NCBI GenBank assembly: GCA_028826165.1
Contig: JAPDFW010000056.1
Span: 310,001 to 374,000, forward strand
DNA: 64,000 nucleotides
Source: Anaeramoeba ignava BMAN
Lineage: Eukaryota; Protista; Anaeramoebae
Direction of reading: 5' to 3'
Part shown: positions 1 through 64,000 of the stretch, piece by piece
Position numbering within the stretch: position 1 is the first letter of the stretch
Layout of the letters: every line of letters starts with the position of its first letter
The notes under the pieces: model-generated
Seen by the model: the letters and a program-made list of their open reading frames with translations, nothing else
The model's database searches: none
What the model was told of the DNA's origin: nothing
Position numbers and translations under genes: made by a program

Positions 1-872
1 TTTCAATTTCAATTTAATTTTCAATTTAATTTTCAATCCAATTTTCAATTTAATTTTCAATTTAATTTTTAATTTAATTTTTAATTTAATTTTCAATTTA
101 ATTTTTAATTTAATTTTTAATTTAATTTTTAATTTAATTTTCAATTTAATTTTCAATTTAATTTTTAATTTAATTTTCAATCCAATTTTCAATTTAATTT
201 TCAATCCAATTTTCAATCCAATTTTCAATCCAATTTTCAATCCAATTTTCAATTTAATTTTTCAATTTAATTTTCAATCCAATTTTCAATCCAATTTTCA
301 ATCCAATTTTCAATCCAATTTTCAATCCAATTTTCAATTTAATTTTCAATCAATTTTCAATCCAATTTTCAATCCAATTTTCAATTTAATTTTCAATCTA
401 ATTTTCAATTCAATTTTTAATTTAATTTTCAATCCAATTTTCAATCCAATTTTCAATCCAATTTTCAATCCAATTTTTAATCCAATTTTCAATTTAATTT
501 TCAATCCAATTTTTAATCCAATTTTCAATTTAATTTTCAATCCAATTTTCAATTCAATTTTCAATCCAATTTTAAATTTAATTTTCAATTTAATTTTTGA
601 TTTAATTTTTAATCCAATTTTTAATTTAATTTTCAATCCAATTTTTAATCCAATTTTCAATTTAATTTTCAATCTAATTTTTAATTTAATTTTCAATTTA
701 ATTTTCAATCCAATTTTCAATTTAATTTTCAATTTAATTTTAAATTTAATTTTTAATTTAATTTTCAATTTAATTTTCAATCCAATTTTTAATTTAATTT
801 TCAATCCAATTTTTAATTTCATTTTCAATTTAATTTTCAATTTAATTTTTAATCTAATTTTCAATTTAATTT
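1..872. repeat. 12-bp satellite (TTTAATTTTCAA / TCCAATTTTCAA variants), truncated by window start
   Basis: Directly visible tandem units; the 346..864 ORF (KIKL/KIGL)n is just the repeat translated. Confidence 0.95.
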
Positions 873-1196
873 TTATTCTTTTTAATTTATTTATTTAAAT
901 AAAAAGATCAATTCATTTAAACTCCTAATTTAATAAGAAAAAAAAAAAAAAAAAAAAAAAATAAAAAGAAAACAAAAGTATTTCCAAATAATCCCCTTTA
1001 TTTATTTTATTTATTTATTATTTATTTTATTTTTTTTATTAAAAGAAATTAAATAAATTTTTTTGAGTGACGTAGTTTAGAATTTTATTTAAAAAAAGAA
1101 GAAAAAAGCAAAAAAAAAAAAAAAAGCAAAAAAAATCCTTTCAAATTTTTTCTTTTTATTTTTTTCATTTTTTTCATTTTTTTTATTTAAAAAAGA

Positions 1197-2135
1197 ATGG
1201 AGTATGTTGAACTTAATACAAAACAAAAAATGCCAGCTTTAGGAATTGGAACCTACAGGTCTCCAAAAGGTGAATTAGGAAAAGCAATAAAAATTGCATT
1301 AGAAACAGGAATTAGACACATTGATTGTGCATACTTTTATGAAAATGAAGATGAAATTGGTGAAGTTCTTAAAGAAACATTTGATCAAGGAAAAATCAAA
1401 AGAGAAGATGTTTGGATAACTTCAAAATTATATAATATTTTCCACGATCCAAAAGATGTTCAAGAAGGTTGTGAAAAAACAATTAAAGATCTTCAATGTG
1501 GTTATCTTGATTTGTTTCTTATTCATTGGCCTGTCGCTTTTGCAAAAAGAGATAATCTTGAATTATTTCCAAAAAATGATGACGACTCAATGTGTACTGT
1601 TGATGTTACATTAATTGAAACATGGCATGCAATGGAAAAACTTGTTGAACTTGGACTTGTTAAAGCAATTGGAATTTCTAATTGTACAAAAGAAAAAATT
1701 GACGAAATTTATGAAAAAGCAAAAATCAAACCAGCAGTGAACCAAATTGAAAATCATCCATATCTTCAACAAGAAGAACTTTGTCAATATTGTCGTAAAC
1801 TTGGAATTCAAATTACAGCTTATTCTCCTCTTGGAACAACTGATTTTAAACAAGAAAATGCTTTATTACTTAAAGATCCAGTTATTCTTGAAATTGCTAA
1901 GAAACATAATGCTTCACCTGCTCAAGTTTTAATCAAATGGAACATTCAAAGAGGAAATGCTGTTATTCCAAAAGCTGTTAAACCTGAACATATTAAAGAT
2001 AATTTTGAATGCTTTAAAGTTAAACTTACTGAAGAAGATATGAAACAAATTGCAACTCTTGATCGTCATCTCCGTTTTGTTAATCCCATGTATTTCTGGA
2101 ATATTGATGTTTTTGGAGAAGCTAACAAGAAATAA
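1197..2135 (+). CDS. Aldo-keto reductase (AKR1A/AKR4-like), copy 1, intronless
   Basis: MPALGIGT, HIDCAYFY, ITSKL, LIHWP (catalytic D/Y/K/H), GISN, NQIENHPY, AYSPLG, VIPK. Confidence 0.95.
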   Translation: MEYVELNTKQKMPALGIGTYRSPKGELGKAIKIALETGIRHIDCAYFYENEDEIGEVLKETFDQGKIKREDVWITSKLYNIFHDPKDVQEGCEKTIKDLQCGYLDLFLIHWPVAFAKRDNLELFPKNDDDSMCTVDVTLIETWHAMEKLVELGLVKAIGISNCTKEKIDEIYEKAKIKPAVNQIENHPYLQQEELCQYCRKLGIQITAYSPLGTTDFKQENALLLKDPVILEIAKKHNASPAQVLIKWNIQRGNAVIPKAVKPEHIKDNFECFKVKLTEEDMKQIATLDRHLRFVNPMYFWNIDVFGEANKK

Positions 2136-2364
2136 TTTCCAAAATCAATTTCAAACAAAATCAATTTTTTCATTTCAATTTTAATCCATTTTTTCATTTC
2201 AATTTCAATCAATTTTTGATTTCAATTTCAATTTCAATTTCAATCAATTTTTTCTTTCCATTTTTGATTTTTGATTTTTAATCAAAAAAAATTTTTCAAT
2301 AAAAAAATGGAAAAAATTTCTTTTTCTTTTTCTTTTTCTTTTTTCAATCCAAAAATCCAAAAAT

Positions 2365-2597
2365 TAAAATTAAAATTAAAATTAAAATTAAAGCTTCAAA
2401 TATTAAAATTAAACACAAATTAAACACAAATTAAATTAAAAACAAAATTAAACACAAATTAAATTAAAACTTCAAAAACAAAATTAAAGCTTCAAACATT
2501 AAAATTAAACACAAATTAAACACAAATTAAATTAAAGCTTCAAATATTAAAAATTAAAAACAAAATTAAACACAAATTAAACACAAATTAAATTAAA
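2365..2597. repeat. Intergenic degenerate repeat (AAATTAAACAC / AAAGCTTCAAA units)
   Basis: Visible repeated units between the two AKR genes. Confidence 0.7.
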
Positions 2598-2672
2598 AAA
2601 AAAGCAAAAATATTTTTTCATTTTTTCATTTTTTCATTTTTTCATTTTTCATTTTTTTCATTTTAAAAAAGA

Positions 2673-3614
2673 ATGGAGTATGTTGAACTTAATACAAAAC
2701 AAAAAATGCCAGCTTTAGGAATTGGAACATGGAAATCCAAAAAAGGTGAAGTAGGTAAAGCAGTTAAAATTGCATTAGAAACAGGATACAGACACATTGA
2801 TTGTGCATATGCTTATGAAAATGAAGATGAAATTGGTGAAATTCTTAAAGAAACATTTGATCAAGGAAAAATCAAAAGAGAAGATATTTGGATAACTTCA
2901 AAGTTATGGAATATTTTCCACGATCCAAAAGATGTTCAACCAATTTGTGAAAAAACAATTAAAGATCTTCAATGTGGTTATCTTGATTTATATCTTATGC
3001 ATTGCCCTGTTTGTTTTGAAAAACGAGAGAATCTTGAATTATTTCCAAGAAAAGATGAAAACACAATGAGTACTGTTAATATTCCATTAATTGAAACATG
3101 GCATGCAATGGAAAAACTTGTTGAACTTGGACTTGTTAAATCAATTGGAATTTCTAATTTTACAAAAGAAAAAATTGAAGAAATTTATGAAAAAGCAAAA
3201 ATCAAACCAGTAATAAATCAAGTTGAAAATCATCCATATCTTCAACAAGAAGAACTTTGTCAATATTGTCGTAAAAATGGAATTCAAATTACAGCTTATT
3301 CTCCTCTTGGAACAAGTGATTCTAAAAAAGAAGAAGATCCTTCTTTACTTCAAGATCCAGTTATTAATGAAATTGCTAAGAAACATAATGTTTCATCTGC
3401 TCAAATTTTAATCAAATGGCAAATTCAAAGAGGAAATACTGTTATTCCAAAAGCTGTTAAACCTGAACATATTAAAGATAATTTTGATTGTCAAAATATT
3501 AAGCTTACTGAAGAAGATATGAAACAAATTGCAACTCTTGATCGTCATTTCCGTTTTCTTAATCCTCTTAATTTTTGGAATATTGATATGTATGGAGAAG
3601 CTAACAAGAAATAA
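2673..3614 (+). CDS. Aldo-keto reductase, copy 2 (tandem paralog)
   Basis: Same motifs as copy 1, with long identical stretches. Confidence 0.95.
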   Translation: MEYVELNTKQKMPALGIGTWKSKKGEVGKAVKIALETGYRHIDCAYAYENEDEIGEILKETFDQGKIKREDIWITSKLWNIFHDPKDVQPICEKTIKDLQCGYLDLYLMHCPVCFEKRENLELFPRKDENTMSTVNIPLIETWHAMEKLVELGLVKSIGISNFTKEKIEEIYEKAKIKPVINQVENHPYLQQEELCQYCRKNGIQITAYSPLGTSDSKKEEDPSLLQDPVINEIAKKHNVSSAQILIKWQIQRGNTVIPKAVKPEHIKDNFDCQNIKLTEEDMKQIATLDRHFRFLNPLNFWNIDMYGEANKK

Positions 3615-4058
3615 TTTCCAATTTCAATTTTAAAACAATTTTAAAAACAATTTCAAAAAAAAATTTCAAAAAAATAATTTTAAATGATTTTTTTTCTTGG
3701 TTTAATTTCCTAGAAGAAAAAAAAAAAAGAAAGAAAGAAAAACAAATCCGAAAAAAAAAAAGAAAAAAAATTGAAGAAAAAAATTGAAGAAAAAATATCC
3801 AATTTTGATTTCAGAATAAAAGCAACTTTTTAATAATATTCTATTAAAAAGAAAAGAAAAGAAAAGAATTAAATTTAATTTTAATTTTAATTTTAATTTT
3901 AATTTTAATTTTAATTTTAATTTTAATTTTAATTTTTATTTTAAAATGAATTTATTTTTAATTTTATAAATGAATTTAATTTTATAAATGAATTTAATTT
4001 TAATTTTAATTTTAATTTTATTTTTAATTTTATAAATGAATTTATTTTTATTTTAATT

Positions 4059-4679
4059 TTAATAAATACCTTTTCGATATTTTTTCCAAATGGCAATACC
4101 AAAGAAATAAAATCCTAAGGATAACAAGGCAGCCAAACAAGACAAGAAAAAGGAGTAAGAATAAGAGATAATTTGGCTTGAGAAGATTTTACCGTCCTCC
4201 CAAATAGGAAAAATAGCATTTTCAGATTCAAAAACCATTTGGTCGATATCAGGAGTTTTAATAACAACAACAAGAATAGAGATGAGGAAAAAACCGAAGA
4301 CAAGCCAGCCTAAGATAAGAAACAATCTCCTAGAAAACGGGATAATAATAGATAGGCCGATAGCGATTACAACGGCACCTAAAGCGAACCGATAGTACTT
4401 ATTCAAATCTTTCCAGTCACTTTTAAAATTACTTGATACAAAATCTTTATCTTCCATATCTTGCAATTTGTAGGTCTCGTCAACATCCGTTCGGTTGGAT
4501 AAATTCACATATTCTCCCTTGAATTTGATCGAATAAAGCCCGAGATACGTTGTTATGTCTGAGTCGTTTTGTCCTGTAACTGTTACTTTACCATAACACC
4601 AATATGGAAGTGGAATTGATATAATTCCTACTAATATTGGTATCAAAAATAGTATGAAAATCTTTTTTCTTGGTCCCAT
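4059..4679 (-). CDS. Four-TM membrane protein with claudin/PMP22/amastin-like topology
   Basis: N-terminal TM followed by P-Y-W, then YLGLY (W..GLW-like), a large first loop, two more TMs, and YSYSFFL before the last TM. Confidence 0.6.
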   Translation of the reverse strand: MGPRKKIFILFLIPILVGIISIPLPYWCYGKVTVTGQNDSDITTYLGLYSIKFKGEYVNLSNRTDVDETYKLQDMEDKDFVSSNFKSDWKDLNKYYRFALGAVVIAIGLSIIIPFSRRLFLILGWLVFGFFLISILVVVIKTPDIDQMVFESENAIFPIWEDGKIFSSQIISYSYSFFLSCLAALLSLGFYFFGIAIWKKYRKGIY

Positions 4680-4976
4680 TTTGTGTTGTTTTTTTTTTGT
4701 TTGTTGGTTTTCAACGTGTAAAAGTTTTTTTGTGTTTTGATAAATGTAAAAAAAAAATATAATAAAAATAAAAAGGAAAAAAAAAATGAAAAAATGAAAA
4801 TGAAAAAAATTTTAATTTTTTTTTTTAAATTATTAATTTTTTTTATTTTTTACTCATTTTTATTATAAAACAACATTATTTAAGAATTTTTAAAAAAAAA
4901 ATTAATTCTATTTTTTTCTTTCTTTTTTAATAAAAATAAAAATTAAAAATTAAAAATTAAAAATTAAAAATTAAAA

Positions 4977-7839
4977 ATGGAAAAAATGGAAAAATTGGGA
5001 AAAGCTTTTCATAAAATTGAAAGAGATTTAGTTTGTCAAATTTGTAGAAAACCTTTAAAAAAACCTCGTTCTCTTCCTTGTCATCATATTTTTTGTAAAA
5101 TTTGGTAAAGAAACATAAAATAAAACTTAATTTAAATTTATAATTTATAATTTATAATTTTATTTTAATTTAACGGTTAAAATTTATGTTAAAATTTATT
5201 TTATTTTAATCAGTATTGATAATGCAACTAAATCTAATTATGTTTGTCCTCTTTGTTTTATGCCTTTTTTAAGAAGTGATAAAAAAAGAGTTCATATGCT
5301 TGAAGGTATAATGATTCAAGTTGAGAGACTAAAATTAGCAATTCAAAATCATGACAATAATGAAACTGAAATTGAAAATGAAATTGAAACTAATAAAGCT
5401 GAAATTGAAACTAATAAAACTGAAATTAAAACTGAAACTAAAATTGAAAATGAAATTAAAACTGAAACTGAAATTAAAAATGAAATTAAAAATAATCCAA
5501 ATGAAATTAAAAATAATCCAAATGAAATTACAACTGAAATTAAAACTAATACAAATAATTCTCCAAAAAAGAATAAGAAAAGAAAAAGTGATACTTCTAT
5601 TGCACTTGAATCTCAAAAATCTAAATCTAAATCTAAATCAAAATCAAAATCAAAATCAAAATCTAAATCAAAATCTAAATCAAAATCAAAATCAAAACCT
5701 AAATCAAAACCTAAATCAAAACCTAACAAATCTACATCTGAATCTGAAGTTGAATCTGAATCTGAAATTGAATCTACATCTATATCTGAAGTTGAATCTC
5801 AAAAATCAAAATCAAAATCTAAATCTAAACCTAAACCTAAATCTAAATCAAAATCAAAATCAAAATCAAAATCAAAATCAAAACCTAAATCAAAACCTAA
5901 ATCAAAACCTAAATCAAAACCTAACAAATCTACATCTGAATCTAAATCTAAATCAAAATCTAAATCAAAACCTAAATCAAAACCTAAATCAAAACCTAAC
6001 AAATCTACATCTGAATCTGAAGTTGAATCTGAATCTGAAATTGAATCTACATCTATATCTGAAGTTGAATCTCAAAAATCAAAATCTAAATCAAAACCTA
6101 AACCTAAATCTAAATCAAAACTTAAATCTAAATCAAAATCTAAATCTAAACCTAAATCTAAATATAAATCAAAACCTAAATCAAAACCTAAATCAAAACC
6201 TAAATCAAAACCTAACAAATCTACATCTGAATCTGATGTTGAATCTACATCTGAATCTGAAGTTGAATCTACATCTGAATCTGAAATTGAATCTGAAATT
6301 GAATCTACATCTATATCTGAAATTGAATCTACATCTGAATCTGAAATTGAATCTGAAATTGAATCTACATCTGAATCTGAAGTTGAATCTCAAAAACCAA
6401 AATCAAAATCTAAATCAAAATCAAAATCAAAATCAAAATCTAAATCTAAATCTAAATCTAAACCTAAATCTAAATCAAGATCAAAATCAAAATCAAAATC
6501 AAAATCTAAATCTAAATCTAAATCAAAATCAAAACTTAACAAATCTACATCTGAATCTGAAGTTGAATCTACATCTGAAATTGAATCTATATCTGAATCT
6601 CAATCACAATCTCAAGAATCTCAATCTCAATCTCAAGAATCAGAATCTCAAGAATTTCAACCAACTCAACCTTACAAAAAAATTAAAACACTTTCAAACT
6701 CTCCAAAAATTCAAAATCTTATCAAATCAAATTCAATCGCACTTGCACAATTTTTATCAACAAGATCTCCATTAAGAAAAACACCATCAAGAAAACTAAA
6801 AATACTCCAAACAATTTCAAAAGAAATCCTACAAAATTCAGAAAATAAAACACAAAACGAACAAGAAAACATCAATAACAACCATAATCACAAAATCCAC
6901 AAAATAGAAGTCAAATCACAAGATTCAAAACCAAACCAAGAAATTATCACAATAGCAACAAGTTGCTTAACGGAAAAAGAAATGCAAACAATTCAAAGAG
7001 TTGTGAAAAAATTCAATTGGAAATTTGTAAATCAAATCACATGTTTCTCAAGAGAACCAAATCAACCAAATCAAAACCAAGAAAATACAAATATCAAACA
7101 AACAAAAATAACACATCTTATTATGCCATACAAACGCACAAATCTTGCTGAAAGATCAATTAAATATTTTCTTGCAATTCTCAATGGAGTGTGGATTGTT
7201 AATTTCGAATGGATTAACATGTGCTTGAAGAACAACGCAAAAGCAGATGAAACTCAATATCAAATTCAAGGTGATCCTTATTATTATGGAGGATCAATAA
7301 GATCTCGTTTGTTGATCTCTTCAAGATTGCTTTTCAAAAATCTTTTTGTATTTGTTCATGATGATTATTATTCTGAGGCTTATCCAGCTTCACATATTCT
7401 TGAGAAATTTGTTATTCATGGAGGTGGAAAAGTTATTCACAAAAATTTACATACTCAAGAATTTAGACTTATTTATAATCAAGACTTACTGGATCATTTT
7501 TCTGACGAAGGAAATGATAAATCTCTTATGGAAATTGATTCCTCAAAACAAGAACAAGCTCAAAAATTACTTGATGATTTTGGAATTGTTGATAATCATC
7601 AAATTTATTGTGAAAAATTAAAAAAAACTTTGATTGTTTTTACTTCTTGTGGTTGTCGTAAAAAGAAAAGTTTGCAAGCTTTTAATTATTATCTTTCTTC
7701 TTTACAAAATGAAAGTCAAGAACAAGAAGATACAAAAACTATTTATCGATTTGCAAATATTAGTCCTAAGTGGTTATTGGATTCAATTAGTAATTTTGGA
7801 TTGATTTCTATTGATGATTATTTGATTAGAACAAATTGA
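4977..7839 (+). CDS. BRCA1/BARD1-like RING + tandem BRCT protein; exons 4977-5104, 5214-7839
   Basis: Spliced N-terminus gives the C3HC4 RING CQIC..LPCHHIFCKIC..VCPLC across a GT-AG intron (5105-5213); C-terminal BRCTs (THLI..RSIKYFLAILNGVWIVNFEWI; ISPKWLLDSIS). Confidence 0.85.
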
Positions 7840-8039
7840 AAATTTTTAATTATAATTTTTAATTGAAATTTATATTATAATTTTTTATTATTATTTTTTG
7901 ACATTATTTTAAATTAAATTCAATAAGCAAAAAAAATTTTTTTTTCTTTTTTTTTTTTTTAAGAATTTATTTTTTTTCTTTTCAAAAAGAAAATTTATTT
8001 TTTTTAATTTGAAATTTTTTTTTAATTTGAAATTTTGAA

Positions 8040-8849
8040 ATGGTTTTAACTCAAGATTCTAAAAACGCACTAGAATTCTTAAGAGCTGCAAATAGAGGAC
8101 AATGGTCAATTACTCCATTATTTGTTTTAGTAATTTACGTCATTTTCGGATATATTGGTGAACAGAAATGGGATCATTTACTTGGAATGCTTGCTTTTTT
8201 TGGAATGGATTTTTTCAACGAACTTGTTAATTCAGGAATATTACATTATACTAATTACTCAGCTTTGTGGACAACAAGTGTCGAAAATACAACTTATATT
8301 CCTTTAGTTGGTTGGAATATTGAGATCATGTTGACTTTTTTGATTGCTCCATTGGTTGCGTTTAAAATAACTCCAAAAATACCAACTAAATACAAAATTC
8401 CCACTGTTCTTTTTTGGGTTGTTTTTGGATTTTTCGTTATTTATCCGGAAACGGTCATTGTTTTGGATTTTGTTGTTTCCTATTCTTTCACACTTTCTCA
8501 ACTTCTTTTTTCTATTTTATTCGCTTTTTTGCTGATCGGTATCTTTTTTCTTAAATTTTCTCGTTATGTTGAGATCCCTTCTATTATTGTTCTTTCTTTT
8601 TTTTTCTCTTGCATTGCTGTTGGTTTTGAGTTGTTTTTGAATTATACTGGCTTGCTTTTGTGGACCTATAAATACTGGAATTTTTATTTCCCTTTTTTGA
8701 TCATCTTTTTCGGTTATTTCCATTTCTTTTATGCTGCAATTTGGGTTTTTCAAAGGCAATCTCGTCTTCCTCAATTTATTGCTGTTGGATTGATTTATCT
8801 GATTAATTTTGTTGTGATGATTTTTTTAATCTATCAAAAATGGATTTAA
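8040..8849 (+). CDS. Multi-pass membrane protein of unknown function, resembling an uncharacterised bacterial family; intronless
   Basis: 269-aa hydrophobic ORF with motifs AFFGMDFFNE, VGWNIEI, ELFLN..LLW.Y.YWN, GYFHFF. Confidence 0.75.
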   Translation: MVLTQDSKNALEFLRAANRGQWSITPLFVLVIYVIFGYIGEQKWDHLLGMLAFFGMDFFNELVNSGILHYTNYSALWTTSVENTTYIPLVGWNIEIMLTFLIAPLVAFKITPKIPTKYKIPTVLFWVVFGFFVIYPETVIVLDFVVSYSFTLSQLLFSILFAFLLIGIFFLKFSRYVEIPSIIVLSFFFSCIAVGFELFLNYTGLLLWTYKYWNFYFPFLIIFFGYFHFFYAAIWVFQRQSRLPQFIAVGLIYLINFVVMIFLIYQKWI

Positions 8850-8854
8850 TTTGA

Positions 8855-10220
8855 AAATTTAAAATCAAAATCAAAATCAAAATCAAAATCAAAATCTAAA
8901 TCTAATTCAAAATTTAAATCAAAATCAAAATCAAAATTTAAATCTAAATTAAAATCTAAATCAAAATCAAAATCTAAATCTAAATCATAATTTAAATTTA
9001 AATTCAAAATTTAAATCTAAATCAAAATCTAAATCAAAATCAAAATCAAAATCAAAATCAAAATCTAAATCTAAATCAAAATCTAAATCTAAATCTAAAT
9101 CTAAATCTAAATCTAAATTAAAAAAATCTAAATTAAAATCTAAATCTAAATCAAAATTAAAATAAATCAAAATCTAAATTCAAATAAATCAAAATTCAAA
9201 ATTAAATTTAAATCTAAATCTAAATCTAAATTAAATCAAATCAAAAATCAAAATCAAAATCTAAATTTAAATCAAAAATAAATCTAAAATCAAAAATCTA
9301 AATCTAAATAAATCTAAATCTAAATCAAAAATCAAATCAAAATCAAAAAATCAAAATTTAAATTCAAAAAAAATCTAAATCTAAATCTAAATCAAAATCT
9401 AAATCTAAATCAAAAAAATCAAAAAAATCTAAATCAAAAAAATTTAAATCAAAAAAATCAAAATCAAAATCAAATTTAAAAATTTAAATCAAAATATAAA
9501 ATAAAATCAAAATTTAAATCTAAAAAATCAAAAAAATTCAAAATCAAAAAATCAAAAAATCAAATTCAAATTTAAATCAAAATTTAAATCAAATCAAAAA
9601 TTAAATTAAAAAATTTCAAAAAATCAAAATTTAAATCTAAATTTAAATCTAAATTTAAATCTAAATCAAAAAATCAAAATTTAAATCAAAATCTTAAATC
9701 TAAATCTAAATCAAAATCTTAAATCTAAATCAAAAAATCAAAATCAAAATCAAAATCAATAAATCTAAATCAAAATCAAAATCAAAATTTAAATAAATAA
9801 ATCTAAATTTAAATCAAAAATTTAAAAAATCAAAAAATCTAAATCAAAATCTAAATCTAAATCAAAATCAAAATTTCTAAAAATCTAAATTCAAAAAAAT
9901 AAATCTAAATTTAAATTAAATCAAATTCAAAATTCAAAAATTTAAATCTAAAAATCTAAATCTAAATCTAAATCTAAATCAAAATCTAAATCAAAATTTC
10001 AAAATTTTTAAATTTAAATCAAAATTTAAATTTAAATCTAAATTTAAAAATTTAAATTAAATCTAAATCAAATCAAAATTAAATTTAAATTTAAATCAAA
10101 ATTTCAAAATCAAATTAAAAAATTTAAATCAAATTCAAAATCTAAATCTAAATCTAAATTTAAATCTAAATCTAAATCTAAATCAAAATCTAAATCAAAA
10201 TCAAAATTTAAATCAAAATT
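8855..10220. repeat. (AAAATC/AAATCT)n hexamer satellite directly 3' of a stop codon
   Basis: Visible tandem hexamers, degenerate in the middle. Confidence 0.95.
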
Positions 10221-10426
10221 TTAGTTTGATTATAACCGTTAAATAATCAATTTTTTTTTTGATTTAAAAACAATTACTTTCTTTTTTTGTTTTTTTTTCT
10301 TTCTTTTTCGTTCAAAAAAAAAAACAAAAATCATTTTAATTTTCTTAACGTTTTTTTTTTTTCATTTTCTTTTTTCTTTTTTTTCTTTTCAATTTTATTA
10401 AAAATAATAAATTAATCAATTAATCA

Positions 10427-13400
10427 ATGATAAATACTAAAATTCAAAATCGAGAACCAAATTCAACTAAAGATAAAAGAATTAGTTCTTTTCGCAAATA
10501 TATAAATAAAATATCACCAATCAATGTATTTCAATATTCAATATTCAATATTCAATTCAATATTTAATTCAATATTCAATATTCAATTTAATATTTAATA
10601 TTTAATTCAATTCAATATTTAATTCAATTCAATATTTAATTCAATTCAATATTTAATATTTAATTCAATATTTAATATTCAATAATTTAATATTCAATAT
10701 TAAATATTGAATATTTAATTCAATATTCAATATTGAATTGAATATTCAATATTTAATTCAATTCAATATTTATTTAATATTTATTCAATATTTAATTCAA
10801 TTCAATATTTATTTCAATTAAATTCAAATATTCACCAATATCACCAATATTTCATTATTCATTCAATATTCAATATTCAATTTATTCAAATATTCAATTA
10901 TTCACCAATATATTCAATATTTAATTCAATATTTAATATTTAATATTTAATTCAATATTCAATTCAATATTCAATTCAATATTTAATATTTCAATTCAAT
11001 ATTCAATTCAAATTCAATTCAATTCAATTCAATATTTCCCATATTTTTCAATATTTAATATATTCAATATTCAATATTCAATATTCAATATTTAATATTA
11101 TTTCAATTCAATATTCAACCAATATTCGATTCAATATTCAATATTCAATTTATTTAATATTTAATATTTAATTCTATATATTTAAAATTCAATATTCAAT
11201 ATTTATTCAAATTCAATATTATTCAATATTAATAATATTCAATATTCATTCCAATATTCAATTCAATATTTCCAATTCAATATTATTCAATTTATTTCAA
11301 TATTCATTCAATATTCAATATTTGATTCAATATTTTAATATTCAATATTCAATATTTAATATTCAATATTCATTCAATTCAATATTTCAATATTCAATAT
11401 TTAATATTCAATATTCAATTCAATATTCAATTCAATGTTAATTCAATATTCAATTCATTTAATTCAATATTTAATATTCAATATTCAATATTCAATTCAA
11501 TATTCAATATTCAATTCAATATTTCAATATTCAAAATTCATTCATATTCAATATTCAATATTTCAATCAATATTTTTAATATTATATTATTCAATATTTA
11601 ATATTCAATGTTTTATATTATTCAATGTTTTTAATATATATTCAATATTCAATTCAATATTCAATTTAATTATTTTAATATTATTCAATTCAATATCAAT
11701 ATTCAATATTCAATATTTATTCAATATTCAAATTCAATATTCAATATATTTCAAATTCAATTCAATATTCAATATTTAATTCAATTCAATTCAATTCAAT
11801 ATTTAATTCAATTCAATATTCAGTTTAATATTCAATTCAATATTTAATTCAAATTCAATATTCAATATTCAATATATTTATTAATATTCAATATTCAATA
11901 TTTTTAATTCAATATTTATTCAATATTTAATTTAATATTTAATTAAATTCAATATTCAATTCAATATTTAATTTAATTCAATATTTAATTCAATATTCAA
12001 TATTCAATATTTAATTTAATATTTAATTCAATTCAATATTCAATATTTAATTCAATTCAATTCAATTCAATTCAATATTTAATTCAATATTTAATACTTA
12101 ATATTCAATTCAATATTTAATACTTAATATTCAATATTTAATTCAATATTTAATATTCAATATTTAATTTAATATTTAATTCAATATTCAATTCAATTCA
12201 ATATTTAATATTCAATTCAATATTCAATTCAATATTGAATTCAATATTTAATTCAATATTGAATTCAATATTTAATTCAATATTTAATTCAATATTTTTT
12301 ATATTCAAAAAAAAATTAATAATAAAAATAAAAAGATCAAAGATATCTCACAACTTGAAAACCAAATACAAAATATTCAAGAATCACTTACAGATAATGA
12401 AAATTGGTCTCAACGTTCACAATCAATGACTCTTCTCTCTGGAATCCTTAAAGGAGAGGGATTGAACTTCCAAAACAAAGAAGTATTATGGATTCTACAA
12501 AAAACCAAGCAGCAAATTGCAGAACAACTTGTAGATTTAAGATCAGCAATCGTGAAACAAGCATGTCTCCTCATCTCCCACCTATCCTTTTGTCTTCGTG
12601 ATTCCTTTGATCCATTTTGTGATGCTCTTCTTCCTAATTTATTCAAAATTGTTGTTGTTAAAATCAAAGTAATTTCTCAAGGTGCTGATCGTTGTATCAA
12701 AAATGTGATTCAATACACAAGATCTTCCCGCATAATTTTCGCAATAAAAACAGCAATCACACAAACCAAAAACTCAGATCTTCGCGATCATTGCTCAGAA
12801 TACACATATTTAATCCTCAAAAACTGGGACACTCAAACAATCACAAATCATTTTGACGAAATTGAAACAATCATCGACTTCGCTCTTTCCGATTCTGGTT
12901 CCATTTCCCGAAAGTTCGCCCGGAAATGTTGGTGGGAATACTCCCGTCATTGTGATAATCGCGCACAGAAATTGATTGAAAGACAAGACCCAAGTATAAA
13001 AAAGAATATTCTAACGGAGAAAACACCATCTAATCAACAATTCCAATTCAAAAACTCGAAGGCAATATCCTCTTCAGTTGTTCCAAATCAACCCTTTGGC
13101 TTAAGTTCCAACCTCAAATCTATTCGTAAAATCAACAAAAGAAGACCTGTTTCCACTAGTGAGAATGTTGAAAGTAATGATCACCCAAAAAATGAACCGA
13201 AAACAACCTTAAAGGAAAACACTCAAAATCACTTGAATATTCTCAACTCATTTGGAAAAAACAATCCTGCGAATATTTCCCATCAAACAACAACTCAGTA
13301 TCTGTATTCCTTGCACAACAAGTTGAATCCAAGTCAAAATCCGAATTTCAATAGTAATTTTGATCCTTTATTGTCAACTCCCATCAATAATAATCGCAAA

Positions 13401-15063
13401 AACAGACATGTTACTCGCAACTCAAAAACTATATCCAATTCAAAGTTTGTTAATGTTTCTGACCGTAAAAAGCTCTATGATCAGTCACAAAATACCAATA
13501 CTATCAGAAATATTTTCAAATCCAAAGACGAATATCAAAACAAAAATTCTCAACAAAATCAAACAAGTACTCCAGTTTCTTTGTTTAATTCTTCCGCTCT
13601 GAATTCTATTTCAAAGCAAAAGCCTCAATCAATTTTTCTTACTCCTTTTCGAAGAGTTAAAACATCAGAGCAAAATCAATTTTTATGGCGAAATCCTCAA
13701 AAAACAGAAGCAAATAAATCGATCCCTAATCACAACCAAGAATATTTACTCAAATCTAAAGAAAAATCACTTTTGAATCAAGATCATTTAAGATCGCAAT
13801 TAGAAGTTAATAACTCAAAACAAAAATTTTGAATCTAAAGATAAGTTAATAAAGGAATCAATTCAACAAGATTCAATGAAATTTTCTAATCATTTTTCTT
13901 ATTCTCAAGTTAGTTATATTCAAGAAGAAGATTCAAATTTCAATCCAAATCCAAATCAAAATTTAAAAGAAAATCTAAATCAATTTAAAAATTTAAATCC
14001 AATTCAAAACCCAATTCAAAATCCAAATCAAATTCAAAATCCAATTCAAAATCCAATTCAAAATCCAATTCAAATTCAAAAACAAAATCAAAAACAAAAT
14101 CAAATTAAAAATCAAAATCAAAATCAAAATCAAAATCAAAATCAAAATCAAAATCAAATTCAAAATCAAAATCAAATTCAAAATCAAATTCAAAATCAAA
14201 ATCCAATTCAAATTCAAATTCAAAATCCAATTCAAAATTTAAATCAAAATCAAATTAAAAATCAAATTCAAAATCAAAATCAAATTCAAATTCAAAAACA
14301 AAATCAAAATCAAAATTTAAAAGAAAATCAAAATCAAATTCAAATTCAAATTCAAAATCAAAATCCAATTCAAAAACAAAATCAAATTCAAAATCAAATT
14401 CAAATTCAAAATCAAATTCAAATTCAAATTTTAAAAGAAAATTTAAATCAAATTCAATTTATTGATTCATTCCAAAAATTGGTTCAAATGTTCCACTCTC
14501 CTGAAAAAATTCATCCTTTTGCAGTTATTCAAAATATAAAAGATTTTATTCAAACTAATTCAAATATCCAAATTTCAATTGCAACAAATCAAATTCTTCA
14601 AATGATTCTAAATTTATTCTCAAAAATCATAACAAAAAAAGAAAAAGAACCACTTCCAAATATTGCAATTCATGATGCATTTTGGATTGTTGATCAAATT
14701 ATTCAAACAATTAAAAATCAATTAGATTCTGAAAAAGCATTAGATCTCATTATTAACGAAATAACAAAAAATGAAGAAAATTCCACTTTCTTTTCTTTGC
14801 TTCTTAATTTGGTTGAACAATTTTTAATTCTAATTCCTAAATCCTTTCTGTTGTTAAAACTTGATATTTTACTCCCAATTTTTAATAAGAATTTAAAACA
14901 TAAAAATGTTTCTATTCGAAAATCTATTATAATGATTTATGCTCAACTTGGATTTATTTTTGGAAAAGAAAAAATTGATGGTTTGATTAAAAATACCTTT
15001 AAAAAAACAGAATACCGATTATTCACTCATTTTTATAATAAAGTTATTCAAGAAAAATTCTAA
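10427..15063 (+). CDS. CLASP-family TOG/HEAT microtubule-associated protein; exons 10427-10525, 12336-15063, with a 1-nt frameshift near 13825
   Basis: [26 protein letters not shown] is the CLASP_N signature; the C-terminal HEAT ([21 protein letters not shown]) resembles the CLASP CLIP-interaction domain; phase-0 GT-AG intron keeps frame. Confidence 0.8.
10526..12335 (+). repeat. 1.8-kb intron filled with (AATATTC/AATTC/AATATTT)n
   Basis: GT..AG boundaries join exons in frame; repeat visible. Confidence 0.85.
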
Positions 15064-15411
15064 AAGGAAAAGAACAAAAAGAATAAAACAATTTTTTTAA
15101 TTGATTTTTTTTTTTGTAAAATGGAATTTACTTTTTATTTTCTTTTCTAAATTGAATTTAAATTAAACAAGTTAATTTTTTTATTTTTTATTTTTTATTT
15201 TTTAAATACTCAAAAAAAAATTAAATTAAATAAAAAAAAAATGGAATTCCACAAAAAAAAAAAAAGGAAAAAAAGGAAAAAATTTGTTTTGTTTTATTTT
15301 GTTTTATTTTAAATTTTTATTTTAAATTTTTATTTGAAATGATTTAATTTCTCATAAAAATTTTAATTATTTTTTTAAAAAGAAAAAAACAAAAAATAAA
15401 AAATAAAAAAA

Positions 15412-16235
15412 TTAATTTGTTTTGCGATCATCTCTTAAAAAAGTAGAAACAGTTCGATCATAATTTGCAACTTGGTTCATTCCATTCTTTTTAAAATATT
15501 CACTGATTCCTCTTTTAATATTTTTAGGTTTTTTTCCAGTAATTTTACCTAAAACGATATAAAGATTATTAGAAATTTGAATTTTTTTTGGAACAAAAAG
15601 TCCCTTTTCAATATTTGTCTGTGGAGTCCATCCAGTAAAAAACTGGGGGAAAAGTTGAAAATAAAGAGAAAGTCTGCGCTGAACACTAGGTCTTGGTTTC
15701 TCAGCAAGAAATTCAGTGATCTGAGAAGAAATTTGAGAATCAATTACAATTTCTGTTAATTTTAAATTTTGTTTCTTTTTAAAATTAATTTGATTAGGAA
15801 GATCAATTTGATTTTCATAATTGATTTCATAATTGATTTGATTTTCATAATTGATTTCATAATTAATTGGATTTTCATAATTGATTTGATTTTCATAATT
15901 AATTGATTTTCATAATTGATTTGATTTTCATAATTAATTTCATTTTCATAATTGATTTCATTTTCATAATTAATTTCATTTTCATAATTAATTTCATTTT
16001 CAATTTGTTTTGGTTTTGAAAGCTTTTTATTCTCTTCAATTTGCATTCTATTTGTTGAAGTAAATTTGTTATAATTTAATGGAAATAAGGTTGGAATGTT
16101 TTCATTTGTTTCTTCAATTTGTTGTTTTTTTATCATCCATTCTTTTGTTTTTTTGTTAATTTGTTGTCTTTGTGCTAATTGAGGAAGTTCAGTCAAGATT
16201 TGCGCCACTTCTAATTCAAGTAATTTCACATCCAT
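15412..16235 (-). CDS. Hypothetical protein with an (ENEINY)n tract and a basic C-terminal domain; frameshift(s) inside the repeat
   Basis: ORF from ATG 16235; a second frame continues QIDLPNQINFKK..RPSVQRRLSLYFQLFPQFFTGW..RDDRKTN* to 15412 with no intron donor seen. Confidence 0.6.
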
Positions 16236-17117
16236 TTTTTTTTTTTTTTTTTTTCGGTTTTGTTCAATAATTCCAAAATTTTTTTTATATTTATTTTTTA
16301 AGTTATTTTTGTTTTTGAGGGTTTTTTTTTATTGAAAAATTATTTTTTTTTTGTAAGGATTTGATTTTCTCTTTTTCTTTTGTTTTGTTTTATTATTTAT
16401 TTGGTTTTATTATTTATTAATAAAATGTAAAAAAAATTAGTGAAAAAAAAAAGTGAAAAAAAAAAAAAGTGAAAAAGAAAATTTTTTTTTTTCATAATAA
16501 AAAATTAAAAAGAAATTGGAAAAAATAAATAATTTTTTAATTTAAAAAATAGGGGAGAAAAAGTAATTTTAATTTTCTTCCTTTCTTCTTCTTTTTTCTT
16601 TCTTTTTTTTTTTTAAATTGTTTTTTGTTTTTTTTTTTTTTTTTTTTGAGTGAGAAAATAGATCTAAAATTTAAAAAAATTTTTTTTTTTTTAATCTATT
16701 TAAATTAAATTTATTTAAATAAAAAAAGAAAGAAAGGATGAATAAGAAAAAAAAACAATTTCATTTTTAATTAAAATTTTAATTATTTTTAATTTAAAAA
16801 AAAAATTTTTTTTTCCTTTTTTTTTTGATTTTTTTTTTTTATTTTTAATTTAAATTTAATTAAATTCTTTCTTTTAAAATAATTTAAAAATAAAATAGTG
16901 ATTCATTTTTATTTAAAACTTTTATTTAAAGTTAATTTCAAAATTTTAATTTTTTTAATTAATTAAAATTCCAAAAAAAAAAAAAAAAAAATTTTTAATT
17001 AAAAATTTAATTAAAAAAAAATAGAAAAAAGCAAAAATTATTTTAACCATCTTTATTTAAATTTAAATTTAAAATTTGTTTTTTTTATTTATTTTGTTTT
17101 TATTTTTATTTATTTAT

Positions 17118-19770
<2,653 letters not shown>

Positions 19771-19857
19771 TTTATTTAAAAACAAAAAGAATTAAAAAAA
19801 TGATTTTTGATTTTTCATTTTTCAATTTATTTTATTATTTTTTTTTTATTATTTAAA

Positions 19858-22800
19858 ATGTCTTCTCCAAATCAAAATGAAAATCAAAATGAACTTGAAC
19901 TAGAAGTTATTGAAAATCAAAATGAAAATGAAACTCAAAGATGAAAATGAAATCAAAGATGAAAATGAACTCAAAGATGAAATTGAACTGGAAAATGAAA
20001 GTGAAGATAAAGATGGCAATGAAGATAAAAATGAAGATGAAATTGAATTTATGGAAATTAGAATTGCAGATCGTCAATTTACAGCCAAAAAAAAATACCC
20101 ACCAAATTTCATTTCAACAACAAAATATAAAATATGGAATTTTATATTTATTAATTTATTTGAACAAGTAAGAATTTTTTTTTCAAAAAGCAAATATAAT
20201 TTATTATGAACAATTAAACAAAAAGACATCTCATTTTTCTTTTTTGAAATTTTTCTTTTCAAAATTTTTGTGACATTTTTTTATTCCCAAAAGTTTCGAA
20301 GATTGGCAAACTTTTATTTTCTTATTGTTATGCTTTTAAGTTTAGGTCCTTGGACTCCAATCGATCCATTTACTTCAATTGCTCCATTAATATTTGTTCT
20401 AGGTTTCAATCTTTTTAAATTCAATAATTCTCTTCTATTTATTTTTTAATTTATTTTTTGATTCTTAGCTGTTTCTGCAATAAAAGCTGCTTTGGAGGAT
20501 TATAAAAGACATAAAGCAGATAAAGAAGCAAATAAAGCTTTGTTTAAAATTTATGATCCTATTAGTGAATCTTTAATTGATACTCAATCAAAAGATATTC
20601 AAGTATTTTGATTTAATTCCCTTTTAATTTCAAATATTAAATATAAAATATTAATCAAAAAAAAATTATTTTAAGGTTGGTGATATTATTTATTTAACAG
20701 ATAGACAAGAAATACCAGCAGATTTAATTGTTTTATCTACAAGTGAAGAAGATGATGTTTGTTATATTGAAACATCTAATCTTGATGGGTAAATATTTAT
20801 AAATATTTATTTCAATATTTATATTTTTAAATATTTTTAAATATTTTTAAACAGTGAAACGAATACAAAAATTAGAAGTGGTCTTTCCTCAACATCCCAT
20901 TTAAATTCAATTGAAAACTTAAAAAATTCAAAAGGTACAATAAAATGTGAACTTCCAAACGATAAAATTTATCGATTTGAAGGACAAATCATTTTAGATT
21001 CAACTGGAGAAACAAATGCACTTACAGTTTCTCAAGTTTTATTAAGAGTATTTATAATCAATTCAAATCAAAATCCCAAATAAGACAAGCAAACGTTTAT
21101 AAAATATATTAATTATAATCCACACTTTAAATTTAAAGGGTTGTAGTATTAGAAATACCAAATGGATATTTGCAGTTGTAGTTTATGCAGGAATTGCAAC
21201 AAAAATGTTCAAGAATCAACGAGGAAAAGGATATCATTTCTCCAAATTTGAAAGAACTTTAAATACACTTGTGTGGAGAATTTTCTTAATCCAATTTGTT
21301 CTTGTAATTTTTTGTACTTTTATGACGGGTTTTGCTTATTATAAAATAAAGGATGCGGGATATGTTAATGAAGAAGATGCATTATGGAAAGAATTACTAA
21401 CTTCTTTTGCAACTTATTTTATTTTATTATCATATATGATTCCTATTTCTTTGTATATTACGGTTGAGTTGGTTCGTTTAGCCCAGGCTTGGTTAATGCA
21501 ATGGGATCAAGAAATGTATTCTCCAAATCAAAGAGGAAAAATGACAGTCAAAAATTCAGATATTAATGAAGAATTAGGTCAAATTCAAAGGATATTTAGT
21601 GATAAAACTGGTACTTTAACTGAAAATGAAATGATTTTTTCTAAATGTAGTATAAATGGGAATATTTATGATTTTTCTAATTATATAAAGAATGAAAATA
21701 ATAAAGATCACGAGTCTATAATTTTAGAAAATGATGAAGGTAATTTAATATCAAAATTAAAAATTAAAATCAAAATTAAAATTAAAATCAAAACTAAAAT
21801 TAAAATTAAAATTAAAATCAAAATTAAAAATTAAAATTAAAATTAAAATTAAAATTAAAATTAAAATTAAAATTAAAATCAAAATTAAAATTAAAATCAA
21901 AACTAAAATTAAAATTAAAATCAAAATCAAAATTAAAATTAAAATTAAAATTAAAATCAAAATTAAAATTAAAATTAAAATCAAAATCAAAATTAAAATC
22001 AAAATTAAATTTAAAATCAAAATTAAAATATTTATATTTTTGCTTATAAAGATGTTTCCAAAATCAAATCAGAAATTGATCAAAATAACTTGATTTATAA
22101 ATTATTCTTCCAAGTTCTAGCATTATGTCATACAGTTATACCAGAAAAAAATCCAGAAACAGAAGAAATCACATTTCAAGCACAATCACCAGATGAAATA
22201 GCATTAATTCAAGCAGCGAAAATTGCTGGATTTGAGTTATTTGAACGAAAAAAAAAAACAGGAATCACTTTAAAACAAAAAGATGGAGAACTTCAATCAT
22301 ATCCAGTTGAATCAATATTAGATTTTACATCAGCAAGAAAAAGAATGTCAATTATTGTTAGAAATGAAAACAACGAACTTATATTGCTTACAAAAGGAGC
22401 TGATAATGTAATAATAGAAAGATTAGCATCAGGTCAAGAAAAATCAATCGATCAAATTTCTAATGATTTAACTCAATTTGCAAGAAGTGGATTGAGAACT
22501 CTTTTGATTGCATATCGTTATATTGAAGAAAATCAATTCCAAAATTGGAAAATTCGATATGAACAAGCACTTTCTTCACTAAATAACAGACAACAAAATA
22601 TTGATCAAGTATGTGAAGAAATGGAAAAGATTTGATTTTGTTGGGAGGAACAGGAATTGAAGACCGTCTCCAAGATGGTGTTCCTGAAACTATTCAATAT
22701 ATTTTGGAATCAGGAATTAGTATGTGGTTATTAACAGGTGATAAAATTGAAACAGCAAAAAGTGTTGGAATTTCTTCGAAATTAATTTCACCAGATACAA

Positions 22801-24113
22801 AAATACTCACAATTAACTGTCTTGAAGAAAAAAATTCAATTTCAAGGCTTGAAAAGAAATTCAATAAATATTGCAAATCTTCAAATCAAAACCATAACTT
22901 GGCTTTAGTTGTTACTGGTCATTCTTTGACTCATTTATTAGAACATAAAAAGGAGCAGTTTATTGAATTTGGTGAATTTTGTAAATCTGTTATTTGCTGT
23001 CGAGTTACTCCAAAACAGAAATCACAGATTGTTGATTTAGTTCATGAAAATTCGAAAATGATTTGTTTAGCAATTGGAGATGGAGCAAATGATGTTGGAA
23101 TGATCCAACGTATTTAAATCCAAATTTATTTATCAAATTTATTTATCAAATTTATTTATCAAATTTATTTATAAAATTAAAAAGGTGCAAATGTTGGTGT
23201 TGGTTTATTTGGAAAGGAAGGAAATCAAGCAGCTCTTTCAAGTGATTTTGCATTGACAAGATTTAAACATCTTCAAAGATTAATTTTTATTCATGGAAGA
23301 TATTCATATTTAAGACTATCAGGAGTTGTTCTTTATTCATTCTACAAAAACTTCTCGTTCATTTTAGTTCAATTTTGGTTCTCTTTTTTTAATGCATGGT
23401 CAGGACAATCATTATATGATGATTGGGTAATGACATTATTCAATGTGATTTTCACAAGTTTACCTCCTTTGGTTTATGGATTCACAGAAAAAGATGCAAA
23501 TGAATCAATTATCGAAAAATATCCTCAATTATATCATACATTTTCAATAAGAAATTTATTTTCATGGAAAAAATTTGTTATCAGATTTATCAATGCAATA
23601 TATCAATCATTAATTGTTTTCTTTGTGGTTTACGGCACAGAAGCAAACAACCCAACACTTCGTTATGATGGTTTAGAAACTGGACTTGCTGCATTGGGAT
23701 CTTATTGTAGTTCATATTCAATTTTGATTGTTTTATTAACTTATGCACTTGAAACAAATTATTGGAATTGGATCACTCATTTTTCTTTGTGGTTGAGTAT
23801 TGCAGTTATTTTCTTATTTCTACTCATGCTTTCAAATTGGCTTTCAGTGTTTGCTTATGAATATGGTGTTCTCAAAATGATGTTGAGTTCTTCTTCTTTT
23901 TATACTTTACTTATTATTGTTGTTATTTTAGGTTTATTGCCTGAGTATTTTGTTAAATATTGGAGAACTAATTATCATCCTTATGATTGGCAAATTTTGG
24001 TTGAAAGATATAAAAATAAAAAACTTTTGGATAATGGTTCATTTCCAAAAGTGAAAAAAGTGGATAGTCTTAATGTCAAAAAGAATGATGAAATTGAAAT
24101 TGATAATCTTTAA
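19858..24113 (+). CDS. P4-type ATPase (phospholipid flippase), multi-exon, with apparent frameshifts near 19932 and 22628
   Basis: NFISTTKY, spliced LDG|ETN, YMIPISL, FSDKTGT, SPDEIAL, DFTSARKRMS, WLLTGDK, CCRVTPKQK, GDGANDV, HGRYSYLR. Confidence 0.95.
21740..22051 (+). repeat. Intron filled with (AAAATT/AAAATC)n
   Basis: GT..AG boundaries, phase 1 (G|AT = Asp). Confidence 0.85.
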
Positions 24114-25430
24114 ATCAAAATCAAAATCAAAATCAAAATCAAAATCAAAATCAAAATCAAAATCAAAATTAAATATAAATCAAAATTTAAATATAAATAT
24201 AAATCAAAATCTAAATATAAATCTAAATATAAATCTAAATCTAAATATAAATTTAAATTTAAATCAAAATCAAAATTTAAATCAAAATATAAATCAAAAT
24301 ATAAATATAAATCTAAATCTAAATTTAAATCTAAATATAAATTTAAATCAAAATCTAAATCAAAATCTAAATCTAAATCTAAATATAAATCAAAATATAA
24401 ATCAAAATCAAAATCAAAATCAAAATCAAAATCAAAATCAAAATCAAAAATCAAAAATCAAAATTTAAATCAAAATATAAATCAAAATATAAATCTAAAT
24501 ATAAATATAAATCTAAATATAAATCAAAATCAAAATCAAAATCAAAATCAAAATCAAAATCAAAATCAAAATCAAAATCAAAATCAAAATCAAAATCAAA
24601 ATCTAAATCAAAATCAAAATAAAAAAATCAAAATATAAATCTAAATATAAATTTAAATCTAAATCTAAATCTAAATATAAATATAAATCAAAAATATAAA
24701 TATAAATCTAAATATAAATATAAATATAAAATATAAATCTAAATATAAATATAAATATAAATCTAAATCATAAATCTAAATCTAAATTTAAATCAAAATC
24801 TAAATCAAAATCTAAATATAAATATAAATCCAAATATAAATATAAATCTAAATATAAATATAAATATAAATCTAAATCTAAATCTAAATCTAAATCTAAA
24901 TCTAAAATCAAAATATAAATCAAATCAAAATCAAAAATAAATCAAAATCAAATATAAATCAAAATATAAATATAAATCAAAAAAATATAAATCAAAATAA
25001 ATATAAATATAAATCATAAATCTAAATATAAATATAAATCTAAATATAAATATAAATCAAAATATAAATCAAAATATAAATCTAAATCTAAATATAAATA
25101 TAAATATAAATCAAAATATAAATATAAATCTAAATCTAAATTTAAATTTAAATATAAATATAAATATAAATTTAAATCTAAATCTAAATCTAAATCAAAA
25201 TATAAATATAAATCAAAATCAAAATATAAATCAAAATATAAATCAAAATCAAAATATAAATATAAATCAAAATATAAATCAAAATATAAATCAAAATATA
25301 AATCTAAATCTAAATCTAAATCTAAATCTAAATCTAAATCTAAATCTAAATCAAAATCTAAATCTAAATCTAAATATAAATCTAAATCTAAATCTAAATC
25401 TAAATATAAATCTAAATATAAATCTAAATC
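24112..25430. repeat. (AAAATC/AAATAT/AAATCT)n hexamer satellite starting at the ATPase stop codon
   Basis: Visible tandem hexamers. Confidence 0.95.
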
Positions 25431-25649
25431 TCTTTTATTATTCTTGAATTCAAAATTTCTTTTTGCAAAGTTAATTAAATTAATTACAAAATTTCTTTTA
25501 TTAATTAAAAAAACAAAAACAAATTTTCATTTTCATTTTTTTCATTTTTTCATTTTTTCATTTTTCATTTTTTTCCTTTTTTCTATTTTTTGATAATTCC
25601 AACTTTATATATTTTAAAAAAAAAAAAAAAAACAAAAAACAAATATAAA

Positions 25650-26372
25650 ATGAATTCACAAGAAAATCCAATTTCTAAATTAAACAATCACGCAGAATCA
25701 ATACAACCAATAATTTCTGACCGATTAAAAGTAGAAATTGCAAAACTCAAACTTTCAGAAATTAAACTTAAACAAGATGAAAAAAAACTAAGAGAAAAAG
25801 AAATGTCACTAAAAGCAATGGAAGAGCGACTCAAACAAAAAAACATCCTCAACGAAAACATGACAAAATTAAACGAGAAGAAAAAATCAGAGCAAAACCT
25901 TTCTGAAAGAAAAAGCGAAGAATTCAATACGGAAGAGCTAGAAATTGACGAGAACCGAATAGAAAATGCAAATGATCGAAATCAGATCCAAAATGAAAAC
26001 ACAATCAATAACTTGCTTGATTATAATTCTGATGAAGAAGATGAGATGAGCGATGATTCTGATGAATCATTGGATACTTTTATTAAACCTGAAGACCAGG
26101 CTTATGTCAGAGAAATGGGAAGAAAAGAAGCTATGAATTTATCGCCTGAAGAAAAAAAGCGAAGAAGGCAATTAAAAAACCGAATCAATGCAAAGAAATC
26201 TCGCCAACGCAAAAAAAACTACACAAAAAAATTACAAACTGAAGTCAAAAAATTGCGTCTTCAGAAAAAAAAATTATTGCTTGAAATTGATAAATTTCAC
26301 CATGAAAATGAACAGTTGGCTCAACAACTTGCTACTGTTCATCAAGTTTCTCAAAATCGGAATTATTTTTGA
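25650..26372 (+). CDS. bZIP transcription factor
   Basis: Basic region KKRRRQLKNRINAKKSRQRKK followed by a leucine heptad zipper; first ATG at 25650. Confidence 0.9.
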   Translation: MNSQENPISKLNNHAESIQPIISDRLKVEIAKLKLSEIKLKQDEKKLREKEMSLKAMEERLKQKNILNENMTKLNEKKKSEQNLSERKSEEFNTEELEIDENRIENANDRNQIQNENTINNLLDYNSDEEDEMSDDSDESLDTFIKPEDQAYVREMGRKEAMNLSPEEKKRRRQLKNRINAKKSRQRKKNYTKKLQTEVKKLRLQKKKLLLEIDKFHHENEQLAQQLATVHQVSQNRNYF

Positions 26373-26540
26373 TGCGCCATTTATCTATTTTTATTTTTGT
26401 GTTTTCGAGAAATTTGAAAAGAAAAAAAAGAAAAAATTTTTTTTGCTTTTTCTTTTAATTCTTCAAAAAAAAATGAAAATAAAAAAAATTCATTTTCTTT
26501 TTCTTTTCATTTTCATTTTTTTGATTTTAAAGTTTTTGAA

Positions 26541-29500
26541 ATGAAATCACTTCAAGAGTCTTATAAAAACTTTCTTTCTTCTGTTCCTAAAAAGAAAGTA
26601 ATTTGTATAATTCGAGAAGTTGAAAAACAATGGGTTGTTTTTGATTGCAATACACAAGAAGAATCTGATAAAACTAAGGCTCCAATCATTTGTTTACATG
26701 GTGTTGCGGGAACTGCTGATATTTTTTTTAAACAAATTTTATCACTTTCTTCTAGAGGTTATCGAGTTATTTCTGTATTTAATCTATTATTAAAATTATT
26801 TATAAAATTAAATATAAAATTATTTATAAAATTATTTATAAAATTATTTATAAAATTATTTATAAAATTATTTATAAAATTATTTATAAAATTAATTATA
26901 AAATTATTTATAAAATTATTTATTAAATTATTTATAAAATTAATTATAAAATTAATTATAAAATTATTTATAAAATTAAATATAAAATTATTTATAAAAT
27001 CAATTATAAAATTAAATATAAAATTATATATAAAATTATTTATAAAATTATTAATAAAATTATTTATAAAATTATTTATAAAATTATATATTAAATTAAA
27101 TATAAAATTATTAATAAAATTAATTATAAAAATTAAATATAAAATTAATTATAAAATTATTTATAAAAATATTTATAAAATTATTAATAAAATTATTTAT
27201 AAAATTATTTATAAAATTAATTATAAACTTAATTATAAAATTATTTATTAAATTATTTATAAAATTAAATATAAAATTAAATATAAAATTATTTATAAAA
27301 TTATTTATAAAAATATTTATAAAATTATTTATAAAATTATTTTATAAAATTAATTATAAAATTAATTATAAAATTATTTATTAAATTATTTATAAAATTA
27401 TTTATAAAATTATTTATAAAATTATTTATAAAATTAATTATAAAATTATTTATAAAATTATTTATAAAATTATTTATAAAATTAATTATAAAATTATTTA
27501 TAAAATTATTTATAAAATTATTTATTAAATTATTTATAAAATTAATTATAAAATTATTTATTAAATTAAATATAAAATTATTTATTAAATTATATATAAA
27601 ATTATTTATAAAATTATTTATTAAATTATTTATAAAATTATTTATAAAATTATTTATAAAATTATTTATAAAATTATTTATAAAATTATTTATAAAATTA
27701 AATATAAAATTATTTATAAAATTATATATAAAATTATTTATAAAATTATTTATAAAATTATTTATAAAATTAAATATTAAATTATTTATAAAATTATTTA
27801 TAAATTATTTATAAAATTATTTATAAAATTATTTATAAAATTATTTATAAAATTATATATAAAATTATTTATAAAATTATTTATAAAATTATTTATAAAA
27901 TTATTTATAAAATTATTTATAAAATTATTTATAAAATTAATTAATTATAAAATTAATTATAAAATTAAATATAAAATTATTTATAAAATTAATTATAAAA
28001 TTAATTATAAAATTATTTATAAAATTAATTATAAAATTAATTATAAAATTATTTATTAAATTATTTATTAAATTATTTATAAAATTATTTATAAAATTAT
28101 TATAAAATTATTTATAAAATTATTAATAAAATTATTTATAAAATTATTTATAAAATTAATTATAAAATTAAATATAAAATTATTTATAAAATTAATTATA
28201 AAATTAATTATAAAATTAATTATAAAATTATTTATAAAATTAAATATAAAATTATTTATAAAATTAATTATAAAATTATTTATAAAATTATTTATAAAAT
28301 TATTTATAAAATTATTTATAAAATTAATTATAAAATTATTAATAAAATTATTTATAAAATTATTATTAATAAATTTAGGTTCAATATCCTCCTTTTGATT
28401 CTCATCAAGATTGGATTCAAGGCTTCAATCAATTTCTTAATCAATACAAAATCGATAAAGTAAATCTATTAACTAAATTTATTATTTTTAAAAAATCATT
28501 CCAAAATTTTTTCCAAAATAAAAATTATCATAAATTAGTTTCATTTAATTGGACATGGTTTAGGAGGATTTTTAGCAATGTTATTTGCAAGCAAATATGA
28601 TGGTCATGTTCTTTCTTTTATTTTTTCAAATTCATATTCCACAACATCTTATTTCCGAACAGGAAAAAAAGCACCAAAATAGTTTGACATTTTTATTATT
28701 AATATTATTAATTAAAAAAAATATTTATCTTTTTCTTTTATATTTTAGTACACTTTTTCCTGAATTTATGTTGAAAAAAAAAATTTTATCAACATTTCCT
28801 AAAGGTGAACTTTTATCTAATATTGCAGATTCTATTGATTTTATGGTTTGTTTTGTTTTGTTTTGTTTTGTTTTAATTTATTTTTATTTTGAATACATTT
28901 TTTAATTTTAGGTTGAACAAGTTGAAACTTTATCAAGAGCAGAAGTGAGATCTCGTTTAGTTCTTCAAGGAGAACCAGGAGTAGGCCGTTTATTATTTTA
29001 TCCACAAGAAAGAATATTATTACTTAATGTAAATTGATTTAAAATTAAAATCAAAATTAAAATCAAAACCAAAATCAAAATCAAAATCAAAATTAAAATT
29101 AAATTCAAAATTAAAATTAAAATCAAAATTAAAATTAAAATCAAATTCAAAATTAAAATCAAAATCAAAATTAAAAATCAAAATGAAAATTAAAATTAAA
29201 ATTAAAATCAAAATTAAAATTAAAATCAAAATTAAAATCAAAATTAAAATTCAAAATTAAAATTAAAATTAAAATTAAAATTAAAATCAAAATTAAAATT
29301 AAAATTAAAATTAAAATTAAAATTAAAATTAAAATTAAAATTAAAAATCAAAATCAAAATCAAAATTAAAATTAAAATTAAAATTAAAATTAAAATTAAA
29401 ATTAAAATCAAAATTAAAATTAAAATCAAAATTAAAATTAAAATTAAATTTAAAATTAAAATCAAAATCAAAATTAAAATTAAAATTAAAATTAAAATTA

Positions 29501-30550
29501 AAATTAAATTTAAAATTAAAATCAAAATTAAAATTAAAATTAAAATTAAAATTAAAATTAAAATTAAAATTAAAATCAAAATCAAAATCAAAATTAAAAT
29601 TAAAATTAAAATTAAAATTAAAATTAAAATTAAAAATCAAAATCAAAATCAAAATTAAAAATTAAAATCAAAATCAAAATTAAAATCAAAATCATAATCA
29701 AAATCAAAATTAAAATCAAAATTAAAATTAAAATCAAAATCAAAATTAAAATTAAAATTAAAATTAAAATTTAAATCAAAATCAAAATCAAAATTGAAAT
29801 TAAAATTAAAATTAAAATTAAAATTAAAATTAAAATTAAAAATCAAAATCAAAATCAAAATTAAAAATTAAAATCAAAATCAAAATTAAAATCAAAATTA
29901 AAATCAAAATCAAAATCAAAATCAAAATTAAAATTAAATAGAGTTTAGATTCTACAGATTATACTGATGAAATGAGACAAGCAATGCAAAAAAAATTTCC
30001 AGAATCTAAAGTTGCTGAAATGAGAACTGGAGGAAATTTTCCATTTATTGGAAATTATGAAGAATTTAATATGTTTGTTCTTATTCATTTACGGAATGTT
30101 GAATTAATGACAAGCGATCCAAAAAATGAAGGAAATTTAGAAAATTTTTTAGAAACTCAAAATAATAAAGAAAGTGATAATGAGAATAACAATAATAATA
30201 ACAATAACAATAACAATAACAATAACAATTTAAATCAAGAAAAAGATAAAAATAAAGATAATAAAGTCAAAAACCAAAAAGATAATAAAGATTCAAAAGA
30301 AAAGAAAAAACATCACCATCATCATCATCACCATAAGAAACATCAAAAAAAAGATGAAAAACCAAAAGAAGAAAAACCAAAAGATGAAAAACCAAAAGAT
30401 GAAAAACCAAAAGAAGAAAAAAAAGAAGACAAACAAGAAAAAGATGAAAAAAAAGAAGACAAAAAAGAAGACAAACAAGACAAAAAAGATGAAAAAAAAG
30501 AAGACAAAAAAGAAGATTTTGAAAACATCTTCTTGTCTGATTCAGACTAA
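26541..30550 (+). CDS. SPG21: Maspardin (SPG21/ACP33)-like alpha/beta-hydrolase-fold protein, 6 exons
   Basis: PIICLHGVAGTADIFFKQILSLSSRGYRVIS|VQYP, FHLIGHGLGG, PEFMLKK, IADSIDFM|VEQVETLS, GGNFPF; five GT-AG introns give a continuous frame. Confidence 0.88.
26775..28378 (+). repeat. 1.6-kb intron filled with the 12-bp satellite (TTTATAAAATTA)n
   Basis: GT..AG phase 0; repeat visible. Confidence 0.9.
29029..29941 (+). repeat. 0.9-kb intron filled with (AAAATT/AAAATC)n
   Basis: GT..AG phase 0; repeat visible. Confidence 0.9.
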
Positions 30551-30768
30551 TTTACTTTCTCTTAAATTTCTTTCCTTTCATTTTATTCTCTTTTTCTTCT
30601 CTTGTTCTCTCTTTTCCTTTCATCAACTCAAAAAATTTTTTTAGTTCTCTTAATAACATTTGATTCAAGAATAAAAACTCAAAACAGTTTTTTTTCCATT
30701 CATCATTTATTATTTTTCATTTTTCATTTTTCATTTTTAATTTTTTTCTTGTTTAAAATTTAATTGGA

Positions 30769-33700
30769 ATGGAAGATAAATTTATTCAAATAATTTTACA
30801 AAATGAAATTGAAAAAGCAAAAGAAATTTTACAAAACCAAATCAACTTAGAATATCATTCTAATTATTTAAATGAACAAGGAGACAGTCAATTTACAGCT
30901 CTTCATATTTGTGCAGAAAAAGGATTTTTTAAAATGGTTCAAATATTAATTCAATCAGGTTCAAAGATTAATTCACAAACAAAAAACTTAAATACAAGTC
31001 TCCATTTGGCTTGTATAAATAATCATGTCGATATTGCTTTATATCTACTTGAAAATCAAGCTGATTATATGATTGAAAATAATTTTAATCAACTTCCTAT
31101 TCATATTGCATCTTTATTGGGTCAACGACAAATTATTAAATTTTTACTTAATCAAGAAAAAGCAAATCAAATGATTCGTTCTATAGATTTTACTGGGTAT
31201 TTCGATAATTTTATTTGATTTAAATTTGATATAAAATTGATATAAAATTGATTTAAAATTGATTTAAAATTGATATAAAATTGATTTAAAATTGATATAA
31301 AATTGATTTAAATTTGATTTAAATTTGATTTAAAATTGATTTAAATTTGATTTAATATTGATTTAAATTTGATTTAAAATTGATTTAAAATTGATTTAAA
31401 ATTGATTTAAAATTGATTTAAAATTGATTTAAAATTGATTTAAAATTGATTTAAAATTGATTTAAAATTGATTTAAAATTGATTTAAAATTGATTTAAAA
31501 TTGATTTAATTTTAAAATTGATTTAAAATTGATTTAAAATTGATTTAAATTTGATTTAAAATTGATTTAAAATTGATTTAAAATTGATTTAAAATTGATT
31601 TAAAATTGATTTAAAATTGATTTAAAATTGATTTAAAATTGATTTAAAATTGATTTAAAATTGATATAAAATTGATTTAAATTTGATTTAAAATTGATTT
31701 AAAATTGATATAAATTTGATTTAAAATTGATATAAATTTGATTTAAAATTGATTTAAATTTGATTTAATATTGATTTAAATTTGATTTAAAATTGATTTA
31801 AATTTGATTTAAAATTGATTTATTGATTTAAAATTGATTTAAAATTGATTTAAATTTGATATAAAATTGATTTAAAATTGATTTAAAATTGATTTAAAAT
31901 TGATTTAAAATTGATTTAAAATTGATTTAAAATTGATTTAAAATTGATTTAAAATTGATTTAAAATTGATTTAAAATTGATTTAAAATTGATTTAAATTT
32001 GATTTAAAATTGATTTAAAATTGATTTAAATTTGATTTAAATTTGATTTAAATTTGATTTAAATTTGATTTAAATTTGATTTAAAATTGATTTAAATTTG
32101 ATTTAAATTTGATTTAAATTTGATTTAAAATTGATTTAAATTTGATTTAAATTTGATTTAAATTTGATTTAAATTTGATTTAAATTTGATTTAAAATTGA
32201 TTTAAAATTGATTTAAAATTGATTTAAATTTGATTTGATTTAAATTTGATTTAAAATTGATTTAAAATTGATTTAAAATTGATTTAAATTTGATTTAAAA
32301 TTGATTTAAAATTGATTTAAAATTGATTTTAAAATTGATTTAAAATTGATTTAAATTTGATTTGATTTAAATTTGATTTAATTTGATTTAAATTTAAATT
32401 TGATTTATTTAAAATTAATTTAAAATTGATTTAAATTTGATTTAAATTTGATTTAAAATTGATTGATTTAAAATTGATTTAAATTTGATTTAAAATTGAT
32501 TTGTAAAATTGATTTAAAATTGATTTAAAATTAAATTTGATTTAATTTGATTTAAAATTGATTTAAAATTGATTTTGATTTAAAATTGAATTAAATTTGA
32601 TTTAAAATTGATTTAAAATTGATTTAAAATTGATTTGAAATTGATTTAAAATTGATTTAAAATTGATTTAAAATTGATTTAAAATTGATTTAAAATTGAT
32701 TTAAAATTGATTTAAAATTGATTTAAAATTGATTTAAAATTGATTTAAAATTGATTTAAAATTGATTTAAAATTGATTTAAAATTGATTTAAAATTGATT
32801 TAAAATTGATTTAAAATTGATTTAAAATTGATTTAAATTTGATTTAAAATTGATTTAAAATTGATTTAAAATTGATTTAAAATTGATTTAAAATTGATTT
32901 AAAATTGATTTAAATTTGATTTAAAATTGATTTAAAATTGATTTAAAAATTGATTTAAAATTGATTTAAATTAATTTAAAATTGATTTAAAATTGATTTA
33001 AAATTGATTTAAAATTGATTTAAATTTGATTTAATTTTGATTTAAAATTGATTTAAATTTGATTTAAAATTGATTTAATATTGATTTAAAATTGATTTAA
33101 TATTGATTTAAAATTGATTTAATTTTGATTTATATTTGATTTAAACAATAATTATCTAGGATGACTCCACTTACATTAGCATCAAACTCAAACAAAAAAA
33201 AATCAATTCAAGAAATTTTAAACGTTTTCCCAACAATTGTTAATGAATTTGATGGGGTTGGATGGGCACCAATTCATTACTCAACAAATGGATGTGGATA
33301 TAGTTGCACAAAGGAGATTCTTAGTAGAGATGGATCTCCAAATTTAGTATCAATAGATTATTATCAACCCTCACATCTTGCAGTTAAGAAAAAATGGATA
33401 AAAGGGTTAGATTTGTTATTTAGATATGGAGCTGATTTAAATACTATTTTTGATAACAAATCATCTTTGGCTCATCTCGCAGCAGAAAATGAGGATTATC
33501 AAATATTGGAATTTCTTATTGATCACAAAGTTAATCTCGAAATAAAAGTTTTGAATGGAGAAACCCCGCTCCACATCTCAGCAAAACATGGGGATTTCAA
33601 ATCTATAGAATTACTTCTCAAATCAAATCCTGATTTAGTTAATATTCCAGACCATATTGGACAAACACCTTTATTTTCAGCAATTTATTCAGGATGTTTT

Positions 33701-34477
33701 GAATGTGTTCAAATTTTAATTTATAAAAATGCAAATTTTCGAAGACATGATTTTGATAAATGGATGCCTATTCATTTGGCAGTAATGAAAAAAGATTTGA
33801 GGATTTTGGAATTGATTATAAACAAGGATTCATCGCAAATCCACAAGAAAACGTCTCAAGGAATAACTCCACTTCATTTGGCATGTCATAATGGAAATTT
33901 AGAGGCAATTAAAATGTTAATTACACAAGGAGCCCAATTTAATATCACTTCCAAAAATGGATGGAATGAATTGTGTTATGCGATAGATTTTGGTGATTTG
34001 TCAATAGTTCAGTTTTTACTTGATTTAGGTGTTGACAAGGATATTCATTTTGGATCTGAAAAAGAAACTCTTCTTCATTTTGCTGCAAGAAAAGGAAAAT
34101 TGGAAAGTCTTAATAAATTGTTATCAATAGGAAATAATCCAAATGAATTGAATGATTTAAAACAATCACCACTTCATGTTGCAGTTATTCACAGAAAAAT
34201 TGAATGTGTTGAACTTCTTTTGAAATATGGAGTTGATCAAAATTGTCAAGATATTAATGGAAATACATCACTTCATTTTGTAGTTTTATATCATAATTCA
34301 AATGAAGATTATACAAAAAGCTTGCGTATTGGACCCAAATTAATGAAGTTAGATAATAATAATAATAATCAAATTCAAATTGAAAATCAAAATCAAAATG
34401 AAAATCAAATTCAAATTCAAAATCAAAATCAAAATCAAATTCAAATTCAAAATAATAATAATAATAATCAAATTCAA

Positions 34478-34540
<63 letters not shown>

Positions 34541-36829
34541 CAAATTCAAAATGAAATTCAAATTGAAAATCAAAATCAAATTCAAAATGAAAATCAAATT
34601 CAAAATCAAAATGAAAATCAAAATCAAAATCAAAATAAAAATCAAAATCAAAATCAAATTCAAAATAAAAATCAAATTCAAAATAATAATAATCAAATTC
34701 AAAATAATAATAATCAAATTCAAAATAATAATATTCAAAATCAAAATCAAAATAATAATCAAATTCAAAATAATAATAATCAAATTCAAAATCAAATTCA
34801 AAATCAAATTCAAATTGAAGATGACAATAATAATAATAATGAAGAAATCAAATATAAAAGTCTCAGATTAATTCATCTTCTTTTAGCCTTTAATTCAGAC
34901 CTAAAAATCAAAAATTTTTCTATCCCTTCTCATACACCTCAATCTTTGGCTTTCGAAAAGGGATTTTCTCAAATTGAAATACTTTTAGATCCGGAGATGA
35001 AAATATTTTTCAAAGGAGATAATAAAATTCATCAAAAAAACACAGCCTCTATTCAACAAATTCTATATCACAGCTCAAAATTCTACTACAAAATTTATTC
35101 ATCTTTAGTTGATTTGAAAAGCAAATTCAAAAATCAAAAACAAGGACAAAATATAACAATCAAAACAAACAAAATGGCTAAAATACAAACATACTTCGAT
35201 CAAAACCCAACAGAAAAAATAAGAACATTGTTTAATTTTAATTTAAAACAAATTAACAATATCAAGGCTCTATACATTTTATTCGCTATCATGGAAGAGA
35301 TTTTTTCAAATGAAAGAAATTTGAAACGAATCAATGAGGAAAATTACCAAATTTTTTATTATGGACTAAAGAATATCCTGGTTCAAAAAGTCGGGAATAT
35401 CCAGATTCTCAAGATATTGATTCTTGAATTTGGATTTCATATGTCAATTTATCATTTCCTCTATTTATTTCGTATTTCAGAACGAAAAATGCAACAATCA
35501 CGGGGTGCTATTCCAAAACTAAACAATTCCAATATAGAATTGAACGATAAAAAATCAAGCAATCAAGAAAACGCAATGCAAGTTGATCATTTCCCGTTGA
35601 AAAAGGAATCAGTTTTTTTGCTTTGGTTTGACTGGAAAAATAATTACAAAAGCATTGTCAACCTAGTTTATGAAAAGCATCCCCAAATCACATTTAAATT
35701 GTTTAATTCTGATTCACAATCAACTCCTGGTTTATATGAAAGTGAGATTTACAAAGTTCTTCAATCAAAATCCAGATTGAAAACAAGAATAATTTGTGGA
35801 GAAGAGTCTTTACTTCCTTTGTCATTATTAATTTGCCAAAATAAGAAGACTTTCAAAATACCGCTTCTTGTTTACAGTGATAGTATCAGAATGAAAAAAG
35901 AAATCATATCCAAGAAATACCGAAATATATGGATTACTTCAAGTGAAAATGTGGTTTTTCTGTTTGCAAATTTTATTCAACATTTCGGAAAATTTTTCCA
36001 TGATTCCCAACAAAAAACACAATTTCAAAACCATTTGGATTCAGTTATTGATTATTTGACCACAAACACAAGTAAATTGAAGTCTCTTAATAATTTCCAT
36101 CTTCGAAACAAACTCGAAATTATATCTCAAAAATTTTCTCAGTTAAATCCCCAAGAATACAAAACAATGTTTGCGCCTCTTTCAATAACTGATTCGCTTC
36201 TTGAGCTCAAAAAAGATATTCTAGATATTAGTCGTTCAGGAAATGTAACTCCACTTTTCAATTCTTATCAAAACTTGGTTCAATTGATTTATTCTCAAGT
36301 AAATATTCAAATTGAAGATTTTTTAGTTCTGTATCACATTCCGGAAAATTTTAGTCCCAATATTAAGAGCCGATCAATTCTTTGGCTGGATATCCCAAAC
36401 TCAAAAATGGTCTCAATCGAAAATGAAGCAAAAAAATTTGGGATTCAAATTATATTTCCTCCTGTAAAGTCTGAAATAATTTCGGTTCCTTTACAAATTG
36501 ATCTTGATTTAAAAAGTCGCACAAAAACAAATCCTCATAGAAATTGTCGCCAAAGAACCCGCAAAACAATTGATCTAGCCAAATCAATACCGTTGATAAA
36601 TCAATTCATGAAAGAAAATTTGGTAAAAGATGGATTTTCTGTTCGAATGATTTCAAGTCATTTAGAAATAAAGAAATTCTTTCCTTTTCTTCAGAATTTA
36701 AAATTCCAAATTCCCTTTTTAATTTATTGTGATCCTCAACAATATCAAGAAGATTTATCATTTATAGAAAAGGAAAAAATTTGGATAACAGAAGATTTTA
36801 AGATTGTGAAATTATTTGTTTTGTTTTAA
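30769..36829 (+). CDS. Large ankyrin-repeat protein with N/Q tract and C-terminal duplicated alpha/beta domain; exons 30769-31196, 33160-36829
   Basis: Many TALH/TPLH/SPLH ankyrin motifs; the intron joins GG|G-ATG in frame (DFTGMTPL). Confidence 0.9.
31197..33159 (+). repeat. 2-kb intron filled with the 11-bp satellite (TTGATTTAAAA)n
   Basis: GT..AG boundaries; repeat visible. Confidence 0.92.
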
Positions 36830-37059
36830 ATAGAAATAAATTATTAATTATTTTCTAACTTTTTAATCTTTTTTAAAATAAAAATAAATTATTAAGGAAT
36901 TGTTTTTGTTTTTTATTCTGAAATGAAGGAAATAAAAAATTAATTATCGTTCCACTTTTTTAATCTTTTTTTTAATCTTTTTTTTAATCTTTTTTTTAAT
37001 CCTTTTTTTAATCTTTTTTTTAATCTTTTTCTTAATCTTTTTCTTTTGAAAATTAAAAA

Positions 37060-37716
37060 TTAATTCTCTTTTTTTTCTTTTTGTTTTTTTTCAGGGAAAA
37101 ATCTTCCAAAAATAAAAGGATCAAAAAGAAGTAAAATAGAACAAAAAGTAGCACTAAAACACCAATTAGAACCGAAAGCATCAGTATATAAAGTACTATA
37201 AAGCCAAACACCAGAAATAAAAGCAATATAAGAAAGACCAGCAATAAAGGGTTTCATAAACAAACAAGTCCACATAATCCCAATCAGAAACAAGGATCTG
37301 TCTAGAATAGAGATTTCTCTTCCAAACCATAAAATATGACCTTGAGGAGTTAAAGTGGAACAACTTTCAGTTGGAATCAAAACTCTGATGGCAAAAAGAA
37401 AATTCAAAATATAATAAGATTTCTTCATGAAATTATCAACTAATGCAGGAACTATTACTGCTACTATTAATTCAGCTGCAAGAATCCATCGAATAACATA
37501 TTTTGATAATATTTTATTTGTTGATGTGCATGCTTCTATACCAACTGTTTTTTGTTCATACCATAAAATTGCATCAGGAAATTGCATTAAGGAAAAGGTT
37601 AATATAAATGCTCCTTGCCATCTATCTCGATAAGATGCTTTTCGGATAATCGCATATAATCCTATAATTACCCCCCATGATCCCATTATTAATGAACTTT
37701 CTAAACTCCAACACAT
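37060..37716 (-). CDS. DUF5765-like multi-pass membrane protein, copy A
   Basis: MCWS..SS start, SLMQ..D..LW, GHILW, FGSNWC; family assignment recalled from memory. Confidence 0.75.
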   Translation of the reverse strand: MCWSLESSLIMGSWGVIIGLYAIIRKASYRDRWQGAFILTFSLMQFPDAILWYEQKTVGIEACTSTNKILSKYVIRWILAAELIVAVIVPALVDNFMKKSYYILNFLFAIRVLIPTESCSTLTPQGHILWFGREISILDRSLFLIGIMWTCLFMKPFIAGLSYIAFISGVWLYSTLYTDAFGSNWCFSATFCSILLLFDPFIFGRFFPEKKQKEKKEN

Positions 37717-38012
37717 TTTTAATTTGATTTGATTTGATTTGATTTTTATTCTTTAAAAAATGAAAAATCAATTTTTTTTTAATTAGATTATTATTTAAAA
37801 AAAAAAGCAAAAACTATTTTTCGACTTTTTAATCTTTTTTTAAATTTTTCTTCTTTTTCTAACTTTTTTAAAATAAAAATAAATTATTAAGGAATTGTTT
37901 TTGTTTTTTATTCTGAAATGAAGGAAATAAAAAATTAATTATTAATTATCGTTCCACTTTTTTAATCTTTTTTTAATCTTTTTTTTAATCTTTTTCTTTT
38001 GAAAATTAAAAA

Positions 38013-38669
38013 TTAATTCTCTTTTTTTTCTTTTTGTTTTTTTTCAGGGAAAAATCTTCCAAAAATAAAAGGATCAAAAAGAAGTAAAATAGAACAAAAA
38101 GTAGCACTAAAACACCAATTAGAACCGAAAGCATCAGTATACAAAGTACTATAAAGCCAAACACCAGAAATAAAAGCAATATAAGAAAGACCAGCAATAA
38201 AGGGTTTCATAAACAAACAAGGCCACATAATCCCAATCAGAAACAAAACACGCAAACTGATTCTAATTTCAATTCCAAACCATAAAATATGACCTTGAGG
38301 AGTTAAAGTGGAACAACCTTGAGTTGGAATCATCATTCCCAAAGCATAAAGAAAATTCAAAATATAATAAGATTTCTTCATGAAATTATCAACTAATGCA
38401 GGAGCAATAACTGCTACTATTAATTCAGCTGCAAGAATCCAATGAATAACATATTTTGATAATATTTTATTTGTTGATGTGCATGCTGCTATCCCAACTG
38501 TTTTTTGTTCATACCATAAAATTGCATCAGGAAATTGCATTAAGGAAAATGTTAATATAAATGCTCCTTGCCATCTATCTCGATAAGATGCATTTCGAAT
38601 AATCGCATATAATCCTATAATTACCCCCCATGATCCCATTATTAATGAACTTTCTAAACTCCAACACAT
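38013..38669 (-). CDS. DUF5765-like membrane protein, copy B
   Basis: Near-identical to copy A; ATG at 38669. Confidence 0.75.
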   Translation of the reverse strand: MCWSLESSLIMGSWGVIIGLYAIIRNASYRDRWQGAFILTFSLMQFPDAILWYEQKTVGIAACTSTNKILSKYVIHWILAAELIVAVIAPALVDNFMKKSYYILNFLYALGMMIPTQGCSTLTPQGHILWFGIEIRISLRVLFLIGIMWPCLFMKPFIAGLSYIAFISGVWLYSTLYTDAFGSNWCFSATFCSILLLFDPFIFGRFFPEKKQKEKKEN

Positions 38670-38836
38670 TTTTAACTTAAATTGATTTGATTTGATTTTT
38701 AAAAAAAATGAAAAATCAATTTTAATCAAAAAAATTTTTAATTTAAATTTTATTTTTTTAATTAGATTATTTTTAAAAAAAAGAAAAAGAAAAATAAAAA
38801 ATTTAAATATTTCTTTCTTTTTTGAAAACTAAAAAA

Positions 38837-39499
38837 TTAATTCTTTCTTTTTTGTTCCACTTTTTGTTTTTTTTCAGGGAAAAATCTACCAAAAATAAAA
38901 GGATCAAAAAGAAGTAAAATAGAACAAAAAGTGGAAAGAAAGCACCAATTCGAACCAAAAGCATCAGTATATAAAGTACTATAAAGCCAAACACCAGAAA
39001 TCAAAGAAACATAAGAAAGACCAGCAATAAAGGGTTTCATAAACAACAAAGGCCAATCAACAGCAATCAAAAACAAGATGCTCCAATGCCATTTGATTTG
39101 AGTACCGAACCATAAAATATGGCCTTGGGGGGACAAAGTAGTACAACGTTCAAAAGGATTAGCGACTCTTATTGCGCCTAATATATTTGGTATATAATGA
39201 TATTTCTTCATAAAATTCCCCATCTTTCCTGCTGCTATCACCGCTGCTAATAATTCTGCTGAAAGTACTAAGTGGATGAAATATTTTGATGTGTACTTGT
39301 TTAAATTGGAACATGTTTCTAATCCGTTGATTTTGTGATCATACCAAAATACTGTATCTACAAATTGCATTGTTGATGTTATTAATAAAAACCATCCTGT
39401 CCATCGATCTCGATAGGATGCGTTCCGTATAATTGCATACGATGAAACTATTACTCCCCATGACCCCATTAATAATGAACTTTCGAAATTCCAACACAT
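38837..39499 (-). CDS. DUF5765-like membrane protein, copy C
   Basis: Same motifs, more divergent. Confidence 0.75.
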   Translation of the reverse strand: MCWNFESSLLMGSWGVIVSSYAIIRNASYRDRWTGWFLLITSTMQFVDTVFWYDHKINGLETCSNLNKYTSKYFIHLVLSAELLAAVIAAGKMGNFMKKYHYIPNILGAIRVANPFERCTTLSPQGHILWFGTQIKWHWSILFLIAVDWPLLFMKPFIAGLSYVSLISGVWLYSTLYTDAFGSNWCFLSTFCSILLLFDPFIFGRFFPEKKQKVEQKRKN

Positions 39500-39539
39500 T
39501 TCTTACAAAAACCAAAAATGAAAAATGAAAAATGAAAAA

Positions 39540-41225
39540 TTTAAAAAAGAAAAAAAAGAAGATTATTTGAAATTAATTATAGATTTTGTTTTATTTATTA
39601 TTTTAAAAATGGAAATAAACTTATTAATTATTTAATCTTATTTTCAAAAATTCAATTTTATTAATAAAAAAAATTAAATAAAAATTTAAAAAAGAAAAAA
39701 AAGAAGATTATTTGAAATTAATTATAGATTTTGTTTTATTTATTATTTTAAAAATGGAAATAAACTTATTAATTATTTAATCTTATTTTCAAAATTTAAT
39801 TTTGTTAATAAAAAAAATTGAATAAAAATTTAAAAAAGAAAAAAAAGAAGATTATTTAAAATTAATTATAGATTTTGTTTGATTTATTATTTTAAAAATG
39901 GAAATAAACTTATTAATTATTTAATCTTATTTTCAAAAATTTAATTTTATTAATAAAAAAATTGAATAAAAATTTAATTTATTTTTAAAAAGAAAATAAT
40001 AAATTAATTATAGATTTTGTTTTATTTATTATTTTAAAAATGGAAATTAACTTATTAATTATTTAATCTTGTTTTTAAAAATTTAATTTTATTAATAAAA
40101 ATTGAATAAAAATTTAATTTATTTTTAAAAAGAAAATAATAAATTAATTATAGATTTTGTTTTATTTATTATTTTAAAAATGGAAATTAACTTATTAATT
40201 ATTTAATCTTGTTTTTAAAAATTTAATTTTATTAATAAAAATTGAATAAAAATTTAATTTATTTTTAAAAAGAAATAATAATAAATTAATTATAGATTTT
40301 GTTTTATTTATTATTTTAAAAATGAAAATAAACTTATTAATTATTTAATCTTATTTTCAAAAATTCAATTTTATTAATAAAAAAATTGAATAAAAATTTA
40401 AAAAAGAAAAAAAAAGAAGATTATTTAAAATTAATTATAGATTTTGTTTTATTTATTATTTTAAAAATGGAAATAAACTTATTAATTATTTAATCTTGTT
40501 TTCAAAAATTTAATTTTATTAATAAAAAAATTGAATAAAAATTTAATTTATTTTTAAAAAGAAATAATAATAAATTAATTATAGATTTTGTTTTATTTAT
40601 TATTTTAAAAATGAAAATAAACTTATTAATTATTTAATCTTATTTTCAAAAATTCAATTTTATTAATAAAAAAATTGAATAAAAATTTAAAAAAGAAAAA
40701 AAAGAAGATTATTTAAAATTAATTATAGATTTTGTTTTATTTATTATTTTAAAAATGGAAATAAACTTATTAATTATTTAATCTTGTTTTCAAAAATTTA
40801 ATTTTATTAATAAAAATTGAATAAAAATTTAATTTATTTTTAAAAAGAAATAATAATAAATTAATTATAGATTTTGTTTTATTTATTATTTTAAAAATGG
40901 AAATAAACTTATTAATTATTTAATCTTGTTTTCAAAAATTTTGTTTTGTTAATAAAAAAATTGAATAAAAATTTAATTTATTTTTTAAAAATAAATAAAA
41001 TAAATTAATTATAGATTTTGTTTTATTTATTATTTTAAAAATGGAAATAAACTTATTAATTATTTAATCTTATTTTCAAAAATTTAATTTTATTAATAAA
41101 AATGAATAAAAATTTAAAAAAGAAAAAAAAGAAGATTATTTAAAATTAATTATAGATTTTGTTTTATTTATTATTTTAAAAATGGAAATAAACTTATTAA
41201 TTATTTAATCTTGTTTTTAAAAATT
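39540..41225. repeat. Minisatellite, unit about 140-145 bp, about 12 copies, two subtypes
   Basis: TAGATTTTG..AAAATGGAAATAAACTT recurs at about 39581, 39725, 39869, 40011, 40151, 40293, 40438, 40582, 40726, 40868, 41012, 41153. Confidence 0.9.
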
Positions 41226-41328
41226 TTGTTTTGATTTAAAATTTTGTTTTGATTTAAAATTTTGTTTTGATTTAAAATTCTTTTTTGATTTAAAATTCTG
41301 TTTTGATATAAAATTCTGCGTTTATTTT

Positions 41329-41985
41329 TTATTTATTCTTTTTTTGTTCCACTTTTTTTTCAGGGAAAAATCTTCCAAAAAGAAAAGGATCAAAAAGAAG
41401 TAAAATAGCAGTAAAAGCAGAAAGAAAGCACCAATTCGAACCGAAAGCATCAGTATACAAAGTACTATAAAGCCAAACACCAGAAATAAAAGCAATATAA
41501 GAAAGACCAGCAATAAAGGGTTTCATAAACAAACAAGGCCAAACAACACCAATCAAAAAAAGGGAGCTATAAAAAGTCTTTATGTTCACACCGAACCAGA
41601 GAAGATGGCCTTGGGGAGATAAGCTAGAGCAGCCTTCAGAAGTGAAAGAAACACGAATAGCGCCGAGTATATTTGGGATATAGTAATATTTCTTCATAAA
41701 ATTTGCAACTATTCCAGGTGCAAATACTGCTACTAGTAATTCAGCTGAAAGAATCCAGAGAAGTAAGTATTTTGATGTGTAGTAGTTTAAATTGGAACAT
41801 GTTTCTAATCCATTTACACTGTGATCATACCATAAAATTGTATCTACAAATTGCATTAAACATGATGTTAATATAAACGGTCCTTGCCATCTATCTCGAT
41901 AAGATGCGTTTCGAAATATTGCGTATAAAGAAACGATTACACTCCATAATCCCATTATTAATGAACTTTCTAAACTCCAACACAT
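41329..41985 (-). CDS. DUF5765-like membrane protein, copy D
   Basis: Same motifs as copies A-C. Confidence 0.75.
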   Translation of the reverse strand: MCWSLESSLIMGLWSVIVSLYAIFRNASYRDRWQGPFILTSCLMQFVDTILWYDHSVNGLETCSNLNYYTSKYLLLWILSAELLVAVFAPGIVANFMKKYYYIPNILGAIRVSFTSEGCSSLSPQGHLLWFGVNIKTFYSSLFLIGVVWPCLFMKPFIAGLSYIAFISGVWLYSTLYTDAFGSNWCFLSAFTAILLLFDPFLFGRFFPEKKVEQKKNK

Positions 41986-42236
41986 TTTTAACTTAAATTG
42001 ATTTTGATTATTTTTTTTTTAAAAAAAATGAAATTTCAATTTTAATCAAAAAAAAATATTTTTAAATTTAAATTTAAATTATTTTTTTAATTAGATTATT
42101 TTTTTTAAAAAAGAAGAAAAAGAAAAAAAGAAGAAGAAGAAAAGAAGAAAAAAGAAGAAGAAATTTCTGTTTTTGGCTTTTTCTCTTCATAAAAAAAAAA
42201 GAAGAAAGAGAAATTTATTCTTTTTCTTCAATCTTT

Positions 42237-44285
42237 CTAAACATCAAGAATTTTAAAGATTGCAGATTTTTCAAGTGTTTGCATTTCACTAATTACTTTT
42301 GCGGTTTGAAATCTTAAATTTTGAAAATTTTGCATGCTCATCTCAAATTGTTTAACACTTCCATCTGATAAAACCATTCTAAGATGAATAACTGGACGAA
42401 GAACTCGAGATAATGAAGCTGTTGAAATGATAACATCCACTCTCCATGAAAAATCAACTAAAGTTGGATAATGAATTGGTTCTTCTTTTTGTTTTTGACT
42501 TTTTTTCATTTTGATTTTATAAATGAATTTAAATTTATAAATATATTTATATTTATAATTATATTTATATTTATAATTATATTTATATTTATAATTATAT
42601 TTATATTTATATTTAAATTTATATTTATAAATGAATTTATATTTATAATTGAATTTATATTTATAATTGAATTTATATTTATAATTGAATTTATATTTAT
42701 AATTGAATTTATATTTATATTTGAATTTATATTTATAATTAAATTTATATTTATAATTGAATTTATATTTATAATTGAATTTATATTTATAATTAAATTT
42801 ATATTTATAATTGAATTTATATTTATAATTGAATTTATATTTATAATTAAATTTATATTTATAATTAGATTTATATTTATAAATAAATTTATATTTATAG
42901 TTGAATTTATATTTATAATTAAATTTAAATTTATAATTGAATTTATATTTATAATTGAATTTATATTTATAATTGAATTTATATTTATAAATAGATTTAT
43001 ATTTATATTTATAATTGAATTTATATTTATAATTAAATTTATATTTATAAATAAATTTATATTTATAATTGAATTTATATTTATAATTGAATTTATATTT
43101 ATAAATGAATTTATATTTATAAATATATTTATATTTATAATTGAATTTATATTTATAATTGAATTTATATTTATAATTGAATTTATATTTATAATTGAAT
43201 TTATAAATAGATTTAAATTTATAAATATATTTATAATTGAATTTATATTTATAATTAAATTTATATTTATAATTGAATTTATATTTATAATTGAATTTAT
43301 ATTTATAAATAGATTTATATTTATATTTATAATTGAATTTATATTTATAATTAAATTTATATTTATAAATAAATTTATATTTATAATTGAATTTATATTT
43401 ATAATTGAATTTATATTTATAAATGAATTTATATTTATAAATATATTTATATTTATAATTGAATTTATATTTATAATTTAATTTATATTTATAATTGAAT
43501 TTATATTTATAATTGAATTTATAAATAGATTTAAATTATAAATATATTTATATTTATAATTGAATTTATATTTATAATTAAATTTATATTTATAATTGAA
43601 TTTATATTTATAATTGAATTTATATTTATAAATAGATTTATATTTATATTTATAATTGAATTTATATTTATAATTGAATTTATATTTATAAATAAATTTA
43701 TATTTATAATTGAATTTATATTTATAATTGAATTTATATTTATAAATATATTTATATTTATAATTGAATTTATATTTATAATTGAATTTATATTTATAAT
43801 TGAATTTATATTTATAATTGAATTTATAAATAGATTTAAATTTATAAATATATTTATATTTATAAATAGATTTGAATTTATATTTATAAATAGATTTAAA
43901 TTGAATTATTGTACTAAATATTATTCATAACAGTAATAATCTCATTAATAAATTTTGTTTGCATATTTGATTTTTGAAGTAATTCTCTAACTCCACTTTC
44001 TGAAATTTTTTGTTTTTCTATCATTTGAAAAAGATCATATAATCCAGCAAATAAAGATAAAGAAATATGTTTCTATCATTATTTTAAATACCAAAAATAT
44101 AAACAAGCTTGAATTAAAATTTATTTGTTGTTTTTTATTTTAAAAAAAAAATTCTTTACAGGTTTTGAAAGTGTGGGATTCTTTAATACAGAAACTACAG
44201 ATTTTAAAGCATTTTGAAATTGTTGTTTATCTGTAGTTTGTGAAGTAGAAATCATATCAAGAATGGTTTGTGATAATTCAGTCAT
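42237..44285 (-). CDS. COMMD5: COMM-domain protein (COMMD5-like); exons 44285-44160, 44072-43915, 42498-42237
   Basis: PTLVDFSWRVDVIISTASLSRVLRP..LSDG..FE..FQNLRF; two GT-AG introns keep frame. Confidence 0.8.
42499..43914 (-). repeat. 1.4-kb intron filled with the 18-bp satellite (TTTATATTTATAATTGAA)n
   Basis: Repeat visible; the 42471..43481 ORF is the repeat translated. Confidence 0.9.
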
Positions 44286-44394
44286 TTTTTTTTAAGAAAG
44301 AAAGAAAAGAAAAATGAAAAAGTAAAATGAAAAAAAAATATTTTATTAAAAATATTTTATTAAAAAAATATTTTATTAAAAAAAAATTCAAATG

Positions 44395-47300
44395 TTAATT
44401 TTCAAATTCACTACTTTGAGAACTATTAGCAGATTCAAAGAAAAATGGTTCAGTTTGCTTATGTTTAGTTTGAGGTTGACTTTTGATTTGATTTTCATTT
44501 TCATTTTCATTTTGATTTTGATTTTCATTTTCATTTTGATTATTTTTTGGATTTTCTTTATCAATTAAATTTTTCAAATGATTTTCTCTTTGATTTTTGA
44601 ATTTTAAATTAACAATAATTTCGTTATGTGTGAAGTTGTCATTTTCCATTTGTGATTGAAGTTGTCGTAGAATTTGATTTTGAATTTGGTTTTGAATTTG
44701 ATTTTGAATTTGGTGTTTATTTTTATTATGGATTTTGATTTGGTTATCAATTTCAATTTGGATTTGATTTTGATTTTGATTTTGATTTTTGTTTGAATTT
44801 TTGTTTGGATTGTGATTTAGTTTTTTAATCGCTTCATTAACAATATCCCTATTTTCATTATCTTCTTTGAAAACAAAAGAATCATTTCCTAAACTATTTA
44901 GAATGCTATTTCTGATCTCATTTGGATCAATATCTTCATCTGGTAAATCTTCGTTATCATCAAGATCATCACTATCATCACTTGATTTTTTATCGTTTTT
45001 GCTTTCTTTTTCTTTTTTCTTTTTAGCTTTTTCTTGTTTCTTTTTTAAACGCAACTTTTTCCGTTCTTTTTTTTGCCTTTTTTCATACTCTTTCATTTCT
45101 TGTCGATATCTTTTACGATCTTTATCAGCTAATCTACAGTATTTCTAAGTAAAATAAGTGATTCAATTTCTTTAATTTTTAAAGAAGAAAGAAAAGAAAA
45201 TAATAATAATCAAATTTACTTCTTTTTCTTCTTTTGAAAGTAATTTCCATTTTTCTCCAATAGTTTTCCCTAATTGAGGAACTTTCATTTCAGGATTTTT
45301 TTCAAGAATTATTTGACGGATTTCATTTGAGAAAAGGATGTATGATGAACGAGGTTTTATTGGTGCTCTTTTTTTTCTTCTTCGGGGTTTTCGAGGTTTT
45401 TGATAATCTTTATGTTCTTCTCGAAATTTTGCCATTTTTACATGATAACTTTCTCGTTCTATTGCTGCTTCGTTTTCGAATCTCTAAGAAAGAAAGAAAA
45501 ATTAATATTTAATCAATATTTAATCAATATTTAATTAATATTTAATCAATATTTAATTAATATTTAATCAATATTTAATTAATATTTAATCAATATTTAA
45601 TTAATATTTAATCAATATTTAATCAATATTTAATCAATATTTAATCAATATTTAATCAATATTTAATTAATATTTAATTAATATTTAATTAATATTTAAT
45701 CAATATTTAATTAATATTTAATTAATATTTAATTAATATTTAATCAATATTTAATTAATATTTAATTAATATTTAATCAATATTTAATTAATATTTAATT
45801 AATATTTAATTAATATTTAATTAATATTTAATCAATATTTAATCAATATTTAATCAATAATATTTAATCAATATTTAATCAATATTTAATCAATATTTAA
45901 TCAATATTTAATCAATATTTAATCAATATTTAATCAATATTTAATCAATATTTAATCAATTAATATTTAATCAATATTTAATCAATATTTAATCAATATT
46001 TAATTAATATTTAATCAATATTTAATCAATATTTAATTAATATTTAATCAATATTTAATCAATATTTAATTAATATTTAATTAATATATTTAATCAATAT
46101 TTTCAATATTTAATTAATATTTAATCAATATTTAATTAATATTTAATTAATATTTTAATATTTAATCAATATTTAATCAATATTTAATTAATATTTAATT
46201 AATATTTAATTAATATATTTAATCAATATTTAATTTCCGTGTCAATATTTTAATCAATATTTAATCAATATTTAATCAATATTTAATCAATATTTAATCA
46301 ATATTTAATCAATATTTAATCAATATTTAATTAATATTTAATCAATATTTAATTAATTTTCTTTTAATCAATATTTATTTAATCAATATTTAATCAATAT
46401 TTAATTCCAATATTTAATCAATATTTTAATCAATATTTTTAATATTTAATCAATATTTTTTAATTAATATTTAATCAATATTTTAATTCAATATTTAATT
46501 AATATTTAATTAATATTTAATCAATATTTAATTAATATTTAATCAATATTTAATCAATATTTGTCAATATTTAATCAATACCAATAATATTTAATCAATA
46601 TTTAATCAATATTTAATTAATATTTACCAATATTTAATCAATATTTTATTTTATTTAATCAATATTGGTAATATTTAATTAATATTTAATCAATATTTTA
46701 TCAATATTTAATCAATTTAATCAATATTTAATCAATATTTTAATCAATATTTAATCAATATTTAATTAATATTTAATTAATATTTAATTAATATTTAATT
46801 AATATTTAATTAATATTTAATCAATATTAATCAATATTTTAATCAATATTTAATCAATATATTTAAATTAATATTTAATCAATATTTAATCAATATTTAA
46901 TCAATATTTAATCAATATTTAATTAATATTTAATTAATATTTAATCAATATTTAATTAATCAATATTTAATCAATATTTAATCAATATTTAATCAATATT
47001 TAATCAATATTTAATCAATATTTAATCAATATTTAATCATATTTAATCAATATTTTCAATATTTAAATTAATATTTAATTAATATTTAATTAATATTTAA
47101 TTAATATTTAATTAATATTTTAATAATATTTAATCAATATTTAATATATTTTAATCAATATTTAATCAATATTTAATCAATATTTAATTAATATTTAATT
47201 AATATTTAATTAATATTTATTAATATTTAATTAATATTTAATTAATATTTAATTAATATTTAATTAATATTTAATCAATATTTAATCAATATTTAATCAA

Positions 47301-48119
47301 TATTTTAATCAATATTTAATCAATATTTTAATTAATATTTAATCAATATTTAATTAATATTTAATCAATATTTAATTAATATTTAATTAATATTTAATTA
47401 ATATTTAATCAATATTTAATCAATATTTAATCAATATTTAATCAATATTTAATCAATATTTAATTAATATTTAATTAATATTTAATTAATATTTAATTAA
47501 TATTTAATTAATATTTAATTAATATTTAATTAATATTTAATTAATATTTAATCAATATTTAATCAATATTTAATTAATATTTAATTAATATTTAATCAAT
47601 ATTTAATTAATATTTAATTAATTAATTAATTTTTTGAAATGTGTCGTTAAATTTGAAAAAAAAATATTAAATTATTACTTGTTTTATTTCAGTAGAAAGC
47701 TTTCTCCATCTTTTTCCAATTTTCTTTCCCATTTTTGGAACAGAAATTTGAGGATATTGCTTTCTAATTATTGGACGAATCTCACGAGAAAATAAGAGAA
47801 AAGCAGTTAAAGGTTTTTTTGGAGGTCTTATAACTTGATTTTCTAAATCTATTTCTGATTGGTTTTCATTTTCGTTTTGATTTTCGTTTTCATTTTCATT
47901 TTCAATTTGTATTTCGTTTTCATTTCCATTTTCGTTTCCATTTTCGTTTTTTAAATCTGTTAATAATAAATTTGGTGTTAAAGTTAAACTAGATTTTGAA
48001 ATTGTTTCAAATATTTCTTTTATAATTTGTTTTTCTTTTGTAATTTCTTTTTCTTTTTCTTTTTCTTTTTGTTTTTCTTTTTGTTTATTAAAATTAGCAC
48101 CGTTTGTTTCGCTACTCAT
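44395..48119 (-). CDS. Double HMG-box protein; exons 48119-47679, 45483-45220, 45144-44395
   Basis: PPKKPLTAFLLFSREIR..IGKRWRKLS and PIKPRSSYILFSNEIR..IGEKWKLLS; splicing completes helix 3 of each box. Confidence 0.88.
45484..47678 (-). repeat. 2.2-kb intron filled with the 11-bp satellite (AATATTTAATC/T)n
   Basis: GT..AG on the minus strand; repeat visible. Confidence 0.92.
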
Positions 48120-48394
48120 AGGAGAATAAGTTATAGTTAAATTTATAGCGCCTAAAAAAAATAAGAGAAATGGTTTTTGTTTTATTTTAAATTAATTTTT
48201 TTTTTAATTAAAAAAAAGGGGAAAAATTATTTTCTTATTTTTTTTTCTCCTTTTTAATTTTTTTAATTTTTTTTTTTCATTTTTTTCCTTTTTTTTTCTT
48301 ATATTTTTTTTTTGATCATTTATATTGAGATCTAACTTACATTTTATATTAAAAAAATAATTGAATTAAAATAATTGAATTAAAATAAAGTCGA

Positions 48395-50074
48395 ATGCGC
48401 ACTTTTTATTCAAAACAAAAAAAATTTCCAAAAACAGATCGAATTAAGAATCCACATCAAGAAACGAAACGACAACAAAACATGAAACTAGAAGCGAAGA
48501 AAAGGATACTAGATCGGTTTATACCCCAAAGGGAAGAAAAACCGAGTGATCTTTTCACGATCACATATGAGACAGAAGAAAGCAAAAAAACAAAAAAGAA
48601 AAAAAACGGACGAAGATTAGGATGTCTTTACGAGAACGAGACGAAGCAATGCGACTTGAAGCGCGGGGGAAAAGACGGGGGAGAAGAAGAAGGAAAAATT
48701 TACCGCGATCTTTTAAGCAGCGAAGTGCTCGGACGACAAGGCGCGTATAAAGACGGGGTACTACGGTTCATGGGGAACGATCCCGCAGAAGATACTAGTC
48801 CGTTCTCGCTCTCGCCACTGAACCGGAGCAGCGAGGGAATTCTGCGACCACAGGAAACACGGGGAAGAAGAAGACGAAAAATCCCGGCCCATCCCGTTAG
48901 AGTGCTAGATGCCCCAATGATCGAAGATGACTTCTACCTCAATCTCATGGATTGGAGCTCGACCGATTTCCTTGCGGTTGGGATCCTCAAATTTGTCTTC
49001 CTTTTGAATGTAAAAACGGGCGCTGTCACCCGCATTTGCGAGCTTGGATCGGGCGACAAAATATCATCTCTTTCCTGGCATCCATCGGGCTCCCATCTCG
49101 CCATCGGCACGCACAACGGTTATCTGCACTATTGGGACGTTGCCGAGTCGCGTCTTGTCCGCACCTTCAACGAGCATCAATTGCGTGTCGGTTGTCTCAC
49201 TTGGTCCGGTAATTTGTTATGTTCTGGAAGTCGTGATCAACGTGTTATAATTCGCGATATTCGGGCCAAAAAAAAAACTTCTATTCTCGAGCATCATACC
49301 CAAGAAATATGCAGTTTGAAGTGGTCTTCTGACGGCTCCAAACTCGCGTCTGGTGGAAACGATAATACCGTCTATATTTCTGATGCTAAAAGTCCGTTGC
49401 CGTTGATGAAACTTGAAGGCCATCAAGCTGCTGTCAAGGCTCTTTCCTGGTCTCCTCATTCTCCTAACCTCCTTGCGACTGGCGGCGGCACTGCAGACCG
49501 CACTCTTAAGATCTGGAATATCGATTCCGCTCGTCTTCTTGGTTCTTTTGATACTGGATCACAGATTTGTAATCTTTTTTGGTCGCCTCTTGCTAATGAA
49601 ATTGTTACTACTCATGGTTTCTCCCAAAATCAAATTATGGTCTGGGATTTCCCCTCAATGGATATTCTTACTAGTATGGTTGCTCATTCTTCTCGTGTTT
49701 TGTATTTGACTGCTTCTCCTAATGGCGATACAATTGCGACTGCTGCTGGTGATGAAAAGATCAAGTTTTGGAACTTGTTTCCACAATGTACAATTTAAAA
49801 TATAAAATCAATTTAATATTTAAAATCAATTTAAAATATAAAAATCAATTTAATATTCAAATATTTATTTAAAATCAATTTAAAATATAAAATCAATTTA
49901 ATATTTAAAATCAATTTAATATTCAAATATTTATTTAAAATCAATTTAATATTCAAATATTTAAAATATAAAATCAATTTAATTTTTATTCAAAATATTC
50001 TTTTTCTTTTGATTTCTTTAGCTCCTAAAAATCTACTGGGAAATACTCTTCCTGGTTATCAAGAAATTCGTTGA
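48395..50074 (+). CDS. FZR1: APC/C co-activator Cdh1/Fizzy-related; exons 48395-49787, 50022-50074
   Basis: C-box DRFIPQR, SPFSLSP, VLDAPMIEDDFYLNLMDWS, WD40 repeats, GGGTADR; the spliced last exon ends ..YQEIR* (IR tail). Confidence 0.9.
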
Positions 50075-50595
50075 TTCAACTAATTTTCCTTTTATTTCTT
50101 CATAAAAATGCTTTCTTTCCTTCTGGATTGTTGATTTCAAAAGATGTTCTTGCTAAAACTAAATACTTTCCTTCTTGCTTCGTTTTCCTTTTTCTAATTT
50201 GCTTCGTTTTCTTTTAATTTGCTTCGTTTTCTTTTAATTTGCTTCGCCTTCTTTTAATTTGCTTCGTTTTCTTTTATTCAAAATGTTTTAGTCAAAATTC
50301 TTTAGCAATTATGTTGATCTTGATCAAAGTTAATTTAAACTTCATGCTCTGTCAGCAAATCAATTCATTTTCAAAGTTAAAGTTCATTCTAGATTATCTT
50401 CAAATTCTTCTAAGAATCAAATTAGATTTTATTTAAAATTCATCTTTCTAAATTGATCACTTCATCAAAATCATTTCTATTTATTTTCTTTCTTTCTTTC
50501 CTTTTTAAAAAAAAAAACAACAAAAATTAAAATTAAATTCTTCTTCTTAATTTATTTTTATTTGAAAAAAAAAAAAAGAAATTCTTTTTCTCATT

Positions 50596-53500
50596 TTAAT
50601 TTCCATCTGAAAATCCCCATTTAAACTTCATTTCAAAAAGTTTTTGAAGTATTTCTTCTGTTTTTTGTTGTGTTTTATCTTTATGAATTGATTCCAAAAT
50701 TTTTAAAGATTGATCAAAAATTTGAGTTCCTTTTTTATCACCAGTGTAATAAATAATCTCATCAACTTTAGCAACTCTTGAAGCAAGAATTTGAAGAATT
50801 GTCATTAATTGTCGATTTCCTCCATAAGCTCCACATCTATAAAAATTATAAATTATAAATCATAAATCATAAATCATAAATCATAAATAAATATCAAAAA
50901 AAATAAATTCACAAACCCCCAAAATCCAGTATTAATTATAACTATTGGTTTTTGGATTTTTTCTTCATTTTCTTTTTCATTTTCATTTTCTTTTTCTTGT
51001 TCATAAAATGCTTTTTCAGAATCTAATTTTGCTGCATAAAAACCAGAATATAAAGCACTAAAACAATAATCAATATCTTTACGTGAATAAAAACCTCTTC
51101 CTCCAGTTGGAGCTTCCATTGCCATAATATTTGAAATTGTTGGTGGATTCTAATAAACATTAATTTTAGATTAAATCAAATTAAATCCAAAAATTAAATC
51201 AAATTAAATCCAAAAATTAAATTAAATCAAATCAAATTAAATCAAATCCAAAAATTAAATTAAATTAAATTAAATCCAAAAATTAAATCCAAAAATTAAA
51301 TTAAATTAAATTAAATTAAATTAAATCCAAAAATTAAATTAAATCAAATTAAATTAAATTAAATCAAATTAAATCAAATTAAATCCAAAAATTAAATCCA
51401 AAAATTAAATTAAATTAAATCCAATTAAATCCAAAAATTAAATTAAATTAAATCAAATTAAATTAAATTAAATCCAAAAATTAAATCAAATTAAATCAAA
51501 ATCAAATTAAATCCAAAAATTAAATCCAAAAATTAAATTAAATTAAATTAAATTAAATTAAATTAAATTAAATCCAAAAATCAAATTAAATCAAGTTAAA
51601 TCAAATTAAATCAAATCAAATTAAATCCAAAAATTAAATCAAATTAAATCCAAAAATTAAATTAAATTAAATTAAATTAAATTAAATCAAATTAAATTAA
51701 ATTAAATCAAAATCAAATTAAATCAAATTAAATCCAAAAATTAAATTAAATTAAATTAAATTAAATTAAATTAAATTAAATTAAATTAAATTAAATCCAA
51801 AAATTAAATCCAAAAATTAAATCCAAAAATTAAATTAAATTAAATTAAATTAAATTAAATTAAATTAAATTAAATTAAATTAAATTAAATTAAATTAAAT
51901 TAAATTAAATTAAATTAAATTAAATTAAATTAAATCCAAAAATCAAATTAAATTAAATCCAAAAATTAAATTAAATTAAATTAAATTAAATCAAATTAAA
52001 TCAAATTAAATTAAATCAAATTAAATCCAAAAATTAAATCAAATCAAATTAAATCCAAAAATTAAATCAAATCCAAAAATTAAATTAAATCAAAATCAAA
52101 TTAAATCCAAAAATTAAATTAAATCCAAAAATCAAATTAAATCAAATCAAATTAAATCAAATTAAATCAAATTAAATCAAATCAAATTAAATCCAAAAAT
52201 TAAATTAAATCAAATCCAAAAATTAAATTAAATCCAAAAATCAAATTAAATCAAATTAAATCAAATCAAATTAAATCCAAAAATTAAATCAAATCCAAAA
52301 ATTAAATCAAATCCAAAAATTAAATTAAATTAAATTAAATTAAATTAAATTAAATTAAATTAAATTAAATCCAAAAATCAAATTAAATTAAATCCAAAAA
52401 TCAAATTAAATTAAATCCAAAAATTAAATTAAATTAAATTAAATTAAATCAAATTAAATCAAATTAAATTAAATCAAATTAAATCCAAAAATTAAATCAA
52501 ATCAAATTAAATCCAAAAATTAAATCAAATCCAAAAATTAAATTAAATCAAAATCAAATTAAATCCAAAAATTAAATTAAATCCAAAAATCAAATTAAAT
52601 CAAATCAAATTAAATCAAATTAAATCAAATTAAATCAAATCAAATTAAATCCAAAAATTAAATCAAATCCAAAAATTAAATTAAATTAAATTAAATTAAA
52701 TTAAATTAAATTAAATTAAATCCAATTAAATTAAATTAAATTAAATCAAATTAAATCAAATTAAATTAAATTAAATTAAATCAAATTAAATTAAATCAAA
52801 TCAAATTAAATTAAATTAAATCAAATCAAATTAAATCAAATTAAATCCAAAAATTAAATTAAATCCAAAAATCAAATTAAATTAAATTAAATTAAATTAA
52901 ATTAAATTAAATTAAATTAAATTAAATTAAATTAAATCAAATTAAATCAAATTAAATCAAATCCAAAAATTAAATTAAATCAAAATAAATTAAATCCAAA
53001 AATTAAATTAAATTAAATTAAATTAAATTAAATCCAAAAATTAAATTAAATTAAATTAAATCCAAAAATTAAATCATTTTTCTCTTTTTTTCCTCTTTCG
53101 AAAATTACAATAACTTTTGTTGCATTGCGAATTGCTTTCTGTGAAGCAAAAGCAAAATTATTTCCATATAAACCTTCTGGTCTTCCCAATTTAAGGTTTG
53201 GAGTTGTATCAATTGAAACTCTTCTCTCAACTCCACGAACTAAAATTGGAGTTGGACCCTCTGATGTTCTAGTTAAGGGAACAATTTCTTTTTGATTATT
53301 CAACCATTCCCTTAAAGACCCAAGCGCAGGATGTTCAGTCTAAAAAAATTTAAAAAAAAATGGAAAAGGTGAAAAAAAAAATTTTTTTTGACATTTTTTT
53401 GTTTTGTTCTTAAATTTACAACTTGCATTTCATCTTGTGCAAAAAGTCCACTTGAATATGCAATAAAAAGATGAGAATGAGCAAAATTTAAATGCCAATC

Positions 53501-53788
53501 GTAAATATTATTATTTGGATTTTCTCTTCCATATTCATAAAAACTTTCTTTGGATTGAATTTTGAGATTTGAACCAAGATCAACATTTTCTGGAATTGGA
53601 AATGATTTCCAACGTGAAAAAGATAATGTACCGCTATGTACAGCATCAGGAGGACAAGAAATTTGAGCTACTAATCTTTTGTTTTGATCATTCCATTTAG
53701 GTGGATGTTCTTTAAATAATTTTGCTGTTTCTAGTGATTTTTCATTTATAATAAATGATTTAATTTTACTTTCAATTTCTTTTTGCAT
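50596..53788 (-). CDS. PARG-like macrodomain protein (bacterial-type family); exons 53788-53420, 53339-53109, 51149-50917, 50836-50596
   Basis: WHLNFAHSHLF..SSGLFAQDEMQV|TEHP corresponds to PARG DFAN..GGG..QEE; INTGFWG|CGAYGGN corresponds to PARG TGNWGCGAFGG. Confidence 0.75.
51150..53108 (-). repeat. 2-kb intron filled with (AAATT)n/(AAATC)/(AAATCCAA) satellite
   Basis: GT..AG phase 0 on the minus strand joins KVI|NPPT. Confidence 0.9.
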
Positions 53789-53929
53789 TTTTTCTTTTTT
53801 AAAATAAAAAGGGGAAAAATGATTTTCATTTTTTAAATTGTTTTTTTTTCTCTTTCCTACGTGTAAAATATATTTATTCCATTTAATTTTATGACAATGA
53901 TTTATAAATAAAAAATACATTCAAAAATT

Positions 53930-53980
53930 TTTTTTCATTTTTCATTTTTCATTTTTCATTTTTCATTTTTCATTTTTTTT
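53930..53980 (+). promoter_or_regulatory. Tandem (TTTTCAT)n initiator-like element (representative of many in the window)
   Basis: The same motif lies just upstream of most ATGs, on the coding strand. Confidence 0.5.
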
Positions 53981-53997
53981 ATAAAATTATTAAATTA

Positions 53998-55062
53998 ATG
54001 TCAACTTCAAATCAAGAAAATAAAGATAAGAAAGATAAAAAAGATAAGAAAGATAAGAAAGATAAAAAAGATAAGAAAGATAAGAAAGATAAGAAAGATA
54101 AGAAAGATAAGAAAGATAAAGATAAAAAAGATAAAAAAGATAAGAAAGATAAAGATAAAGATAAGAAAGATAAGAAAGATAAGAAAGATAAGAAAGAAAA
54201 GAAAGATAAGAAAGGCAAAGAAAAGAAAGAAAAGAAAGATAAGAAAGGCAAAGATAAGAAAGAAAAGAAAGAAAATAAAGATAAAGATAAAGATAAGAAA
54301 GATAAGAAAGATAAGAAAGATAAAACAGAAAAGAAAGAAAAGAAAGAAAAGAAAGAAAAGAAAGATAAGAAAGATAAGAAAAAAAAGAAAGATAAAACAG
54401 ATAAAGTTGAAAAAGATAAAAAGGATAAAGAAATTATAAAATCAAATTCAAATCAAATCCAAAAATCAAATTCAAATCAAATCCAAAAATCAAATTCAAA
54501 TCAAATCCAAAAATCAAATCAAATCCAAAAATCAAACCAAATTCAAAAATCAAATCAAATTCAAAAATCAAATCAAATTCAAAAATCAAATCAAATTCAA
54601 ACACCAAAACCAAAACCAAAACCAAAACCAAAAATTAAACTCTCAGAAGAAGAACTTGAAAAACTTCGAACTGATTATCTTTCTGATTTGAAAACTTTTC
54701 TCAAAATAGAAGGATCAGTGGATTATTTCAAAAAATATTTATCTACTTTAATGGCTGAAGAAAATATTAATTTTTGGATTAAAACAGAAAATTTGAGAAA
54801 AATAATTTTACAACAAAGTAATAGTATATTTACAGAATTTATCAAAACAAACGCAGAAAATGAAATTATGATTGAACATGAAATTCGCCAAAAAATAACA
54901 GAAGAAATTGAAAAAGGAAATTATAATGTTCATTTATTTGATGAAGCTCAAGAGGCTGTTATTAATTTAATGGAAAAAGAAACTTTCCAAACTTTCCAAT
55001 TCACTGAATATGCTGATGATTTTTTAACTCAATTAAAAGCAAAACAATTGGAAAATAACTGA
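53998..55062 (+). CDS. RGS-domain protein with N-terminal (KKD)n low-complexity tract
   Basis: YFKKYL..AEENINFW..IFTEFIK..EIMI..LFDEAQEAVINLMEKETFQTF. Confidence 0.85.
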   Translation: MSTSNQENKDKKDKKDKKDKKDKKDKKDKKDKKDKKDKKDKDKKDKKDKKDKDKDKKDKKDKKDKKEKKDKKGKEKKEKKDKKGKDKKEKKENKDKDKDKKDKKDKKDKTEKKEKKEKKEKKDKKDKKKKKDKTDKVEKDKKDKEIIKSNSNQIQKSNSNQIQKSNSNQIQKSNQIQKSNQIQKSNQIQKSNQIQKSNQIQTPKPKPKPKPKIKLSEEELEKLRTDYLSDLKTFLKIEGSVDYFKKYLSTLMAEENINFWIKTENLRKIILQQSNSIFTEFIKTNAENEIMIEHEIRQKITEEIEKGNYNVHLFDEAQEAVINLMEKETFQTFQFTEYADDFLTQLKAKQLENN

Positions 55063-55205
55063 TTCAAAAACAATTTTTCTTTCTTTTTTTTCTTTCTTTT
55101 TTTTTCAAATTGTTTGTTAATTTCCAAACTTAATAAAAAAATTTAATTTTTTTCATTTTCATTTTTTTCATTTTTTATTTTCTTTCATTTTCTTTTATTT
55201 TTAAA

Positions 55206-58200
55206 ATGGTAACGATTTATTTAATTAAAAAATACAAAAAAAAATTTCTTTCAATTTTTATATTTATATTTATATTTATATTTATTTTTATTTAAATTTA
55301 TAATAAAAAGAGTAACCAAAATCAAGGTAAATTTTATTTCATCTTTCTTTTTATTATGTAAAATTTGGAACTAAAAAAAAAATCATTTAAAATAATAAAT
55401 CAAAATAATGAAATAAATGGAGAAGAAGTTGAAATTCTTTCAAAAATATCACCTGAATTAGAACTTGATATGGGAGATCCAAAATGGACAAATAGAAGAG
55501 ATGCACTTCAATTAGTTTTAGAAGTATTAAATGTTCCAAAAATGGCTAAAGGAAATTACGATAAACTTGTTGAAATTTTAAGAAATGTTTTATCTAATGA
55601 TTCTAATTTAGTTGTTAGTGGAATTTGTATTCAATGTATTGAAAAATTAGCACTTGGATTAAGAAATGATTTCAAACAATATGTTAGTGGAATAATAACA
55701 CCATTATTTTATAAATTTAAAGAAAAAAAACTTGAAGAAGTAGTAACAAATACATTATTTTCAATGCATCCATATTGTTATGGATTAAATGATATTATTG
55801 AATGTAAATTTATTTTATTCTTTCATTTTTAAAATCAAAATTAAAATTTAAATTTAAAATCTAATAATAATAATAGCATTAACACAAGCAATTCAACACA
55901 GAACACCTAAAATAAGATCAGATACAATAACATGGCTTGGAAAATTATTTGGAAGATTAAGTAAATATGAAATTATCCAATCAATCAAACCATTAACAGA
56001 ATTATTATTCAAATCAGTTGATGATACAGTTCCAGCAGTTAGAGATGCAGCATCTAAAACAATTGGAGAAATGGTAACAATAACAGGAGATAAAGTTATT
56101 GAACCATTACTTTCAGAAATCAAACCACCAACAATCAAAAAAATTAAAAAGAATTATCCAAATCAAAATATATTAGATCAAGCAAATTCAACACCAGCTA
56201 TTCCAACAACATCAACACAACCAATTACTAAAGAAGATGAACAAGAAGAAATTCAAGAATCTAAACCAACAAAACAATCAAAAAAGAAACCAATAAAATC
56301 AACCAAACAGAAAACCAAAAAGAAAACAGAAACCAATATTGAATCAAATGAAAATTTAAATCAATCTCAACAACAAAATATTCCAATAATAAATCAAAAT
56401 AATGAAATAACTGGAGAAGAAGTTGAAATTCTTTCAAAAATATCACCTGAATTAGAACTTGATATGGGAGATCCAAAATGGACAAATAGAAGAGATGCAC
56501 TTCAATTAGTTTTAGAAGTATTAAATGTTCCAAAAATGGCTAAAGGAAATTACGATAAACTTGTTGAAATTTTAAGAAATGTTTTATCTAATGATTCTAA
56601 TTTAGTTGTGAGTGGAATTTGTATTCAATGTATTGAAAAATTAGCACTTGGATTAAGAAATGATTTTAAACAATATGTTAGTGGAATAATAACACCATTA
56701 TTTTACAAATTTAAAGAAAAAAAACTTGAAGAAGTAGTAACAAATACATTATTTTCAATGCATCCAAATTGTTATGAATTAAATGATATTATTGAATGTA
56801 AATTTATTTTATTCTTTCATTTTTAAAATTAAAATTAAAATTAAAATTAAAAATTCAAAATTAAAATTAAAATAATAATTAAAATTAAATCAAATAATAA
56901 TAATAATAGCATTAACACAAGCAATTCAACATAGAACACCTAAAATAAGATCAGATACAATAACATGGCTTGGAAAATTATTTGGAAGATTAAGTAAATA
57001 TGAAATTCTTCAATCAATCAAACCAATAACAGAATTATTATTCAAATCAGTTGATGATACAGTTCCAGCAGTTAGAGATGCAGCATCTAAAACAATTGGA
57101 GAAATGGTAACAATAACAGGAGATAAAGTTATTGAACCATTACTTTCAGAAATCAAACCACCAACAATCAAAAAAATTAAAAAGAATTATCCAAATCAAA
57201 ATATATTAGATCAAGCAAATTCAACACCAAATGATTCAAAAACAACATCATTTATTCCAACATCAACACCAACAACATCAACACAACCAATTACTAAAGA
57301 AGATGAACAAGAAGAAATTCAAGAATCTAAACCAACAAAACAATCAAAAAAGAAACCAACAAAATCAACCAAAGCAAAACCATCAAGAAAAATTCCAAAA
57401 ACAGAAAAATATTCTTTAGAAACCAATATTGAATCAAATGAAAATGCAAATGAAAATTTAAATCAATCTCAACAACAAAATATTCCAATAACAAATCAAA
57501 ATAATGAAATAAATGGAGAAGAAGTTGAAATTCTTTCAAAAATATCACCTGAATTAGAACTTGATATGGGAGATCCAAAATGGGCAAATAGAAGAGATGC
57601 ACTTCAATCTGTTTTAGAAGTATTAAATGTTCCAAAAATGGCTAAAGGAAATTACGATAAACTTGTTGAAATTTTAAGAAATGTTTTATCTAATGATTCT
57701 AATTTAGTTGTTAGTGGAATTTGTATTCAATGTATTGAAAAATTAGCACTTGGATTAAGAAATGATTTTAAACAATATGCTAGTGGAATAATAACACCAT
57801 TATTTTACAAATTTAAAGAAAAAAAACTTGAAGAAGTAGTAACAAATACATTATTTTCAATGCATCCAAATTGTTATGAATTAAATGATATTATTGAATG
57901 TAAATTTATTTTATTCTTTCATTTTTAAAATTAAAATTAAAATTATAATTAAAATTAAAATTAAAATTAAAATTCAAATTATAATTAAAATTAAAATTAT
58001 AATTAAAATTAAAATTAAAATTAAAATTAAAATTAAAATTAAAATTAAAATCAAAATCAAATCAAATAATAATAATAATAGCATTAACACAAGCAATTCA
58101 ACATAGAACACCTAAAATAAGATCAGATACAATAACATGGCTTGGAAAATTATTTGGAAGATTAAGTAAATATGAAATTCTTCAATCAATCAAACCATTA

Positions 58201-61200
58201 ACAGAATTATTATTCAAATCAGTTGATGATACAGTTCCAGCAGTTAGAGATGCAGCATCTAAAACAATTGGAGAAATGGTAACAATAACAGGAGATAAAG
58301 TTATTGAACCATTACTTTCAGAAATCAAACCACCAACAATCAAAAAAATTAAAAAGAATTATCCAAATCAAAATATATTAGATCAAGCAAATTCAATACC
58401 AAATGATTCAAAAACAACATCATTTATTCCAACATCAACACTAACAACATCAACACAACCAATTACTAAAGAAGATGAAAAAGAAGAAGTTCAAGAATCT
58501 AAACCAACAAAACAATCAAAAAAGAAACCAACAAAATCAACCAAAGCAAAACCATCAAGAAAAATTCCAAAAACAGAAAAATATTCTTTAGAAACCAATA
58601 TTGAATCAAATGAAAATGCAAATGAAAATTTAAATCAATCTCAACAACAAAATATTCCAATAACAAATCAAAATAATGAAATAAATGGAGAAGAAGTTGA
58701 AATTCTTTCAAAAATATCACCTGAATTAGAACTTGATATGGGAGATCCAAAATGGACAAATAGAAGAGATGCACTTCAATTAGTTTTAGAAGTATTAAAT
58801 GTTCCAAAAATGGCTAAAGGAAATTACGATAAACTTGTTGAAATTTTAAGAAATGTTTTATCTAATGATTCTAATTTAGTTGTTAGTGGAATTTGTATTC
58901 AATGTATTGAAAAATTAGCACTTGGATTAAGAAATGATTTCAAACAATATGTTAGTGGAATAATAACACCATTATTTTATAAATTTAAAGAAAAAAAACT
59001 TGAAGAAGTAGTAACAAATACATTATTTTCAATGCATCCAAATTGTTATGAATTAAATGATATTATTGAATGTAAATTTATTTTATTCTTTCATTTTTAA
59101 AATTAAAATTAAAATTAAAATTAAAATTAAAATTAAAATAATAATAGCATTAACACAAGCAATTCAACATAGAACACCTAAAATAAGATCAGATACAATA
59201 ACATGGCTTGGAAAATTATTTGGAAGATTAAGTAAATATGAAATTCTTCAATCAATCAAACCAATAACAGAATTATTATTCAAATCAGTTGATGATACAG
59301 TTCCAGCAGTTAGAGATGCAGCATCTAAAACAATTGGAGAAATGGTAACAATAACTGGAGATAAAGTTATTGAACCATTACTTTCAGAAATCAAACCACC
59401 AACAATCAAAAAAATTAAAAAGAATTATCCAAATCAAAATATATTAGATCAAGCAAATTCAACACCAAATGATTCAAAAACAACATCATTTATTCCAACA
59501 TCAACACCAACAACATCAACACAACCAATTATTATAGAAGATGAACAAGAAGAAGTTCAAGAATCTAAACCAACAAAACAATCAAAAAAGAAACCAACAA
59601 AATCAACCAAACAGAAAACCAAAAAGAAAACAGAAACCAATATTGAATCAAATGAAAATGCAAATGAAAATTTAAATCAATCTCAACAAAAAAATATTCC
59701 AATAACAAATCAAAATAATGAAATAAATGGAGAAGAAGTTGAAATTCTTTCAAAAATATCACCTGAATTAGAACTTGATATGGGAGATCCAAAATGGACA
59801 AATAGAAGAGATGCACTTCAATTAGTTTTAGAAGTATTAAATGTTCCAAAAATGGCTAAAGGAAATTATGATAAACTTGTTGAAATTTTAAGAAATGTTT
59901 TATCTAATGATTCTAATTTAGTTGTTAGTGGAATTTGTATTCAATGTATTGAAAAATTAGCACTTGGATTAAGAAATGATTTCAAACAATATGTTAGTGG
60001 AATAATAACACCATTATTTTATAAATTTAAAGAAAAAAAACTTGAAGAAGTAGTAACAAATACATTATTTTCAATGCATCCAAATTGTTATGAATTAAAT
60101 GATATTATTGAATGTAAATTTATTTTATTCTTTCATTTTTAAAATTAAAATTAAAATTAAAATTAAAATTAAAATTAAAATAATAATAGCATTAACACAA
60201 GCAATTCAACACAGAACACCTAAAATAAGATCAGATACAATAACATGGCTTGGAAAATTATTTGGAAGATTAAGTAAATATGAAATTCTTCAATCAATCA
60301 AACCATTAACAGAATTATTATTCAAATCAGTTGATGATACAGTTCCAGCAGTTAGAGATGCAGCATCTAAAACAATTGGAGAAATGGTAACAATAACTGG
60401 AGATAAAGTTATTGAACCATTACTTTCAGAAATCAAACCACCAACAATCAAAAAAATTAAAAAGAATTATCCAAATCAAAATATATTAGATCAAGCAAAT
60501 TCAACACCAGTTAGTTCAAAAACAACATCATTTATTCCAACATCAACACCAACAACATCAACACAACCAATTATTATAGAAGATGAACAAGAAGATGAAA
60601 AAGATGATCAGAATGAAACTAATATTAATGAGGATAATGAACAAAAAAAGCAACCACCTAAAAAACAAACAACTAAAAAAACTACAAAAATAACCAAAAA
60701 ATCAACTGCTAAAAACCCAAAGAAAACACAAACAAAAACAAAACCATCACAAAATAAAAAAGAAGAAAAACCAAAACCAACACCAACAACAACAAATGAA
60801 AATACAGGCTTTGATCCATTATCATTAGTTGATCCAGTTGATGTTCTCTCTAAAATACCAACTGATCTTGAAGAAAACATGAAAGAACATAAATGGACAA
60901 TTAGAAGAGATGCACTTCAATCTGTTTTAGAAGTATTAAATGTTCAAAAAATGGCTAAAGGAAGTTATGATAAACTTGTTGAACTTTTAACTAATACTTT
61001 ATCCAGTGATTCTAATTTAGTTGTAAATGGAATTTGTATTCAATGTATTGAAAAATTAGCACTTGGATTAAGAAATGATTTCAAACCATATTATGCTCCA
61101 CTTATACCATTATTATTCTTTAAATTTAAAGAAAAAAAACTTGAAGAAGCAGTAACAAATGCGTTATTTTCAATGCATCCATATTGTTATGGATTAAATG

Positions 61201-64000
61201 ATATTATGGAACGTAAATTTATTTTATTAAATTTATTAATTTAAAATCAAAATTAAAATTAAAAATAAAAATAATCAATAGAATTAACTGAAGCAATTCA
61301 ACATAAAACACCTAAAATAAGATCAGATACAATAACATGGCTTGGAAAATTATTTGCAAAATTAAAAAAATATGAAATTATTCAATCAATCAAAACAATA
61401 ACAGAATTATTATTCAAAGCAGTTGATGATACAGTTCCAGCAGTTAGAGATGCAGCATCTAAAGCTATTGGAGAAATGGTAACAATAACAGGAGATAAAG
61501 TTATTGAACCATTACTTTCAGAAATCAACCCAACTACACTTAAAAAAATCAAAAAGAATTATCCAAATCAAAGTATATTAGATCAAGCAAATTCAACACC
61601 AGTTGAAATTCCAGTTGCAGAAAAAAAACAAACAAAATCAAAAAGTACTAAAAAAACAAAAGGAGCAAACAAAGCAAAAACAAAAACAAAAGGAAAAGGA
61701 AAAGGAGGGAAAACAAAGGGAAAAACAACGAAAACAAATCAGAAACCGAAGAAAGAAGCAACGAAAAAAGCGAAATCACCTTCTGTCGACAATCAACCAA
61801 TAGACAACGCAAATATTGATGATGATTTCGTTGTTGATGATTCAAATGTTCCTGTATTAGATTCAGTTAAATCTAAATGGGAAGAGATGATTCCCCAGTC
61901 AACCCGCGAGGATTTAGAGAGTTCGAAATGGAAAGAACGTGTTTCGGGTGTTGATGAATGTGACGAGATTTTCAGTGGATTTGACGCAAACAAAACAACA
62001 GAGAATTTTGGAATAATTTTCCGCGGACTTGAAAATATTTTCCACGATCCAAATATTCAAGTGATGCAAAAATCATTGAAATGTTTCCAGAAATTATTAT
62101 ATAAAACAAAGAGAGTATCGCGAGCAATTCTTCCCGAATTCATTCCGCAGGTGATCAACAAAATATCCGATCCAAAATTAAAAACGACCATTTTCGAAGT
62201 TCTTACTAGTTTAACGGAAATATTCACAACCCAAAAAATTTTCCAGAATATTTACGAACCAGCACTTAGCCATAAGAGCCCTAAAGTATTAACAGAAGTG
62301 CTAAATTGGATTAATACAGCACTTCTTGAATTCGGGACGCCGACTCTTGATGTGAAAGGATTCCTTGAATTCATCAAAAAATGTTTTGGTAACACAAATC
62401 CACTTGTGAAGAAAGCTGCTCTTGATGTTGTTCATACATCTCGTTTGTATTTTGGCGAATCAATTCGCGTTGTTTTTGAAGAGCTCAGTCCTTCAATATT
62501 GAAAACAATTGATGCCACAATCGAAAAAGCTTCAAAAGCACAAGTACCAACACCAACAAAAACAATGAGAATTCCTAAAGAATCGCCGAAAAAACAAGAA
62601 TCCAAAAAACCGAAGAAAACTTCGAAATCAAAAACATCAGGAAAATCGAAAGCAAAACCAAAAGCAAAACCAAAAGCGAAACCAAAAGCGAAAGCAAAAA
62701 CAACGAAAAAACCGCAAAAAGGCAAAGCGGAACCAGCACCACAGCAAAATTCGCAACAACAAATTGACGAAGAGTTGGTGAATCTTTTGAAATCCAAGGA
62801 TTGGAAAATGCGACAAAAAGCACTTGAAACATTGCAATCAATTTTCAAATCATGCACAGAAAAAACATCTTTTCCGTTTCAAACGGAAATATTTGAATTA
62901 TTAAAAGGACGGTTATCAGAAACAAACAAAAACCTAGTGGTTGTAGTAATCCAAACACTTGAAGCGATAGCAGTGCCTAGCGGGAGCGATCTGAAGCCAC
63001 ATGTAGGAACGATTATGCCTATTGTGCTAACGAATTTCAACGACAAAAAACCGAACATGCGGGAGGCAGTGAGACTGTGTCTGAATGAATGGACAAAACA
63101 AATAGGATTCGATGATTTCCTCCCGATTATTCCTGAAGGACTCAGCTCGCTCAAACTGTCGGAGGCGCGCCAAGACATGTGTGAGTGGATTGCGGCCAGT
63201 ATTCCCACTGTCAAAAAAGCGGATCTTCTCATCCCGATAATGAAACCCATCTTTTTATGTGCCGAGGATAGACTCGCAGGCACAAGAAAAGCTGCTGAGG
63301 ATTCGATCCGAGAAATGATTCTCCAGATCGGCCATAAAAAAATCGCAATCCAAATGGATGGTCTTAAACCAACTACACAGCGCACTATAAATTCTATTCT
63401 TGAAAAATATGCGGATTTGAAACCCATTAAAAAAGAACCCGCAAAAGGAAAGAAACCAAGGAAAAAAAAAGAAGAAACAAACCAGAACAGAAAAAAATCA
63501 CCTGTCAAAAAAAAGGGAAAATCAACAAAAACAAAATCAACAACTGGAAAATCAAAAGCGAAATCAACGAATAAATCAAAAAAGGAGGACAATTCCAACG
63601 CGCAAAACACTGCAGACAGCGAGACAGGAATTTTGAAGATGATCAAAAACGGGAAGAAGAAAAGAGAGGAGCAAATCCACCAAAACAGGTTCAGTGTGGA
63701 AGATTCAAAGAAGGTGCAGGAATTCTTCGATTGGATAAGAGAAGCTGCCAAACTGCTTGTAGAAGAATCTGTCCACGAGCTTCTTTTCTCAGCCAACTTC
63801 AAACTTTTCATCAAGGGAATTGATGCAGTACAAAAATCGATCCAAACACAACCGAAAACAGTGCTTGAAACAGTCGACATTTTCTTCTCGTTTTCAGCAA
63901 TTCGTCTTCATGAAGGAAACATGACGGGATCGATTAAGGTGCTTGAGTTTCTTGTTGAGCTATTTAAATACTTATCAGCAAGCACTTATCAGTTGACAGA
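55206..64000 (+). CDS. CKAP5: XMAP215/ch-TOG/Dis1 microtubule polymerase with expanded TOG array; 5' end uncertain, 3' end beyond window
   Basis: Six copies of VEILSKI..KWT.RRDAL..DSNLVV..LALGLRNDF..KFKEKK (TOG2-type), then an open frame from 61282 with SSKWKERV (TOG3), SKDWKMRQKAL (TOG4) and LLFSANFK..VDIFFSF..KVLEFL (TOG5). Confidence 0.9.
55395..61600 (+). repeat. Intragenic tandem duplication of about 1.0-1.2 kb (exon + intron), 6 units
   Basis: Equivalent intron donors at 55804, 56798, 57900, 59072, 60114, 61213. Confidence 0.95.

What the first reader, a model, noticed from the sequence alone, without database searches (positions are those of the whole stretch)
55206..64000. XMAP215 microtubule polymerase rebuilt with six tandem TOG2 domains (at least 9 TOGs, no TOG1)
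Seen: five near-identical TOG units and one diverged unit, each keeping the tubulin-contact Trp (KWT.RR) and the KEKK loop and separated by basic/Thr-rich linkers, followed by single TOG3-, TOG4- and TOG5-like domains. Known: XMAP215 proteins carry 2 (yeast), 3 (nematode) or 5 TOGs, and TOG1+TOG2 bind free tubulin to drive polymerisation. Inference: TOG2 (unit 6 is the likely ancestor, with the FDPLSLVDPVDVLSKIP lead-in) was recently amplified, replacing TOG1 and multiplying tubulin-loading sites. This may be an undescribed polymerase architecture. Units differ in linkers and intron lengths, which argues against a simple assembly duplication.
Basis: partly seen in the sequence, partly recalled or inferred. 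Interest (0 to 1): 0.85.

Follow-up and report, generated by a model that had tools for sequence, protein, structure and literature searches.

The report
Microtubule polymerase with six TOG2 domains
In the anaerobic amoeba Anaeramoeba ignava, the gene for XMAP215, the protein that speeds microtubule growth, has lost its usual first tubulin-catching domain and carries six tandem copies of the second; doubling of that domain is known from nematodes, six copies were not found elsewhere, and neither the copy number nor expression could be checked with reads.

Summary
Observation confirmed. The XMAP215 gene of Anaeramoeba ignava BMAN opens with six TOG domains, each split by the same phase-1 intron; the spliced frame is open, then TOG3-TOG4-TOG5 and the C-terminal region follow. 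Class HMMs, a tree and an AU test make all six TOG2; the genome has no conserved TOG1, only a degenerate one in a second, eroded paralog. Unit 6 is the ancestral-like copy. Units 1-5 come from an older duplicate (21% aa diverged) and were then amplified or homogenised (0.4-1.6% nt). Tubulin-contact Trp, Arg and KEKK are kept. Corrections: TOG2 replacing TOG1 is not new (nematode ZYG-9 is TOG2-TOG2-TOG5; engineered Stu2 TOG2-TOG2 works); linkers 1-4 are net neutral, not basic; amplification had two steps. New is a (TOG2)6-3-4-5 chain, absent from 265 homologues and from papers searched. Likely a multi-site tubulin-catching antenna; neutral expansion is a close rival. The scan had noted this same stretch, not other DNA.

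The parts
55206..55208 (+). Predicted start codon (one-codon first exon), followed by a predicted intron 55209-55310
   Evidence: No in-frame ATG lies upstream of unit 1 without splicing; this path gives an open frame. Prediction only.
55311..55326 (+). Predicted 16-nt micro-exon; then a phase-1 intron from 55327 to one of three in-frame acceptors (55422, 55425, 55428)
   Evidence: All three acceptors keep the frame into unit 1. The acceptors are GAG or AAG, not the TAG of the array introns. A fallback ATG lies at 55470 inside unit 1.
55422..56166 (+). Unit 1, TOG2 (A-type); intron 55804-55876
   Evidence: TOG2 HMM 183 bits vs TOG1 26
56167..56415 (+). Linker 1, 83 aa, Thr/Gln/Asn-rich, net neutral
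56416..57199 (+). Unit 2, TOG2 (A-type); intron 56798-56909
   Evidence: TOG2 183 vs TOG1 28 bits
57200..57517 (+). Linker 2, 106 aa; carries a coding block shared only with linker 3
57518..58371 (+). Unit 3, TOG2 (A-type); intron 57900-58081
   Evidence: TOG2 187 vs TOG1 28 bits
58372..58689 (+). Linker 3, 106 aa; four substitutions from linker 2
58690..59437 (+). Unit 4, TOG2 (A-type); intron 59072-59147
   Evidence: TOG2 183 vs TOG1 28 bits
59438..59731 (+). Linker 4, 98 aa
59732..60479 (+). Unit 5, TOG2 (A-type); intron 60114-60189
   Evidence: TOG2 184 vs TOG1 27 bits
60480..60830 (+). Linker 5, 117 aa; its second half is unique, has no Met and ends in the TOG2 lead-in motif (FDPxxLxDP); probably the remnant of the TOG1-TOG2 linker
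   Evidence: lead-in matches Msps and Alp14 TOG2. Its origin is inference.
60831..61571 (+). Unit 6, ancestral-like TOG2; intron 61213-61281
   Evidence: TOG2 218 vs TOG1 34 bits; shorter branch; closer to TOG2 consensus at 32 vs 10 sites
61572..61859 (+). Basic linker after TOG2 (K+R 23, D+E 11)
61860..62570 (+). TOG3
   Evidence: TOG3 HMM 193 bits; PF21041; 4y5j E 2e-23
62739..63428 (+). TOG4, flanked by strongly basic linkers (net +20 before, +22 after)
   Evidence: TOG4 HMM 154 bits; 4qmi E 1.5e-27
63660..64000 (+). N-terminal part of TOG5; the gene continues beyond the window through TOG5 and the C-terminal region to G000:C57:376169, across two +1 frameshifts
   Evidence: TOG5 HMM 201 bits read with X at the break; blastx to canonical C-termini

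Best explanation
This is the main XMAP215 microtubule polymerase of Anaeramoeba ignava, about 3,390 aa, laid out as (TOG2)x6-TOG3-TOG4-TOG5-C-terminal region. SHOWN: domain identities, open spliced frame, no conserved TOG1 in the assembly, retained contact residues, eroded second paralog. INFERRED history: a copy of the TOG2 segment with its intron took the place of TOG1, drifted about 21% from the parent, and was then amplified to five copies and kept alike by unequal crossing-over and gene conversion; each internal exon is a multiple of three, so gains and losses keep the frame. INFERRED mechanism, from work on Stu2 and XMAP215: the basic linkers after unit 6, TOG3 and TOG4 hold the protein on the lattice at the plus end, and the six flexibly tethered TOG2 domains each catch one curved free tubulin and hand it to the tip. 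One chain would then carry six high-affinity-type sites instead of two (Stu2 dimer: four). The gain is probably less than proportional, because the distal, drifted copies are far from the anchor and may bind more weakly.
For: All six units score 183-218 bits as TOG2 vs 26-34 as TOG1; they sit inside TOG2 with 100/100 support, and joining units 1 and 4 to TOG1 is rejected, p-AU 0.003. The paralog's TOG2 has a phase-1 intron at the same codon. A TOG1 profile finds only this gene's TOG3 in the genome. The HEAT-A Trp, HEAT-E Arg, HEAT-B D-x-N and HEAT-C KEKK are kept in every unit. For a real array: coding indels between units are 33, 24 and 12 nt, all in frame; four different A-to-A linkers; 7 of 15 variable core sites synonymous (p 0.02); longest exact match between units 376 nt; short-read runs hold 0.69 of words, above the 0.48 ceiling for no A-type unit. 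The paralog's TOG2 has lost the Trp and keeps 21 of 40 conserved columns. Stu2 TOG2-TOG2 is nearly wild-type (PMC5999394); Vmax = kt x N, said to apply to monomers (PMC13541299).
Against: The word share 0.69 equals the 0.70 ceiling for a single A-type unit. The start codon needs two predicted introns with a non-TAG acceptor. Two +1 frameshifts lie in the 3' part. Units 1-5 have drifted from the TOG2 consensus and lost the lead-in motif. An artificial Msps TOG1-2-1-2 array did not beat TOG1-2 (Currie 2011 as cited in PMC4142611). No other Anaeramoeba orthologue was retrieved to date the event.
Confidence: 0.55

Rival explanations
1. Real but functionally neutral expansion. One TOG2 copy replaced TOG1, as in nematodes; the further copies are tolerated products of unequal crossing-over in a repeat-prone genome, and the protein works like an ordinary two-site polymerase.
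For: Symmetric exons make gains harmless to the frame. The window has 204 tandem-repeat rows. A-type units drifted from consensus faster than unit 6, 32 vs 10 sites, p 0.001. Msps TOG1-2-1-2 gave no gain. Near-identical TOG2 doublings also occur in a tick and a plant-nematode gene model.
Against: All main contact residues are kept in five copies; synonymous excess among copies; in Stu2, activity scales with TOG number.
Confidence: 0.25
2. Copy number inflated by the assembly. The nanopore assembler strung allelic or noisy versions of a shorter array (two to four TOG2) head to tail, and short-read polishing mixed them.
For: The assembly is an early ABruijn nanopore build polished with Pilon and shows residual +1 errors in the same gene. 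Variant sites are mosaic (21 of 45 informative pairs incompatible), which polishing could also cause. The best short-read share, 0.69, sits at the single-A ceiling. Ploidy is unknown.
Against: The A-to-A linker cannot exist with a single A unit. Four different such linkers need at least three A units per haplotype in a diploid. Linkers 2 and 3 share a coherent in-frame coding block that read noise would not create. The array is only 6.2 kb. Logan contigs drop near-identical variants, which would also lower the share.
Confidence: 0.13
3. The array serves mainly as a tubulin store or nucleation aid at the acentriolar MTOC, or as a long spacer, not as a faster polymerase.
For: Anaeramoeba has an acentriolar centrosome with radiating microtubules (PMC11550330). 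The XMAP215 C-terminal region binds gamma-TuRC (PMC13376574) and a homologous region is present. TOG-bound tubulins weaken lattice binding (PMC5999394).
Against: No localisation or biochemical data; the roles are not exclusive; TOG6 identity was not confirmed.
Confidence: 0.05
4. The gene is a decaying or partly expressed copy: truncated in TOG5 by a real frameshift, or lacking a working start.
For: Two +1 shifts at C57:~374250 and ~375709; a speculative 5' end.
Against: Both shifts, and the one in the paralog, are single extra bases in short runs, typical of nanopore consensus. About 8 kb of frame is open. The only other XMAP215 is more eroded, and the family is essential in the organisms tested (established knowledge).
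Confidence: 0.02

Closest known systems
XMAP215 / ch-TOG (CKAP5) / Msps / MOR1 pentameric (hexameric with TOG6) polymerases
   Same: TOG2-TOG3-TOG4-TOG5 order, basic inter-TOG linkers, homologous C-terminal region, conserved intra-HEAT contact residues
   Different: No TOG1; six TOG2 in tandem (nine TOGs, ten if TOG6 is counted); about 3,390 aa instead of about 2,000; two-residue deletion after KEKK shared with the paralog
Nematode ZYG-9 (TOG2-TOG2-TOG5)
   Same: TOG1 absent and replaced by a TOG2 copy (PMC5461023; note PMC4142611 instead calls the first two TOG1-like)
   Different: ZYG-9 has two TOG2 and lost TOG3 and TOG4; here there are six and TOG3-4 stay. Independent origin: one clade with nematode domains rejected, p-AU 0.015
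Engineered Stu2(TOG2-TOG2) and Msps TOG1-2-1-2
   Same: All-TOG2 or multiplied N-terminal arrays; the first is active, the second gave no gain
   Different: Artificial, at most four sites; this one is natural, probably monomeric, six sites in series
Other TOG2-multiplied gene models: Ditylenchus destructor KAI1694976.1 (2-2-2-2), Dermacentor albipictus XP_070385371.1 (2-2-5), C. elegans TOD-2
   Same: Tandem TOG2 copies, 97% identical in the first two
   Different: None keeps TOG3-4-5 behind the array; the Ditylenchus model ends in a forkhead fragment and may be a fusion artefact; neither database model was verified

Membership tests
XMAP215/Dis1 polymerases | N-terminal array of TOG (six-HEAT) domains | tested here: met
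   PF21041, PDB matches, class HMMs
XMAP215/Dis1 polymerases | Conserved intra-HEAT tubulin contacts (HEAT-A Trp, HEAT-E Arg, KEKK, D-x-N) in the N-terminal TOGs | tested here: met
   Kept in all six units; HEAT-D Lys is Arg in units 1-5
XMAP215/Dis1 polymerases | Basic lattice-binding region next to the TOG array | tested here: met
   Net +12, +20, +22 in the linkers after unit 6, TOG3 and TOG4; composition only
XMAP215/Dis1 polymerases | Conserved C-terminal region (TOG6 and helix bundle) | tested here: inconclusive
   blastx to canonical C-termini at 22-24% identity; no PDB match beyond the end of TOG5
XMAP215/Dis1 polymerases | Binds free tubulin and speeds plus-end growth | not testable with these tools
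   Needs biochemistry
Canonical pentameric layout (TOG1-2-3-4-5) | TOG1 at the N-terminus | tested here: not met
Canonical pentameric layout (TOG1-2-3-4-5) | One each of TOG2, 3, 4, 5 in order | tested here: not met
   Order kept, but TOG2 is present six times
ZYG-9-type layout (TOG2-TOG2-TOG5) | TOG1 replaced by a TOG2 duplicate | tested here: met
ZYG-9-type layout (TOG2-TOG2-TOG5) | Loss of TOG3 and TOG4; common origin with the nematode duplication | tested here: not met
   TOG3 and TOG4 present; shared clade rejected, p-AU 0.015
CLASP or Crescerin TOG arrays | Best similarity to CLASP or Crescerin TOGs | tested here: not met
   XMAP215 TOG structures score far higher than CLASP 4g3a (E 4e-7) or Crescerin 5dn7 (E 4e-5)

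The most novel reading that the evidence does not exclude
The six-copy array is real, spliced into one monomeric protein, and all six TOG2 load tubulin. It would be the largest natural XMAP215 loading array known and a natural case of raising polymerase output by domain number, possibly tunable by in-frame exon skipping or copy-number change.
Probability: 0.3. Interest if true: 0.68.

Novelty: new variant of a known kind. Interest (0 to 1): 0.5.

Why it matters
Why XMAP215 proteins differ in TOG number is stated as open (PMC5461023). The tethered-delivery model predicts activity proportional to the number of loading TOGs however they are linked (PMC13541299), whereas a model that needs an ordered TOG1-TOG2 pair does not. 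A natural chain with six TOG2 and no TOG1 tests this beyond the four sites studied so far. It is also a second, independent loss of TOG1 by TOG2 duplication, in a metamonad with an acentriolar MTOC. The effect is modest: the domain swap has precedent, and similar arrays can be engineered.

Tried and rejected
There is therefore no depth, junction or RNA evidence; no listed run is on record as RNA. Following the operators' note, external searches went exon by exon by reference and the joined spliced model was used only in local scripts; no whole TOG2 unit has a reference, so no structure was predicted. Three homologous-protein searches, the representative search and exact look-ups returned no Anaeramoeba protein, so the layout in A. 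flamelloides or A. pumila is unknown. An alignment of fragments from several TOGs (A2) misaligned and was dropped. P0126 looked like a TOG1-less protein, but its contig carries TOG-domain gene fragments just upstream. Rejected: units 1-5 as TOG1; a TOG1 exon upstream (only 360 nt between the RGS stop and unit 1; no HMM hit); positive selection from dN/dS about 0.8 between A-type and unit 6, because GC3 is 5-9% and synonymous change is restricted. The C1 PF21041 hit is not XMAP215-like in my searches and was not pursued. Trees used LG+G4 without the mixture model, a subset of 10-14 canonical proteins, and TOG5 was left out.
Full report
Source. The window is G000:C57:310001-374000 of a 42,843,398-base, 147-contig assembly. 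These figures match Table S1 for Anaeramoeba ignava BMAN in PMC11550330 exactly. That assembly was built from nanopore reads with ABruijn and polished with Racon, Nanopolish and Pilon; its modal intron length is 76 nt.

Observation. Six TOG units begin at 55422, 56416, 57518, 58690, 59732 and 60831. Each core is 672 coding nt and is split at the same codon by a phase-1 GT-AG intron of 73, 112, 182, 76, 76 and 69 nt. Removing the introns gives 2,682 codons without a stop to the window end. Internal exons are 921, 990, 990, 966 and 1,023 nt, all multiples of three. Units 1-5 (A-type) differ by 3-11 nt; unit 6 differs from them by 77-79 nt and 45-48 of 224 residues. TOG3, TOG4 and TOG5 follow. 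The gene continues outside the window to C57:376169, with a C-terminal region homologous to canonical XMAP215. Two single extra bases in short runs (C57:~374250 in TOG5 and ~375709) shift the frame; the paralog has a similar one. I read them as probable nanopore consensus errors, unverified. The start is predicted only: ATG 55206, a 16-nt micro-exon, and three in-frame acceptors at 55422-55428. The full product would be about 3,390 aa.

Identity of the units. HMMs for TOG1 to TOG5, built from 35 canonical proteins, score the units at 183-218 bits as TOG2 and 26-34 as TOG1. In two trees they form one clade inside TOG2; forcing units 1 and 4 with TOG1 is rejected (p-AU 0.003). The best solved match is Msps TOG2 (2qk2). 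The second XMAP215 gene of this genome (C126:~270860-277320, minus) has a phase-1 intron at the same codon of its TOG2, an independent marker. A TOG1 profile finds only this gene's TOG3 in the genome and nothing upstream in the window; the RGS gene stops 360 nt before unit 1. The paralog has a degenerate TOG1 (45 bits; groups with TOG1 on a very long branch), and its TOG2 has lost the Trp and keeps 21 of 40 conserved columns, against 30 for unit 6 and 27 for unit 4. The array gene is thus the only XMAP215 here with intact TOG2 contacts.

History. Unit 6 keeps the TOG2 lead-in motif, adjoins TOG3, has the shorter branch (0.05-0.09 vs 0.16-0.17), and carries the commoner TOG2 residue at 32 sites against 10 for the A-type (p 0.001). 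Linker 5 has a unique second half with no Met, which I infer to be the old TOG1-TOG2 linker. A TOG2 copy therefore took TOG1's place, drifted, and was later amplified. Variants among units 1-5 are mosaic (21 of 45 informative pairs incompatible) and several minor alleles equal unit 6, as expected from unequal crossing-over and conversion, though polishing could mimic this.

Is the array real? For: coding indels between units are 33, 24 and 12 nt; 7 of 15 variable core sites are synonymous against 21% expected (p 0.02, weak); no two units share more than 376 identical bases. The A-to-A linker cannot exist with one A unit. There are four different ones, which need at least three A units per haplotype in a diploid, so at least four TOG2 in all. 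Short-read runs hold up to 0.69 of sampled words, above the 0.48 ceiling for a gene without any A unit. Against, or open: 0.69 equals the 0.70 ceiling for one A unit, although contig-based indexes drop near-identical variants. My estimates: at least four TOG2 real, about 0.87; exactly six, about 0.7.

Mechanism. The HEAT-A Trp and HEAT-E Arg that contact tubulin in Stu2 TOG2 (W341, R519; PMC4145800) are kept in all units, with KEKK and D-x-N. Linkers 1-4 are neutral tethers of 83-106 aa; positive charge is concentrated after unit 6, TOG3 and TOG4. [quoted passage not shown] Vmax equals transfer rate times TOG number, a model its authors extend to monomers (PMC13541299). The most likely reading is a plus-end-anchored antenna with up to six loading sites. 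It is inferred, not shown. An artificial Msps TOG1-2-1-2 did not beat TOG1-2 (cited in PMC4142611), and the A-type copies have drifted, so neutral expansion remains a close rival.

Comparison and novelty. ZYG-9 is described as TOG2-TOG2-TOG5-like (PMC5461023; PMC4142611 calls its first two TOG1-like). My HMMs and trees support the TOG2 reading, so loss of TOG1 by TOG2 duplication is known; the two events are independent (p-AU 0.015). Among 265 retrieved homologues none has more than one TOG2 in front of TOG3-4-5; the largest TOG2 run is four, in a doubtful Ditylenchus gene model. Paper searches found no larger array. The survey is limited to top hits and open papers, and no other Anaeramoeba orthologue was retrieved. 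External searches were run exon by exon; the joined model was neither searched nor folded. Verdict: a real-looking new variant of a known family, interest 0.5.

Noticed in passing
G000:C126:~270860-277320, minus (L019:1865-8321): Second XMAP215 paralog with the full 1-2-3-4-5 layout but heavily eroded: TOG2 lacks the Trp, TOG1 is barely recognisable and has a candidate 96-nt intron, an N-terminal Asn/Ser repeat, and one +1 frameshift in TOG3.
   Followed up: partly
window 55422-64000 and L020:3199-4785: Strong codon-composition gradient along the gene: GC3 5-9% in the six TOG2 units, 30-43% in TOG3-5, up to 63% in the C-terminal region. The paralog shows a weaker rise. Unexplained.
   Followed up: partly
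all six units and paralog TOG2: Two-residue deletion right after the KEKK (KDKR) loop relative to canonical TOG2, shared by both genes.
   Followed up: no
window 53998-55062, plus: Intronless RGS-domain gene (PF00615, E 3e-17) with a long Lys/Asp repeat N-terminus, ending 143 nt before the predicted XMAP215 start.
   Followed up: no
G000:C1:400732-401118, minus (L023): Another TOG-family gene (PF21041, 42 bits), possibly CLASP-like.
   Followed up: no
P0007 (Dermacentor albipictus XP_070385371.1) and P0010 (Logan SRR25685064): TOG2-TOG2 layouts outside the nematode clade of the tree, 97% and 81% identical within each pair; TOG2 doubling seems to recur in animals. Not verified against reads.
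   Followed up: partly
window 39535-41226: Tandem array of a 144-bp AT-rich unit, about 12 copies at 91% identity.
   Followed up: no
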